Shown: piece after piece, positions 1 through 31,647 of the stretch
How positions within the stretch are numbered: position 1 is the stretch's first letter
Layout of the letters: each line of letters starts with the position of its first letter
DNA from: Patescibacteria group bacterium
Lineage (GTDB): Bacteria > Patescibacteriota > Minisyncoccia > Moranbacterales > JAKLHP01
Assembly: GCA_022710085.1 (NCBI GenBank)
Contig: JAKLHP010000001.1
Span: forward strand, 1 to 31,647
Reading direction: 5' to 3'
DNA: 31,647 nt
Program-made: the position numbers and the translations under genes
Notes under the pieces: model-generated
Databases searched by the model: none
Seen by the model: only the letters and a program-made list of their open reading frames with translations
What the model was told of the DNA's origin: nothing

Positions 1-2878
1 AAGCCCATTCTTCTCCGCTGCCGGATCGGGTGTAGATAGTTAGAAGTTTTCCGTTATAGCTGGGTTGGACGGCCAAGGTGACGGTAACCGCTTGGGAGAA
101 AGTCAGTCCTTGGCTGGGGATTCCTACTTCGATGGCTCCTTTGGAGTTGGAGTTTTCTTGGCTGATGGTGGTGGAGATGTCAGTAGCCGTGAGGTTGGTG
201 ATATTCATGGTTCCTCCTGAGGTAGGGGTGATGATGGTGTCTTTCGGGATATATATAGAGGAATCGTTGGATTGTAAGGTGTAATTGATTTCAATCGTAG
301 CTTGGCTAGCGGCACTGGCAGTATCTTCTTCGGTATTAATGATTCCCAAAGTATAGTCTTCGTTTATCTTGGTGGAATCAGGATCGGTGACAGTTTTGTT
401 TTTGAGGATGGTGAAACTCTTGGAAATTGATTGTTCTCCGTTGTCCACTGTTACTGTGTAGGATCCTTCGACGGTGACGGCGGTGCCGGAAGTGAACGGA
501 TTACCATTGAGAGTAGCGTCTCCGTTAGCAGTGATAGGAGTGACGTCATCGAAGTAGAGATGTCCATCTTCGAAGCCGGAGATGGTAGGAGGAGCAGAAT
601 CGGTATAGGTTACGGTTACATCTGAAAGGGTGGGGGTATATACTCCATCACTGGAAGCAAGATAAGCTTTGTATTGGAAATATTGGTCGTTAGATCCTGA
701 AGTAAACATCGATGGCATATCTTCAGTTCCAGTAGAGGAAGTAAAATAGTTTGAAGTGGTTCCATCCGGTCCCACAAAACTGGTCCATGTGGAATTATTG
801 GAAGAAGTCCTGATTTGGAATTTGACGTCGGTATTGGAAGGAAGGGTTTCGTTCCATTCAATCTTTCTCAGCCTGCTTTCTGTAAAGGTAGTATTGTATA
901 CATTGGAAGTAAGTGTTGAAGATGTCGGATAGGCATTGTAGTTTATAGTAACGTCGTTTAAAGTCGGATTGTAGCTTGAACTTGTGGTAGCTAATCTGGC
1001 TTCATATTGAATATATCTGTTTCCATTTAACGAAGAGAGGCTCGCTCCGCTCGAAACATCGGTCAGCCAGCTGGTCCAAGTTCCATCCGGGGTAGCAGTG
1101 TTTCCGGCGCGGACATCCATAGTTAGATTAGTATATGTTGGAGTGGTAGCTGAATAATTAAAAGTATTGAAATCAGTTTCTTTATAAGTATCTATGACTG
1201 CGGAGGTATAGGTACCGGTGGCGGCTCCGCCGTATATATATAGATTACCGACTGATGGCGCATTATATTGTCTGGTAAGTGTCGCTTGATACCAAAGATA
1301 ACGGTCACTGGTACTGGAACAACTTGAGGTTACATTAACAGTCAAATAATTTAATGCGGTAACTGAAGCATTACAAGTACCGCTATCGAATGACGGAGGA
1401 TTAGTACCGTCGGATGAAGTTTTAACCTTAAAACTAACTGTTCCATTGTTTGCAACAAGGCCTATTGAAAGAGATTTTCCTGTCCAAGCATAATCCTTTG
1501 AAAATCCGGCATCCAGCCGGTCAGTATAGGTTCCAGTGGTGTACGGATCAGAGGAAACCGATATTTTTATAAGATTATTCGTACTGCTCACAGGCACCCA
1601 AACTGAATTAGTAGCCGAATCAAACGCGATTCCATAGGAAGTTCCCCCAACATAATAATCTTGCTTGGTTCCGTCATTTACATTAATCTTTGTCGCAAAA
1701 ACATAATCAGTCGCCCAAATAGAACCTGTGGCAGAATCAAAAACAATTCCACTATTTCCATTTGAAGGAATTGCATACTCTGATTTTGTGCCATCGTTAA
1801 CATTAATTTTACTGATGTGTATATTGGAATTATTGATTCCAGTTGCCCAAATCGAATTGGTAATTGAATCAAAAGCCAGACCATAGACACTCAGATTCGC
1901 ATCATAAATATTTTCCACTGCGCCTGTAGTAGCATCCACTTGAGTGATATTGTTGGCAGTTGAACTTCCTAACCACATTGATTCCGTGGCTGAATCGTAA
2001 GCGATACCAAGATTGTTTGTGCCAACGCCAGTAGAAGTCGTGGTAACACCTGTATGAACATTTATTATCCCGACTGTCGAGGTATTATTTATAACCCAAA
2101 CCGTTTCGGTTATGGGATTATAGGCAAGATATCGAGGGCTTGAAATGGTTGGGATTGTGGTTTTTGCTCCGGTTTCTGGATTAATCTTGGTAACACTTGA
2201 TCCTCCATTGTTAGCCACCCAGATTGAATTGGTTTCAGATTCAAAAATGATTCCATAAGGATAAGAGACGGAGTAATCAGTCCTTTCTCCGGTGCTTATA
2301 TTAAATTTACTAATTGAACTGGAATTTACATTATTAGTTACCCAGATCGAATTGGTATATGAATCAAAGGCAGCACTATAAGGACCCGTACCGGTACTGT
2401 AAGTGGCATCTCCTGGATTTTTAAGCTGAAAACTTCCTCCATCTGAGGAAGATTCTGTATTGTATTTTGTTCCGTTCCAATTGTCTGTCTGAGATAAATA
2501 TGCAGAAGGACTTGTCAAAGTAACACTGTTGGAGCTTGTTTTGGTATTGGAAGTGTAAGTTCCGGTGTTAAAATCAGCATCGGTTGTTTGGGTAGCTGAA
2601 ACACCACTGATGCTCGATTCCACATCCGCTCCTCCATTGGCAACAACCACAGCTGAATCTTTGGCTGAATATTCGCTCCATCCAGTCTGGTTATCTGTAT
2701 TGTTACCGATATTAGAGGTTTGTCCTCCACTCCAAGAGGTTTGCGCAAAAGTAAACTCAGCTCCCTGAGCAACCCGAGAATCAGAAAAGACTCCGGAGAG
2801 AAGAACTCCGATAGTAATTATAACTAAAGCTTTTAATTTGTTCTTTTGATTTCGCACTTTTTTATTTTTGCTTCTCAA
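1..2878 (-). CDS. Large exported/surface protein, truncated at the left window edge: N-terminal hydrophobic signal, 7-bladed beta-propeller (YVTN/NHL/Vgb-like), three related beta-rich modules, Thr/Ser-rich Ig-like C-terminal part
   Basis: Manual translation gives an uninterrupted frame from TTG 2878 (alternative GTG 2857; in-frame TAA at 2885-2887 upstream) to base 1, 959 codons. Starts LRSKNKKVRNQKNKLKALVIITIGVLLSGVF. Seven repeats of type AFDSxTNSIWV at ~1555-2405. Absent from the ORF track because it has no stop in the window. Confidence 0.9.
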   Translation of the reverse strand, partial: MRSKNKKVRNQKNKLKALVIITIGVLLSGVFSDSRVAQGAEFTFAQTSWSGGQTSNIGNNTDNQTGWSEYSAKDSAVVVANGGADVESSISGVSATQTTDADFNTGTYTSNTKTSSNSVTLTSPSAYLSQTDNWNGTKYNTESSSDGGSFQLKNPGDATYSTGTGPYSAAFDSYTNSIWVTNNVNSSSISKFNISTGERTDYSVSYPYGIIFESETNSIWVANNGGSSVTKINPETGAKTTIPTISSPRYLAYNPITETVWVINNTSTVGIINVHTGVTTTSTGVGTNNLGIAYDSATESMWLGSSTANNITQVDATTGAVENIYDANLSVYGLAFDSITNSIWATGINNSNIHISKINVNDGTKSEYAIPSNGNSGIVFDSATGSIWATDYVFATKINVNDGTKQDYYVGGTSYGIAFDSATNSVWVPVSSTNNLIKISVSSDPYTTGTYTDRLDAGFSKDYAWTGKSLSIGLVANNGTVSFKVKTSSDGTNPPSFDSGTCNASVTALNYLTVNVTSSCSSTSDRYLWYQATLTRQYNAPSVGNLYIYGGAATGTYTSAVIDTYKETDFNTFNYSATTPTYTNLTMDVRAGNTATPDGTWTSWLTDVSSGASLSSLNGNRYIQYEARLATTSSSYNPTLNDVTINYNAYPTSSTLTSNVYNTTFTESRLRKIEWNETLPSNTDVKFQIRTSSNNSTWTSFVGPDGTTSNYFTSSTGTEDMPSMFTSGSNDQYFQYKAYLASSDGVYTPTLSDVTVTYTDSAPPTISGFEDGHLYFDDVTPITANGDATLNGNPFTSGTAVTVEGSYTVTVDNGEQSISKSFTILKNKTVTDPDSTKINEDYTLGIINTEEDTASAASQATIEINYTLQSNDSSIYIPKDTIITPTSGGTMNITNLTATDISTTISQENSNSKGAIEVGIPSQGLTFSQAVTVTLAVQPSYNGKLLTIYTRSGSGEEWA

Positions 2879-2900
2879 GGAGAGTTAATTTTAAATTTAA

Positions 2901-2937
2901 GATACAAAAAAACGGGCCCTTCACCCGCTTTGATATC
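2901..2937 (-). terminator. Terminator-like hairpin inside the 5' leader of the surface-protein gene
   Basis: Minus strand AAAGCGGG-TGAAGGG-CCCGT-TTTTTT, between the promoter (2980-3008) and the start codon (2878). Confidence 0.6.
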
Positions 2938-2979
2938 TTATATTCGCCTTTTGCAAGACTTACAGACTTATATAGGTTA

Positions 2980-3008
2980 ATTATACACTATAAAAAGAAA
3001 AAAGTCAA
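2980..3008 (-). promoter_or_regulatory. sigma70-type promoter of the surface-protein gene
   Basis: TTGACT (3008-3003), 17 nt, TATAAT (2985-2980). Confidence 0.8.
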
Positions 3009-3111
3009 CTGTTTCCTCTCAAACGAAAATTATTTAAGTTTTTCACCACCTTTTTAGATTTTTCTTTATTTTATGGTTAATGTTTAGGCTTATTTAAAGA
3101 AAATTCAGTTA

Positions 3112-3140
3112 TTGACATATTCCCTAAAAAGGTGTATATT
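3112..3140 (+). promoter_or_regulatory. sigma70-type promoter of the 138-aa gene
   Basis: TTGACA (3112-3117), 17 nt, TATATT (3135-3140); AGGAGG SD before ATG 3193. Confidence 0.8.
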
Positions 3141-3192
3141 TTAAAGTTGCATAAATAAAACAAATCCCCAATAGGGAAAAGGAGGAAGTATA

Positions 3193-3609
3193 ATGAAACG
3201 GTTCTTTATGATAATGATAGCAATGGTCGCCATGGTCCTGATGGTCCTGTTGACCTCCGGTTCGTCTTTCGCCACCGAAGACACACTCAAAGTGTTAATC
3301 GAAAACTACGGAAACAATGCCATTATTCAGACATATCACCTAAACCAGGTGATAACCGAAGCCATAATTGAGGATTTCTACGGCGAGGAAGACATCTCAC
3401 GCAGGACTTTCAAAAAAACCGCAGATCTTGTAAGGAAGTTATTCAAAATTCCGGGAGTTTCAAGAATAACGCTTTCCGACCGATATGAAATCACCCTACA
3501 AAAGGGAAAGTTATTCGATTGGAAAAGCATACGCCCTGAAGTGACATCGGTTTTGAAAAATCATTTCAGAGCTAAAAAACTGGTTATTGAGGAGAAATCC
3601 TACAAATAA
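3193..3609 (+). CDS. Signal-peptide/anchor protein with a C-terminal Nfu/NifU-N-like domain
   Basis: 138 aa; N-terminus MKR followed by a hydrophobic run ending SSFA. LFKIPGVSRITL...EITLQKGKLFDWKSIRPEVTSVLKNHF resembles the Nfu_N (PF08712) pattern by eye. Own promoter, SD and terminator. Confidence 0.7.
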   Translation: MKRFFMIMIAMVAMVLMVLLTSGSSFATEDTLKVLIENYGNNAIIQTYHLNQVITEAIIEDFYGEEDISRRTFKKTADLVRKLFKIPGVSRITLSDRYEITLQKGKLFDWKSIRPEVTSVLKNHFRAKKLVIEEKSYK

Positions 3610-3628
3610 CCAAACGTCGCGATCAGAG

Positions 3629-3668
3629 AGCCGCTCACGAACAATAAAGTGAGTGGCTTTTTCTTTTC
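3629..3668 (+). terminator. Intrinsic terminator
   Basis: AGCCGCTCAC-10 nt-GTGAGTGGCT followed by a T-rich run. Confidence 0.75.
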
Positions 3669-3735
3669 ATAAATTCTTATAAAAAAACCCGCTTTGGGGC
3701 TGAATTCAAAAGCTAATCACTATCTTAGCATCGAG

Positions 3736-5133
3736 CTATTTCAAACTATTCACCGATTCTCGGAATTTGTCTCCCCGATCGAATTCATTGAGAAATAAGC
3801 CAAAGCTAGCCGCTCCTGGAGAAAGAATAACCACATCATTTTTAGTGGCCATTTTTTCCGCTTCCAAAACTGCTTTTTCCATTGAATCAACAATTGGAAT
3901 TTCTCCGAACTTCCCATTAATATCATTCTTTTTTATTTCATTGATAAGTTTATCTGTCGCACTACCCTTTAGAAGAACTAATTTTTTGGCTTTTTCTGAA
4001 ATTTCCTTTCCAAAATTTGAGAAATCAAGTCCCTTATCTTCTCCTCCGGCAACAAGTATAATGGAACCTGGAAAACAGCTCAGGGAAGAAATTGCAGCAT
4101 CAGGAATAGTTGCTGCCGTATCGTTATAATATTTTACGCCATTAAGCTCTCTCACAAATTCCAGCCTATGAGGAGTTCCGGAAAAATTGGAAATTCCCTT
4201 TTTAATTTCTTCGATTTTAACTCCAAAAACATAACTGGCTCCGATTGCCGCCATAACATTGCAAAGATTATGTTTTCCCAGGATCTTTATTTCCTTTATA
4301 TCAATAACCTTTTTGATATCCACTCCGTTGTTAAGATATATTGCATCATTTTCCACGAAAACTGAATTATCTTCTTTTGAGTCTTTGGGAGAAAATTTGA
4401 AAAGCTGGGATTTCGTTTCGGAAATAATTTCTTTCATCTCTTTGTCGTTGCCATTGATAACCAGCCAGTCCTCCGGCTTTTGATAAAGGAAAATGTTTTT
4501 CTTGTCTGCAATATAAAAATCCATCGTCTTATAATAATTCAGGTGATCTCTAAGGATATTGGTAATAACCGCTATTTTTGGACTTATTCTTTCTTTTTTA
4601 AGCGCTGATAATCGCCAGCTGGAAAGTTCAAAGACAATTACTGAATCCTTTTCGAGTTTTTCGAGCTTATCCAAAACCGAAGTCTGTCCGATGCCTACTT
4701 TCACCGGTTTTCTTCCGGCTGTTTTTAATATTTCAAATATTAATGTGGCTGTTGTCGTTTTTCCTTTCGTTCCGGTTATTCCAATAATCGGATTTTTGCA
4801 AAGTTTGAAAAACAGGCTGGAATCCATTTCCACAGGAATTTTATTTTCTAAAGCTAGTTTGACGTGAGGATTATCCCAGTGAACTGACGGATTTTTAATA
4901 ACCATGTCGGTTTTCAGAAAATCTTCCTTCCGATGCTGGCCTAAAACATATTCGATATTATCCAGGCCTTTGAGTTTTTGAAGAGATGTCTCCAGTTTTT
5001 CCCTGCTCTTAATATCAGTTACCAATATCTTAGCGCCTTGATTCACCAAAAACTTAACAATGCCCACGCCTCCGCCATGAAGACCTAGACCTAAGACAGT
5101 AATTTTTTTATCTTTAAAGTAAGAAAAATCCAT
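3736..5133 (-). CDS. murD: UDP-N-acetylmuramoyl-L-alanine--D-glutamate ligase
   Basis: GLGLHGG N-terminal motif, GITGTKGKTTT P-loop, ELSSWRL, NILRDHLNYY, HRLEFV, YYNDTAAT, LSPGAASFGLFLNEFDRGDKF. Confidence 0.95.
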   Translation of the reverse strand: MDFSYFKDKKITVLGLGLHGGGVGIVKFLVNQGAKILVTDIKSREKLETSLQKLKGLDNIEYVLGQHRKEDFLKTDMVIKNPSVHWDNPHVKLALENKIPVEMDSSLFFKLCKNPIIGITGTKGKTTTATLIFEILKTAGRKPVKVGIGQTSVLDKLEKLEKDSVIVFELSSWRLSALKKERISPKIAVITNILRDHLNYYKTMDFYIADKKNIFLYQKPEDWLVINGNDKEMKEIISETKSQLFKFSPKDSKEDNSVFVENDAIYLNNGVDIKKVIDIKEIKILGKHNLCNVMAAIGASYVFGVKIEEIKKGISNFSGTPHRLEFVRELNGVKYYNDTAATIPDAAISSLSCFPGSIILVAGGEDKGLDFSNFGKEISEKAKKLVLLKGSATDKLINEIKKNDINGKFGEIPIVDSMEKAVLEAEKMATKNDVVILSPGAASFGLFLNEFDRGDKFRESVNSLK

Positions 5134-5142
5134 AAAAAAATA

Positions 5143-6732
5143 TTAAAACAATAGAGAATTTCTGCTTCTCAGAACTTCTCCGTTTCTTTGTCCGTTGTGC
5201 TTTCCGTTTTCCAAAACAATTCCGCCATTCACAATTACCCAGCCAATCCCCTTTGAATATTGATAAGGATTATCAGGAGTGGCCAGATCCTCGATTGTCT
5301 TAGGATTAAAAACTACCAAGTCCGCAAAGTTTCCATTCTTAATAGTTCCTCTTTTTTTAATACTATATTTCTCAGCCGGCTTTCCGGTCATCTTGTTAAT
5401 CGCCTCTTCCCAACTCAAAATATTTCTTTTTCTGACATAGCTGGAAAGAATTCTGGGAAAGGATCCGAAATTTCTGGGATGCACCAATTCTCCACTGCTC
5501 TTATGATTAAGATTATATCCGGAACCATTGCTGGAAATTATTGAAAGTGGATGAGCGATAGATCGGGAAACATTTTTTTCACTTAAGACTTCCATCATGG
5601 TGATAACCCTTCCTTCGCTGGCTATCAAAATATCAATAATAGCTTCTTCTACTGATTTGTCTTGAGCCACAGCTATTTCAACAATATTTTTCCTGCTGAG
5701 AGTTTTGTTAAGAGGAGAGATTGAAATAACAACTTTTGAATAATCGCTTCTGTCCTCTCTCATTTCTTTAATAAGCTTCTTTTTAATTACCGGATCCTTG
5801 AGCCTGTGTATCATCATCTTTTTTCCTCCTTCTGCCACCCAATCGGGAAGAAGGACATATAAGACCGAACCTGTTACCGTATAAGGATAAACATCAAAAT
5901 TAATATTAATTCCGTCCGCATTGGCTTTTTCAATCATCTTTATCGCTTTTTCCATAAGGGGCCAGCTTTTTTTTCCGATTGCCTTGAGATGAGAGATTTG
6001 CAAGTTGACTTTGGATTCTTTGGCAATTTCTATAGCTTCCTTTACGGCTTCAATAAGTTCTTCCGATTCTCCTCTGACGTGAGTCGCATAAACCCCATTA
6101 TATTTCTTCACAATCTTGGCCATTCTAACAATCTCTTCTTTGGAGGCAAGTCTGGCATGCGTGTAAACAAGCCCGGTGGAAAAACCGAAAGCGCCTTCTT
6201 TGAAAGATTTCTCCAATATTTTTTCCATCGTCTTAAGTTCTCCAGCTTTCAAGCTCCTGGCTTCATCCCCCAAAAATCCCCTTCGAAGCGTTGCATGGCC
6301 GACCAGAGTTGCAAAATTAACTGATATTTTTTTTCTTTCTAACTCATCTAAAAATTCTTTCATCGAAAGCCAGTTTAGATTTACCAGCCGAATGTCTGTC
6401 CACTTTTGAATTGTCTGAATAATATTTTTGTTAACAAGAGGCGCTAAAGAGGATCCACAGTTTCCTCCGATAATAGTAGTTATCCCCTGATGAATAAGAC
6501 TTTCGAGATTGGGATTAAGAAAAATCCTCCAATAAGTATCTGAATGGTTATTGACATCAATAAAACCAGGGGTGACATACTGGCCCTGGGCATTTATAAT
6601 AATATCCGCTTTTTCATTTCGAAGATCTCCTATTCCTTTTATCTTTTTTTCCTTAACTCCAATATCTCCAATGAACATTTTTTTGCCAGTTCCATCGATG
6701 ATTGTTCCGTTTTTGATGATAATATCGTACAT
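5143..6732 (-). CDS. N-acyl-D-amino-acid deacylase (D-aminoacylase)-like amidohydrolase with altered metal/catalytic motifs
   Basis: IKNGTIIDGTG, PGFIDVNNHSD, GNCG, THVRGE, ISHLK, HPRNFGSFPR, KMTGKPA, ADLVVFNP; 9 nt upstream of murD on the same strand. Confidence 0.85.
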   Translation of the reverse strand: MYDIIIKNGTIIDGTGKKMFIGDIGVKEKKIKGIGDLRNEKADIIINAQGQYVTPGFIDVNNHSDTYWRIFLNPNLESLIHQGITTIIGGNCGSSLAPLVNKNIIQTIQKWTDIRLVNLNWLSMKEFLDELERKKISVNFATLVGHATLRRGFLGDEARSLKAGELKTMEKILEKSFKEGAFGFSTGLVYTHARLASKEEIVRMAKIVKKYNGVYATHVRGESEELIEAVKEAIEIAKESKVNLQISHLKAIGKKSWPLMEKAIKMIEKANADGININFDVYPYTVTGSVLYVLLPDWVAEGGKKMMIHRLKDPVIKKKLIKEMREDRSDYSKVVISISPLNKTLSRKNIVEIAVAQDKSVEEAIIDILIASEGRVITMMEVLSEKNVSRSIAHPLSIISSNGSGYNLNHKSSGELVHPRNFGSFPRILSSYVRKRNILSWEEAINKMTGKPAEKYSIKKRGTIKNGNFADLVVFNPKTIEDLATPDNPYQYSKGIGWVIVNGGIVLENGKHNGQRNGEVLRSRNSLLF

Positions 6733-6813
6733 GATTATATTTTAAACTTTTAGAAATCTTTTAGCAAATGAAAAATTTGCTAAATATTTTATAAAATGTA
6801 ATATTTTATTAAT

Positions 6814-6884
6814 GGGGATATAGTAAAACGGTATTACGCAGCATTCGCATTGCTGAAGTCCGGGTTCGATTCCCGGTATCTCCA
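6814..6884 (+). tRNA. tRNA-Ala(CGC)
   Basis: Acceptor GGGGATA/TATCTCC with G3:U70 and A73; D stem GTAA/TTAC; anticodon arm CAGCA-TTCGCAT-TGCTG; T arm CCGGG-TTCGATT-CCCGG; no encoded CCA. Confidence 0.9.
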
Positions 6885-6924
6885 CTATTAAATAATTCAA
6901 GCCAAGTTATGGAAACGCAAAATT

Positions 6925-6948
6925 AAAATCCCCTTAAAGGGGATTTTT
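6925..6948. terminator. Bidirectional terminator between convergent tRNAs
   Basis: AAAATCCCC-TTAAA-GGGGATTTT flanked by A/T runs. Confidence 0.75.
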
Positions 6949-6952
6949 AATG

Positions 6953-7026
6953 TGGGCGTACCAAGATTCGAACTTGGGACCTCGTCATTATCAGTGACGC
7001 GCTCTAACCAACTGAGCTATACGCCC
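6953..7026 (-). tRNA. tRNA-Ile(GAT)
   Basis: GGGCGTA...TACGCCC-A; anticodon arm CGTCA-CTGATAA-TGACG; T loop TTCGAAT; no encoded CCA. Confidence 0.97.
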
Positions 7027-7040
7027 TCTCTCTGTTCGTG

Positions 7041-7113
7041 TGGACTGTACCGGAATCGAACCGGTCACCTCCGCAGTGCAAATGCGGCGCTCTACCAAAT
7101 GAGCTAACAGCCC
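7041..7113 (-). tRNA. tRNA-Ala(TGC)
   Basis: GGGCTGT...ACAGTCC-A with G3:U70; anticodon arm CCGCA-TTTGCAC-TGCGG; no encoded CCA. Confidence 0.97.
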
Positions 7114-7242
7114 GAGTAAATTAATTTATTGCAATAAGTGCATATGCGGCATTCGGGCTCTGTCTGCCTTTGGCAAAATTTAACCATAGACCCAATTATA
7201 TCAGCAACCGCTTGATAATACAACAGCAACACAAACAAAAAT

Positions 7243-7270
7243 ATTATACCTTAAAAAAATATTTTGTCCA
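7243..7270 (-). promoter_or_regulatory. Probable promoter of the tRNA-Ala/tRNA-Ile unit
   Basis: TGGACA, 16 nt, TATAAT (7248-7243), just downstream of the beta-CASP gene terminator. Confidence 0.55.
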
Positions 7271-7285
7271 CTATTTGTCCGATTT

Positions 7286-7320
7286 AAAAGGGGTCTTAGT
7301 TTTTCAACCAAGACCCCTTT
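7286..7320. terminator. Terminator of the beta-CASP gene
   Basis: AAAGGGGTCTT...AAGACCCCTTT inverted repeat directly after the stop at 7325. Confidence 0.8.
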
Positions 7321-7324
7321 CAAT

Positions 7325-8923
7325 TTATTCAAGAACAAATTCCTCCCCAGCCTTGGGAATTATTATCTTCTTTTCCCAGGTATAAGGAAGCTTACTGAGA
7401 AGTTTTTCCCTGAGTCCCTTACCATTGGTTTCTCCTCCGTGATTTATAAATATGGTATTCAGATTGGGACTTTTTCGCAGTACTTCGCTAGTATAATGCC
7501 CGAGATATTTCTGATCAGCGTGAGCAGAAAAACTCCCGAATTTTTCCACTCTTGCTCTGTTTATTATAACCTTTCCGTCCATTACTATTTCTGATTCACG
7601 ATCAACAATCTTTCTTCCAGGGGTATTTGGAACTACATACCCTATGATACAAACAATATTCTTACTGTCCGGAAGGCCAACTTTCAGGTGATTTCTGATC
7701 CTCCCGGCATCAGCCATCCCTGACCCGGCAATGATAATTGCCGGCCCCTTTTGTCTGGCCAGCCACTTAGATTGCAAGTGGGAGTCCACGGTTTTGAAAT
7801 AATTGTTCTTTTCAAGATCGAAAGGATTAAAGCTTAAACGATCCTGATCCTTGAACATCGGGGAATCCCAATTGTCAGAATATACTTCTGTTACCTTTAG
7901 CGCCAAAGGCGAATCAAGATATATCGGAACCTTCGGTATTTCTTCCTTCTCCATATAATACGAGAGGAGATAGAGAACTTCCTGAGCCCGCTCCATTGCA
8001 AAAGAAGGAATGAGAAGCTTGCTCTTTTTTTTGTTGCATTCGCGGACAAGATCCAAAAATCTTTCTATCTCATCACTCCGAGAAGGATGGTTAATTGCTC
8101 CATAAGTAGATTCCGTCACCCAGTAATCAAGCGGCTCCTTGATTAGACGCGGTGCAGGAAGAATGACTCCATCCCTTCTTCCCAGATCACCACTGAAGGC
8201 GATATATGTCGGCCGATCTTTCTCTTTGTCAATCCTAATAACACAGATTGCTCCGCCCAAAATATGTCCGGAAGGATAAAACTTCGCGTACATATTTTTT
8301 GCTATTTTGAAAAAATTCGTTTCATAGTCATGGCACTTAAAAAGTTCCATGCTTTTTTTCACCTCTAAAGTTCTAAAAAGGCTCACTTCCCAGCCATCCG
8401 GCTTTTTGTTATGCTTTATATTTTCCATATCAGCAAGGTACTCATCGACTTTCTCCGGACTCATTTCCATCAATCTCTTTTGAAGAGACTTATTCCATTT
8501 TCTTCCACTGAGAGGCTTTTTCTCCTTTTTAGATCTTCTTTTTGCTTTTTCAACTTCGATTTTGTTTATCTTCGCGGCATCAAGAAGCATCATTTCGGAA
8601 AGCTCGCGTGTTTGGAAGGTAGAAAAAATCCTTCCTTTTCCGTTTCTTTGTCCAAACCCCTCTTTATAAAGTATCGGAATTCTTCCGCAATGATCAATAT
8701 GGGCATGCGTCAGCACCACGGAATCAATTTCGGAAGGTTTAAATAAAAAATCCTTATTTCTTTTGACAAACGATTCTTTCTTCCCCTGCCAAAGGCCACA
8801 GTCGACCAGGACCGAGGATTTTTCTTTGCCATCTTTAACTTGAATCATCGTGCATGATTTGGTTAAATTATCATCCAGCCCGTCTCCGACAGTGCCTCCC
8901 CAAAAACTCACCGATACTCTCAT
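7325..8923 (-). CDS. MBL-fold beta-CASP ribonuclease (Ysh1/CPSF73-like family)
   Basis: DCGLWQG, LTHAHIDHCGRIP, GHILG, FSGDLG, ESTYG, PSFAMERAQE, SAHAD, INHG; AGGAGG SD. Confidence 0.9.
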   Translation of the reverse strand: MRVSVSFWGGTVGDGLDDNLTKSCTMIQVKDGKEKSSVLVDCGLWQGKKESFVKRNKDFLFKPSEIDSVVLTHAHIDHCGRIPILYKEGFGQRNGKGRIFSTFQTRELSEMMLLDAAKINKIEVEKAKRRSKKEKKPLSGRKWNKSLQKRLMEMSPEKVDEYLADMENIKHNKKPDGWEVSLFRTLEVKKSMELFKCHDYETNFFKIAKNMYAKFYPSGHILGGAICVIRIDKEKDRPTYIAFSGDLGRRDGVILPAPRLIKEPLDYWVTESTYGAINHPSRSDEIERFLDLVRECNKKKSKLLIPSFAMERAQEVLYLLSYYMEKEEIPKVPIYLDSPLALKVTEVYSDNWDSPMFKDQDRLSFNPFDLEKNNYFKTVDSHLQSKWLARQKGPAIIIAGSGMADAGRIRNHLKVGLPDSKNIVCIIGYVVPNTPGRKIVDRESEIVMDGKVIINRARVEKFGSFSAHADQKYLGHYTSEVLRKSPNLNTIFINHGGETNGKGLREKLLSKLPYTWEKKIIIPKAGEEFVLE

Positions 8924-9041
8924 AAAACCTCCTTTACAAGAAATTTTTATGGTAATTTAGAACTTTTATTTAATTTTAAAGGAGCAAGTTAAATTAACCT
9001 CCCCCTTGATTTAACATTAAACTTTTGCCTTTATTATATAC

Positions 9042-9851
9042 CTATTTCAAAAAATAAAAAGCTGCTATAATTACGGCTAATATCAATCGGTACCAGAAGA
9101 AAACCTGATAGCTTGATTTTTCGACAAACTTCAAAAGATACTTTATTGCCAGATATCCACTCACCGCAGAAAAAATAACTCCAAAAAACATACTGGGACT
9201 TATCCCTTCGGAAAACAATCCTGGAAGTTTGAAAATTGAAGCTCCGAAAATTATTGGAGCAGAAAGAAGAAAGGAGAATCTGGCCGCATCCTTTCGATTT
9301 AAACCCATTGCAAGTCCAGAAATAATCGTTGCGCCTGACCTTGAAACTCCGGGAATTATTGCCACTGCTTGAGAAATCCCGATTATAACAGCGTCTTTAA
9401 AATTGATATCGGATATTTCTTTTTTATGCTTTGCATATTTATCGACTAGAAATAAAATTAATCCGACAGAAGCCAATGCCAGCGATATAAGCAAGGGGTT
9501 TCTGAAAACTGTTTCAGCTTTTTCTTCTAGAAAAAATCCTGCCGCCGCACCCGGAATAGTTGAAATAATAATCAGCCAGAAAATGCTTTTGTTGTTTAGA
9601 TAACTATTGGTTTTATATTTCGTTATTTTCAAACTGGAAGCTCCGAGCTTTAAAATTTCCACCCAGTCTTTCCAAAAATAAGCGAGGATGGAAATCAGTG
9701 TTCCTAAATGAAGTGCCACATCAAAACTTAATCCCGGATCTTTCCAGGAAAAAATATATGGGATCAGAATAAGATGGGCAGTTGAAGAAATGGGAAGGAA
9801 TTCCCCTGCTCCTTGAATAATTCCCAAAATTATTGACTGGATAATATCCAT
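9042..9851 (-). CDS. uppP: Undecaprenyl-diphosphate phosphatase
   Basis: GIIQGAGEFLPISSTAH, LHLGT, PGVSRSGAT, AARFSFLLSAP. Confidence 0.95.
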   Translation of the reverse strand: MDIIQSIILGIIQGAGEFLPISSTAHLILIPYIFSWKDPGLSFDVALHLGTLISILAYFWKDWVEILKLGASSLKITKYKTNSYLNNKSIFWLIIISTIPGAAAGFFLEEKAETVFRNPLLISLALASVGLILFLVDKYAKHKKEISDINFKDAVIIGISQAVAIIPGVSRSGATIISGLAMGLNRKDAARFSFLLSAPIIFGASIFKLPGLFSEGISPSMFFGVIFSAVSGYLAIKYLLKFVEKSSYQVFFWYRLILAVIIAAFYFLK

Positions 9852-9854
9852 GGA

Positions 9855-10553
9855 TTAAAAATATTTTTTTATTATTTCAAACTCTTTCTTTTTTTCCGGA
9901 TGGAATACCAGCTCCGTTTTCCCCTCCGGTAGTTTGCTTAAGAACCTGTTAGTATTTTTTATCCAATCAGCACTGGCTAAATAATCAGAAGATTCAAGCT
10001 TGGAAGAATTTAAAAAATCAAAATTTCTTTTCCGAAAAAAAGACAGGACCAAAAAAACGATCGTTGAATTTCCTAAAAAACCTTTCTTTCCGAAACGGAT
10101 ATATTGAATATTTTTATTTTTGGCTATTTTTACAGCAACCTTGAAATAAGGAGGGAAAAAATGAATATGCTGGTGAGAGTTTATTCCCTGAGGAGATTTT
10201 CCGAAAATATTCTGGAATTTTTCAATTTGCCGAAGCCAATCATTTTTGATTGATTTTACTTCTGCTCTTCTTGTAAAATAGTGGAAAACAAAATGAATTA
10301 TCCGCTTTATGGGATTTTCCCCGAAAATTCCGTCTCTTTCGATCTTGTTGACTAAATCAAAATGAATATCTATTTCTAATTTCGAATTTAAAATATCTTT
10401 AATTTCCTCTTCCTTGAAAATTCCATCTACCATAATTGAGACTCTGTCTAGCTTTCCTAATTTTGCAAGCTCGATTATACGTTCATTGGCTTTTTCGCTT
10501 AATCCAAAATCGTCAGCAGCCAAAATTATTTTTCTTCTCAAATTTTCTTTCAT
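9855..10553 (-). CDS. ChbG/HpnK (YdjC) family carbohydrate deacetylase
   Basis: ADDFG, HFDL, INSHQHIH, TELVFHP motifs. Confidence 0.85.
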   Translation of the reverse strand: MKENLRRKIILAADDFGLSEKANERIIELAKLGKLDRVSIMVDGIFKEEEIKDILNSKLEIDIHFDLVNKIERDGIFGENPIKRIIHFVFHYFTRRAEVKSIKNDWLRQIEKFQNIFGKSPQGINSHQHIHFFPPYFKVAVKIAKNKNIQYIRFGKKGFLGNSTIVFLVLSFFRKRNFDFLNSSKLESSDYLASADWIKNTNRFLSKLPEGKTELVFHPEKKKEFEIIKKYF

Positions 10554-10608
10554 CTTTTTTATTTAAAAATAAAGCTCGAGATTAAGCTTTATTTTAACAT
10601 TTCTATTG

Positions 10609-11304
10609 TTATATCCAATTCTTTTTCTTTAATCCGTTTTTAGCCGCTTCTCTCTGAGCTTCTTGCTTGGAATTGCCTTCTCCTTTAGCTATCAGATTAT
10701 CACCCAAATAAACCCCAACTGCAAAATGCTTATCGTGGTCTGGACCAGATTCCTCCAAAACCCTGTAGCTGGGAGTTATTTTGACCACATCCTGAGCTCT
10801 TTCCTGAAAAAAACTTTTGGGATCCATATAGAGCTTATTTTTTAGAACATCGTCCAGGTTAAAAATAACGTTTTTAAAAATAAATTTTTCCGATGTTTCA
10901 TATCCTTTATCAAGATAGATTGCTCCGATAATAGCTTCCATGGCATTGGCCAAAAGATATTGTCTAGCCCTTCCTGTATCCTTGGCCTCTCCCTTGCTCA
11001 TTAAAAGATACTCTTCTACTCCTAATGTCTTGGCAATTTGCGCCAAGTTTTCCCCATTTACCAAGGCTGCCCTCCAACTCGTAAGCTCTCCTTCGGGATT
11101 TGTATAGTTTTTATACAAATATTCAGTAACTACCAATTCCAAAACTGCGTCACCAAGAAATTCTAATCTTTCATTGTGATCCAATTTATACTCCCTGTGT
11201 TCATTGAGATATGAGCGGTGAGTAAGTGCCTGTTGAAGTAATTTGATGTCTTTGAACTGTATGCCAATTTTTTTGGCAAAAGAATCAATCATATGAATCT
11301 CCAA
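10609..11304 (-). CDS. rnc: Ribonuclease III (start TTG 11304 or ATG 11292)
   Basis: ALTHRSY, NERLEFLGDAVLEL, EAIIGAIYLD, and a dsRBD (GPDHDKHF...GEGNSKQEAQREAA). Confidence 0.97.
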   Translation of the reverse strand: MEIHMIDSFAKKIGIQFKDIKLLQQALTHRSYLNEHREYKLDHNERLEFLGDAVLELVVTEYLYKNYTNPEGELTSWRAALVNGENLAQIAKTLGVEEYLLMSKGEAKDTGRARQYLLANAMEAIIGAIYLDKGYETSEKFIFKNVIFNLDDVLKNKLYMDPKSFFQERAQDVVKITPSYRVLEESGPDHDKHFAVGVYLGDNLIAKGEGNSKQEAQREAAKNGLKKKNWI

Positions 11305-11358
11305 TTTACAATTTTCAATTTACAATTAATCTTCTAATAAATTGAAAATTGTAAACTT
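11302..11358. repeat. Inverted tandem heptamer arrays
   Basis: CAATTTA CAATTTT CAATTTA CAATTAA ... TAAATTG AAAATTG; perfect 18-bp inverted repeat 11305-11322 / 11338-11355. Confidence 0.85.
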
Positions 11359-11383
11359 CCGCTTAAATATTATTAATGCCTGT

Positions 11384-11854
11384 TTATTTTTCCTCTTTTT
11401 TCTTTTTCTTGTCACTGTTATCATCCTTCATTGGTTCCCCCATTTCCCGATAAATTGTTCCGAGGACTCCGTTAACGAATCTGGCCGAACTTTCTCCTCC
11501 GAAAGTCTTGGCAAGTTCGATAGCTTCATTAATTGCTACTTTAGGAGGAACTTCTTCATACTTTCCATAGATAAGTTCATAAATTCCAAGTCTTAATATA
11601 TTTCTATCTACAGCTGTAATTTGATTAATTGGCCACTCAGGGGCGCATTTTTCAATCAACTCGTCTATATTTTTCCTATTCTTCAATGTCCCTTCCACTA
11701 AAGATTCAATGAAGTCAGTTTCTTCTATTCCTGGCGCAAACTCCCTCGTGTTCCTGTTGGTGATTTCTTCTGTCTTTTCGTCCCGGCAACCTTGAAAATC
11801 CCACTCAAAAAGCGACTGCATTGCTACTGAACGTTGTAAATGTCTGTTCGCCAT
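11384..11854 (-). CDS. nusB: Transcription antitermination factor NusB (likely start MANRH at 11854; ORF track extends to 11875)
   Basis: [59 protein letters not shown]. Confidence 0.95.
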
Positions 11855-11905
11855 GGAATATAAGACATAAAACATAAAAATAAAATGTTATATGTTCTAT
11901 GTTAT
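11855..11905. repeat. Inverted tandem heptamer arrays
   Basis: AAGACAT AAAACAT ... ATGTTAT ATGTTCT ATGTTAT between nusB start and rpmF stop. Confidence 0.7.
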
Positions 11906-11915
11906 GCGTAAAAAA

Positions 11916-12119
11916 TTATTTCTTTTTCTTTTTTTCAGTTTTTTTCAAGGTGTTGATAATTTCTTTCCCTTTATAATATCCGCAATTTTTGCAAATCTGA
12001 TGAGGAAGTTTTGAGCTTCCGCATTTGGGACATACCTGGGTTTTTTTATGAGTAATTGCAAATCTTTTTCTTTTTTTATCCCTTCTTCCTTTTGTACTTC
12101 TTTGTCTCTGAACTGACAT
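11916..12119 (-). CDS. rpmF: 50S ribosomal protein L32 (Zn-ribbon form)
   Basis: CPKCG...PHQICKNCGYYKG. Confidence 0.95.
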   Translation of the reverse strand: MSVQRQRSTKGRRDKKRKRFAITHKKTQVCPKCGSSKLPHQICKNCGYYKGKEIINTLKKTEKKKKK

Positions 12120-12126
12120 AACGAGT

Positions 12127-12184
12127 GACTAACGGACTAACGCATTAACGCATTGAAAATTTGTTAACTCTTTAATTCGTTAAT
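12127..12184. repeat. Inverted tandem octamer arrays
   Basis: GACTAACG GACTAACG CATTAACG ... TTGTTAAC TCTTTAAT TCGTTAAT next to the rpmF start. Confidence 0.7.
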
Positions 12185-12222
12185 TATACAATTTTATTAA
12201 TTCACACAAACTTAACTTATCA

Positions 12223-12900
12223 CTATTTCCCTGTTTTGACAAGGATTTTGACCGGCTCGAAGCTTTTTCGGTGAATTTCGCAAGGTCCGTATTTCTTTAG
12301 CATTTCCATATGAAAATAGGTACCGTACCCCTTATGTTTATCGAATCCGAACTTAGAATAAGTATTATGTGCCTCTTTCATAATCCTATCCCTTGTTACT
12401 TTAGCAATAATTGAAGCGGCGGATATTGATTTTACTATTTTATCTCCGCTCACGATTGCTCTTTGCTCCATTGAGAAGTTTGGAATTTTTTTATTTCCAT
12501 CCAGCAATACCATCATTTTTTGTTTTGAATTACATTTTCTAAGCCTCTCGTTTCGAAATAAATCTGCGACTGCTTTTTTCATTGCCAAAAAACTAGCTTC
12601 TAGGATATTTATCTTATCGATTGTTTTGTGATCACAAATTCCAACCCCCACAAAAAATTTTTCCTGGATAAAATCAAATAATTTTTCTCTTTGCTTTTCG
12701 GAAAGTGTCTTTGAATCCCTGATTAAATCAAGTTCCCTAATTTCATATTTCACAGCTCTTAATTCGGAATTCTTTAAAATAACAGCACCGGCCACAACTG
12801 GTCCGGCCAATGGTCCCCGACCAGCTTCATCGATACCGATGACTAGTTCATAACCATTTTCGATTAAATCATTTTCCAATTTGAATGTTGACTTTTCCAT
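12223..12900 (-). CDS. rnhB: Ribonuclease HII (likely start MEKST at 12900; ORF track extends to 12978)
   Basis: GIDEAGRGPLAGPVVAGAVIL, DSKTLSEKQRE, GDKIVKSISAASIIAKVTRD, HKGYGT, HRKSF. Confidence 0.95.
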   Translation of the reverse strand: MEKSTFKLENDLIENGYELVIGIDEAGRGPLAGPVVAGAVILKNSELRAVKYEIRELDLIRDSKTLSEKQREKLFDFIQEKFFVGVGICDHKTIDKINILEASFLAMKKAVADLFRNERLRKCNSKQKMMVLLDGNKKIPNFSMEQRAIVSGDKIVKSISAASIIAKVTRDRIMKEAHNTYSKFGFDKHKGYGTYFHMEMLKKYGPCEIHRKSFEPVKILVKTGK

Positions 12901-12916
12901 ATATTTAATATATAAT
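12888..12916 (+). promoter_or_regulatory. sigma70-type promoter of the small peptide gene, overlapping the rnhB start
   Basis: TTGACT (12888-12893), 17 nt, TATAAT (12911-12916). Confidence 0.8.
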
Positions 12917-12956
12917 ACCTTCTTGTTTAAACAAAAACAAGGAGGAGGAAAGCAAG

Positions 12957-13055
12957 ATGAAAGAATTTTTAAAAACACTTGCTCCGGAATTCGTCATATC
13001 ATTGGCGATTCTAGGAGGAGTGGCAATTTTCATTCTGACAAGAAAAAAAGCCTAA
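12957..13055 (+). CDS. 32-aa single-pass membrane peptide (unannotated)
   Basis: MKEFLKTLAPEFVISLAILGGVAIFILTRKKA*; preceded by AAGGAGGAGG; own consensus promoter and downstream terminator. Confidence 0.75.
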   Translation: MKEFLKTLAPEFVISLAILGGVAIFILTRKKA

Positions 13056-13066
13056 AAAAGGCACGG

Positions 13067-13092
13067 AAAAAGGGTCGAATGGCCCTTTTTTT
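13067..13092 (+). terminator. Terminator after the peptide gene
   Basis: AAAAAGGGTC-GAAT-GGCCCTTTTT then a long T run. Confidence 0.8.
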
Positions 13093-13119
13093 ATTTTTTT
13101 TAAAACGTGTTACAATAAT

Positions 13120-13258
13120 AGCATAAGCAACGAGATAAAAAACTATCTTGCAAAGCTCATGGAGTAATCCGGGGGATGAAGGTAGAAAAAATATGCTAAG
13201 TTTATTTAACTTAAATTTTAATTTTGGAACTGCTAACGAATAGTAGTTTTTATTTTTC
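13120..13258 (+). ncRNA. Candidate structured small RNA or attenuator upstream of dnaE
   Basis: Extended -10 TGtTACAAT at 13108-13116; closing stem AGCATA/TATGCT; inner stems GCAA..AGATA/TATCTTGC and GGA-GTAA-TCC; terminator AACTGCTA-ACGAA-TAGTAGTT plus T run at 13228-13258. Confidence 0.4.
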
Positions 13259-13288
13259 CTTGAATTTTAAAAGCTAGATTTAATAATT

Positions 13289-16200
13289 ATGAAATTCACC
13301 CACTTACATGTTCATAGTCATTATAGTTTGCTGGATGGTCTTGCAAAAATAGACGAGCTTCTTGATCGTACTAAAGAATTAGGAATGGATTCCTTGGCTC
13401 TTACTGATCATGGGGTTCTTTACGGAGCGATAGAATTTTTTATTAAAGCTAAGGAGCGAGGCATAAAGCCGATAATCGGATGTGAAATGTATGTGGCACC
13501 TGGCGGATTGCAAAGCAAGAATAATACTGCAATTGATAAAACTAGGAATCATTTAATCTTACTTGTTAGGAATGAAGTTGGATATAAAAATCTGATGAAA
13601 CTTATTTCTATCGCTCATCTTGAAGGTTTTTATTATAAGCCGCGAATCGATCGAGAAACACTCAAAAAATATTCCGAAGGATTGATTGCTTCAAGCGCTT
13701 GCACCGAAGGAGAAATCCCTTCAAGCATCATTAATGGAAACTACGATGAGGCCAGAAAGTTGGCCCAGGAATATGAAAACATTTTCGGAAAAGGAAATTT
13801 TTTCTTGGAGCTTCAAGATCATCCGCAATACAAGAAGCAGCAGCTTGCCAATGAAGGATTGATAAAAATATCAGAAGAAACCGGAATTCCCTTGGTCGCC
13901 ACTTGTGATATCCATTACGTAAAAAAAGAAGATAACACTGCTCAAGATATTTTGCTCTGCATCCAGACCAATCGAAAAGTTTTTGAAAAAGACCGGATGA
14001 ACCTCATGGATTTTGATTTGTCGCTCCGAACTCCGGAAGAAATGAAAAAATCATTCGGGCATATTCCCGGAGCCATTGAAAACACGCAGGTTATCGCAGA
14101 AAGATGCAATTTTGAAATAAAATTGGGAGAAACTCAGCTTCCCCACTATGATGTTCCAGAAGGATTTGTTCCTGAAACATACCTGCGAAAATTAGTCGCA
14201 GAAGGGATGCAAAAAAGATTTGGGAACGATGTAACATTGGTACAGACAGAACGGATGAAATATGAACTTTCCGTGATTGAAAAAACCGGATTTGCTTCCT
14301 ATTTTCTTATTGTCCAGGATTTTGTGAACTGGGCAAAAAGCCAGGGAATCGTTGTCGGACCAGGAAGAGGAAGTGCTGCCGGAAGTTTCATTTCCTATTT
14401 AATCGGAATTACCAATATTGATCCGATAAGATATAACTTGATTTTTGAAAGATTTTTGAATCCAGAAAGAATTTCGATGCCTGATATTGATATGGATTTT
14501 GCCGACGATCGCCGGGACGATGTTCTGGATTATGTCCGAAAAAGATTTGGGCACGATCACGTGGCACAGATTATTACTTTTGGAACTATGGCTGCCCGCG
14601 CCGCCATCCGGGACACAGGAAGAGCTTTGGGATATCCCTATGAACTTTGCGACAAAATTTCTAAAATGATTCCGATGTTTTCTTCCATTGAAGACGCCGT
14701 CGACCAGGTCGTGGAAATTCGAGAGGTTTATCAGAAAGATCCGGCCGTAAAAAAATTGATCGACAGCGCTAAAAAATTAGAAGGGGTAGCGCGTCATGCT
14801 TCAATGCATGCCTGCGGAGTGGTAATTACCAAAAACCCGGTAACAGATTATTCTCCGCTTCAAAGAATAATAGGCAAAGAAGAAGGAACGGTTACCCAAT
14901 ATTCCTCTTCAACCAAGTCAAGCTACGTAGAAAAAATCGGCCTTCTTAAGATGGACTTTTTGGGACTGAAAAACCTTACAATTATGCAAAACACCCTGAA
15001 AATAGTCCACAAAACCAGAGGATTGGATATTGATATCAATGATATTCCTCTGGAGGACGAAGAAACCTTCAGGCTTCTTCAGGAAGCTAGAACTACTGGC
15101 GTATTTCAATTGGAAAGCACTGGGATGAAAAGATATTTAAAACAGCTGAAGCCGACAGTTTTTGAAGATATTATCGCGATGGTAGCTCTTTATCGTCCAG
15201 GACCAATGGATTGGATTCCTAATTTTATTGCCGGAAAGCACGGAACCAGAAAAGTGAATTATCTACATCCGAAGCTAGAACCGACTCTTAGCAATACATA
15301 TGGGGTAGCAGTTTATCAGGAACAGATCATGCAAATCGCTAGAGACTTGGCAGGATTTACCATGGGAGAAGCTGATGTTCTCAGAAAAGCGATGGGGAAA
15401 AAAATTCCCCAGCTGATTAAGGAGCAGAAAATAAAATTTGTTGACGGGTGTGTGAAAAACGGCATCAACCAGAAGGTTGCGGAAAAAGTCTTTGCTTATA
15501 TCGAACCTTTCGCCGGATACGGATTTAACCGGTCACATGCTGCCTGCTATGCGCTTATTGGCTATCAAACCGCTTATCTCAAAGCGCATTATCCGGCAGA
15601 ATTTATGGCTGCACTTCTGACTTCCGACCAAAATGATATTGATCGTGTTGCGATTGAAGTTTTTGAATGCAAGGAGATTGGAATTGAAGTTCTTCCCCCA
15701 AACATCAATGAAAGTTTTGAAGAGTTTGCAGTGGTAAAAGATGAGAGCGGGAAAGAGCTAATCCGCTTCGGACTAAATGCCATCAAAAATGTCGGGGCAA
15801 CTGTCGCTAAGGAAATTGTCGCGGAAAGAAAAAAAAGCGGGAAATACAAAAGCATCGCTGATCTCCTAGAAAGAGTAGCTATTAAAGATTTAAATAAGAA
15901 ATCATTGGAAGCCCTCATCAAGGTTGGTGCCATGAAAGAGCTTGGGGAAAGAAATCAACTTTTAGCCAGCCTGGAAAATATTTTGAACTATTCAAAGAGC
16001 ATTCAAAAAAATAAAAATTCCAACCAGGTAAGTTTATTTGGAATTGAAACTCTTGCTCCAGGAACAGTACAACTGGTTGAATCGGATCCGGCGACGAAAA
16101 AAGAAAGGCTTACCTGGGAAAAAGAGCTTCTGGGATTATATGTCAGTGGCCATCCAGCCGGAGAATATCAGAATTATTTCGACAAAATGGCTGTTCCAAT

Positions 16201-16759
16201 AAGCAGTCTTGAGAAAAAAATGGTCGGGACGAAAATAAGCTTAGGGGGAGTCATCACTAAAGTCCAGAAAATTTTTCTCAAGAACCAAAAGACGATGGCA
16301 TTCGCAACTATTGAAGATCTTCGGGGAAGGATTGAACTTCTAATTTTCCCAAAAGTTTTAGAAAATTCAGAATCAACTTGGCAGGAAGACAAAGTAATTG
16401 TTGCCAGTGGAAACCTCTCGGATAAAGATGGAAATTTTAAGTTACTAGTAGACAGCGTCAAAGAAATAAACCAGCAAGAATTGGAAAATTTCAAAAGAAT
16501 CGAAGTTACTAGAAATAAAAATGGAAACCAAAATGATAAGAAGAGGGAGAAAATAGCAATTATTCTTCCAGAAAAATCCGACAAGGAAATTTTTAAAAAA
16601 CTTTCGGAATTTTTTGATAAATGTGAAAGCGGAGAAATAAAAATATATATTAAAATAAAAAATAGCAAGCTTGAAACTCCCTACTCCATAAAAAATACTC
16701 CGGATATTGAATCGTCCATAAAAAATATTATTCCCGAGGTAAAAATCGAAACTTTTTAA
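13289..16759 (+). CDS. dnaE: DNA polymerase III alpha subunit
   Basis: PHP domain HLHVHSHYSLLDG, GRGSAAGS, RISMPDIDMDF, KMDFLGLKNL, GYGFNRSHA, C-terminal OB fold. Confidence 0.98.
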   Translation: MKFTHLHVHSHYSLLDGLAKIDELLDRTKELGMDSLALTDHGVLYGAIEFFIKAKERGIKPIIGCEMYVAPGGLQSKNNTAIDKTRNHLILLVRNEVGYKNLMKLISIAHLEGFYYKPRIDRETLKKYSEGLIASSACTEGEIPSSIINGNYDEARKLAQEYENIFGKGNFFLELQDHPQYKKQQLANEGLIKISEETGIPLVATCDIHYVKKEDNTAQDILLCIQTNRKVFEKDRMNLMDFDLSLRTPEEMKKSFGHIPGAIENTQVIAERCNFEIKLGETQLPHYDVPEGFVPETYLRKLVAEGMQKRFGNDVTLVQTERMKYELSVIEKTGFASYFLIVQDFVNWAKSQGIVVGPGRGSAAGSFISYLIGITNIDPIRYNLIFERFLNPERISMPDIDMDFADDRRDDVLDYVRKRFGHDHVAQIITFGTMAARAAIRDTGRALGYPYELCDKISKMIPMFSSIEDAVDQVVEIREVYQKDPAVKKLIDSAKKLEGVARHASMHACGVVITKNPVTDYSPLQRIIGKEEGTVTQYSSSTKSSYVEKIGLLKMDFLGLKNLTIMQNTLKIVHKTRGLDIDINDIPLEDEETFRLLQEARTTGVFQLESTGMKRYLKQLKPTVFEDIIAMVALYRPGPMDWIPNFIAGKHGTRKVNYLHPKLEPTLSNTYGVAVYQEQIMQIARDLAGFTMGEADVLRKAMGKKIPQLIKEQKIKFVDGCVKNGINQKVAEKVFAYIEPFAGYGFNRSHAACYALIGYQTAYLKAHYPAEFMAALLTSDQNDIDRVAIEVFECKEIGIEVLPPNINESFEEFAVVKDESGKELIRFGLNAIKNVGATVAKEIVAERKKSGKYKSIADLLERVAIKDLNKKSLEALIKVGAMKELGERNQLLASLENILNYSKSIQKNKNSNQVSLFGIETLAPGTVQLVESDPATKKERLTWEKELLGLYVSGHPAGEYQNYFDKMAVPISSLEKKMVGTKISLGGVITKVQKIFLKNQKTMAFATIEDLRGRIELLIFPKVLENSESTWQEDKVIVASGNLSDKDGNFKLLVDSVKEINQQELENFKRIEVTRNKNGNQNDKKREKIAIILPEKSDKEIFKKLSEFFDKCESGEIKIYIKIKNSKLETPYSIKNTPDIESSIKNIIPEVKIETF

Positions 16760-16764
16760 TTTCC

Positions 16765-16793
16765 TTGCTATTTATCATTATTTTTTTTATTAT
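16765..16793 (+). promoter_or_regulatory. Promoter of the thrS leader
   Basis: TTGCTA, 17 nt, TATTAT; predicted start ~16800, just before Stem I. Confidence 0.6.
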
Positions 16794-16800
16794 AATAAAT

Positions 16801-16995
16801 GAAGCAGTGACGCAGACTAACCAACTGCTGAGCTTCCGCAAGCTACCGGCGGTATAGGTTGCAGAAAGTGTCCCATCAGTCGCGACTGGCGGGAAAATTG
16901 GGTGGAACCACGGGTTTAAAAAAACAACCCCGTCCCAAGAATCTTTTTCCGAATTTTCGGAATTTCAAAAGATTTTTATGACGGGGTTTTGTTTT
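16801..16995 (+). promoter_or_regulatory. Transcriptional T-box riboswitch (Thr) with ultrashort Stem I
   Basis: T-box AATTGGGTGGAACCACGG (16896-16913); antiterminator GGG-TGGAACC-ACGGG...CCCGTCCC; mutually exclusive terminator AACCCCGTC/GACGGGGTT plus T run; Stem I 16801-16836 with ACC in its apical loop; upstream of thrS. Confidence 0.88.
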
Positions 16996-16997
16996 AG

Positions 16998-17177
16998 CTA
17001 TATACACATCGGACAGATTTGAATTTCCTTTCCGCATTCAGACTTCTTTGCCGGAACAGAAACGTCTATTCCAACATTGTGTGCAGTTATGGAAGTGGCT
17101 AATTCTTCGTGTATTTTTCTTGGTTCGGTTATGATTTCTCCTTCAAATATAATTTCTCTCCCGCTTTGACACTTCAC
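16998..17177 (-). CDS. 59-aa Cys-rich (possible Zn-ribbon) protein antisense within the thrS leader
   Basis: GTG start; MKCQSGREIIFEGEIITEPRKIHEELATSITAHNVGIDVSVPAKKSECGKEIQICPMCI*; purine-rich like the real genes here; GGGGAGG at 17209-17203; start site uncertain. Confidence 0.55.
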   Translation of the reverse strand: MKCQSGREIIFEGEIITEPRKIHEELATSITAHNVGIDVSVPAKKSECGKEIQICPMCI

Positions 17178-17243
17178 GGTTATATTTGTTTTTGCCCTCT
17201 ACCTCCCCATGTTTGATAAACTATAATTAAAATTAAAAATATT

Positions 17244-19049
17244 ATGTCAACAAAAAACAACCTTGAAACAATCCGCCATTCACTCGCTCATGTCCTAGCA
17301 ACAGCCGTTTTGGAAATGTTTCCAGAATCAAAATTCGGAACCGGACCGGCCACGGAAAACGGATTCTTCTATGATTTTGATTTGCCCAGAACTTTAATTC
17401 CGGAAGATCTTCCCATTTTGGAAGAAAAGATGAAAAAAATAATTGAGAAAAATTATCCTATTGAAAAAGCCGAGGCACCAATTGAAAAAGCTCTGGATGA
17501 TTTTGCTAAAGCCCAGCAAGGATACAAGGTCGAGATTATAAATGACCTGAAAAAAGAAGGAAATGAAAGAGTTTCAGTTTACAAAATTGACGGATTCGTG
17601 GATCTTTGTTCTGGACCGCATATTGATTCCACCGGAGAAATCGATCCGGAATCTTTCAAATTGCAAAGAATTTCCGGAGTTTATTGGAAAAGTGATGAAA
17701 AGAACAAACAACTCCAGAGAATCTATGGATTGGCATTTGAAAATAAGAAAGAACTGGATAAATATCTGAAACGGATAGAGGAAGCAGAAAAAAGAGACCA
17801 CAGAAAATTAGGCAAAGAGCTGGAACTGTTCATGATTGACTCTACCGTCGGTCTGGGACTAGTCATGTGGCAGCCAAAAGGAGCATTATTATGGAGAATA
17901 ATGGAGGACTTTTGGTACCAGGAACATTTGAAGAATGAATATGAATTGGTGCGTTCTCCCCATATCGGAAGCAGGAATTTATGGGAAAAATCGGGCCACT
18001 GGGGATTTTACAGTGAAAGTATGTATCCGCCCTTAGAAGTCGGAAGGAGTCTCAATGAACTCAAAGAAACCAAAGATGAAAAAAAAAGTTTCGCAAAAGA
18101 AGAATATCTTTTGAAACCGATGAACTGTCCTTTTCATGTGATACTTTACAAATCAAGAATGAGAAGCTACCGAGATCTTCCTTTGCGCTGGGCAGAATGT
18201 GGAACAGTATATCGATATGAAAAATCAGGAGAACTTTCCGGACTGACTAGGGTACGCGGTTTCACTCAGGATGATGCACACATAATTTGTAGTAAGGAAC
18301 AAGTCAAAGATGAACTAAAAAAAGTGACTGACTTTATCGTCTATATGCTTTCCACTTTCGGATTCAAAGAATATAACGTCTACCTTTCTCTACGCGATCC
18401 AAAAGACAAAGATAAATATGCTGGAAACGATGAGGGTTGGGAATTTACTGAGAAAATCCTGGAAGAAGTAGCTCAAGAGAAAAAATTGAATTATAGAAGA
18501 GAAAAAGGGGAGGCCGCTTTCTACGGACCGAAATTAGACTTCAAGATAAAGGATTGCTTGGGACGAGAATGGCAGTGTTCAACCTTGCAGTTTGACTTCA
18601 ATCTTCCTGAAAGATTTGATCTGACTTTCATAAACAAAGAAGGCAGGAAAGAAAGACCTTATATGCTTCATCGGGCTTTATTTGGATCTTTCGAAAGATT
18701 TATCGGAGTTCTCATCGAACACTTTGCCGGAGCTTTTCCGCTTTGGATATCCCCAATCCAAATTGAAATTATTCCGGTTTCGGAAAAATTCAATGATTAT
18801 GCGAAAAAAATAAATTCGCTTCTTTTGGCTGAAAATATCCGCTCAGAAATAAATGACAAAAATGAATCTTTGGGAAAACGCATCAGCGAATCGGAAAAAC
18901 AAAAAATTCCATACATTTTGGTAGTAGGAGAAAAAGAAGAAAAAGCCGAATCAGTCGCAGTCCGAAGCAGGGATAGCAAAGAGCAAAACGTATTAAAGCT
19001 GAATGAATTCATTGAAAAGATTAAAAAAGAAATAGCTGAAAAAAAATAA
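17244..19049 (+). CDS. thrS: Threonine--tRNA ligase (no N-terminal TGS domain)
   Basis: RHSLAH, DLCSGPH editing motifs; KPMNCP, RVRGFTQDDAH, HRALFGSFERF. Confidence 0.98.
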   Translation: MSTKNNLETIRHSLAHVLATAVLEMFPESKFGTGPATENGFFYDFDLPRTLIPEDLPILEEKMKKIIEKNYPIEKAEAPIEKALDDFAKAQQGYKVEIINDLKKEGNERVSVYKIDGFVDLCSGPHIDSTGEIDPESFKLQRISGVYWKSDEKNKQLQRIYGLAFENKKELDKYLKRIEEAEKRDHRKLGKELELFMIDSTVGLGLVMWQPKGALLWRIMEDFWYQEHLKNEYELVRSPHIGSRNLWEKSGHWGFYSESMYPPLEVGRSLNELKETKDEKKSFAKEEYLLKPMNCPFHVILYKSRMRSYRDLPLRWAECGTVYRYEKSGELSGLTRVRGFTQDDAHIICSKEQVKDELKKVTDFIVYMLSTFGFKEYNVYLSLRDPKDKDKYAGNDEGWEFTEKILEEVAQEKKLNYRREKGEAAFYGPKLDFKIKDCLGREWQCSTLQFDFNLPERFDLTFINKEGRKERPYMLHRALFGSFERFIGVLIEHFAGAFPLWISPIQIEIIPVSEKFNDYAKKINSLLLAENIRSEINDKNESLGKRISESEKQKIPYILVVGEKEEKAESVAVRSRDSKEQNVLKLNEFIEKIKKEIAEKK

Positions 19050-19066
19050 AAGCTTACTTTCCGGAT

Positions 19067-19110
19067 AAAAAAACAAGTGGGGAATTCGATTCGGAATTCT
19101 CCACTTTTTG
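19067..19110. terminator. Bidirectional terminator (thrS / convergent hypothetical gene)
   Basis: AAGTGGGGAATTC...GAATTCTCCACTT with A/T runs on both sides. Confidence 0.85.
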
Positions 19111-19130
19111 CTGTATTTTTATCTTTTTGG

Positions 19131-19436
19131 TTATCTTCTTTTTGTCTTCAAGAAAGAAAGCAGTGCCTCTGAAGTTTCTTCGCTCTGATCGAGTATGCCC
19201 GCTACTTCCTCCTTACTCATGCTTCCGAATACTTCTATCTCTTTCCACTCATGTTCTCTGAGTTTTAAAGTTTTTCCATCAGAACATTTTATTCGGAGCA
19301 TTCTATCATCAAAAAAGTCATATACTCCAAATTCAACCTCAGGGCTTTCAAAAAGAACCATGCACAGGAAAGGATTTTTTTCGTTGCTTTTTGACAAAAT
19401 TTTCTCCATTACCTTTACTCCGTCTTTCCGTTTCAT
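19131..19436 (-). CDS. Hypothetical protein
   Basis: 101-aa ORF, SD-like AAGGGGG upstream; no family recognised. Confidence 0.7.
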   Translation of the reverse strand: MKRKDGVKVMEKILSKSNEKNPFLCMVLFESPEVEFGVYDFFDDRMLRIKCSDGKTLKLREHEWKEIEVFGSMSKEEVAGILDQSEETSEALLSFLKTKRR

Positions 19437-19468
19437 CTTTTCCCCCTTTGCCTTCTCGGCTATTTGAT

Positions 19469-19876
19469 TTATCTTTTTCTTCGAAAATATTCCTTAGTTC
19501 TTGTTTTTCTTATCGCTTTTCTTTCTGACCACATCGGTTTTCGCGACTCAATCAGTTGATGTTTATCTATTATCTCGGACTTCGATAAAACAAGATCATT
19601 TGACTCAAATCTGTCTGATAGATCCAATATTTTTATTTCAAGTTCAATTTTAGATAAATCTTGTTCCGTTATGACAACCTCGCTGAGTAGTCCAATAATA
19701 TTAATTTCTTCTTGCTTTTTTGTATTAACGCTAAGCAATTTCGAAATAAAATCACAATCAATACCAATAATTACTACATCCATAATATGCCTCTCCCCGT
19801 CGATTTGGATTTGATACTTGAAATATTCCGTTGGAACATTTTGATTTTTAGGAACTACGGTAATGAAATATCGCAT
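19469..19876 (-). CDS. Hypothetical protein (likely ATG 19876; ORF track starts at TTG 19888)
   Basis: About 135-aa ORF, GAGGG upstream of ATG; no family recognised. Confidence 0.7.
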   Translation of the reverse strand: MRYFITVVPKNQNVPTEYFKYQIQIDGERHIMDVVIIGIDCDFISKLLSVNTKKQEEINIIGLLSEVVITEQDLSKIELEIKILDLSDRFESNDLVLSKSEIIDKHQLIESRKPMWSERKAIRKTRTKEYFRRKR

Positions 19877-19914
19877 TAAAACCCTCAAATGTCAATATTT
19901 TTAAAACATAAATA

Positions 19915-19952
19915 AAAAAAGCGGCGATTCCATTCGAAATCATCCGCTTCTT
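19915..19952 (-). terminator. Terminator-like hairpin after the 19956 gene
   Basis: Minus strand AAGCGGATGATTTCGAATGGAATCGCCGC-TTTTTT. Confidence 0.65.
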
Positions 19953-19955
19953 TGG

Positions 19956-20267
19956 TTATCGTCTTGATTCAAACTTAACCAAGCCATTAAATACTTTCAT
20001 TGCCTCCTTGCGTTTTGACCCTGCCCGTTTGATATTTCCTGTTATGATAACTATATAGCTGAGGTTGTCATAGTTTATTGCTACAGCAATTTCATGCTGC
20101 GGTTTCAATTCAACAAAGAAAATATTTTTACAAATCTGAGGACCATTTTCATAGCTTCTATAAAGAAACTTCTCGTTGGCCTTCTGCACCTTTTTGATAA
20201 TCTCGATTGCACTTGAAAGATCAACTCCTCTTCTTTCATTAACCACGATATTAACATCCTCTGACAT
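19956..20267 (-). CDS. Hypothetical protein (likely start MSEDV at 20267)
   Basis: GAGGAGG 6 nt upstream of ATG 20267; no family recognised. Confidence 0.7.
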   Translation of the reverse strand: MSEDVNIVVNERRGVDLSSAIEIIKKVQKANEKFLYRSYENGPQICKNIFFVELKPQHEIAVAINYDNLSYIVIITGNIKRAGSKRKEAMKVFNGLVKFESRR

Positions 20268-20453
20268 AATAACCTCCTCTTGATTGGTAATTTTTTCTGA
20301 GATAAAACTCAAACAACAATAGAGATGTGATAAAATTTCAACAAAAAAACGCTGCTGAAAAATACCTGCGATGTTTACAACATCTCCTCCCTCTTGATTT
20401 TGATTGATATTTAAAGTATTCTTTAGAATACTTGATTTTTAGGAACTGCAATA

Positions 20454-21740
20454 ATGAAATATTACATCAAAACATTCGGCTGTCAAATGAATCACTCTGA
20501 TTCCGAACGAATTGCGGGTTTTTTGGAAGCGCAAAAAATTAATCCGGCTAAAGACATAAAATCAGCGGATCTGGTAGTTTTCAATACCTGCGGAGTGCGA
20601 CAAATGGCGGAAGACCGGGTTTATGGACAAATACATAATTTGAGAGTCAAAAGTCAAAAGTCAAAAGTCAAAATTGTCCTAACTGGGTGTTTGGCACATC
20701 GAAAAGACGTGCAAAGAAGGCTTAAAAATAAAGTTGATTTGTTTGCTGACATAAAATATTTCCAGAAAGAAATTAAGAAAATTCTAGATACCAAGAACCA
20801 GACTACAAACAATGAACTTGATTATTTTTCAATCAAACCAAAATACAATAGCAAATATACTGCACTTATTCCCGTCATGACCGGCTGCAACAACTTCTGT
20901 TCCTATTGCGTTGTTCCTTATGCCCGAGGAAAAGAAGTTTCTCGCCCCGAAGAAGATATAATAAAAGAAATAAAAAAATTGATTAAGACGGGTTATAAAG
21001 AAATAATTTTATTGGGCCAAAATGTCAATTCATATCAAGGAGCAAAAGGAAATAATTTTTCCCAGCTTCTTAAAAAAATCAACAATATTCCCGGTAATTT
21101 TTGGATCAGCTTTGTTAGCAACCATCCAAAAGATTTTTCCGATGAGCTCATTAAAACTGCCACAAAATTGAAAAAAGTCTGCGAATATATCCATCTTCCT
21201 ATCCAGGCCGGAAACGATAAAATTCTGGAAAAAATGAACCGAAAATACACGCAAAAGCAATATCTGAAATTGGTAGAAAAAATTAGAAAATCATTCGAAA
21301 AAAATAAACCAAGAAGTTTGTATTCCCTTACCTCCGATATAATCGTCGGATTTCCCGGAGAAACCAGGAAACAATTTGAAGAATCCGCCAAAATAATGAT
21401 GAAAGAAAAATATGATATGGTCTATTTCGGTCAATTTTCTCCTCGCCCGGAAACCGCTGCCTGGAAAATGAAAGGCAACATAAGCAGAGAAGAAAAGTCC
21501 AGAAGAGAACAATTTCTTAATGAAATCCTTAAAAAAACATCTTTTGAAAATAATAAAAAATATTTAAATAAAACTTTGGAAGTTTTTGTTGAAAAAGAAA
21601 AAAGAGGATTTTATTTCGGAAGAACCCGAACGATGAAAAACGTGAAAATAATTTCAAATAAGAAAAATCTGATTGGAAAAATCGTAAAAGCAAACATCAA
21701 TAAAATAAATATATGGAATCTAGAAGCAGAAATAAAATAA
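20454..21740 (+). CDS. miaB: tRNA-2-methylthio-N6-dimethylallyladenosine synthase
   Basis: TFGCQMNHSDSE, NTCGVRQMAE, CNNFCSYCVVPYARG radical-SAM motif, DIIVGFPGET, C-terminal TRAM domain; adjacent to miaA. Confidence 0.93.
   Translation: MKYYIKTFGCQMNHSDSERIAGFLEAQKINPAKDIKSADLVVFNTCGVRQMAEDRVYGQIHNLRVKSQKSKVKIVLTGCLAHRKDVQRRLKNKVDLFADIKYFQKEIKKILDTKNQTTNNELDYFSIKPKYNSKYTALIPVMTGCNNFCSYCVVPYARGKEVSRPEEDIIKEIKKLIKTGYKEIILLGQNVNSYQGAKGNNFSQLLKKINNIPGNFWISFVSNHPKDFSDELIKTATKLKKVCEYIHLPIQAGNDKILEKMNRKYTQKQYLKLVEKIRKSFEKNKPRSLYSLTSDIIVGFPGETRKQFEESAKIMMKEKYDMVYFGQFSPRPETAAWKMKGNISREEKSRREQFLNEILKKTSFENNKKYLNKTLEVFVEKEKRGFYFGRTRTMKNVKIISNKKNLIGKIVKANINKINIWNLEAEIK
20645..20672 (+). repeat. Perfect heptamer tandem repeat inside miaB
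   Basis: AGTCAAA x4, encoding VKSQKSKVK. Confidence 0.9.
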
Positions 21741-22618
21741 TTGTAATACTTGGACCCACTTCCTCCGGAAAATCGGATGTGGCCATTAAACTTGCCCGAA
21801 AATTCAACGGCGAAATCATTTCCGCTGACAGCCGGCAGATATACAAAGGGATGGATCTGGGTACCGGAAAAGTTTCCAAAGCCCAGCAAAGATTAGCCAG
21901 ACACCAAATATTAGACATCATAAGTCCCAATACTGAATACAATGTTTCCAAATTCAAAAAAGATGCAATTTACGCAATTAATTGCGTGCTTCAAAAAGGC
22001 GAACTTCCGATTATTTGCGGAGGAACCGGATTCTGGATAAAATCTATCGTTGACGACATTGATTTTCCAGAAGTAAAACCAGATAAGGATTTAAGAAAAA
22101 AACTTGAAAAAGAAACTGCTGAAAAATTATTTTCCCTACTCAAAAAGTTGGATCCGGAACGAGCAAAAAATATCGATGCTAAAAATAAAATCCGGATTAT
22201 CCGAGCAATAGAAATCTGCAAAACTATTGGAAAAGTTCCGAAAAAAACAACCCCCAATATACAAAATACAAAATATGATTTTTTACAAATCGGGATTGAT
22301 ATACCAAAAGAAAAATTGCACAAAAAAATAAAAACGCGTTTGGAAAAACGCTTCAAGCAAGGAATGCTAAGGGAAATTGAGAAGCTACACAAAAATGGAG
22401 TCAGCTGGAAAAGACTGGAAAGCTTCGGCTTAGAATACCGCTGGATAGCAAGATATCTTCAGGATAATATCTCGAGGAAAGAAATGGAAGAGAATTTGTA
22501 CAATAACACCAAAAATTATGCCAAGCGTCAGATGACCTGGTTTAAAAAAGACAAAAGGATAATTTGGTTAAAAAATTACAAAGAAATCGAAAAAAACGTA
22601 AAGAACTTCATTTCATAA
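21713..22618 (+). CDS. miaA: tRNA dimethylallyltransferase
   Basis: GPTSSGKS, ISADSRQIYKGMDLGTGK, GGTGFW, YAKRQMTWFK. Confidence 0.97.
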   Translation: MESRSRNKIIVILGPTSSGKSDVAIKLARKFNGEIISADSRQIYKGMDLGTGKVSKAQQRLARHQILDIISPNTEYNVSKFKKDAIYAINCVLQKGELPIICGGTGFWIKSIVDDIDFPEVKPDKDLRKKLEKETAEKLFSLLKKLDPERAKNIDAKNKIRIIRAIEICKTIGKVPKKTTPNIQNTKYDFLQIGIDIPKEKLHKKIKTRLEKRFKQGMLREIEKLHKNGVSWKRLESFGLEYRWIARYLQDNISRKEMEENLYNNTKNYAKRQMTWFKKDKRIIWLKNYKEIEKNVKNFIS

Positions 22619-22646
22619 AAAAATCGCCCTACTAGGGCGATTTTTC
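22618..22646. terminator. Bidirectional terminator
   Basis: AAAAATCGCCC-TACTA-GGGCGATTTTT between convergent genes. Confidence 0.85.
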
Positions 22647-22659
22647 ATGTATCCGCAGG

Positions 22660-22953
22660 CTAGTTGTGATATTTCTTGTCCATTATCTCTTCTATTATCT
22701 GAGAAGCAAGTGATTTGGCTTTCCACTTCTCATCTTCTTCCGGATCCAAAGGTACCCTTCCCTCCAAGATTGCTTTTTCCCATGCCGTTTTCAACTCATA
22801 TTCCTTATCTCTTATCATTTTCTTTATATCTTCGGAATATTTTTTAACATATTCTGGTTTTTGATTTTGAACCATTCCAAAAGCCATTTCTTCAATTCTC
22901 TCCATGACTGTTTTTGGTTTTTGAGGCGGTAATTCGTAACTAGGTTTTTCCAT
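22660..22953 (-). CDS. Hypothetical charged helical protein
   Basis: 97-aa ORF directly downstream of gatB; no family recognised. Confidence 0.7.
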   Translation of the reverse strand: MEKPSYELPPQKPKTVMERIEEMAFGMVQNQKPEYVKKYSEDIKKMIRDKEYELKTAWEKAILEGRVPLDPEEDEKWKAKSLASQIIEEIMDKKYHN

Positions 22954-22972
22954 ATTTTTTTATTTTAAGAAA

Positions 22973-24445
22973 TTATTTATCTAAATTTTTCTTAAGAAGT
23001 TCGGATGTTGTTTTCGGATTGGCTTTTCCTTTTGTTTCTTTCATTACTTGACCTATCAAAAACTGAAATGCGTTTTGTTTTCCATTTTTAAAATCCTCAA
23101 CTGATTTTTGGTTAGTATTCAAAATTTTATTAATGATATTTTCCAATTCGCCATCATCCTCCATCTGCAAAAGATTTTTTTCTTCAATTACTTGCGACGG
23201 ATCGCTGCCATTGCGATACATTTCCTGAAGAACCGCCTGGGCAGCACTAGAATTTATTTTTCCCGAAGCGACAAATCCGATAAATTCTGCATAATTTTCC
23301 GGGGTGACCTTAATATCCCGAATATTTTCATTATTTTGGACCAGATGCTTTCGAAGCTCAGTGATTATATAATTGGCAGAAAGTTTTATTATCTTGTCTT
23401 TGGAAATTTCAAATTCATGGGCGGTTATTTTTTCTCCAAGTTCACAGACCACTTTTTCAAAAAAGTCAGCCAGATCCTTTTCAGAGGTTAGAATTTCAAC
23501 ATCTTTTTCAGGCAGATTAAACTCCTTTTTAAATCTTTCAATTTTTTGGTCAGGAAGTTCCGGGAGATTGCTTCTAAGTTCCTTGACATACTGCTCCGTA
23601 AACTTGAAAGGGGGGGTATCCGGTTCGGGAAAATATCGATAATCGTGAGCTGATTCCTTGATTCTTTGACTTACTGTTGCATTGCGATTGCTGTCCCAGC
23701 CTCTCGTTTCCTGTGTAACCTTTTCTCCTTTTCCCAAAACTTCGGTCTGTCTTTCAATCTCATAATTTATCGCCTTTTCCACAAACTTGAATGAATTTAT
23801 ATTTTTAATCTCCACTTTCGTCCCGCTAAGTTTCTCTTCTCCTTTTTTATATAAAGAAATATTCACCTCGCAGCGCATATTTCCTTTTTCCATATCAGCA
23901 TCTGATATTCCAAGATAACGGAATACCTGTTGAAGTTTCTGGCAGAAAACTCTGGCTTCTTTTCCGTTTTCAATATCCGGTTCAGTGACCAACTCCATAA
24001 GCGGCACTCCTGCCCGATTGAAATCTACCAAAGTGTAATCCGTTCCTGTCGGATGAACTAATTTACCCGTATCTTCTTCGAGATGAATCCTAGTTATTCC
24101 AACTTCCTTTCCTTCTATCTTCAATCTTCCATTTTCACAAAAAGGCTTGTCATATTGGGAAATCTGATATCCCTTGGGAAGATCAGGATAAAAATAATTT
24201 TTGCGGTCAAATTTGGAATCAAGCTTAATCTCGCAATCAAGAGCTAGTCCCGCCAGCTGGACAAATTCAATTGCTTGTTTATTGGGATACGGAAGTGTTC
24301 CCGGCTGACCAGTACAAACCGGGCAGATATGGAGATTAGGTTCTCTTTCCTCCCCAAGTCCGTTTTTGCAATCGCAAAACATCTTAGACCTAGTTTTAAG
24401 TTCTGCGTGGATTTCCATTCCAATGACTGGTATGTATTTTGTCAT
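22973..24445 (-). CDS. gatB: Asp/Glu-tRNA amidotransferase subunit B
   Basis: IGMEIHAELKT, FDRKNYFYPDLPKGYQISQ, DFNRAGVPLMELVTEP, YRYFPEPD, GQVMKETKGKANP. Confidence 0.98.
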   Translation of the reverse strand: MTKYIPVIGMEIHAELKTRSKMFCDCKNGLGEEREPNLHICPVCTGQPGTLPYPNKQAIEFVQLAGLALDCEIKLDSKFDRKNYFYPDLPKGYQISQYDKPFCENGRLKIEGKEVGITRIHLEEDTGKLVHPTGTDYTLVDFNRAGVPLMELVTEPDIENGKEARVFCQKLQQVFRYLGISDADMEKGNMRCEVNISLYKKGEEKLSGTKVEIKNINSFKFVEKAINYEIERQTEVLGKGEKVTQETRGWDSNRNATVSQRIKESAHDYRYFPEPDTPPFKFTEQYVKELRSNLPELPDQKIERFKKEFNLPEKDVEILTSEKDLADFFEKVVCELGEKITAHEFEISKDKIIKLSANYIITELRKHLVQNNENIRDIKVTPENYAEFIGFVASGKINSSAAQAVLQEMYRNGSDPSQVIEEKNLLQMEDDGELENIINKILNTNQKSVEDFKNGKQNAFQFLIGQVMKETKGKANPKTTSELLKKNLDK

Positions 24446-24455
24446 AAATTTAATT

Positions 24456-24785
24456 TTATCTATTATCTCCGCTACCGTTTAATTTTCCTCTTTCCATCCG
24501 GCTATATAATTTTTCAATATTCTTTTCAGCTATTTCATCAAGGGAAATCCCGAGTTCTGTCGCTAATTGAGAAACGTACCATAAAACATCCCCCAATTCT
24601 TTTTTGATCGCCTCTCTGGTTTCACCATCAATAATTCCTCCTCTGTCTCGAATTACTTTTTTTATTTTTTCAGAAACTTCTCCAGCCTCACCAGAAAGCC
24701 CTAAGGTCGGATAAATAAAATTATTATCCTTGTTGGGATAAACTGCAGTCTTTCTCGATTTTTCCTGATATTCTTTAAATTCCAT
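24456..24785 (-). CDS. MazG-like nucleoside triphosphate pyrophosphohydrolase
   Basis: LGLSGEAGEVSEKIKK and KELGDVLWY motifs. Confidence 0.88.
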   Translation of the reverse strand: MEFKEYQEKSRKTAVYPNKDNNFIYPTLGLSGEAGEVSEKIKKVIRDRGGIIDGETREAIKKELGDVLWYVSQLATELGISLDEIAEKNIEKLYSRMERGKLNGSGDNR

Positions 24786-24806
24786 AGAATAATACTACAA
24801 AAAAAA

Positions 24807-25427
24807 TTATAATAATTCTTCCTTTACGATTTTTCTGATGTCATTTTGAACTTTATTTATCGTTTGATTAGCACTCACAATATTCCACTTGTGCAATCTT
24901 GCCAGCAAGAAATGAAAATTTTTACAGATTTTTATCCGATCGGAATCCATTTCGTTTCGATGATCTTTCTCAATCGCAGTCACGAATCTGTCTCCATGCA
25001 TAAGTATTGACAAGTCGGCTTGAAATAATTTTTCATTTATTTTTTCCAGATATTTTAAATCTCCTCCCCAAGTAAGTCCCCAAGCAATTCCGGTTCCGAT
25101 ATAATCTTCTGCCACAATCCATTCTCCGTTACTCAATCTCTTTTTTAGTTCTTTTTCATATCTTTTCCTATTATCGGAGTATTTTTTCTGAAGTTCATGG
25201 GTGGAAAGCTCGTTTTTGACTCGAAACTTCGGATCACGGAGATATTTATAAATAAAAGGGCCTTCTGGCTTAAGATCATAAACCGGATATTTGAGACGAC
25301 TGGCGTTTTTTCCTTGAGCCTGGAGATATGCCACCAATCTCTCAGTTTGGGCCGTCTTTCCGATTCCGTTAGTTCCATAAATAGCAATAAATTTTCCCCG
25401 CCTATCGGCAGGCAAGCTCTTTTTCAT
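24807..25427 (-). CDS. tmk: Thymidylate kinase-like protein (divergent)
   Basis: GKFIAIYGTNGIGKT P-loop at the Tmk position and thyX-adjacent context; DRY motif replaced by EDY. Confidence 0.65.
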   Translation of the reverse strand: MKKSLPADRRGKFIAIYGTNGIGKTAQTERLVAYLQAQGKNASRLKYPVYDLKPEGPFIYKYLRDPKFRVKNELSTHELQKKYSDNRKRYEKELKKRLSNGEWIVAEDYIGTGIAWGLTWGGDLKYLEKINEKLFQADLSILMHGDRFVTAIEKDHRNEMDSDRIKICKNFHFLLARLHKWNIVSANQTINKVQNDIRKIVKEELL

Positions 25428-25471
25428 ATTTTTAATCTTAGCATATTAGAAAAAAATTTGAAAAGGACAGC

Positions 25472-25510
25472 AAAAAGAGCTGCCTATCTTTCTGGAATAG
25501 CAGCTCTTTT
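25472..25510. terminator. Terminator after thyX
   Basis: AAAAGAGCTGC...GCAGCTCTTTT inverted repeat. Confidence 0.85.
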
Positions 25511-25513
25511 AAA

Positions 25514-26815
25514 TTAAACTTGGTCTTTTTTTTCAGTAATATCCTGAAGCCCGCGTCTTATATCCCAATCATCAAGGTCTAAATCCGAATGAAGAACCAG
25601 GCCGGGAAACATTTCTAAAAGCGAACGATGCATCTGGTGAGCAACCTTTCGAAGAGTAGGATGAACCGCTTTTCCACTTCGAAGCTCAACCACATAAACA
25701 GTTGCCGGAAGTCCGTAGGAAATCTTGCAAGGCACGTTGAATCCAAGAGCAATATAATACTGAAGGTATTTTGGCTCTAGATCTAATTTTCCGATTTTTT
25801 CTGCTTGGTCTTCAATTAATTTTTCAGCTTCAGTCCTCAATCCATTTGGCAGCTGTTCAAGATACCAAGAATTAAATCCGAATCTAGTGGTAAGCAACGG
25901 CATTCGACAAACTCCGTTTCTATGCCTTTGAATATCCCTGAAAGATCCAAAGTCCAGCAAGAATTCAAAAGTTACTGTTCCAAGTTCTGAAAGAAAATGA
26001 GGCAAATTAGTTTTGACTGGCCGCCAGAAAATTATATCTTTATATTTGTTAAGTTCCTTATTATTAATATCAGAATGATTTCTGAATCTTGGATGATTTT
26101 CCGGATCAAAATAATTATAGCTCTGCATGGAATATTCTCGATATTTTTCCTGTTCGGGATAAAGTTCATGACTAAAACTGTGAGCATATTTTTCTTTGAG
26201 CTTTAAAAGCATTTCTTCAGCCAGGGTCGATACTTCTTCAACCGGATGATGTCTAAGGATAGAAAGCTTATCCCAAGCCTGCCGAAGATTAGTATGCCAG
26301 CTGAGCTGAGTCGTAATTCCTGCCGGCAAAAATCCTCTCATAATATCAAAAGTTCTGGCTTTGATGGCTTTTTCATAAACTCCTTCGTCTTCATCGGGAC
26401 GTTTTGGATATTTTTCCTTAAGATGCTCTTGAACAGCTTTTTGGTTTCCAACATAAAAATTCATCCAATTTCTCAAAATCTCTCTAGAGTCTTCGGTCAT
26501 CAAGGGATCGATTATCGGTTGCTTGGACATGTCGATATACCTGGTACTGGTTTCCTGCCCGGAATAAAGAGGCCAGTCCTGGATGGCCTTATCTGCCAAA
26601 GTGCTAATTCCTTCAATAAAAAGAGTGGTACTTCCACAATCCGCAATGCTGGAGTGTCCGTAACCGACATAAAATCTCTCCATAAATTTTCCGGATCCGG
26701 TTTCTTTTACCTTATTTACGTGTTCCTCAACACTGGAAGCGCTCCTTGAATAAAGCGCCTGAAGCATCGCTGTATCTTGCGGATTAAACTCATCGTAGAC
26801 AAATATCTTGGACAT
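25514..26815 (-). CDS. thyX: FAD-dependent thymidylate synthase, tandem two-domain form (likely start MSKIF at 26815)
   Basis: GHSSIAD, QETSTRY, FDIMRGFLPAG in the N half; FRDIQRHR, ELRSGKAVHPTLR in the C half. Confidence 0.85.
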   Translation of the reverse strand: MSKIFVYDEFNPQDTAMLQALYSRSASSVEEHVNKVKETGSGKFMERFYVGYGHSSIADCGSTTLFIEGISTLADKAIQDWPLYSGQETSTRYIDMSKQPIIDPLMTEDSREILRNWMNFYVGNQKAVQEHLKEKYPKRPDEDEGVYEKAIKARTFDIMRGFLPAGITTQLSWHTNLRQAWDKLSILRHHPVEEVSTLAEEMLLKLKEKYAHSFSHELYPEQEKYREYSMQSYNYFDPENHPRFRNHSDINNKELNKYKDIIFWRPVKTNLPHFLSELGTVTFEFLLDFGSFRDIQRHRNGVCRMPLLTTRFGFNSWYLEQLPNGLRTEAEKLIEDQAEKIGKLDLEPKYLQYYIALGFNVPCKISYGLPATVYVVELRSGKAVHPTLRKVAHQMHRSLLEMFPGLVLHSDLDLDDWDIRRGLQDITEKKDQV

Positions 26816-26858
26816 ATTATTAAAGAAAATCATCCTCCTCAAGATTTATTTATAGTAT

Positions 26859-27413
26859 TTAATTTATACAGCTTGATATTATTTTGTCAATTTGTTCATG
26901 AAGATGATTGAAGTCTACGTTATTGTCAATCACAAAGTCAGCATAATTTTTGAGATCATTGATCTGAAGTTCGGTTTCCAAATTATGTTCTTCTACAAAT
27001 TTTTCAAAAGTTTTGCCATTATCATCCGTATTTTCTCCTCGCTTAATGATTCTTTCATAACACACCTTGATATCTGTATCAATATAAATAAATTTAAACT
27101 CCGGAATTTTTTTGAGGTATTCGATGTCCGCCAATCTCCTGATTCCATCAATTATAATCACTTCGCTTTCATCTTTCTTGACATCTTCTGCCATTACTTT
27201 GGCAAAAAGATCTTCGCCAAAATTTTGTCGGAGTATCGTTGAAATATTGGCAACGTTTTCTCTTGTTTGTTCAATATACAACCGATCAAGAACATCCCGC
27301 AGCATCGTAGAAAAACGATAAGAACTAGCTTTATACTTTTCTTCAATGTGTCTTGCCGCTGTCCCTTTTCCGCATGCCATTTCACCAGCAAGTCCGATAA
27401 TAATTTTGTGCAT
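26859..27413 (-). CDS. P-loop nucleotide monophosphate kinase / dephospho-CoA-kinase-like protein
   Basis: GLAGEMACGKGT, IIIDGIRR, ADFVIDNN. Confidence 0.75.
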   Translation of the reverse strand: MHKIIIGLAGEMACGKGTAARHIEEKYKASSYRFSTMLRDVLDRLYIEQTRENVANISTILRQNFGEDLFAKVMAEDVKKDESEVIIIDGIRRLADIEYLKKIPEFKFIYIDTDIKVCYERIIKRGENTDDNGKTFEKFVEEHNLETELQINDLKNYADFVIDNNVDFNHLHEQIDKIISSCIN

Positions 27414-27435
27414 TTGTTGTTTTATTTTTTAATAA

Positions 27436-27966
27436 TTACATGTCCTTATATTTTTGCATTTTATTATTCACTAATTCGTATTTAACTCCGGCTTCTCTGA
27501 ATATTTCCTTACTTCTTTCTCCGGCATGATAATCCATATTGCAAACTACCCTTTTTATTCCGGAATTAATAATAATCTTGGCGCAAACATAACAAGGAGT
27601 CATATGGCAATATAAAGTGGCTCCATCCAATGCTAATCCGAATCGAGCCGCATTGGCAATTGCATTTTGCTCTGCATGAGTAGTACGGATACAATGACGC
27701 GTCTTGCCTCCATCTTCATGAATAACCGTATGCATCTCATGGCCAATTTCATCACAATGAGCTGTTCCCATAGGAGAACCGATATATCCAGTTGATAAAA
27801 TCCTTTTATCCTTTGCAATAACACACCCCGATCTGCTTCTATCGCAAGTCCCTCTGCTTCCTGTAAGCTCCGCAATTTCCAAAAAATATTCATCCCAGGA
27901 TGGCCTTACGTATCTTTTGACTTTATTTTTATTGATTTTAGTTTTTCCCCTTACTATTTTCTTCAT
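27436..27966 (-). CDS. dCMP deaminase family protein
   Basis: RPSWDEYF, HAEQNAI, PCYVCAK Zn motifs. Confidence 0.92.
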   Translation of the reverse strand: MKKIVRGKTKINKNKVKRYVRPSWDEYFLEIAELTGSRGTCDRSRSGCVIAKDKRILSTGYIGSPMGTAHCDEIGHEMHTVIHEDGGKTRHCIRTTHAEQNAIANAARFGLALDGATLYCHMTPCYVCAKIIINSGIKRVVCNMDYHAGERSKEIFREAGVKYELVNNKMQKYKDM

Positions 27967-27987
27967 ATTTTTTAGTCCCCTAAAAAA

Positions 27988-29232
27988 TTATTTCATTCCC
28001 TTATAAATTGGAAATTTTTTGCAAAGTTTGATAACTTCGCTGTGAATTTTTTTCAGATATTTTTCGTCTTTATAGTTTCCAATCACGTCATTGATCCATT
28101 TGCAAATCATTTTAACTTCCTTTTCTTTCATCCCGCGAGTAGTGATAGCCGGCATTCCAATACGAACCCCGCTCGGATCAAATGGACTTCTGGGATCATC
28201 TGGGATCATATTTTTATTAAGGGTTATTCCGACCTTGTCCAGTGCTACCTCGGCTTCTTTTCCAGTTACACCTTTCGATCCGAAAACATCCACCAAAACC
28301 ATATGATTATCCGTTCCACCAAACATCAATTTAAATCCGTATTTTTTAAGTTCTTGTTCCAAAACCTTGGCATTTTTAAGTATTTGTTTGGCATACACTC
28401 TAAAGGATGGTTTTAAAGCTTCTCCGAAAGCCACGGCTTTGGCCGCAATATTATTCATATGCGGTCCGCCTTGAAATCCGGGAAATGCCGCTTTATCAAT
28501 TGCTTTGGCGTATTTTTCTTTACACATAATCATTCCTCCTCGCGGTCCGCGAAGAGTTTTATGAGTAGTTGTCGTCACAATATCGAAGTATGGAACTGGG
28601 TTCGAAAGAGCTTTTCCGGCAATCAAGCCTGCAATGTGAGCAATATCAATCATGGTAATTGCTCCCACCTTTTTGGCAATTTCCTGGAATTTTTTGTAAT
28701 CCAGTTGTCTGGTGTAAGCGGAAAATCCAGCCAGAATCATTTGGGGTTTTTCTTTAATTGCCATTTTTTCCAGTTCTTTATAATCTATTTTCCCATCCTT
28801 TCCAGTTTTATATCGAATAAATTTATAAATCTGGGCGGAAAGCGTAACTGGATGACCGTGAGTAAGATGTCCTCCATGAGAAAGATCCATTCCCAGAATT
28901 TTGTCTCCTGGCTTGAGCACTGCGCTATAGGCAATCATATTGGCCGGAGCTCCGGAAAGAGGTTGCACATTGACGTGTTCGGCTCCGAAGAGTTTCTTTG
29001 CCCGTTCGATAGCCAGTTTTTCCACTTTATCAGTATAAGTCTGTCCTCCATAATAACGGCGTCCCGGATAACCTTCAGAATATTTATTAGTAAAAACCGA
29101 CCCTAAAGCTTCTAAAACCGCCTCAGAAACATAATTTTCTGATGCAATGAGTTCCATTCCTTCTTGCTGACGTTTAATTTCTCCAAGTATCGATTTATAA
29201 ACTTCTTTATCTTGTTTTTTTATATTTTTCAT
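27988..29232 (-). CDS. glyA: Serine hydroxymethyltransferase
   Basis: LIASENY, NKYSEGYPGRRYYGG, HGGHLTHG, TTTTHKTLRGPRGG. Confidence 0.98.
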   Translation of the reverse strand: MKNIKKQDKEVYKSILGEIKRQQEGMELIASENYVSEAVLEALGSVFTNKYSEGYPGRRYYGGQTYTDKVEKLAIERAKKLFGAEHVNVQPLSGAPANMIAYSAVLKPGDKILGMDLSHGGHLTHGHPVTLSAQIYKFIRYKTGKDGKIDYKELEKMAIKEKPQMILAGFSAYTRQLDYKKFQEIAKKVGAITMIDIAHIAGLIAGKALSNPVPYFDIVTTTTHKTLRGPRGGMIMCKEKYAKAIDKAAFPGFQGGPHMNNIAAKAVAFGEALKPSFRVYAKQILKNAKVLEQELKKYGFKLMFGGTDNHMVLVDVFGSKGVTGKEAEVALDKVGITLNKNMIPDDPRSPFDPSGVRIGMPAITTRGMKEKEVKMICKWINDVIGNYKDEKYLKKIHSEVIKLCKKFPIYKGMK

Positions 29233-29261
29233 AAAAAGAGATTAGGATTAAGCGCTCTTTT

Positions 29262-29290
29262 ATTCTATTATTTTTCCTTTTTAAAGTCAA
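29262..29290 (-). promoter_or_regulatory. Promoter of the glyA-thyX operon
   Basis: TTGACT, 17 nt, TAGAAT. Confidence 0.7.
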
Positions 29291-29318
29291 AAAAAGCGCC
29301 CTCTAGGCGCTTTTTTAA
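29289..29318. terminator. Terminator after rplA
   Basis: AAAAAAGCGCC-CTCTA-GGCGCTTTTTT. Confidence 0.85.
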
Positions 29319-29323
29319 AAAAA

Positions 29324-30004
29324 TTATCCAAATATTATTTTCATTCCCGGCCCCATCGTCGAACAGATAGATACGGAAATTATGTATTTTCCTTTCGCTA
29401 CCTGAGGCTTAGCTTTCTGAAGGGATCCGAGAAATGCTTCAATATTTTCTTTGAGCTTATTTTCATCAAAAGAAACTTTTCCAACCAGCTGATGAACATT
29501 AGCCCCATCATCATTTTTAAAACTTACTTTTCCTTTTTTAAGCATTTCTACAGTTTCTTTTATTTTTTCAGTAACAGTCTCGGTTTTCGGACTTGGCATA
29601 AGGCCGCGCGGACCAAGAATTTTGGCTACCTGAGCAAGCTTCGGCATCATTTCCGGAGTAGCTACCAGGATATCAAATTGAGAAATTTTATTATTTTTAA
29701 TCTTTTCAATCATCTCTTCTCCACCAACAATATCCGCTCCAGCATCCTTAGCTTCTTTGACCTTTGTTGAAGTTATAACTGCCACTTTTTTGGTTTTTCC
29801 GGTTCCGTGAGGAAGTACAACTGCTCCTCGAACCTGCTGTTCACCTTTCTTGGGATCAATTGAGAGCTTTACGTGAATTTCCACTGATTCATCAAATTTA
29901 GCAATTTTATTTTCCTTGATTACCTTTATGGCTTCCTCGATGGAATATTTTTTGTCTTTTTCAATCTTCTCAAAAACCTTCTTATATTTTTTACTTCTAA
30001 ACAT
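29324..30004 (-). CDS. rplA: 50S ribosomal protein L1 (likely start MFRSKK at 30004)
   Basis: KFDESVEIHVKL, VRGAVVLPHGTGK, LGPRGLMPSPK, STMGPG. Confidence 0.97.
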   Translation of the reverse strand: MFRSKKYKKVFEKIEKDKKYSIEEAIKVIKENKIAKFDESVEIHVKLSIDPKKGEQQVRGAVVLPHGTGKTKKVAVITSTKVKEAKDAGADIVGGEEMIEKIKNNKISQFDILVATPEMMPKLAQVAKILGPRGLMPSPKTETVTEKIKETVEMLKKGKVSFKNDDGANVHQLVGKVSFDENKLKENIEAFLGSLQKAKPQVAKGKYIISVSICSTMGPGMKIIFG

Positions 30005-30012
30005 AATTTTAC

Positions 30013-30055
30013 GTGGTGCGAATGAATTACGCAATTAGATAAGTAATTCTCCCAC
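30013..30055 (-). promoter_or_regulatory. Probable L1-binding autoregulatory site upstream of rplA
   Basis: GTGGGAG-AATTAC...GTAATT-CATTCGCA-CCAC, mimicking the GUGGGAG...ACCAC L1 site of 23S rRNA. Confidence 0.6.
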
Positions 30056-30088
30056 TGAAATAATAATTAATTTAAAATGATTTTGAAA

Positions 30089-30511
30089 TTACTCGACTTT
30101 AATGCCCATGCTTCTTGCTGTCCCTTCAATAATTTTCATTGCCTGATCGACATCGTTGGCATTCAAATCCTCCATCTTGGTTTCAGCAATTTGTTTGGCT
30201 TGCTCCTTGGTTATTTTTCCCACTTTGTTTTTAAGCGGATTTCCTGATCCTTTTTCAACTTTAGCCGCTTTTTTGATAAGTTCGGCTGCTGGGGAAGTTT
30301 TCATGATAAAATCAAAAGTTCGGTCTTCAAAAACGGTTATTTCCACTGGGATAATGTCACCATTTTTATCCTGAGTAGCAGCATTAAAGCGGGTGCAAAA
30401 ATCCTGGATATTCAATCCGTGCTGTCCGAGTGCCGGACCGACTGGAGGAGCTGGATTGGCTCTGCCTCCTGGTATTTGTAATTTGATAATAGTTTTAATT
30501 TTCTTTGCCAT
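30089..30511 (-). CDS. rplK: 50S ribosomal protein L11
   Basis: [38 protein letters not shown]. Confidence 0.98.
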
Positions 30512-30523
30512 TTTTCCTTCAAG

Positions 30524-30560
30524 TGGAACGAGAAGCTGAAAAAACGAGCACCCCGTACCA
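30524..30560 (-). promoter_or_regulatory. 37-nt leader hairpin, copy 1 (before rplK)
   Basis: TGGTACGGGGTGCTCGTTTTTTCAGCTTCTCGTTCCA, ends 12 nt before ATG. Confidence 0.65.
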
Positions 30561-30672
30561 ATTCTTTAATTTAACTGATAAAATGTTAGCTGACTAACCC
30601 ACTAGATGATTCCGAGAAGCAAACTATGTTTTTATAAAACAGTTTCGAAATCAATGCGGGACAGGTCTGCCA

Positions 30673-31218
30673 TTAAATTTTCCTTATCTGCAAAAAGTCT
30701 AATTCTACCGGCGTTTCCCTGCCGAAAACAGAAATCAGAACTTTTACTTTTCCTTTTTCCTCATTTGTTTCCTGAACTTTTCCGTCAAAATCCTTAAATG
30801 GACCGTCATTAATCTTAACCGCATCTCCCTCCTGAACATCAATCTTGTATTTTGGTTCAGCCACTCCCATCCTTTTCTTTAAAGCTTCAATCTCTCTGGG
30901 ATCAACTGGAGTCGGAGTGGTTCCAAGACCGATAAATCCCGTCACGTTAGGAGTATTTCGAACAACATACCAGGAGGCATCGGTCACGATCATTTCCACA
31001 AGAACATATCCAGGATAGATTCTTTCTTCCACCACCAATCTTTTTCCTGCTTTGATCTTAATTTTCTTTTCTTTAGGAACCATCGCATCAAAAATCAAGT
31101 CCTGCATATCCATTGATTCAATCCTTTGCTTGAGATTTCGAGCTACATTGTCTTCATAACCGGAATAAGTATGAAGGACATACCAGGCTCGTCCATGATG
31201 TTGTGTTTGCTTCGCCAT
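30673..31218 (-). CDS. nusG: Transcription termination/antitermination factor NusG
   Basis: WYVLHTYSGYE, YPGYVLVEM, VRNTPNVTGF, KOW motif GPFKDFDG, VFGRETPVEL. Confidence 0.98.
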   Translation of the reverse strand: MAKQTQHHGRAWYVLHTYSGYEDNVARNLKQRIESMDMQDLIFDAMVPKEKKIKIKAGKRLVVEERIYPGYVLVEMIVTDASWYVVRNTPNVTGFIGLGTTPTPVDPREIEALKKRMGVAEPKYKIDVQEGDAVKINDGPFKDFDGKVQETNEEKGKVKVLISVFGRETPVELDFLQIRKI

Positions 31219-31231
31219 TTTTGTCTTCGAA

Positions 31232-31268
31232 TGGAACGAAAAGCTACAAAAATGAGCGTCTCGTACCA
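31232..31268 (-). promoter_or_regulatory. 37-nt leader hairpin, copy 2 (before nusG)
   Basis: TGGTACGAGACGCTCATTTTTGTAGCTTTTCGTTCCA, ends 13 nt before ATG; 30/37 identical to copy 1. Confidence 0.65.
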
Positions 31269-31284
31269 GTTCCGTGTTTAAACT

Positions 31285-31467
31285 TTATTTTATAAGCCCT
31301 TTCAGAATCTGGCTAAAAATGTAGTCCAGGCTCCCCAAAAAAGCAGCTACAGAAAGGCTTAAACCAATTACAATTAATGTGTAATTTACAGTTTGTTTTT
31401 TTGAAGGCCAGTTGACCTTGGTCATTTCAACCTTGGCTTCCTTGAAAAATGTAACGATATTGTTCAT
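31285..31467 (-). CDS. secE: Preprotein translocase subunit SecE
   Basis: EMTKVNWPSKKQ followed by one transmembrane helix; upstream of nusG. Confidence 0.95.
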   Translation of the reverse strand: MNNIVTFFKEAKVEMTKVNWPSKKQTVNYTLIVIGLSLSVAAFLGSLDYIFSQILKGLIK

Positions 31468-31513
31468 AATTTTGAGTTTTTTAAAAAGCCCTTGGGGCTT
31501 TTATTACCTTTTT

Positions 31514-31542
31514 ATACTACTACTAAATAATTTTTTTGTCAA
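31514..31542 (-). promoter_or_regulatory. Promoter of secE-nusG-rplK-rplA
   Basis: TTGACA, 17 nt, TAGTAT. Confidence 0.75.
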
Positions 31543-31647
31543 ATCCTTATTGCTCCTCTTCTTAAGACAATTATTTTTCCATTTTCTATTCTAATAAGCG
31601 TTGAGGATAAAGACTTCAATGTTCCTCCATCCACATAAAAATCCACC
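31539..31647 (-). CDS. tsaC: 3' end of L-threonylcarbamoyladenylate synthase (TsaC/Sua5/YrdC), truncated at the right edge
   Basis: VDFYVDGGTLKSLSSTLIRIENGKIIVLRRGAIRI* matches the DGG...ST...LRxGAI C-terminus of the family; stop is TGA. Confidence 0.75.
   Translation of the reverse strand, partial: VDFYVDGGTLKSLSSTLIRIENGKIIVLRRGAIRI

Follow-up and report, generated by a model that had tools for sequence, protein, structure and literature searches.

Intergenic heptanucleotide repeats have been known for decades in cyanobacteria (where they are reportedly called STRR), Xanthomonas and Beggiatoaceae, without an accepted origin or role. Small hairpin elements, namely REP/BIME in enterobacteria and the Rickettsia palindromic elements (RPEs), are located at operon junctions, the RPEs even in coding regions. 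They are co-transcribed with their neighbours, their presence varies between relatives, and the copies of REP, like those of RPE, have a consensus sequence in common, which is recognised in trans, in the case of REP by RAYT transposases. The leader of E. coli rnc is said to contain a stem-loop through which RNase III regulates its own expression.

Heptanucleotide repeats of the sequence GGGAATC occur in Xanthomonas and Nostoc (PMC4692102), and TAACTGA repeats occur in Beggiatoaceae (PMC4679880). Long SSRs were treated by Mrazek 2007 (as cited in PMC4679880); as far as that work is relayed there, no class of long SSR is commoner than the heptanucleotides, and the unit of 7 nt perhaps corresponds to the contact length of the polymerase (Mrazek et al. 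via PMC4679880). The intervening sequence (IVS) in the 23S rRNA of Coxiella is 428 nt long and carries an S23p ORF, and its 28-bp terminal stem is cut in the middle by RNase III (PMC4990558). The Avd proteins, which are accessory proteins of diversity-generating retroelements, are PF05635-like (PMC10053308).

Tandem arrays at three gene junctions

The window analysed here is a stretch of 31,647 nucleotides from a Patescibacteria group bacterium (contig JAKLHP010000001.1), the source genome of which is designated G000. Pfam identified RNase III with a dsRBD, NusB, L32 and RNase HII as the products of four genes, all on the minus strand, and the gene names rnc, nusB, rpmF and rnhB given in the original prediction were correct. 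The four genes are co-oriented (rnhB-rpmF-nusB-rnc) and form one conserved block in 89 relatives. Inverted tandem 7/8-mer arrays had been proposed for all three gaps, and Tandem Repeats Finder (TRF) recovered them as five arrays, with period 7 at rnc/nusB and nusB/rpmF and period 8 at rpmF/rnhB. The arrays were also said to adjoin start codons, and they indeed end 10, 6 and 8 nt before the ATGs of rnc, nusB and rpmF, respectively. The features are as follows.

10609-11292, minus strand: rnc, RNase III catalytic domain plus dsRBD (Pfam PF14622/PF00636/PF00035), directly downstream of site 1
11293-11383, minus strand: nusB/rnc junction, 91 nt, site 1; nusB stop at 11384-11386, rnc ATG at 11292
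11303-11323, minus strand: site 1 rnc-proximal arm, the 3' arm of the transcript, (TAAATTG)(AAAATTG)(TAAATTG); TRF period 7 x3.7
11324-11336, minus strand: site 1 loop in the fold, 13 nt, without ORF or cargo
11337-11357, minus strand: site 1 nusB-proximal arm, the 5' arm of the transcript; 18-nt inverted repeat, 21 bp in the fold
11855-11915, minus strand: rpmF/nusB junction, 61 nt, site 2; rpmF stop at 11916-11918, nusB ATG at 11854
11860-11885, minus strand: site 2 array ATAAAAC/AAGACAT x3.9 (TRF), the 3' arm of the transcript (AUGUUUUAUGUCUUAU)
11885-11905, minus strand: site 2 array ATGTTAT x3.0 (TRF), the 5' arm of the transcript
12120-12222, minus strand: rnhB/rpmF junction, 103 nt, site 3; rnhB stop at 12223-12225, rpmF ATG at 12119
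12127-12154, minus strand: site 3 octamer array GACTAACG GACTAACG CATTAACG CATT; TRF period 8 x3.0-3.1
12158-12185, minus strand: site 3 opposing octamer array AATTTGTT AACTCTTT AATTCGTT AATT; TRF period 8 x3.5, unit AATTCGTT

Rfam at its gathering thresholds gave no match at the junctions, and its matches in the window were three tRNAs only. Another array of the window, a perfect AGTCAAA x4.1, lies inside an ORF at 20645-20673.

At site 1, TRF reported CAATTTA x3.7 at 11302-11327, and the perfect 18-bp inverted repeat claimed for this gap was found by the repeat search at 11305-11322 / 11338-11355. The minus-strand transcript folded into a 21-bp stem (-22 kcal/mol, z -4.65; 0/200 shuffles as good) with a GC content of 11% and no distinct U-run. 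The rnc-proximal arm is followed in phase by TTGGAGA, which contains a GGAG Shine-Dalgarno-like motif, and the arm has a 26/26 match on G000 contig C7 at 11891-11916. The word ATTGAAAATTG occurred 12 times in G000, in comparison with once for the reversed word, and 13 times in the loci of relatives, in comparison with twice.

The site 2 hairpin is weaker than that of site 1. The repeat search showed a 15-nt pair that is 87% complementary, and the fold gave a 12-bp stem (11865-11876 / 11891-11902; -11.5 kcal/mol, z -2.87; 1/200 shuffles as good). The 12-mer ATGTTCTATGTT of the ATGTTAT array recurred once, in a relative's rnhB/rpmF gap (locus L024). At site 3, the TRF units reported at 12127-12154 were GACTAACG/TAACGCAT x3, a 19-nt pair between the two arrays was 79% complementary, and the fold of the minus-strand transcript was no better than shuffles (z +0.44). 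The arm at 12158-12185 agreed at 20/22 positions with the 3' arm of a PF05635 cassette from a genome of the same family (G004, locus L056), with a match of 28.2 bits against at most 20.3 for reversed-sequence controls. In congener G002, the orthologous array (locus L005) is built of AATCCGTT x3.4. When the three junctions were compared with the genome by BLAST, arm-word matches were obtained for site 1 only, and none for sites 2 and 3.

The arrays of the three junctions exceed chance, about 0.05 period-7/8 arrays being expected in 255 nt from dinucleotide shuffles of the genome's intergenic DNA. In the whole intergenic DNA of G000, TRF found 49 arrays of period 7 (8.2+-2.8 in shuffles), 34 of period 8 (9.6), 27 of period 9 (8.3) and 14 of period 14 (2.2), while the counts for periods 10-12 were at background. 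Self-match of 5-mers exceeded that of shuffles 2.14-fold at lag 7, 1.77-fold at lag 14 and 1.49-fold at lag 21. The original prediction depended on a frequency distinct from that of shuffled controls, and the arrays were far more frequent. Since 15-18% of the G000 spacers of at least 30 nt hold such an array, three occupied junctions in a row are not remarkable by themselves. G000 has more than 100 arrays, whose words are mostly different; only the site 1 word family recurs (about 8 loci), and many near-identical whole copies with conserved ends, the mark of MITE/REP-like elements, were not seen. Most arrays have no inverted partner. An ungapped inverted-repeat scan gave 117 intergenic hairpins against 14.8 in shuffles, an 8-fold enrichment, and only 16/117 of these strong hairpins overlap such arrays. 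No excess of arrays was seen near contig ends, considered as hideouts of lost cassettes (21/198 ends within 200 nt, about 19 expected).

PF05635 cassettes and orthologous junctions in relatives

A profile search found no intact PF05635 gene, encoding the four-helix-bundle 23S rRNA intervening-sequence protein (IVP), in G000. Such genes were present in 113/151 genomes of the order, in up to 19 copies, with 3-6 per congener. The relatives' cassette consists of a PF05635 gene of about 115-130 codons within a whole of about 420-480 nt. Inverted arms scoring at least 10 flanked 19 of the 26 inspected cassettes; these arms are up to 51 nt long, with periods of 7, 8 or 9, and their words differ from site to site, congeners included. 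It had been suggested that heptamer arms surround four-helix-bundle genes in CPR, which is true in this lineage, and a list of the genes between such arms had been proposed as a check; in relatives the arms enclose PF05635 genes. No paper tying tandem heptamer arms to PF05635 genes was found in our literature search.

A pairing of each arm word with a single IVP subfamily was not supported, as different words occurred with one subfamily (loci L033, L042 and L051). The number of arm words common to cassettes and G000 arrays was no higher than for reversed arms. Shared vocabulary was rejected as evidence of mobility because reversed arms match the genome equally often, and we relied only on specific long matches. 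A link to reverse transcriptase (Avd/DGR) was also rejected: no RVT_1 match was found in G000, G003 or G004, and the latter two have 6 PF05635 copies each. In relatives, arrays run on into the beginnings and ends of genes, where they recode the gene ends and lengthen the protein N-termini, which is relevant to annotation.

The original prediction required presence/absence or cargo variation at orthologous junctions, and empty, arms-only and filled alleles were found among congeners. At contig C40 660-809, G000 has arms only; the same junction in G003 has arms of the same word plus a 119-aa IVP, and in G002 the arms are different (9-mer) and the IVP, of 115 aa, is unrelated. At atpD/atpC, the two genes are 12 nt apart in G000 and 18 nt apart in G004; the gap holds a 123-nt solo hairpin with site 1 words in G001 and a cassette of 416-418 nt in G002 and G003. 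Among 28 relatives, about 13 were tight and about 10 solo at this junction; with G012, in which a PF05635 match lies directly upstream of atpC by its coordinates, the cassette-filled genomes total three. A cassette relic on G000 contig C72 (3439-3546) matched the middle of a G003 IVP ORF at 49/67 and its 3' arm at 32/38, and this ORF relic of roughly 67 nt is the only PF05635 trace in G000. In the filled/empty comparisons the arms pass into the ends of the host genes, and a clear target-site duplication was not visible.

The arrays had been taken either as footprints of a mobile or replicative process or as selected mRNA hairpins. Cargo variation elsewhere, the decayed relic and the site 3 arm match are in favour of the first of these, but no filled allele was found at the three window junctions among 89 relatives. 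In most solo hairpins, those of sites 1 and 2 among them, the 5' arm is rich in C and the 3' arm in G, and most cassettes have the reverse. Sites 1 and 2 are therefore not simple 'cargo lost' footprints. Long rnhB/rpmF gaps in relatives contain other genes, namely a membrane protein and a RAYT-like ORF, and some T-rich array is usually present directly before rpmF.

Origin and role of the arrays

We consider it likely that the three arrays belong, as 'solo' members without cargo, to a class of intergenic palindromes found throughout the order, the arms of which consist of 7-9-nt tandem units and which would be transcribed, cut by RNase III and built by slippage. The relatives' cassettes share this architecture and are laid out like 23S rRNA intervening sequences (an inverted-repeat stem plus an S23p/IVP ORF), but are placed between the protein genes of operons. 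Cassettes and solo hairpins are gained and lost at orthologous junctions, and G000 keeps solo forms and one decayed relic only. The arm words change in whole units and in concert, likely through replication slippage together with either templated correction between the arms or selection for pairing; the origin itself may lie in slippage and template switching. The elements are probably transcribed by read-through because rnhB-rpmF-nusB-rnc all run in one direction and no terminator-like site separates them; site 1 would then pair over 21 bp as an A-U stem, and site 2 over 12 bp. On the model of intervening-sequence stems, the hairpins are probably cut by RNase III, which would separate the cistrons, and the hairpin before rnc, retained in most relatives, may provide feedback of RNase III on its own mRNA. 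Selection on the sense-strand RNA was considered and rejected, since the difference between sense and antisense MFE (mean -0.45 kcal/mol, p=0.47) and the wobble mismatches (81 vs 67, p=0.29) were both null; a strand bias in favour of the proposed cleavage was thus not seen.

It is possible that site 1 was selected primarily as a cis-regulatory hairpin in the leader of rnc, serving RNase III self-control as in E. coli and reusing repeat material, although we would advance this only tentatively; it overlaps our preferred explanation and so does not exclude it. The perfect 21-bp stem stops 10 nt short of the ATG of an intact rnc with dsRBD, beside the GGAG motif. The best inverted-repeat score at nusB/rnc was at least 12 in 52/84 relatives with gaps of at least 30 nt, 41 of them with long periodic arms, and the mean score was 13.0 in comparison with 7.9 in shuffles. 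The stem foot was mostly 8-11 nt before the rnc ATG, and the hairpin-bearing relatives span 12 families; these relatives are kin, not independent samples. At the two neighbouring junctions the same score was reached in 8/61 and 12/53 relatives (13-23%). However, the hairpin was absent from 5 tight nusB/rnc junctions, and it is dispensable because two of these, in congeners G001 and G003, have gaps of only 11-14 nt. In addition, atpD/atpC, which is unrelated to RNase III, was occupied in about 10/28 relatives, and the sense strand had no G-U bias.

Neutral simple-sequence DNA is an unlikely source of the whole pattern. According to this explanation, slippage biased to 7 nt fills tolerated spacers, template switching produces the inverted pairs, and PF05635 genes have arrays beside them simply because all spacers of these genomes do. 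Several data agree with it, including the published view of heptanucleotide SSRs so far as PMC4679880 conveys it (Mrazek et al. via PMC4679880). Divergent, convergent and co-directional spacers had similar array densities (0.96, 1.49 and 1.4-1.8/kb, respectively), and arrays such as AGTCAAA x4.1 also occurred within ORFs (0.33/kb). Arrays nearer a start (44) were about as frequent as those nearer a stop (31); an association with start codons was rejected as unconvincing on these counts, the ORF starts being over-extended. Strand asymmetry was absent, the reversed-arm control equalled the real arms, and polarity differed between solo hairpins and cassettes. However, neutral slippage does not readily account for the matched arrays, up to 51 nt long, that face each other in inverted orientation around one gene family, for junctions that are tight (12-18 nt) in some genomes and hold a whole cassette of about 420 nt in others, for orthologous arms with and without cargo, for the relic in G000, or for the specific long matches between loci (26/26 and 20/22).

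A bolder extension of the preferred explanation, which we regard as doubtful, is that IVS-type cassettes left the rRNA, colonised the operon junctions of this CPR order and need the host RNase III for harmless removal from mRNAs, the rnc hairpin having been domesticated as a feedback sensor. The arms would arise locally, the host flank being copied with a 7-9-nt period, which would give each site its own word. Were this the case, the intergenic heptamer repeats of other phyla, unexplained for so long, would be accounted for as well.

That the arrays are protein or ribosome binding sites (translational enhancers or operators), as proposed for the TAACTGA repeats of Beggiatoaceae (PMC4679880), is very unlikely. 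The array ends 6-10 nt before three start codons, the lack of an obvious Shine-Dalgarno sequence at rpmF and nusB, and the T-rich array common just before rpmF in relatives would fit such a role, but no word is shared among the sites, congeners differ in their words even at one junction, arrays are equally frequent after stops and in convergent spacers, and the junctions of close relatives can be empty. Intrinsic terminators or attenuators are hardly credible: the 8-fold hairpin enrichment in G000 spacers, where most hairpins resemble A-tract / GC stem / T-tract terminators, speaks for them, but a consensus promoter/terminator scan of the three junctions showed no excess and no terminator-like site, the site 1 stem is A-U-rich where a terminator would be GC-rich and has no distinct U-run, and the genes stay in one conserved block in the relatives.

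Comparison with known systems

As in the E. coli rnc leader, a long double-stranded stem lies directly upstream of the rnc coding region at site 1. In contrast, site 1 is inside an operon after nusB, is made of tandem heptamers and is missing in two congeners, and its cleavage is predicted. Avd and the cargo of the relatives' cassettes are members of one four-helix-bundle family, but the cassettes have no reverse transcriptase nearby. Like REP/BIME and RPEs, the elements are small hairpins at operon junctions, probably transcribed with their neighbours, whose presence varies between relatives; unlike those of REP and RPE, their arms have a common layout and not a common sequence.

The heptanucleotide repeats of other bacteria resemble the arrays described here in their 7-nt unit, usually in about 3-5 copies, their enrichment in non-coding DNA, their frequent position beside start or stop codons, their variable copy number and their unassigned function. 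Tandem 7-nt units in about three or more copies, over-represented in non-coding DNA, were found here as in STRR, but one or a few genome-wide words were not. Those repeats have one genome-wide word each, whereas the words here are nearly unique to their sites, and periods of 8 and 9 occur too. The arrays here are AT-rich without G-quadruplex potential; they are often paired with an array of their reverse complement, and in relatives a gene lies in between. In this tiny-genome lineage with little spare DNA, heptamer arrays are found as the arms of a gene-carrying cassette resembling rRNA intervening sequences, and empty, arms-only, filled and decayed states occur together within one genus. The proposed life cycle, in which a selfish palindrome would undergo RNase III processing and decay to solo hairpins, is a testable model.

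The elements differ from the 23S rRNA IVS in lying between the protein-coding genes of an operon (here rnc, nusB, rpmF and rnhB) and not in 23S rRNA helices, in having arms of tandem 7-9-nt arrays whose words differ by site, and in reaching up to 19 copies per genome of about 1 Mb in the order. A stem of about 20 bp or more, as in the IVS, is formed at site 1 only, and the PF05635 ORF between the arms is present in relatives and absent from the window, where the loops are 13-15 nt. Nevertheless, the relatives' cassettes have much in common with the 23S rRNA IVS of Coxiella burnetii and Leptospira (PMC4990558): terminal inverted repeats that pair into a long stem, a loop with a PF05635 four-helix-bundle ORF, a total length of about 430-480 nt, and a sporadic, selfish-looking distribution. 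The IVS stem is of the type cut by RNase III, and by analogy the stem of the relatives' cassettes is probably a substrate of the same kind.

Inverted arrays in the operon and across genome G000

The genome under study, G000, comprises 760 kb in 99 contigs with 37.6% GC, and the window is its contig C1. The four genes of the operon are co-oriented and separated by gaps of 103 nt (rnhB-rpmF), 61 nt (rpmF-nusB), and 91 nt (nusB-rnc). The inverted tandem 7/8-mer arrays that the original prediction placed at all three junctions were recovered using Tandem Repeats Finder (TRF).

Genes and TRF arrays of the operon
10609-11292, minus strand, RNase III with dsRBD (rnc)
11302-11327, site 1 (nusB-rnc gap), array CAATTTA x3.7
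11384-11854, minus strand, NusB (nusB)
11860-11885, site 2 (rpmF-nusB gap), array ATAAAAC x3.9
11885-11905, site 2, array ATGTTAT x3.0
11916-12119, minus strand, L32 (rpmF)
12127-12154, site 3 (rnhB-rpmF gap), array GACTAACG/TAACGCAT x3
12158-12185, site 3, array AATTCGTT x3.5
12223-12900, minus strand, RNase HII (rnhB)

A repeat search also returned the perfect 18-nt inverted repeat claimed for site 1 (11305-11322 / 11338-11355). The arrays do abut start codons, ending 10, 6, and 8 nt before the ATGs of rnc, nusB, and rpmF, respectively; at site 1, TTGGAGA, which contains a GGAG motif, continues the array in phase. Folded as minus-strand RNA and compared with shuffles, site 1 formed a 21-bp stem (-22 kcal/mol, z -4.65) and site 2 a 12-bp stem (z -2.87), and the fold of site 3 was not above shuffles (z +0.44). 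In an inverted-repeat scan of spacers, the site 1 hairpin ranked second strongest in G000. The cleanest heptamer array of the window, a perfect AGTCAAA x4.1 (TRF score 58), lies at 20645-20673.

G000 genes were called crudely as the longest non-overlapping ORFs, and TRF was applied to 93 kb of padded intergenic DNA and to 30 dinucleotide shuffles. Arrays of period 7 numbered 49 (shuffles, 8.2 ± 2.8), period 8, 34 (9.6), period 9, 27 (8.3), and period 14, 14 (2.2), while periods 10-12 were at background. A method-independent measure, 5-mer self-matches over shuffles, agreed with TRF (2.14-fold at lag 7, 1.77-fold at lag 14, and 1.49-fold at lag 21). The arrays are not due to chance, and the proposed check against shuffled controls thus came out in favor of the original prediction. 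Its claim of a different unit word per site also extends beyond the operon, as almost every G000 site has its own. Density was similar in divergent (0.96 arrays/kb), convergent (1.49), and co-directional spacers (1.4-1.8), and was 0.33 arrays/kb in coding DNA; only a slight excess was seen at starts (44 arrays nearer a start vs 31 nearer a stop). Since 15-18% of spacers of at least 30 nt carry an array, three consecutive occupied junctions are unsurprising. Strong inverted repeats were present in 117/462 spacers, compared with 14.8 in shuffles; these hairpins were mostly ordinary terminators (A-tract, GC-stem, T-tract), and only 16 overlapped an array of period 7-9.

PF05635 cassettes and their alleles

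The four-helix-bundle 23S rRNA intervening-sequence protein, PF05635, was matched in 113/151 genomes of the order, often in several copies and up to 19: three to six in each congener (G001, G002, G003) and six in the same-family genome G004. No intact match was found in G000, which is 94% complete. The load of G078, 19 matches in about 1.3 Mb, is striking for a reduced genome; four of them lie inside 10 kb (contig C2, 936-946 kb). We inspected 27 copies, of which 26 had sufficient flanking sequence for scoring. The data showed that in 19/26 an ORF of 115-131 codons was bracketed by inverted arms scoring at least 10 and up to 51 nt long, which bears out the proposed association of heptamer arms with such genes; a literature search found no paper joining PF05635 genes with tandem heptamer arms. 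The arm unit is 7, 8, or 9 nt and its word differs per locus (AGTTTGT/ACAAACT, ATTTGAG/CTCAACT, AAAGTCCTT/CTTTATAGA, TTAACGAG/CGTTAAC). PF05635 resembles Avd of DGRs (PMC10053308), and a reverse-transcriptase link was not supported, as G003 and G004, each with six PF05635 copies, had no RVT_1 match.

The congeners' cassette flanks were mapped onto G000 for allele comparison. The atpD-atpC gap is 12 nt in G000 and 18 nt in G004, holds a 123-nt cargo-less ("solo") hairpin of site-1-type words in G001, and carries a 416-418-nt cassette in G002 and G003. Among 28 relatives, about 13 were tight at this junction and about 10 had solo heptamer-armed hairpins; in the distant G012 a PF05635 match lies, by coordinates, directly 5' of atpC. 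At a second junction, where G001 carries a cassette, G000 has 15 nt (contig C9, 8954-8968). A 150-nt arms-only palindrome on contig C40 (660-809) has a 3' arm that aligns with the G003 cassette arm at the same junction, where G002 has another cassette with 9-mer arms and a protein without BLASTP match to that of G003.

On contig C72 of G000, 3' of smc, positions 3439-3546 matched the middle of a G003 PF05635 ORF (49/67 nt) and its 3' arm (32/38 nt). Judged by this alignment, the segment is a decayed PF05635 cassette (region 3414-3576) of which only a ~67-nt ORF fragment and the 3' arm are left, the rest being deleted; the contig ends ~30 nt further on. Cargo loss through internal deletion does occur in G000. 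The original prediction was to be dropped if array frequency equaled that of shuffled controls and orthologous junctions varied in neither presence nor cargo; the arrays exceeded shuffles and both kinds of variation were found, along with a decayed allele, and the observation stands.

The three operon junctions in relatives

The gene order rnhB-rpmF-nusB-rnc is conserved across the order. Among the first 29 relatives, gaps ranged from 11 to 181 nt (nusB-rnc), -11 to 206 nt (rpmF-nusB), and 44 to 842 nt (rnhB-rpmF); within the genus, nusB-rnc was 91 nt in G000, 14 nt in G001, 11 nt in G003, and 181 nt in G002. The comparison of 89 relatives showed an inverted-repeat score of at least 12 in 52/84 nusB-rnc gaps of at least 30 nt (41 with long periodic arms), 8/61 rpmF-nusB gaps (3), and 12/53 rnhB-rpmF gaps (4). 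At nusB-rnc the mean best score was 13.0 vs 7.9 shuffled, the stem foot lay mostly 8-11 nt 5' of the rnc ATG, and the arm words varied genome by genome (AAATCC.../...TTTGGAT and others) with complementarity kept. Most relatives have a T-rich array with a 7-, 8-, or 9-nt period 5' of rpmF.

Two other elements were seen in these gaps. At four loci (L002, L004, L007, L011) the rpmF-nusB gap of 160-206 nt contains a conserved, strongly folding ~150-nt element that ends at the nusB ATG (GGCTCCCAGCACCAATT ... AATTGGTGCGGGATGCTCATTGTTGC). The 842-nt rnhB-rpmF gap of G030 (L019) contains a 187-aa ORF whose motif, ...IMPNHVHAII..., is characteristic of IS200-like/REP-associated tyrosine transposases. 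The ORF stands between GTAGAGACGCA(A)TGCATTGCGTCTCTAC palindromes, and by its motif this is a mobile element of another kind.

We think that the operon transcript would include sites 1-3, of which site 1, at the least, is a putative RNase III substrate whose cleavage may perhaps serve as feedback on rnc. Counting against the RNase III step, the hairpin is absent in two congeners and no strand bias supports it: sense minus antisense MFE averaged -0.45 kcal/mol (63 junctions, p=0.47), and G.T-type mismatches numbered 81 vs 67 of A.C-type (52 nusB-rnc hairpins, p=0.29). Pairing is thus kept up alike on both strands, a pattern that fits either templated correction at the DNA level or selection acting on near-perfect stems.

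Origin of the arms and relation of sites 1-3 to cassettes

That sites 1 and 2 arose purely from neutral slippage is a serious rival. Orthologous arrays differ by units, in concert, as in the octamer array 5' of rpmF (AATCCGTT in G002 vs AATGCGTT/CGTTAGTC in G000), and arrays occur in frame inside ORFs, both signs of slippage; a 7-nt polymerase-contact bias has already been proposed (Mrazek et al., as summarised in PMC4679880).

Arms also merge with host genes. In G002 and G003 (L073, L074) the last atpD codons carry synonymous changes, the Ser AGC/AGT of G001 and G004 having become TCA, and one codon (Gln) is added; the resulting end is 7-periodic and pairs with the cassette 3' arm. The ancestral end was GATATTAGTGAAATC, a sequence similar to the arm word TCAGTGA. 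The G001 word ATTTGAG matches the end of the host gene as it stands in the empty allele. At L055 in G001, the gene that follows the cassette (dTDP-glucose dehydratase-like, GGAGFIG motif) shares its frame with the 3' arm array, CTCAACT x4.7, which would extend the gene's N-terminus by MENPQLSTLNSQLS; the G000 orthologue begins directly at MKLLITGGAGFIG. These two to three cases hint that arm words may be seeded from the target, which would explain the same layout with different words.

The arms of the three sites were compared with those of cassettes. The site 3 arm GTTAACTCTTTAATTCGTTAAT agreed at 20/22 positions with the 3' arm of a cassette that G004 carries at a different locus (28.2 bits; reversed-sequence controls at most 20.3). 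The two share period 8 and polarity, the TAACG array preceding the CGTTA array. The site 1 arm had a 26/26 match on contig C7 of G000, and its core word ATTGAAAATTG outnumbered the reversed word 12 to 1 in G000 and 13 to 2 in relatives' loci, one cassette's arms included. The site 2 12-mer recurred once, in a relative. Generic word sharing proves nothing, because cassette arms overall match G000 no more than the same arms reversed.

A C-rich 5' arm prevails among solo hairpins (nusB-rnc, 37 vs 11; atpD-atpC, about 7 vs 1), and a G-rich one among PF05635 cassettes (12 vs about 3). As sites 1 and 2 have the solo polarity, and palindrome polarity is strand-invariant, they cannot derive from the common type of cassette by mere deletion of its cargo, although site 3 could. 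The reading of the three junctions as emptied footprints was supported in part: it may apply to site 3, and the polarity of sites 1 and 2 speaks against it there; none of the 89 relatives had a PF05635 match at these junctions.

The elements at the three junctions belong, as forms without cargo, to a family of heptamer-armed palindromes that spans the order and whose gene-bearing form in relatives is, by its profile match and arms, an IVS-like PF05635 cassette. The 23S rRNA IVS of Coxiella is 428 nt long and contains an S23p ORF, and RNase III cuts its 28-bp terminal stem in the middle (PMC4990558); the relatives' cassettes, about 420-480 nt as a whole, equal it in size and layout.

Follow-up and report, generated by a model that had tools for sequence, protein, structure and literature searches.

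Can a T-box with an ultrashort Stem I control transcription? Transcriptional T-boxes generally require a long Stem I with a distal double-T-loop motif (Zhang 2020 review, PMC7583486). An ultrashort Stem I is a feature of translational T-boxes (PMC7583486), and all the T-boxes of this kind characterized so far are translational (PMC7583486, PMC10482949). According to the current model, a kinetic transcriptional T-box needs the distal platform of Stem I for fast tRNA capture, and T-boxes that have no distal platform rely on Stem II and control translation (PMC7583486, PMC10482949, PMC11297988). Four T-box classes were defined in 2023, of which class III combines a short Stem I and a 5-6-nt apical loop with a Stem II that is required (PMC10482949); class III ileS T-boxes are cited from Mycobacterium tuberculosis, M. 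smegmatis and Nocardia farcinica (Sherwood et al. 2015, cited in PMC7583486). A truncated Stem I barely binds tRNA when Stem II is missing (PMC7583486), and in 2024 an M. tuberculosis ileS T-box with a shortened Stem II was reported to have no measurable tRNA binding (PMC11297988).

The leader of a threonyl-tRNA synthetase gene (thrS) in a CPR bacterium raises this question, as it has neither the distal platform nor Stem II and yet carries a strong terminator, contrary to current T-box models. It lies within a 31,647-nt stretch of DNA from a Patescibacteria group bacterium (GCA_022710085.1 JAKLHP010000001.1:1-31647), which as a whole is called the window here. The original prediction described the leader as a hybrid that joins an ultrashort Stem I to a terminator. 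Our analysis points the same way at the level of sequence, through the match of specifier and discriminator to the tRNA, covariation, promoters and the tracking of genes by codons. We consider it very probable that the leader is a threonine-specific T-box regulating thrS by transcription attenuation, in which a minimal decoding module is joined to a classic terminator. All of the features predicted for 16765-16995 are present (Table 1), save for the Stem II and second specifier readings. In the searchable literature, we found no paper joining T-boxes with CPR or Patescibacteria, and the layout of ultrashort Stem I and terminator without Stem II is not described in the literature searched.

The host is a CPR bacterium with a tiny genome, Parcubacteria/Moraniibacteriota-like, whose assembly consists of 99 contigs with a total of 760 kb and a completeness of 94%. 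Its DNA sequencing runs give an anaerobic digester metagenome as the origin. The closest named records of the ThrRS are MAGs of Candidatus Moraniibacteriota, Paceibacterota and Parcubacteria, and outside the CPR its nearest relatives in our genome collection come from Bacteroidota, with 47-50% identity. Pfam gives no TGS domain in the 601-aa ThrRS (17244-19049).

Table 1. The thrS leader and its surroundings, in window coordinates
Feature	Position	Strand	Description
dnaE	13289-16759		5' neighbour of the leader; ends 41 nt before Stem I
Sigma-70-like promoter	16765-16793	+	-35 TTGCTA (16765-16770); 17-nt spacer; -10 TATTAT (16788-16793)
Ultrashort Stem I, 36 nt	16801-16836	+	GAAGC-AGUGAC-GCAG-[ACUAACCAA]-CUGC-UGA-GCUUC
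Stem I base helix	16801-16805 with 16832-16836		GAAGC/GCUUC
K-turn-type internal loop	16806-16811 opposite 16829-16831		AGUGAC opposite UGA
Stem I upper helix, 4 bp	16812-16815 with 16825-16828		GCAG/CUGC
Apical loop, 9 nt	16816-16824		ACUAACCAA
Specifier ACC (Thr)	16820-16822	+	followed by A16823; predicted to pair with the GGU anticodon of tRNA-Thr
Stem IIA/B pseudoknot	16837-16862	+	directly after Stem I, with no preceding Stem II/S-turn
IIA	16837-16839 with 16849-16851		CGC with GCG
IIB	16842-16847 with 16857-16862		loop GCUACC with GGUUGC; one U.U mismatch
Purine-rich linker	16863-16871	+	AGAAAGUGU; from RF00230 and R1 alignments
Stem III	16872-16880 with 16885-16893	+	AAAA directly 3'; from RF00230 and R1 alignments
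Antiterminator	16898-16938	+	T-box core UUGGGUGGAACCACGGG
UUGGGUGGAACCACGG	16898-16913		high posterior probability in RF00230/R1 alignments
Helix A1	16898-16902 with 16934-16938		
T-box bulge, 7 nt	16903-16909		UGGAACC
Helix A2	16910-16914 with 16929-16933		
Intrinsic terminator hairpin, 59 nt	16928-16986	+	CCCCGUC...GACGGGG; UUUUGUUUU at 16987-16995
Spacer, terminator to thrS start, 248 nt	16996-17243		
59-codon ORF with cysteine(s)	16998-17177	-	antisense, between terminator and thrS
Promoter-like site in spacer	17213-17240	+	
Promoter-like site in spacer	17250-17223	-	score 10 of 12
thrS, threonyl-tRNA synthetase, 601 aa	17244-19049	+	regulated gene; Pfam tRNA_SAD, tRNA-synt_2b, HGTP_anticodon

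A scan of the window with Rfam at gathering thresholds returns three tRNAs and nothing else. Below the thresholds, cmsearch with the T-box model RF00230 finds a match at 16798-16940 (+) that spans the whole model length and scores 41.5 bits, less than half of the 93 bits of the gathering threshold, which is the curated cut-off. The E-value is 8.1e-8 when a 601-nt region is compared with all 4227 families and 2.4e-8 at whole-genome scale. It had been suspected that standard covariance models may miss such leaders, and this is what happens: at the curated cut-off, RF00230 reports neither this leader nor any of its relatives in 61 related genomes of the order, 45 of which are matched at E <= 0.001. 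As a consequence, the curated threshold of Rfam, and the databases built on Rfam, leave the T-box regulons of these organisms entirely undetected; the class II model of TBDB is applied only to Actinobacteria and to class I matches with a truncated Stem I (PMC7778990). A further RF00230 match in the window, at 29291-29520 (-) with 13.8 bits and an E-value of 0.35, is probably noise, lying mostly within an ORF where our own model, R1 (see below), is silent.

In the RF00230 alignment, the K-turn base of Stem I, IIA/B, Stem III and the T-box/antiterminator all have high posterior probability, and the Stem II positions are deleted. Only 5 nt stand in place of 72 distal Stem I positions of the model, in line with the original prediction that the distal T-loop platform is missing: there is no long Stem I with a platform of interdigitated T-loops to receive the tRNA elbow.

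A normal Stem I might still be sought further 5', if transcription were to start upstream. In the window, however, 7 nt separate the end of the -10 element from the Stem I helix, and dnaE ends at 16759. This arrangement recurs across the order. Within the 50 nt 5' of the leader, the best promoter score averages 9.6 out of 12 in 30 thrS leaders, compared with 6.3 in 120 control windows, and a score of at least 10 is reached by 16 of the 30 leaders as against one of the 120 controls. Across the thrS leaders, 7-21 nt lie between the end of the -10 element and the first helix of Stem I. Because these promoters adjoin Stem I, they leave no room for a longer one, and the position of the -10 element implies that transcription should start at, or just before, Stem I.

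What remains is a short hairpin with an apical specifier and no distal platform, in which the loop has 9 nt rather than 5-6. The predicted form of this Stem I, a K-turn base and a 4-bp hairpin that presents ACC at its apex, is borne out both by covariation and by its de novo recovery with RNAalifold. Across 30 thrS leaders (alignment A2), compensatory changes are seen in all nine Stem I pairs, and the GA/GA signature of the K-turn is present in about 27 leaders. The specifier columns hold a fixed position and read ACC in 28 of the 30 leaders and ACU in the other two, followed by A in most leaders and by G in three. Phylum-wide, thrS leaders have ACC, ACU or ACA, all of them threonine codons, at the same position in the loop. 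The loop had also been thought to hold a second threonine codon, ACU (ACT in the DNA), at 16817-16819. Relatives read AUU, CUU, CCU or CCC there, and because the position varies we do not regard it as a specifier. A single-sequence minimum free energy (MFE) fold of the leader prefers another pairing for 16824-16851, and Stem I is absent from that fold; we ruled this pairing out, as the same-genus genome G002 does not conserve it.

To describe the family, we built a covariance model, R1, from six thrS leaders. It finds matches in 93 of 151 genomes of the order, some of them from the same genus or family and overlooked by RF00230, and its best 30 matches in the order are all located 5' of a thrS homologue. 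In the A2 alignment of 30 leaders, 95.1% of cells pair, compared with 46% after a one-column shift of the partners; compensatory changes are seen in 28 of the 30 pairs, and none of 500 shuffles reaches the observed covariation score, all for an alignment that compares related sequences and is fitted to the R1 model. Because of this fitting, RNAalifold was also run on another alignment, A6, for which plain MAFFT was applied to 29 leaders, each represented by its first 70 nt. The identical Stem I is recovered de novo, with double changes in 9/9 pairs, and so is the IIB helix. Two genomes of the same genus, G001 and G002, keep the structure through compensatory changes, and their ThrRS identity is only 44-56%.

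Beyond the order, R1 has a match in 20 of 150 sampled genomes of the phylum (E <= 1e-6), and of the 11 phylum-wide matches that were examined eight lie upstream of thrS. A set of 12 upstream regions matched by R1 all belong to the ThrRS loci most similar to that of the window and come from CPR-type MAGs, a few of them with dubious labels. R1 gave no match in about 58 regions upstream of thrS that come from phyla outside the CPR, Bacteroidota among them.

Downstream of Stem I, the original prediction had listed a putative Stem II, IIA/B and Stem III. The IIA/B pseudoknot and Stem III both hold up, by covariation, and Stem II does not. The gap between Stem I and Stem III is 35 nt, all of it taken up by the pseudoknot and the linker, which leaves no Stem II in the leader. 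A Stem II with an S-turn is likewise absent from 29 of the 30 thrS leaders, the remaining one (L078) having an unrelated insertion. There is thus no class III-type Stem II S-turn to buttress the codon-anticodon helix, and without Stem II this element is reduced even further than the ileS class of Actinobacteria. For the pseudoknot, IIA covaries across the family (CGC/GCG, UGU/ACA, UGC/GCA), and the IIB pairing is seen in 26 distinct sequence versions among the thrS leaders, with a mean duplex energy of -5.6 kcal/mol, where shuffled partners give -1.6 and non-cognate ones -2.3. In the window sequence alone, the IIB signal is weak (-6.5 versus -4.3, with 12% of shuffles equal), so that it is family covariation that speaks for IIA/B. 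In Stem III, all eight pairs covary (A2).

The discriminator end of the leader conforms to known T-boxes. The conserved T-box sequence AGGGUGGNACCGCG forms a 7-nt bulge in the antiterminator helix; helices A1 and A2 covary in A2, and the bulge reads UGGAACC in 30/30 thrS leaders. A canonical antiterminator with a UGGA bulge able to pair with a U73 tRNA had been predicted, and the genome supplies the tRNA. Its three tRNA-Thr genes, with anticodons CGU, UGU and GGU, each have 7/7 acceptor pairs and U73, a base found in just 6 of the 39 tRNAs of the genome, those for Thr, Cys and Gly only. The fourth base of UGGN is thus complementary to the discriminator base. Since a tRNA-Thr(GGU) with U73 is present, ACC would pair with GGU and UGGA with 3'-UCCA, which gives two independent matches between the leader and the tRNA-Thr of its genome.

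Antiterminator and terminator share sequence, since the 3' strand of the former (16929-16938) lies inside the 5' arm of the latter (16928-16986, followed by UUUUGUUUU), and the two folds are therefore mutually exclusive, as had been proposed. The predicted energies are -27.2 kcal/mol for the terminator and -9.3 kcal/mol for the antiterminator domain, and the MFE fold of the whole leader contains the terminator (z = -4.1). As the terminator is the stronger of the two and wins this fold, the default state should be off. Equivalent terminator hairpins with a U-run occur in 10 other thrS leaders.

A classic terminator is missing from about 19 of the 30 thrS leaders of the order. Six of these terminator-less leaders were folded (L085, L088, L091 from G004, L094 from G003, L098 and L100), and they form a different long helix, in which the 5' strand and loop of Stem III pair with the segment just 5' of the U-run. 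This helix encloses the antiterminator and does not compete with its 3' strand. With two types of helix among the thrS leaders, one aptamer thus serves two different expression platforms.

If the short hairpin decodes tRNA, its codon should follow the downstream gene. We collected 62 leaders in the order and sorted them by downstream gene (35 ileS, 9 glyS, 8 thrS, 5 aspS, 3 trpD and 2 cysK). Each gene class has its cognate codon in the loop of a short 5' hairpin: ACC/ACU for thrS, GGC/GGU for glyS, GAC/AAC (Asn) for aspS, UGG for trpD, UGC for cysK and AUC for ileS. Hairpins were identified by a rule (a stem of 4 bp, a loop of 5-10 nt and a codon that stops 1-2 nt short of the 3' strand), because the R1 alignment of leaders that contain Stem II gives an inconsistent Stem I. 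Under this rule, the codon fits the gene in 44 of 62 leaders compared with 25.2 +/- 2.9 for shuffled labels, and none of 5000 label shuffles reaches 44, a figure that overstates the significance because the leaders are related and not independent. Specifier and regulated gene therefore agree in homologues, with ACC before thrS in the window, ACC/ACU in 30/30 thrS leaders and the 44/62 over six gene classes.

Some of these leaders deserve mention in their own right. Three of the five aspS T-boxes (L010, L034 and L035) have AAC (Asn) and not GAC in the apical loop, which would fit a non-discriminating AspRS regulated by the charging of tRNA-Asn. Within the same CPR order, T-boxes with UGC precede cysK-like genes and others with UGG precede trpD-like genes (L037, L039, L038, L044 and L048), so the reduced T-box design extends beyond aminoacyl-tRNA synthetase genes.

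The genome also has a second T-box, 5' of ileS (L001 1464-1660; contig C3 of the host assembly G000, about 13477-13673). Its Stem I is AGAGAU-CUAUCA-AUCUCU (L001 1464-1481), with the loop CUAUCA. It is class III-like, with an extra hairpin, a Stem II with GAAGAA...AGUAGAA, IIA/B, a UGGU bulge and a terminator-like 3' end, and the Rfam alignment mislabels its Stem II as Stem I. The ileS T-boxes of the order share with the thrS leader the K-turn and short hairpin, the apical specifier (AUC, in a hexaloop), the discriminator and terminator-like 3' ends. They differ from it in keeping Stem II with the S-turn signature GAAGAA...AGUAGAA, a layout that resembles the actinobacterial class III, whereas the thrS leaders have lost Stem II.

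Taken together, these features suggest how the switch may work; we infer tRNA binding, charge sensing and termination as follows. Transcription would begin a few nucleotides 5' of Stem I. Bent by the K-turn at its base, this 36-nt hairpin would offer ACC and the 3' purine to the GGU anticodon of tRNA-Thr, and would be followed directly by the IIA/B pseudoknot, then Stem III, then the discriminator. When the tRNA is uncharged, its free 3'-UCCA would pair with UGGA in the bulge and stabilize the weak antiterminator against the stronger terminator, and RNA polymerase would continue towards thrS. With a charged tRNA, or none, the terminator would form and transcription would end at 16987-16995.

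The spacer between the terminator and thrS is the source of the alternative that survives best, though we think it unlikely: that the T-box is decaying or decoupled, with an antisense gene inserted and thrS on its own promoter, so that the leader merely ends dnaE transcription or acts as a two-way terminator. The spacer of 248 nt, the 59-codon minus-strand ORF and the promoter-like site at 17213-17240 (+) mean that thrS could be transcribed independently, also or instead. Another promoter-like site (17250-17223) faces the opposite way, and as an A-run 5' of the terminator hairpin becomes a U-run in minus-strand RNA, termination may occur in both directions. Any read-through from the T-box would have the antisense unit to traverse, or thrS may use a second promoter. 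In the same genus, G001 and G002 have similarly long spacers, and that of G003 is 47 nt. Relatives with long spacers likewise have Cys-rich ORFs on the minus strand: where the spacer exceeds 250 nt, its longest ORF is on this strand in 7/8 cases, with cysteines mostly in CxxC pairs and no detectable sequence similarity among the ORFs.

Set against decoupling, all functional positions of the leader are intact, it has a promoter of its own, and its specifier and discriminator still fit tRNA-Thr. G001 and G002, with spacers equally long, have kept the structure by compensatory changes, and the minus-strand ORF of the window has no Pfam match and no homologue in 60 relatives. We also considered whether the spacer might contain a degenerate TGS domain, and dropped the idea as ThrRS measures 582-606 aa across the order even where the spacer is short.

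A genuine T-box that acts on translation or mRNA stability, in the manner of the actinobacterial ultrashort ileS class, is more doubtful still, and we give it little credence. The precedent of the characterized ultrashort-Stem-I T-boxes favours it, as do the many related thrS leaders without a compact classic terminator. In the window, however, a GC-clamped hairpin of -27 kcal/mol is directly followed by UUUUGUUUU, and ten relatives share the hairpin and U-run. The thrS start lies 248 nt further on in AU-rich sequence, with no Shine-Dalgarno element before it to sequester, and instead of a sequestrator/anti-sequestrator pair the leader has a terminator and U-run. Chance resemblance or a mis-called Stem I, with a long Stem I upstream or the true specifier elsewhere, would find some encouragement in the RF00230 score below the gathering threshold and in the single-sequence fold of 16824-16851, but is scarcely credible given the space between the end of dnaE at 16759 and Stem I being filled by the promoter (16765-16793), a Stem I that covaries and is recovered de novo, an alternative pairing that is not kept in G002 and a threonine codon whose position is fixed phylum-wide.

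Transcription attenuation by a threonine-specific T-box is thus the reading we prefer, and it leads to the further question of how so small an RNA would hold its tRNA. The chances seem even that the Patescibacteria thrS leaders represent a fifth T-box architecture, an RNA-only co-transcriptional switch. On this reading, a short Stem I with an apical specifier is combined with IIA/B only, dispensing with both elbow platform and Stem II S-turn, and a kinetic T-box decision based on a terminator would need no contacts other than the loop-loop helix of codon and anticodon and the helix of NCCA and bulge. An RNA that has neither platform nor Stem II might not bind tRNA alone, because short-Stem-I T-boxes need Stem II according to the literature (PMC7583486, PMC11297988). 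Candidates for what could hold the complex together, in place of elbow platform or S-turn, are a pre-organized loop-loop contact, docking of the pseudoknot or some protein. Should the RNA-only switch be true, it would be the smallest natural tRNA-sensing module, compact enough to serve as a scaffold in structural studies and in the engineering of tRNA sensors; should the RNA not bind tRNA alone, this would point to a helper factor in CPR bacteria.

How does the leader compare with the T-boxes already known? Its closest counterpart in Stem I is the actinobacterial class III ileS T-box, with which it shares a K-turn and short hairpin, an apical specifier followed by a purine and the absence of a double-T-loop platform. 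Both also have the IIA/B pseudoknot and Stem III, and in both the discriminator is canonical and its bulge reads UGGN. For the actinobacterial class, a long Stem II that contains an S-turn is indispensable (PMC10482949, PMC11297988), whereas the thrS leader has no Stem II; that class sequesters the Shine-Dalgarno sequence and controls translation, whereas the thrS leader has an intrinsic terminator, 248 nt away from the start codon; and that class regulates ileS through a 5-6-nt loop, whereas here, in Patescibacteria/CPR, the gene is thrS and the loop has 7-9 nt.

In its output, the leader resembles class I (Bacillus subtilis thrS and tyrS), having in common with it the K-turn at the base of Stem I, IIA/B, Stem III, the T-box sequence, the competition of antiterminator and terminator and a discriminator that covaries with position 73 of the tRNA. 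The type of gene, thrS, is shared as well. The leader scores 41.5 bits with RF00230, for which the cut-off is 93 bits. The class II glycine T-box (B. subtilis glyQS) is also transcriptional and also without Stem II. It has a long Stem I with an elbow platform and no IIA/B (PMC11297988), and the thrS leader is the opposite combination. The thrS leader, whose Stem I is that of class III and whose output is that of class I, fits none of the four classes.
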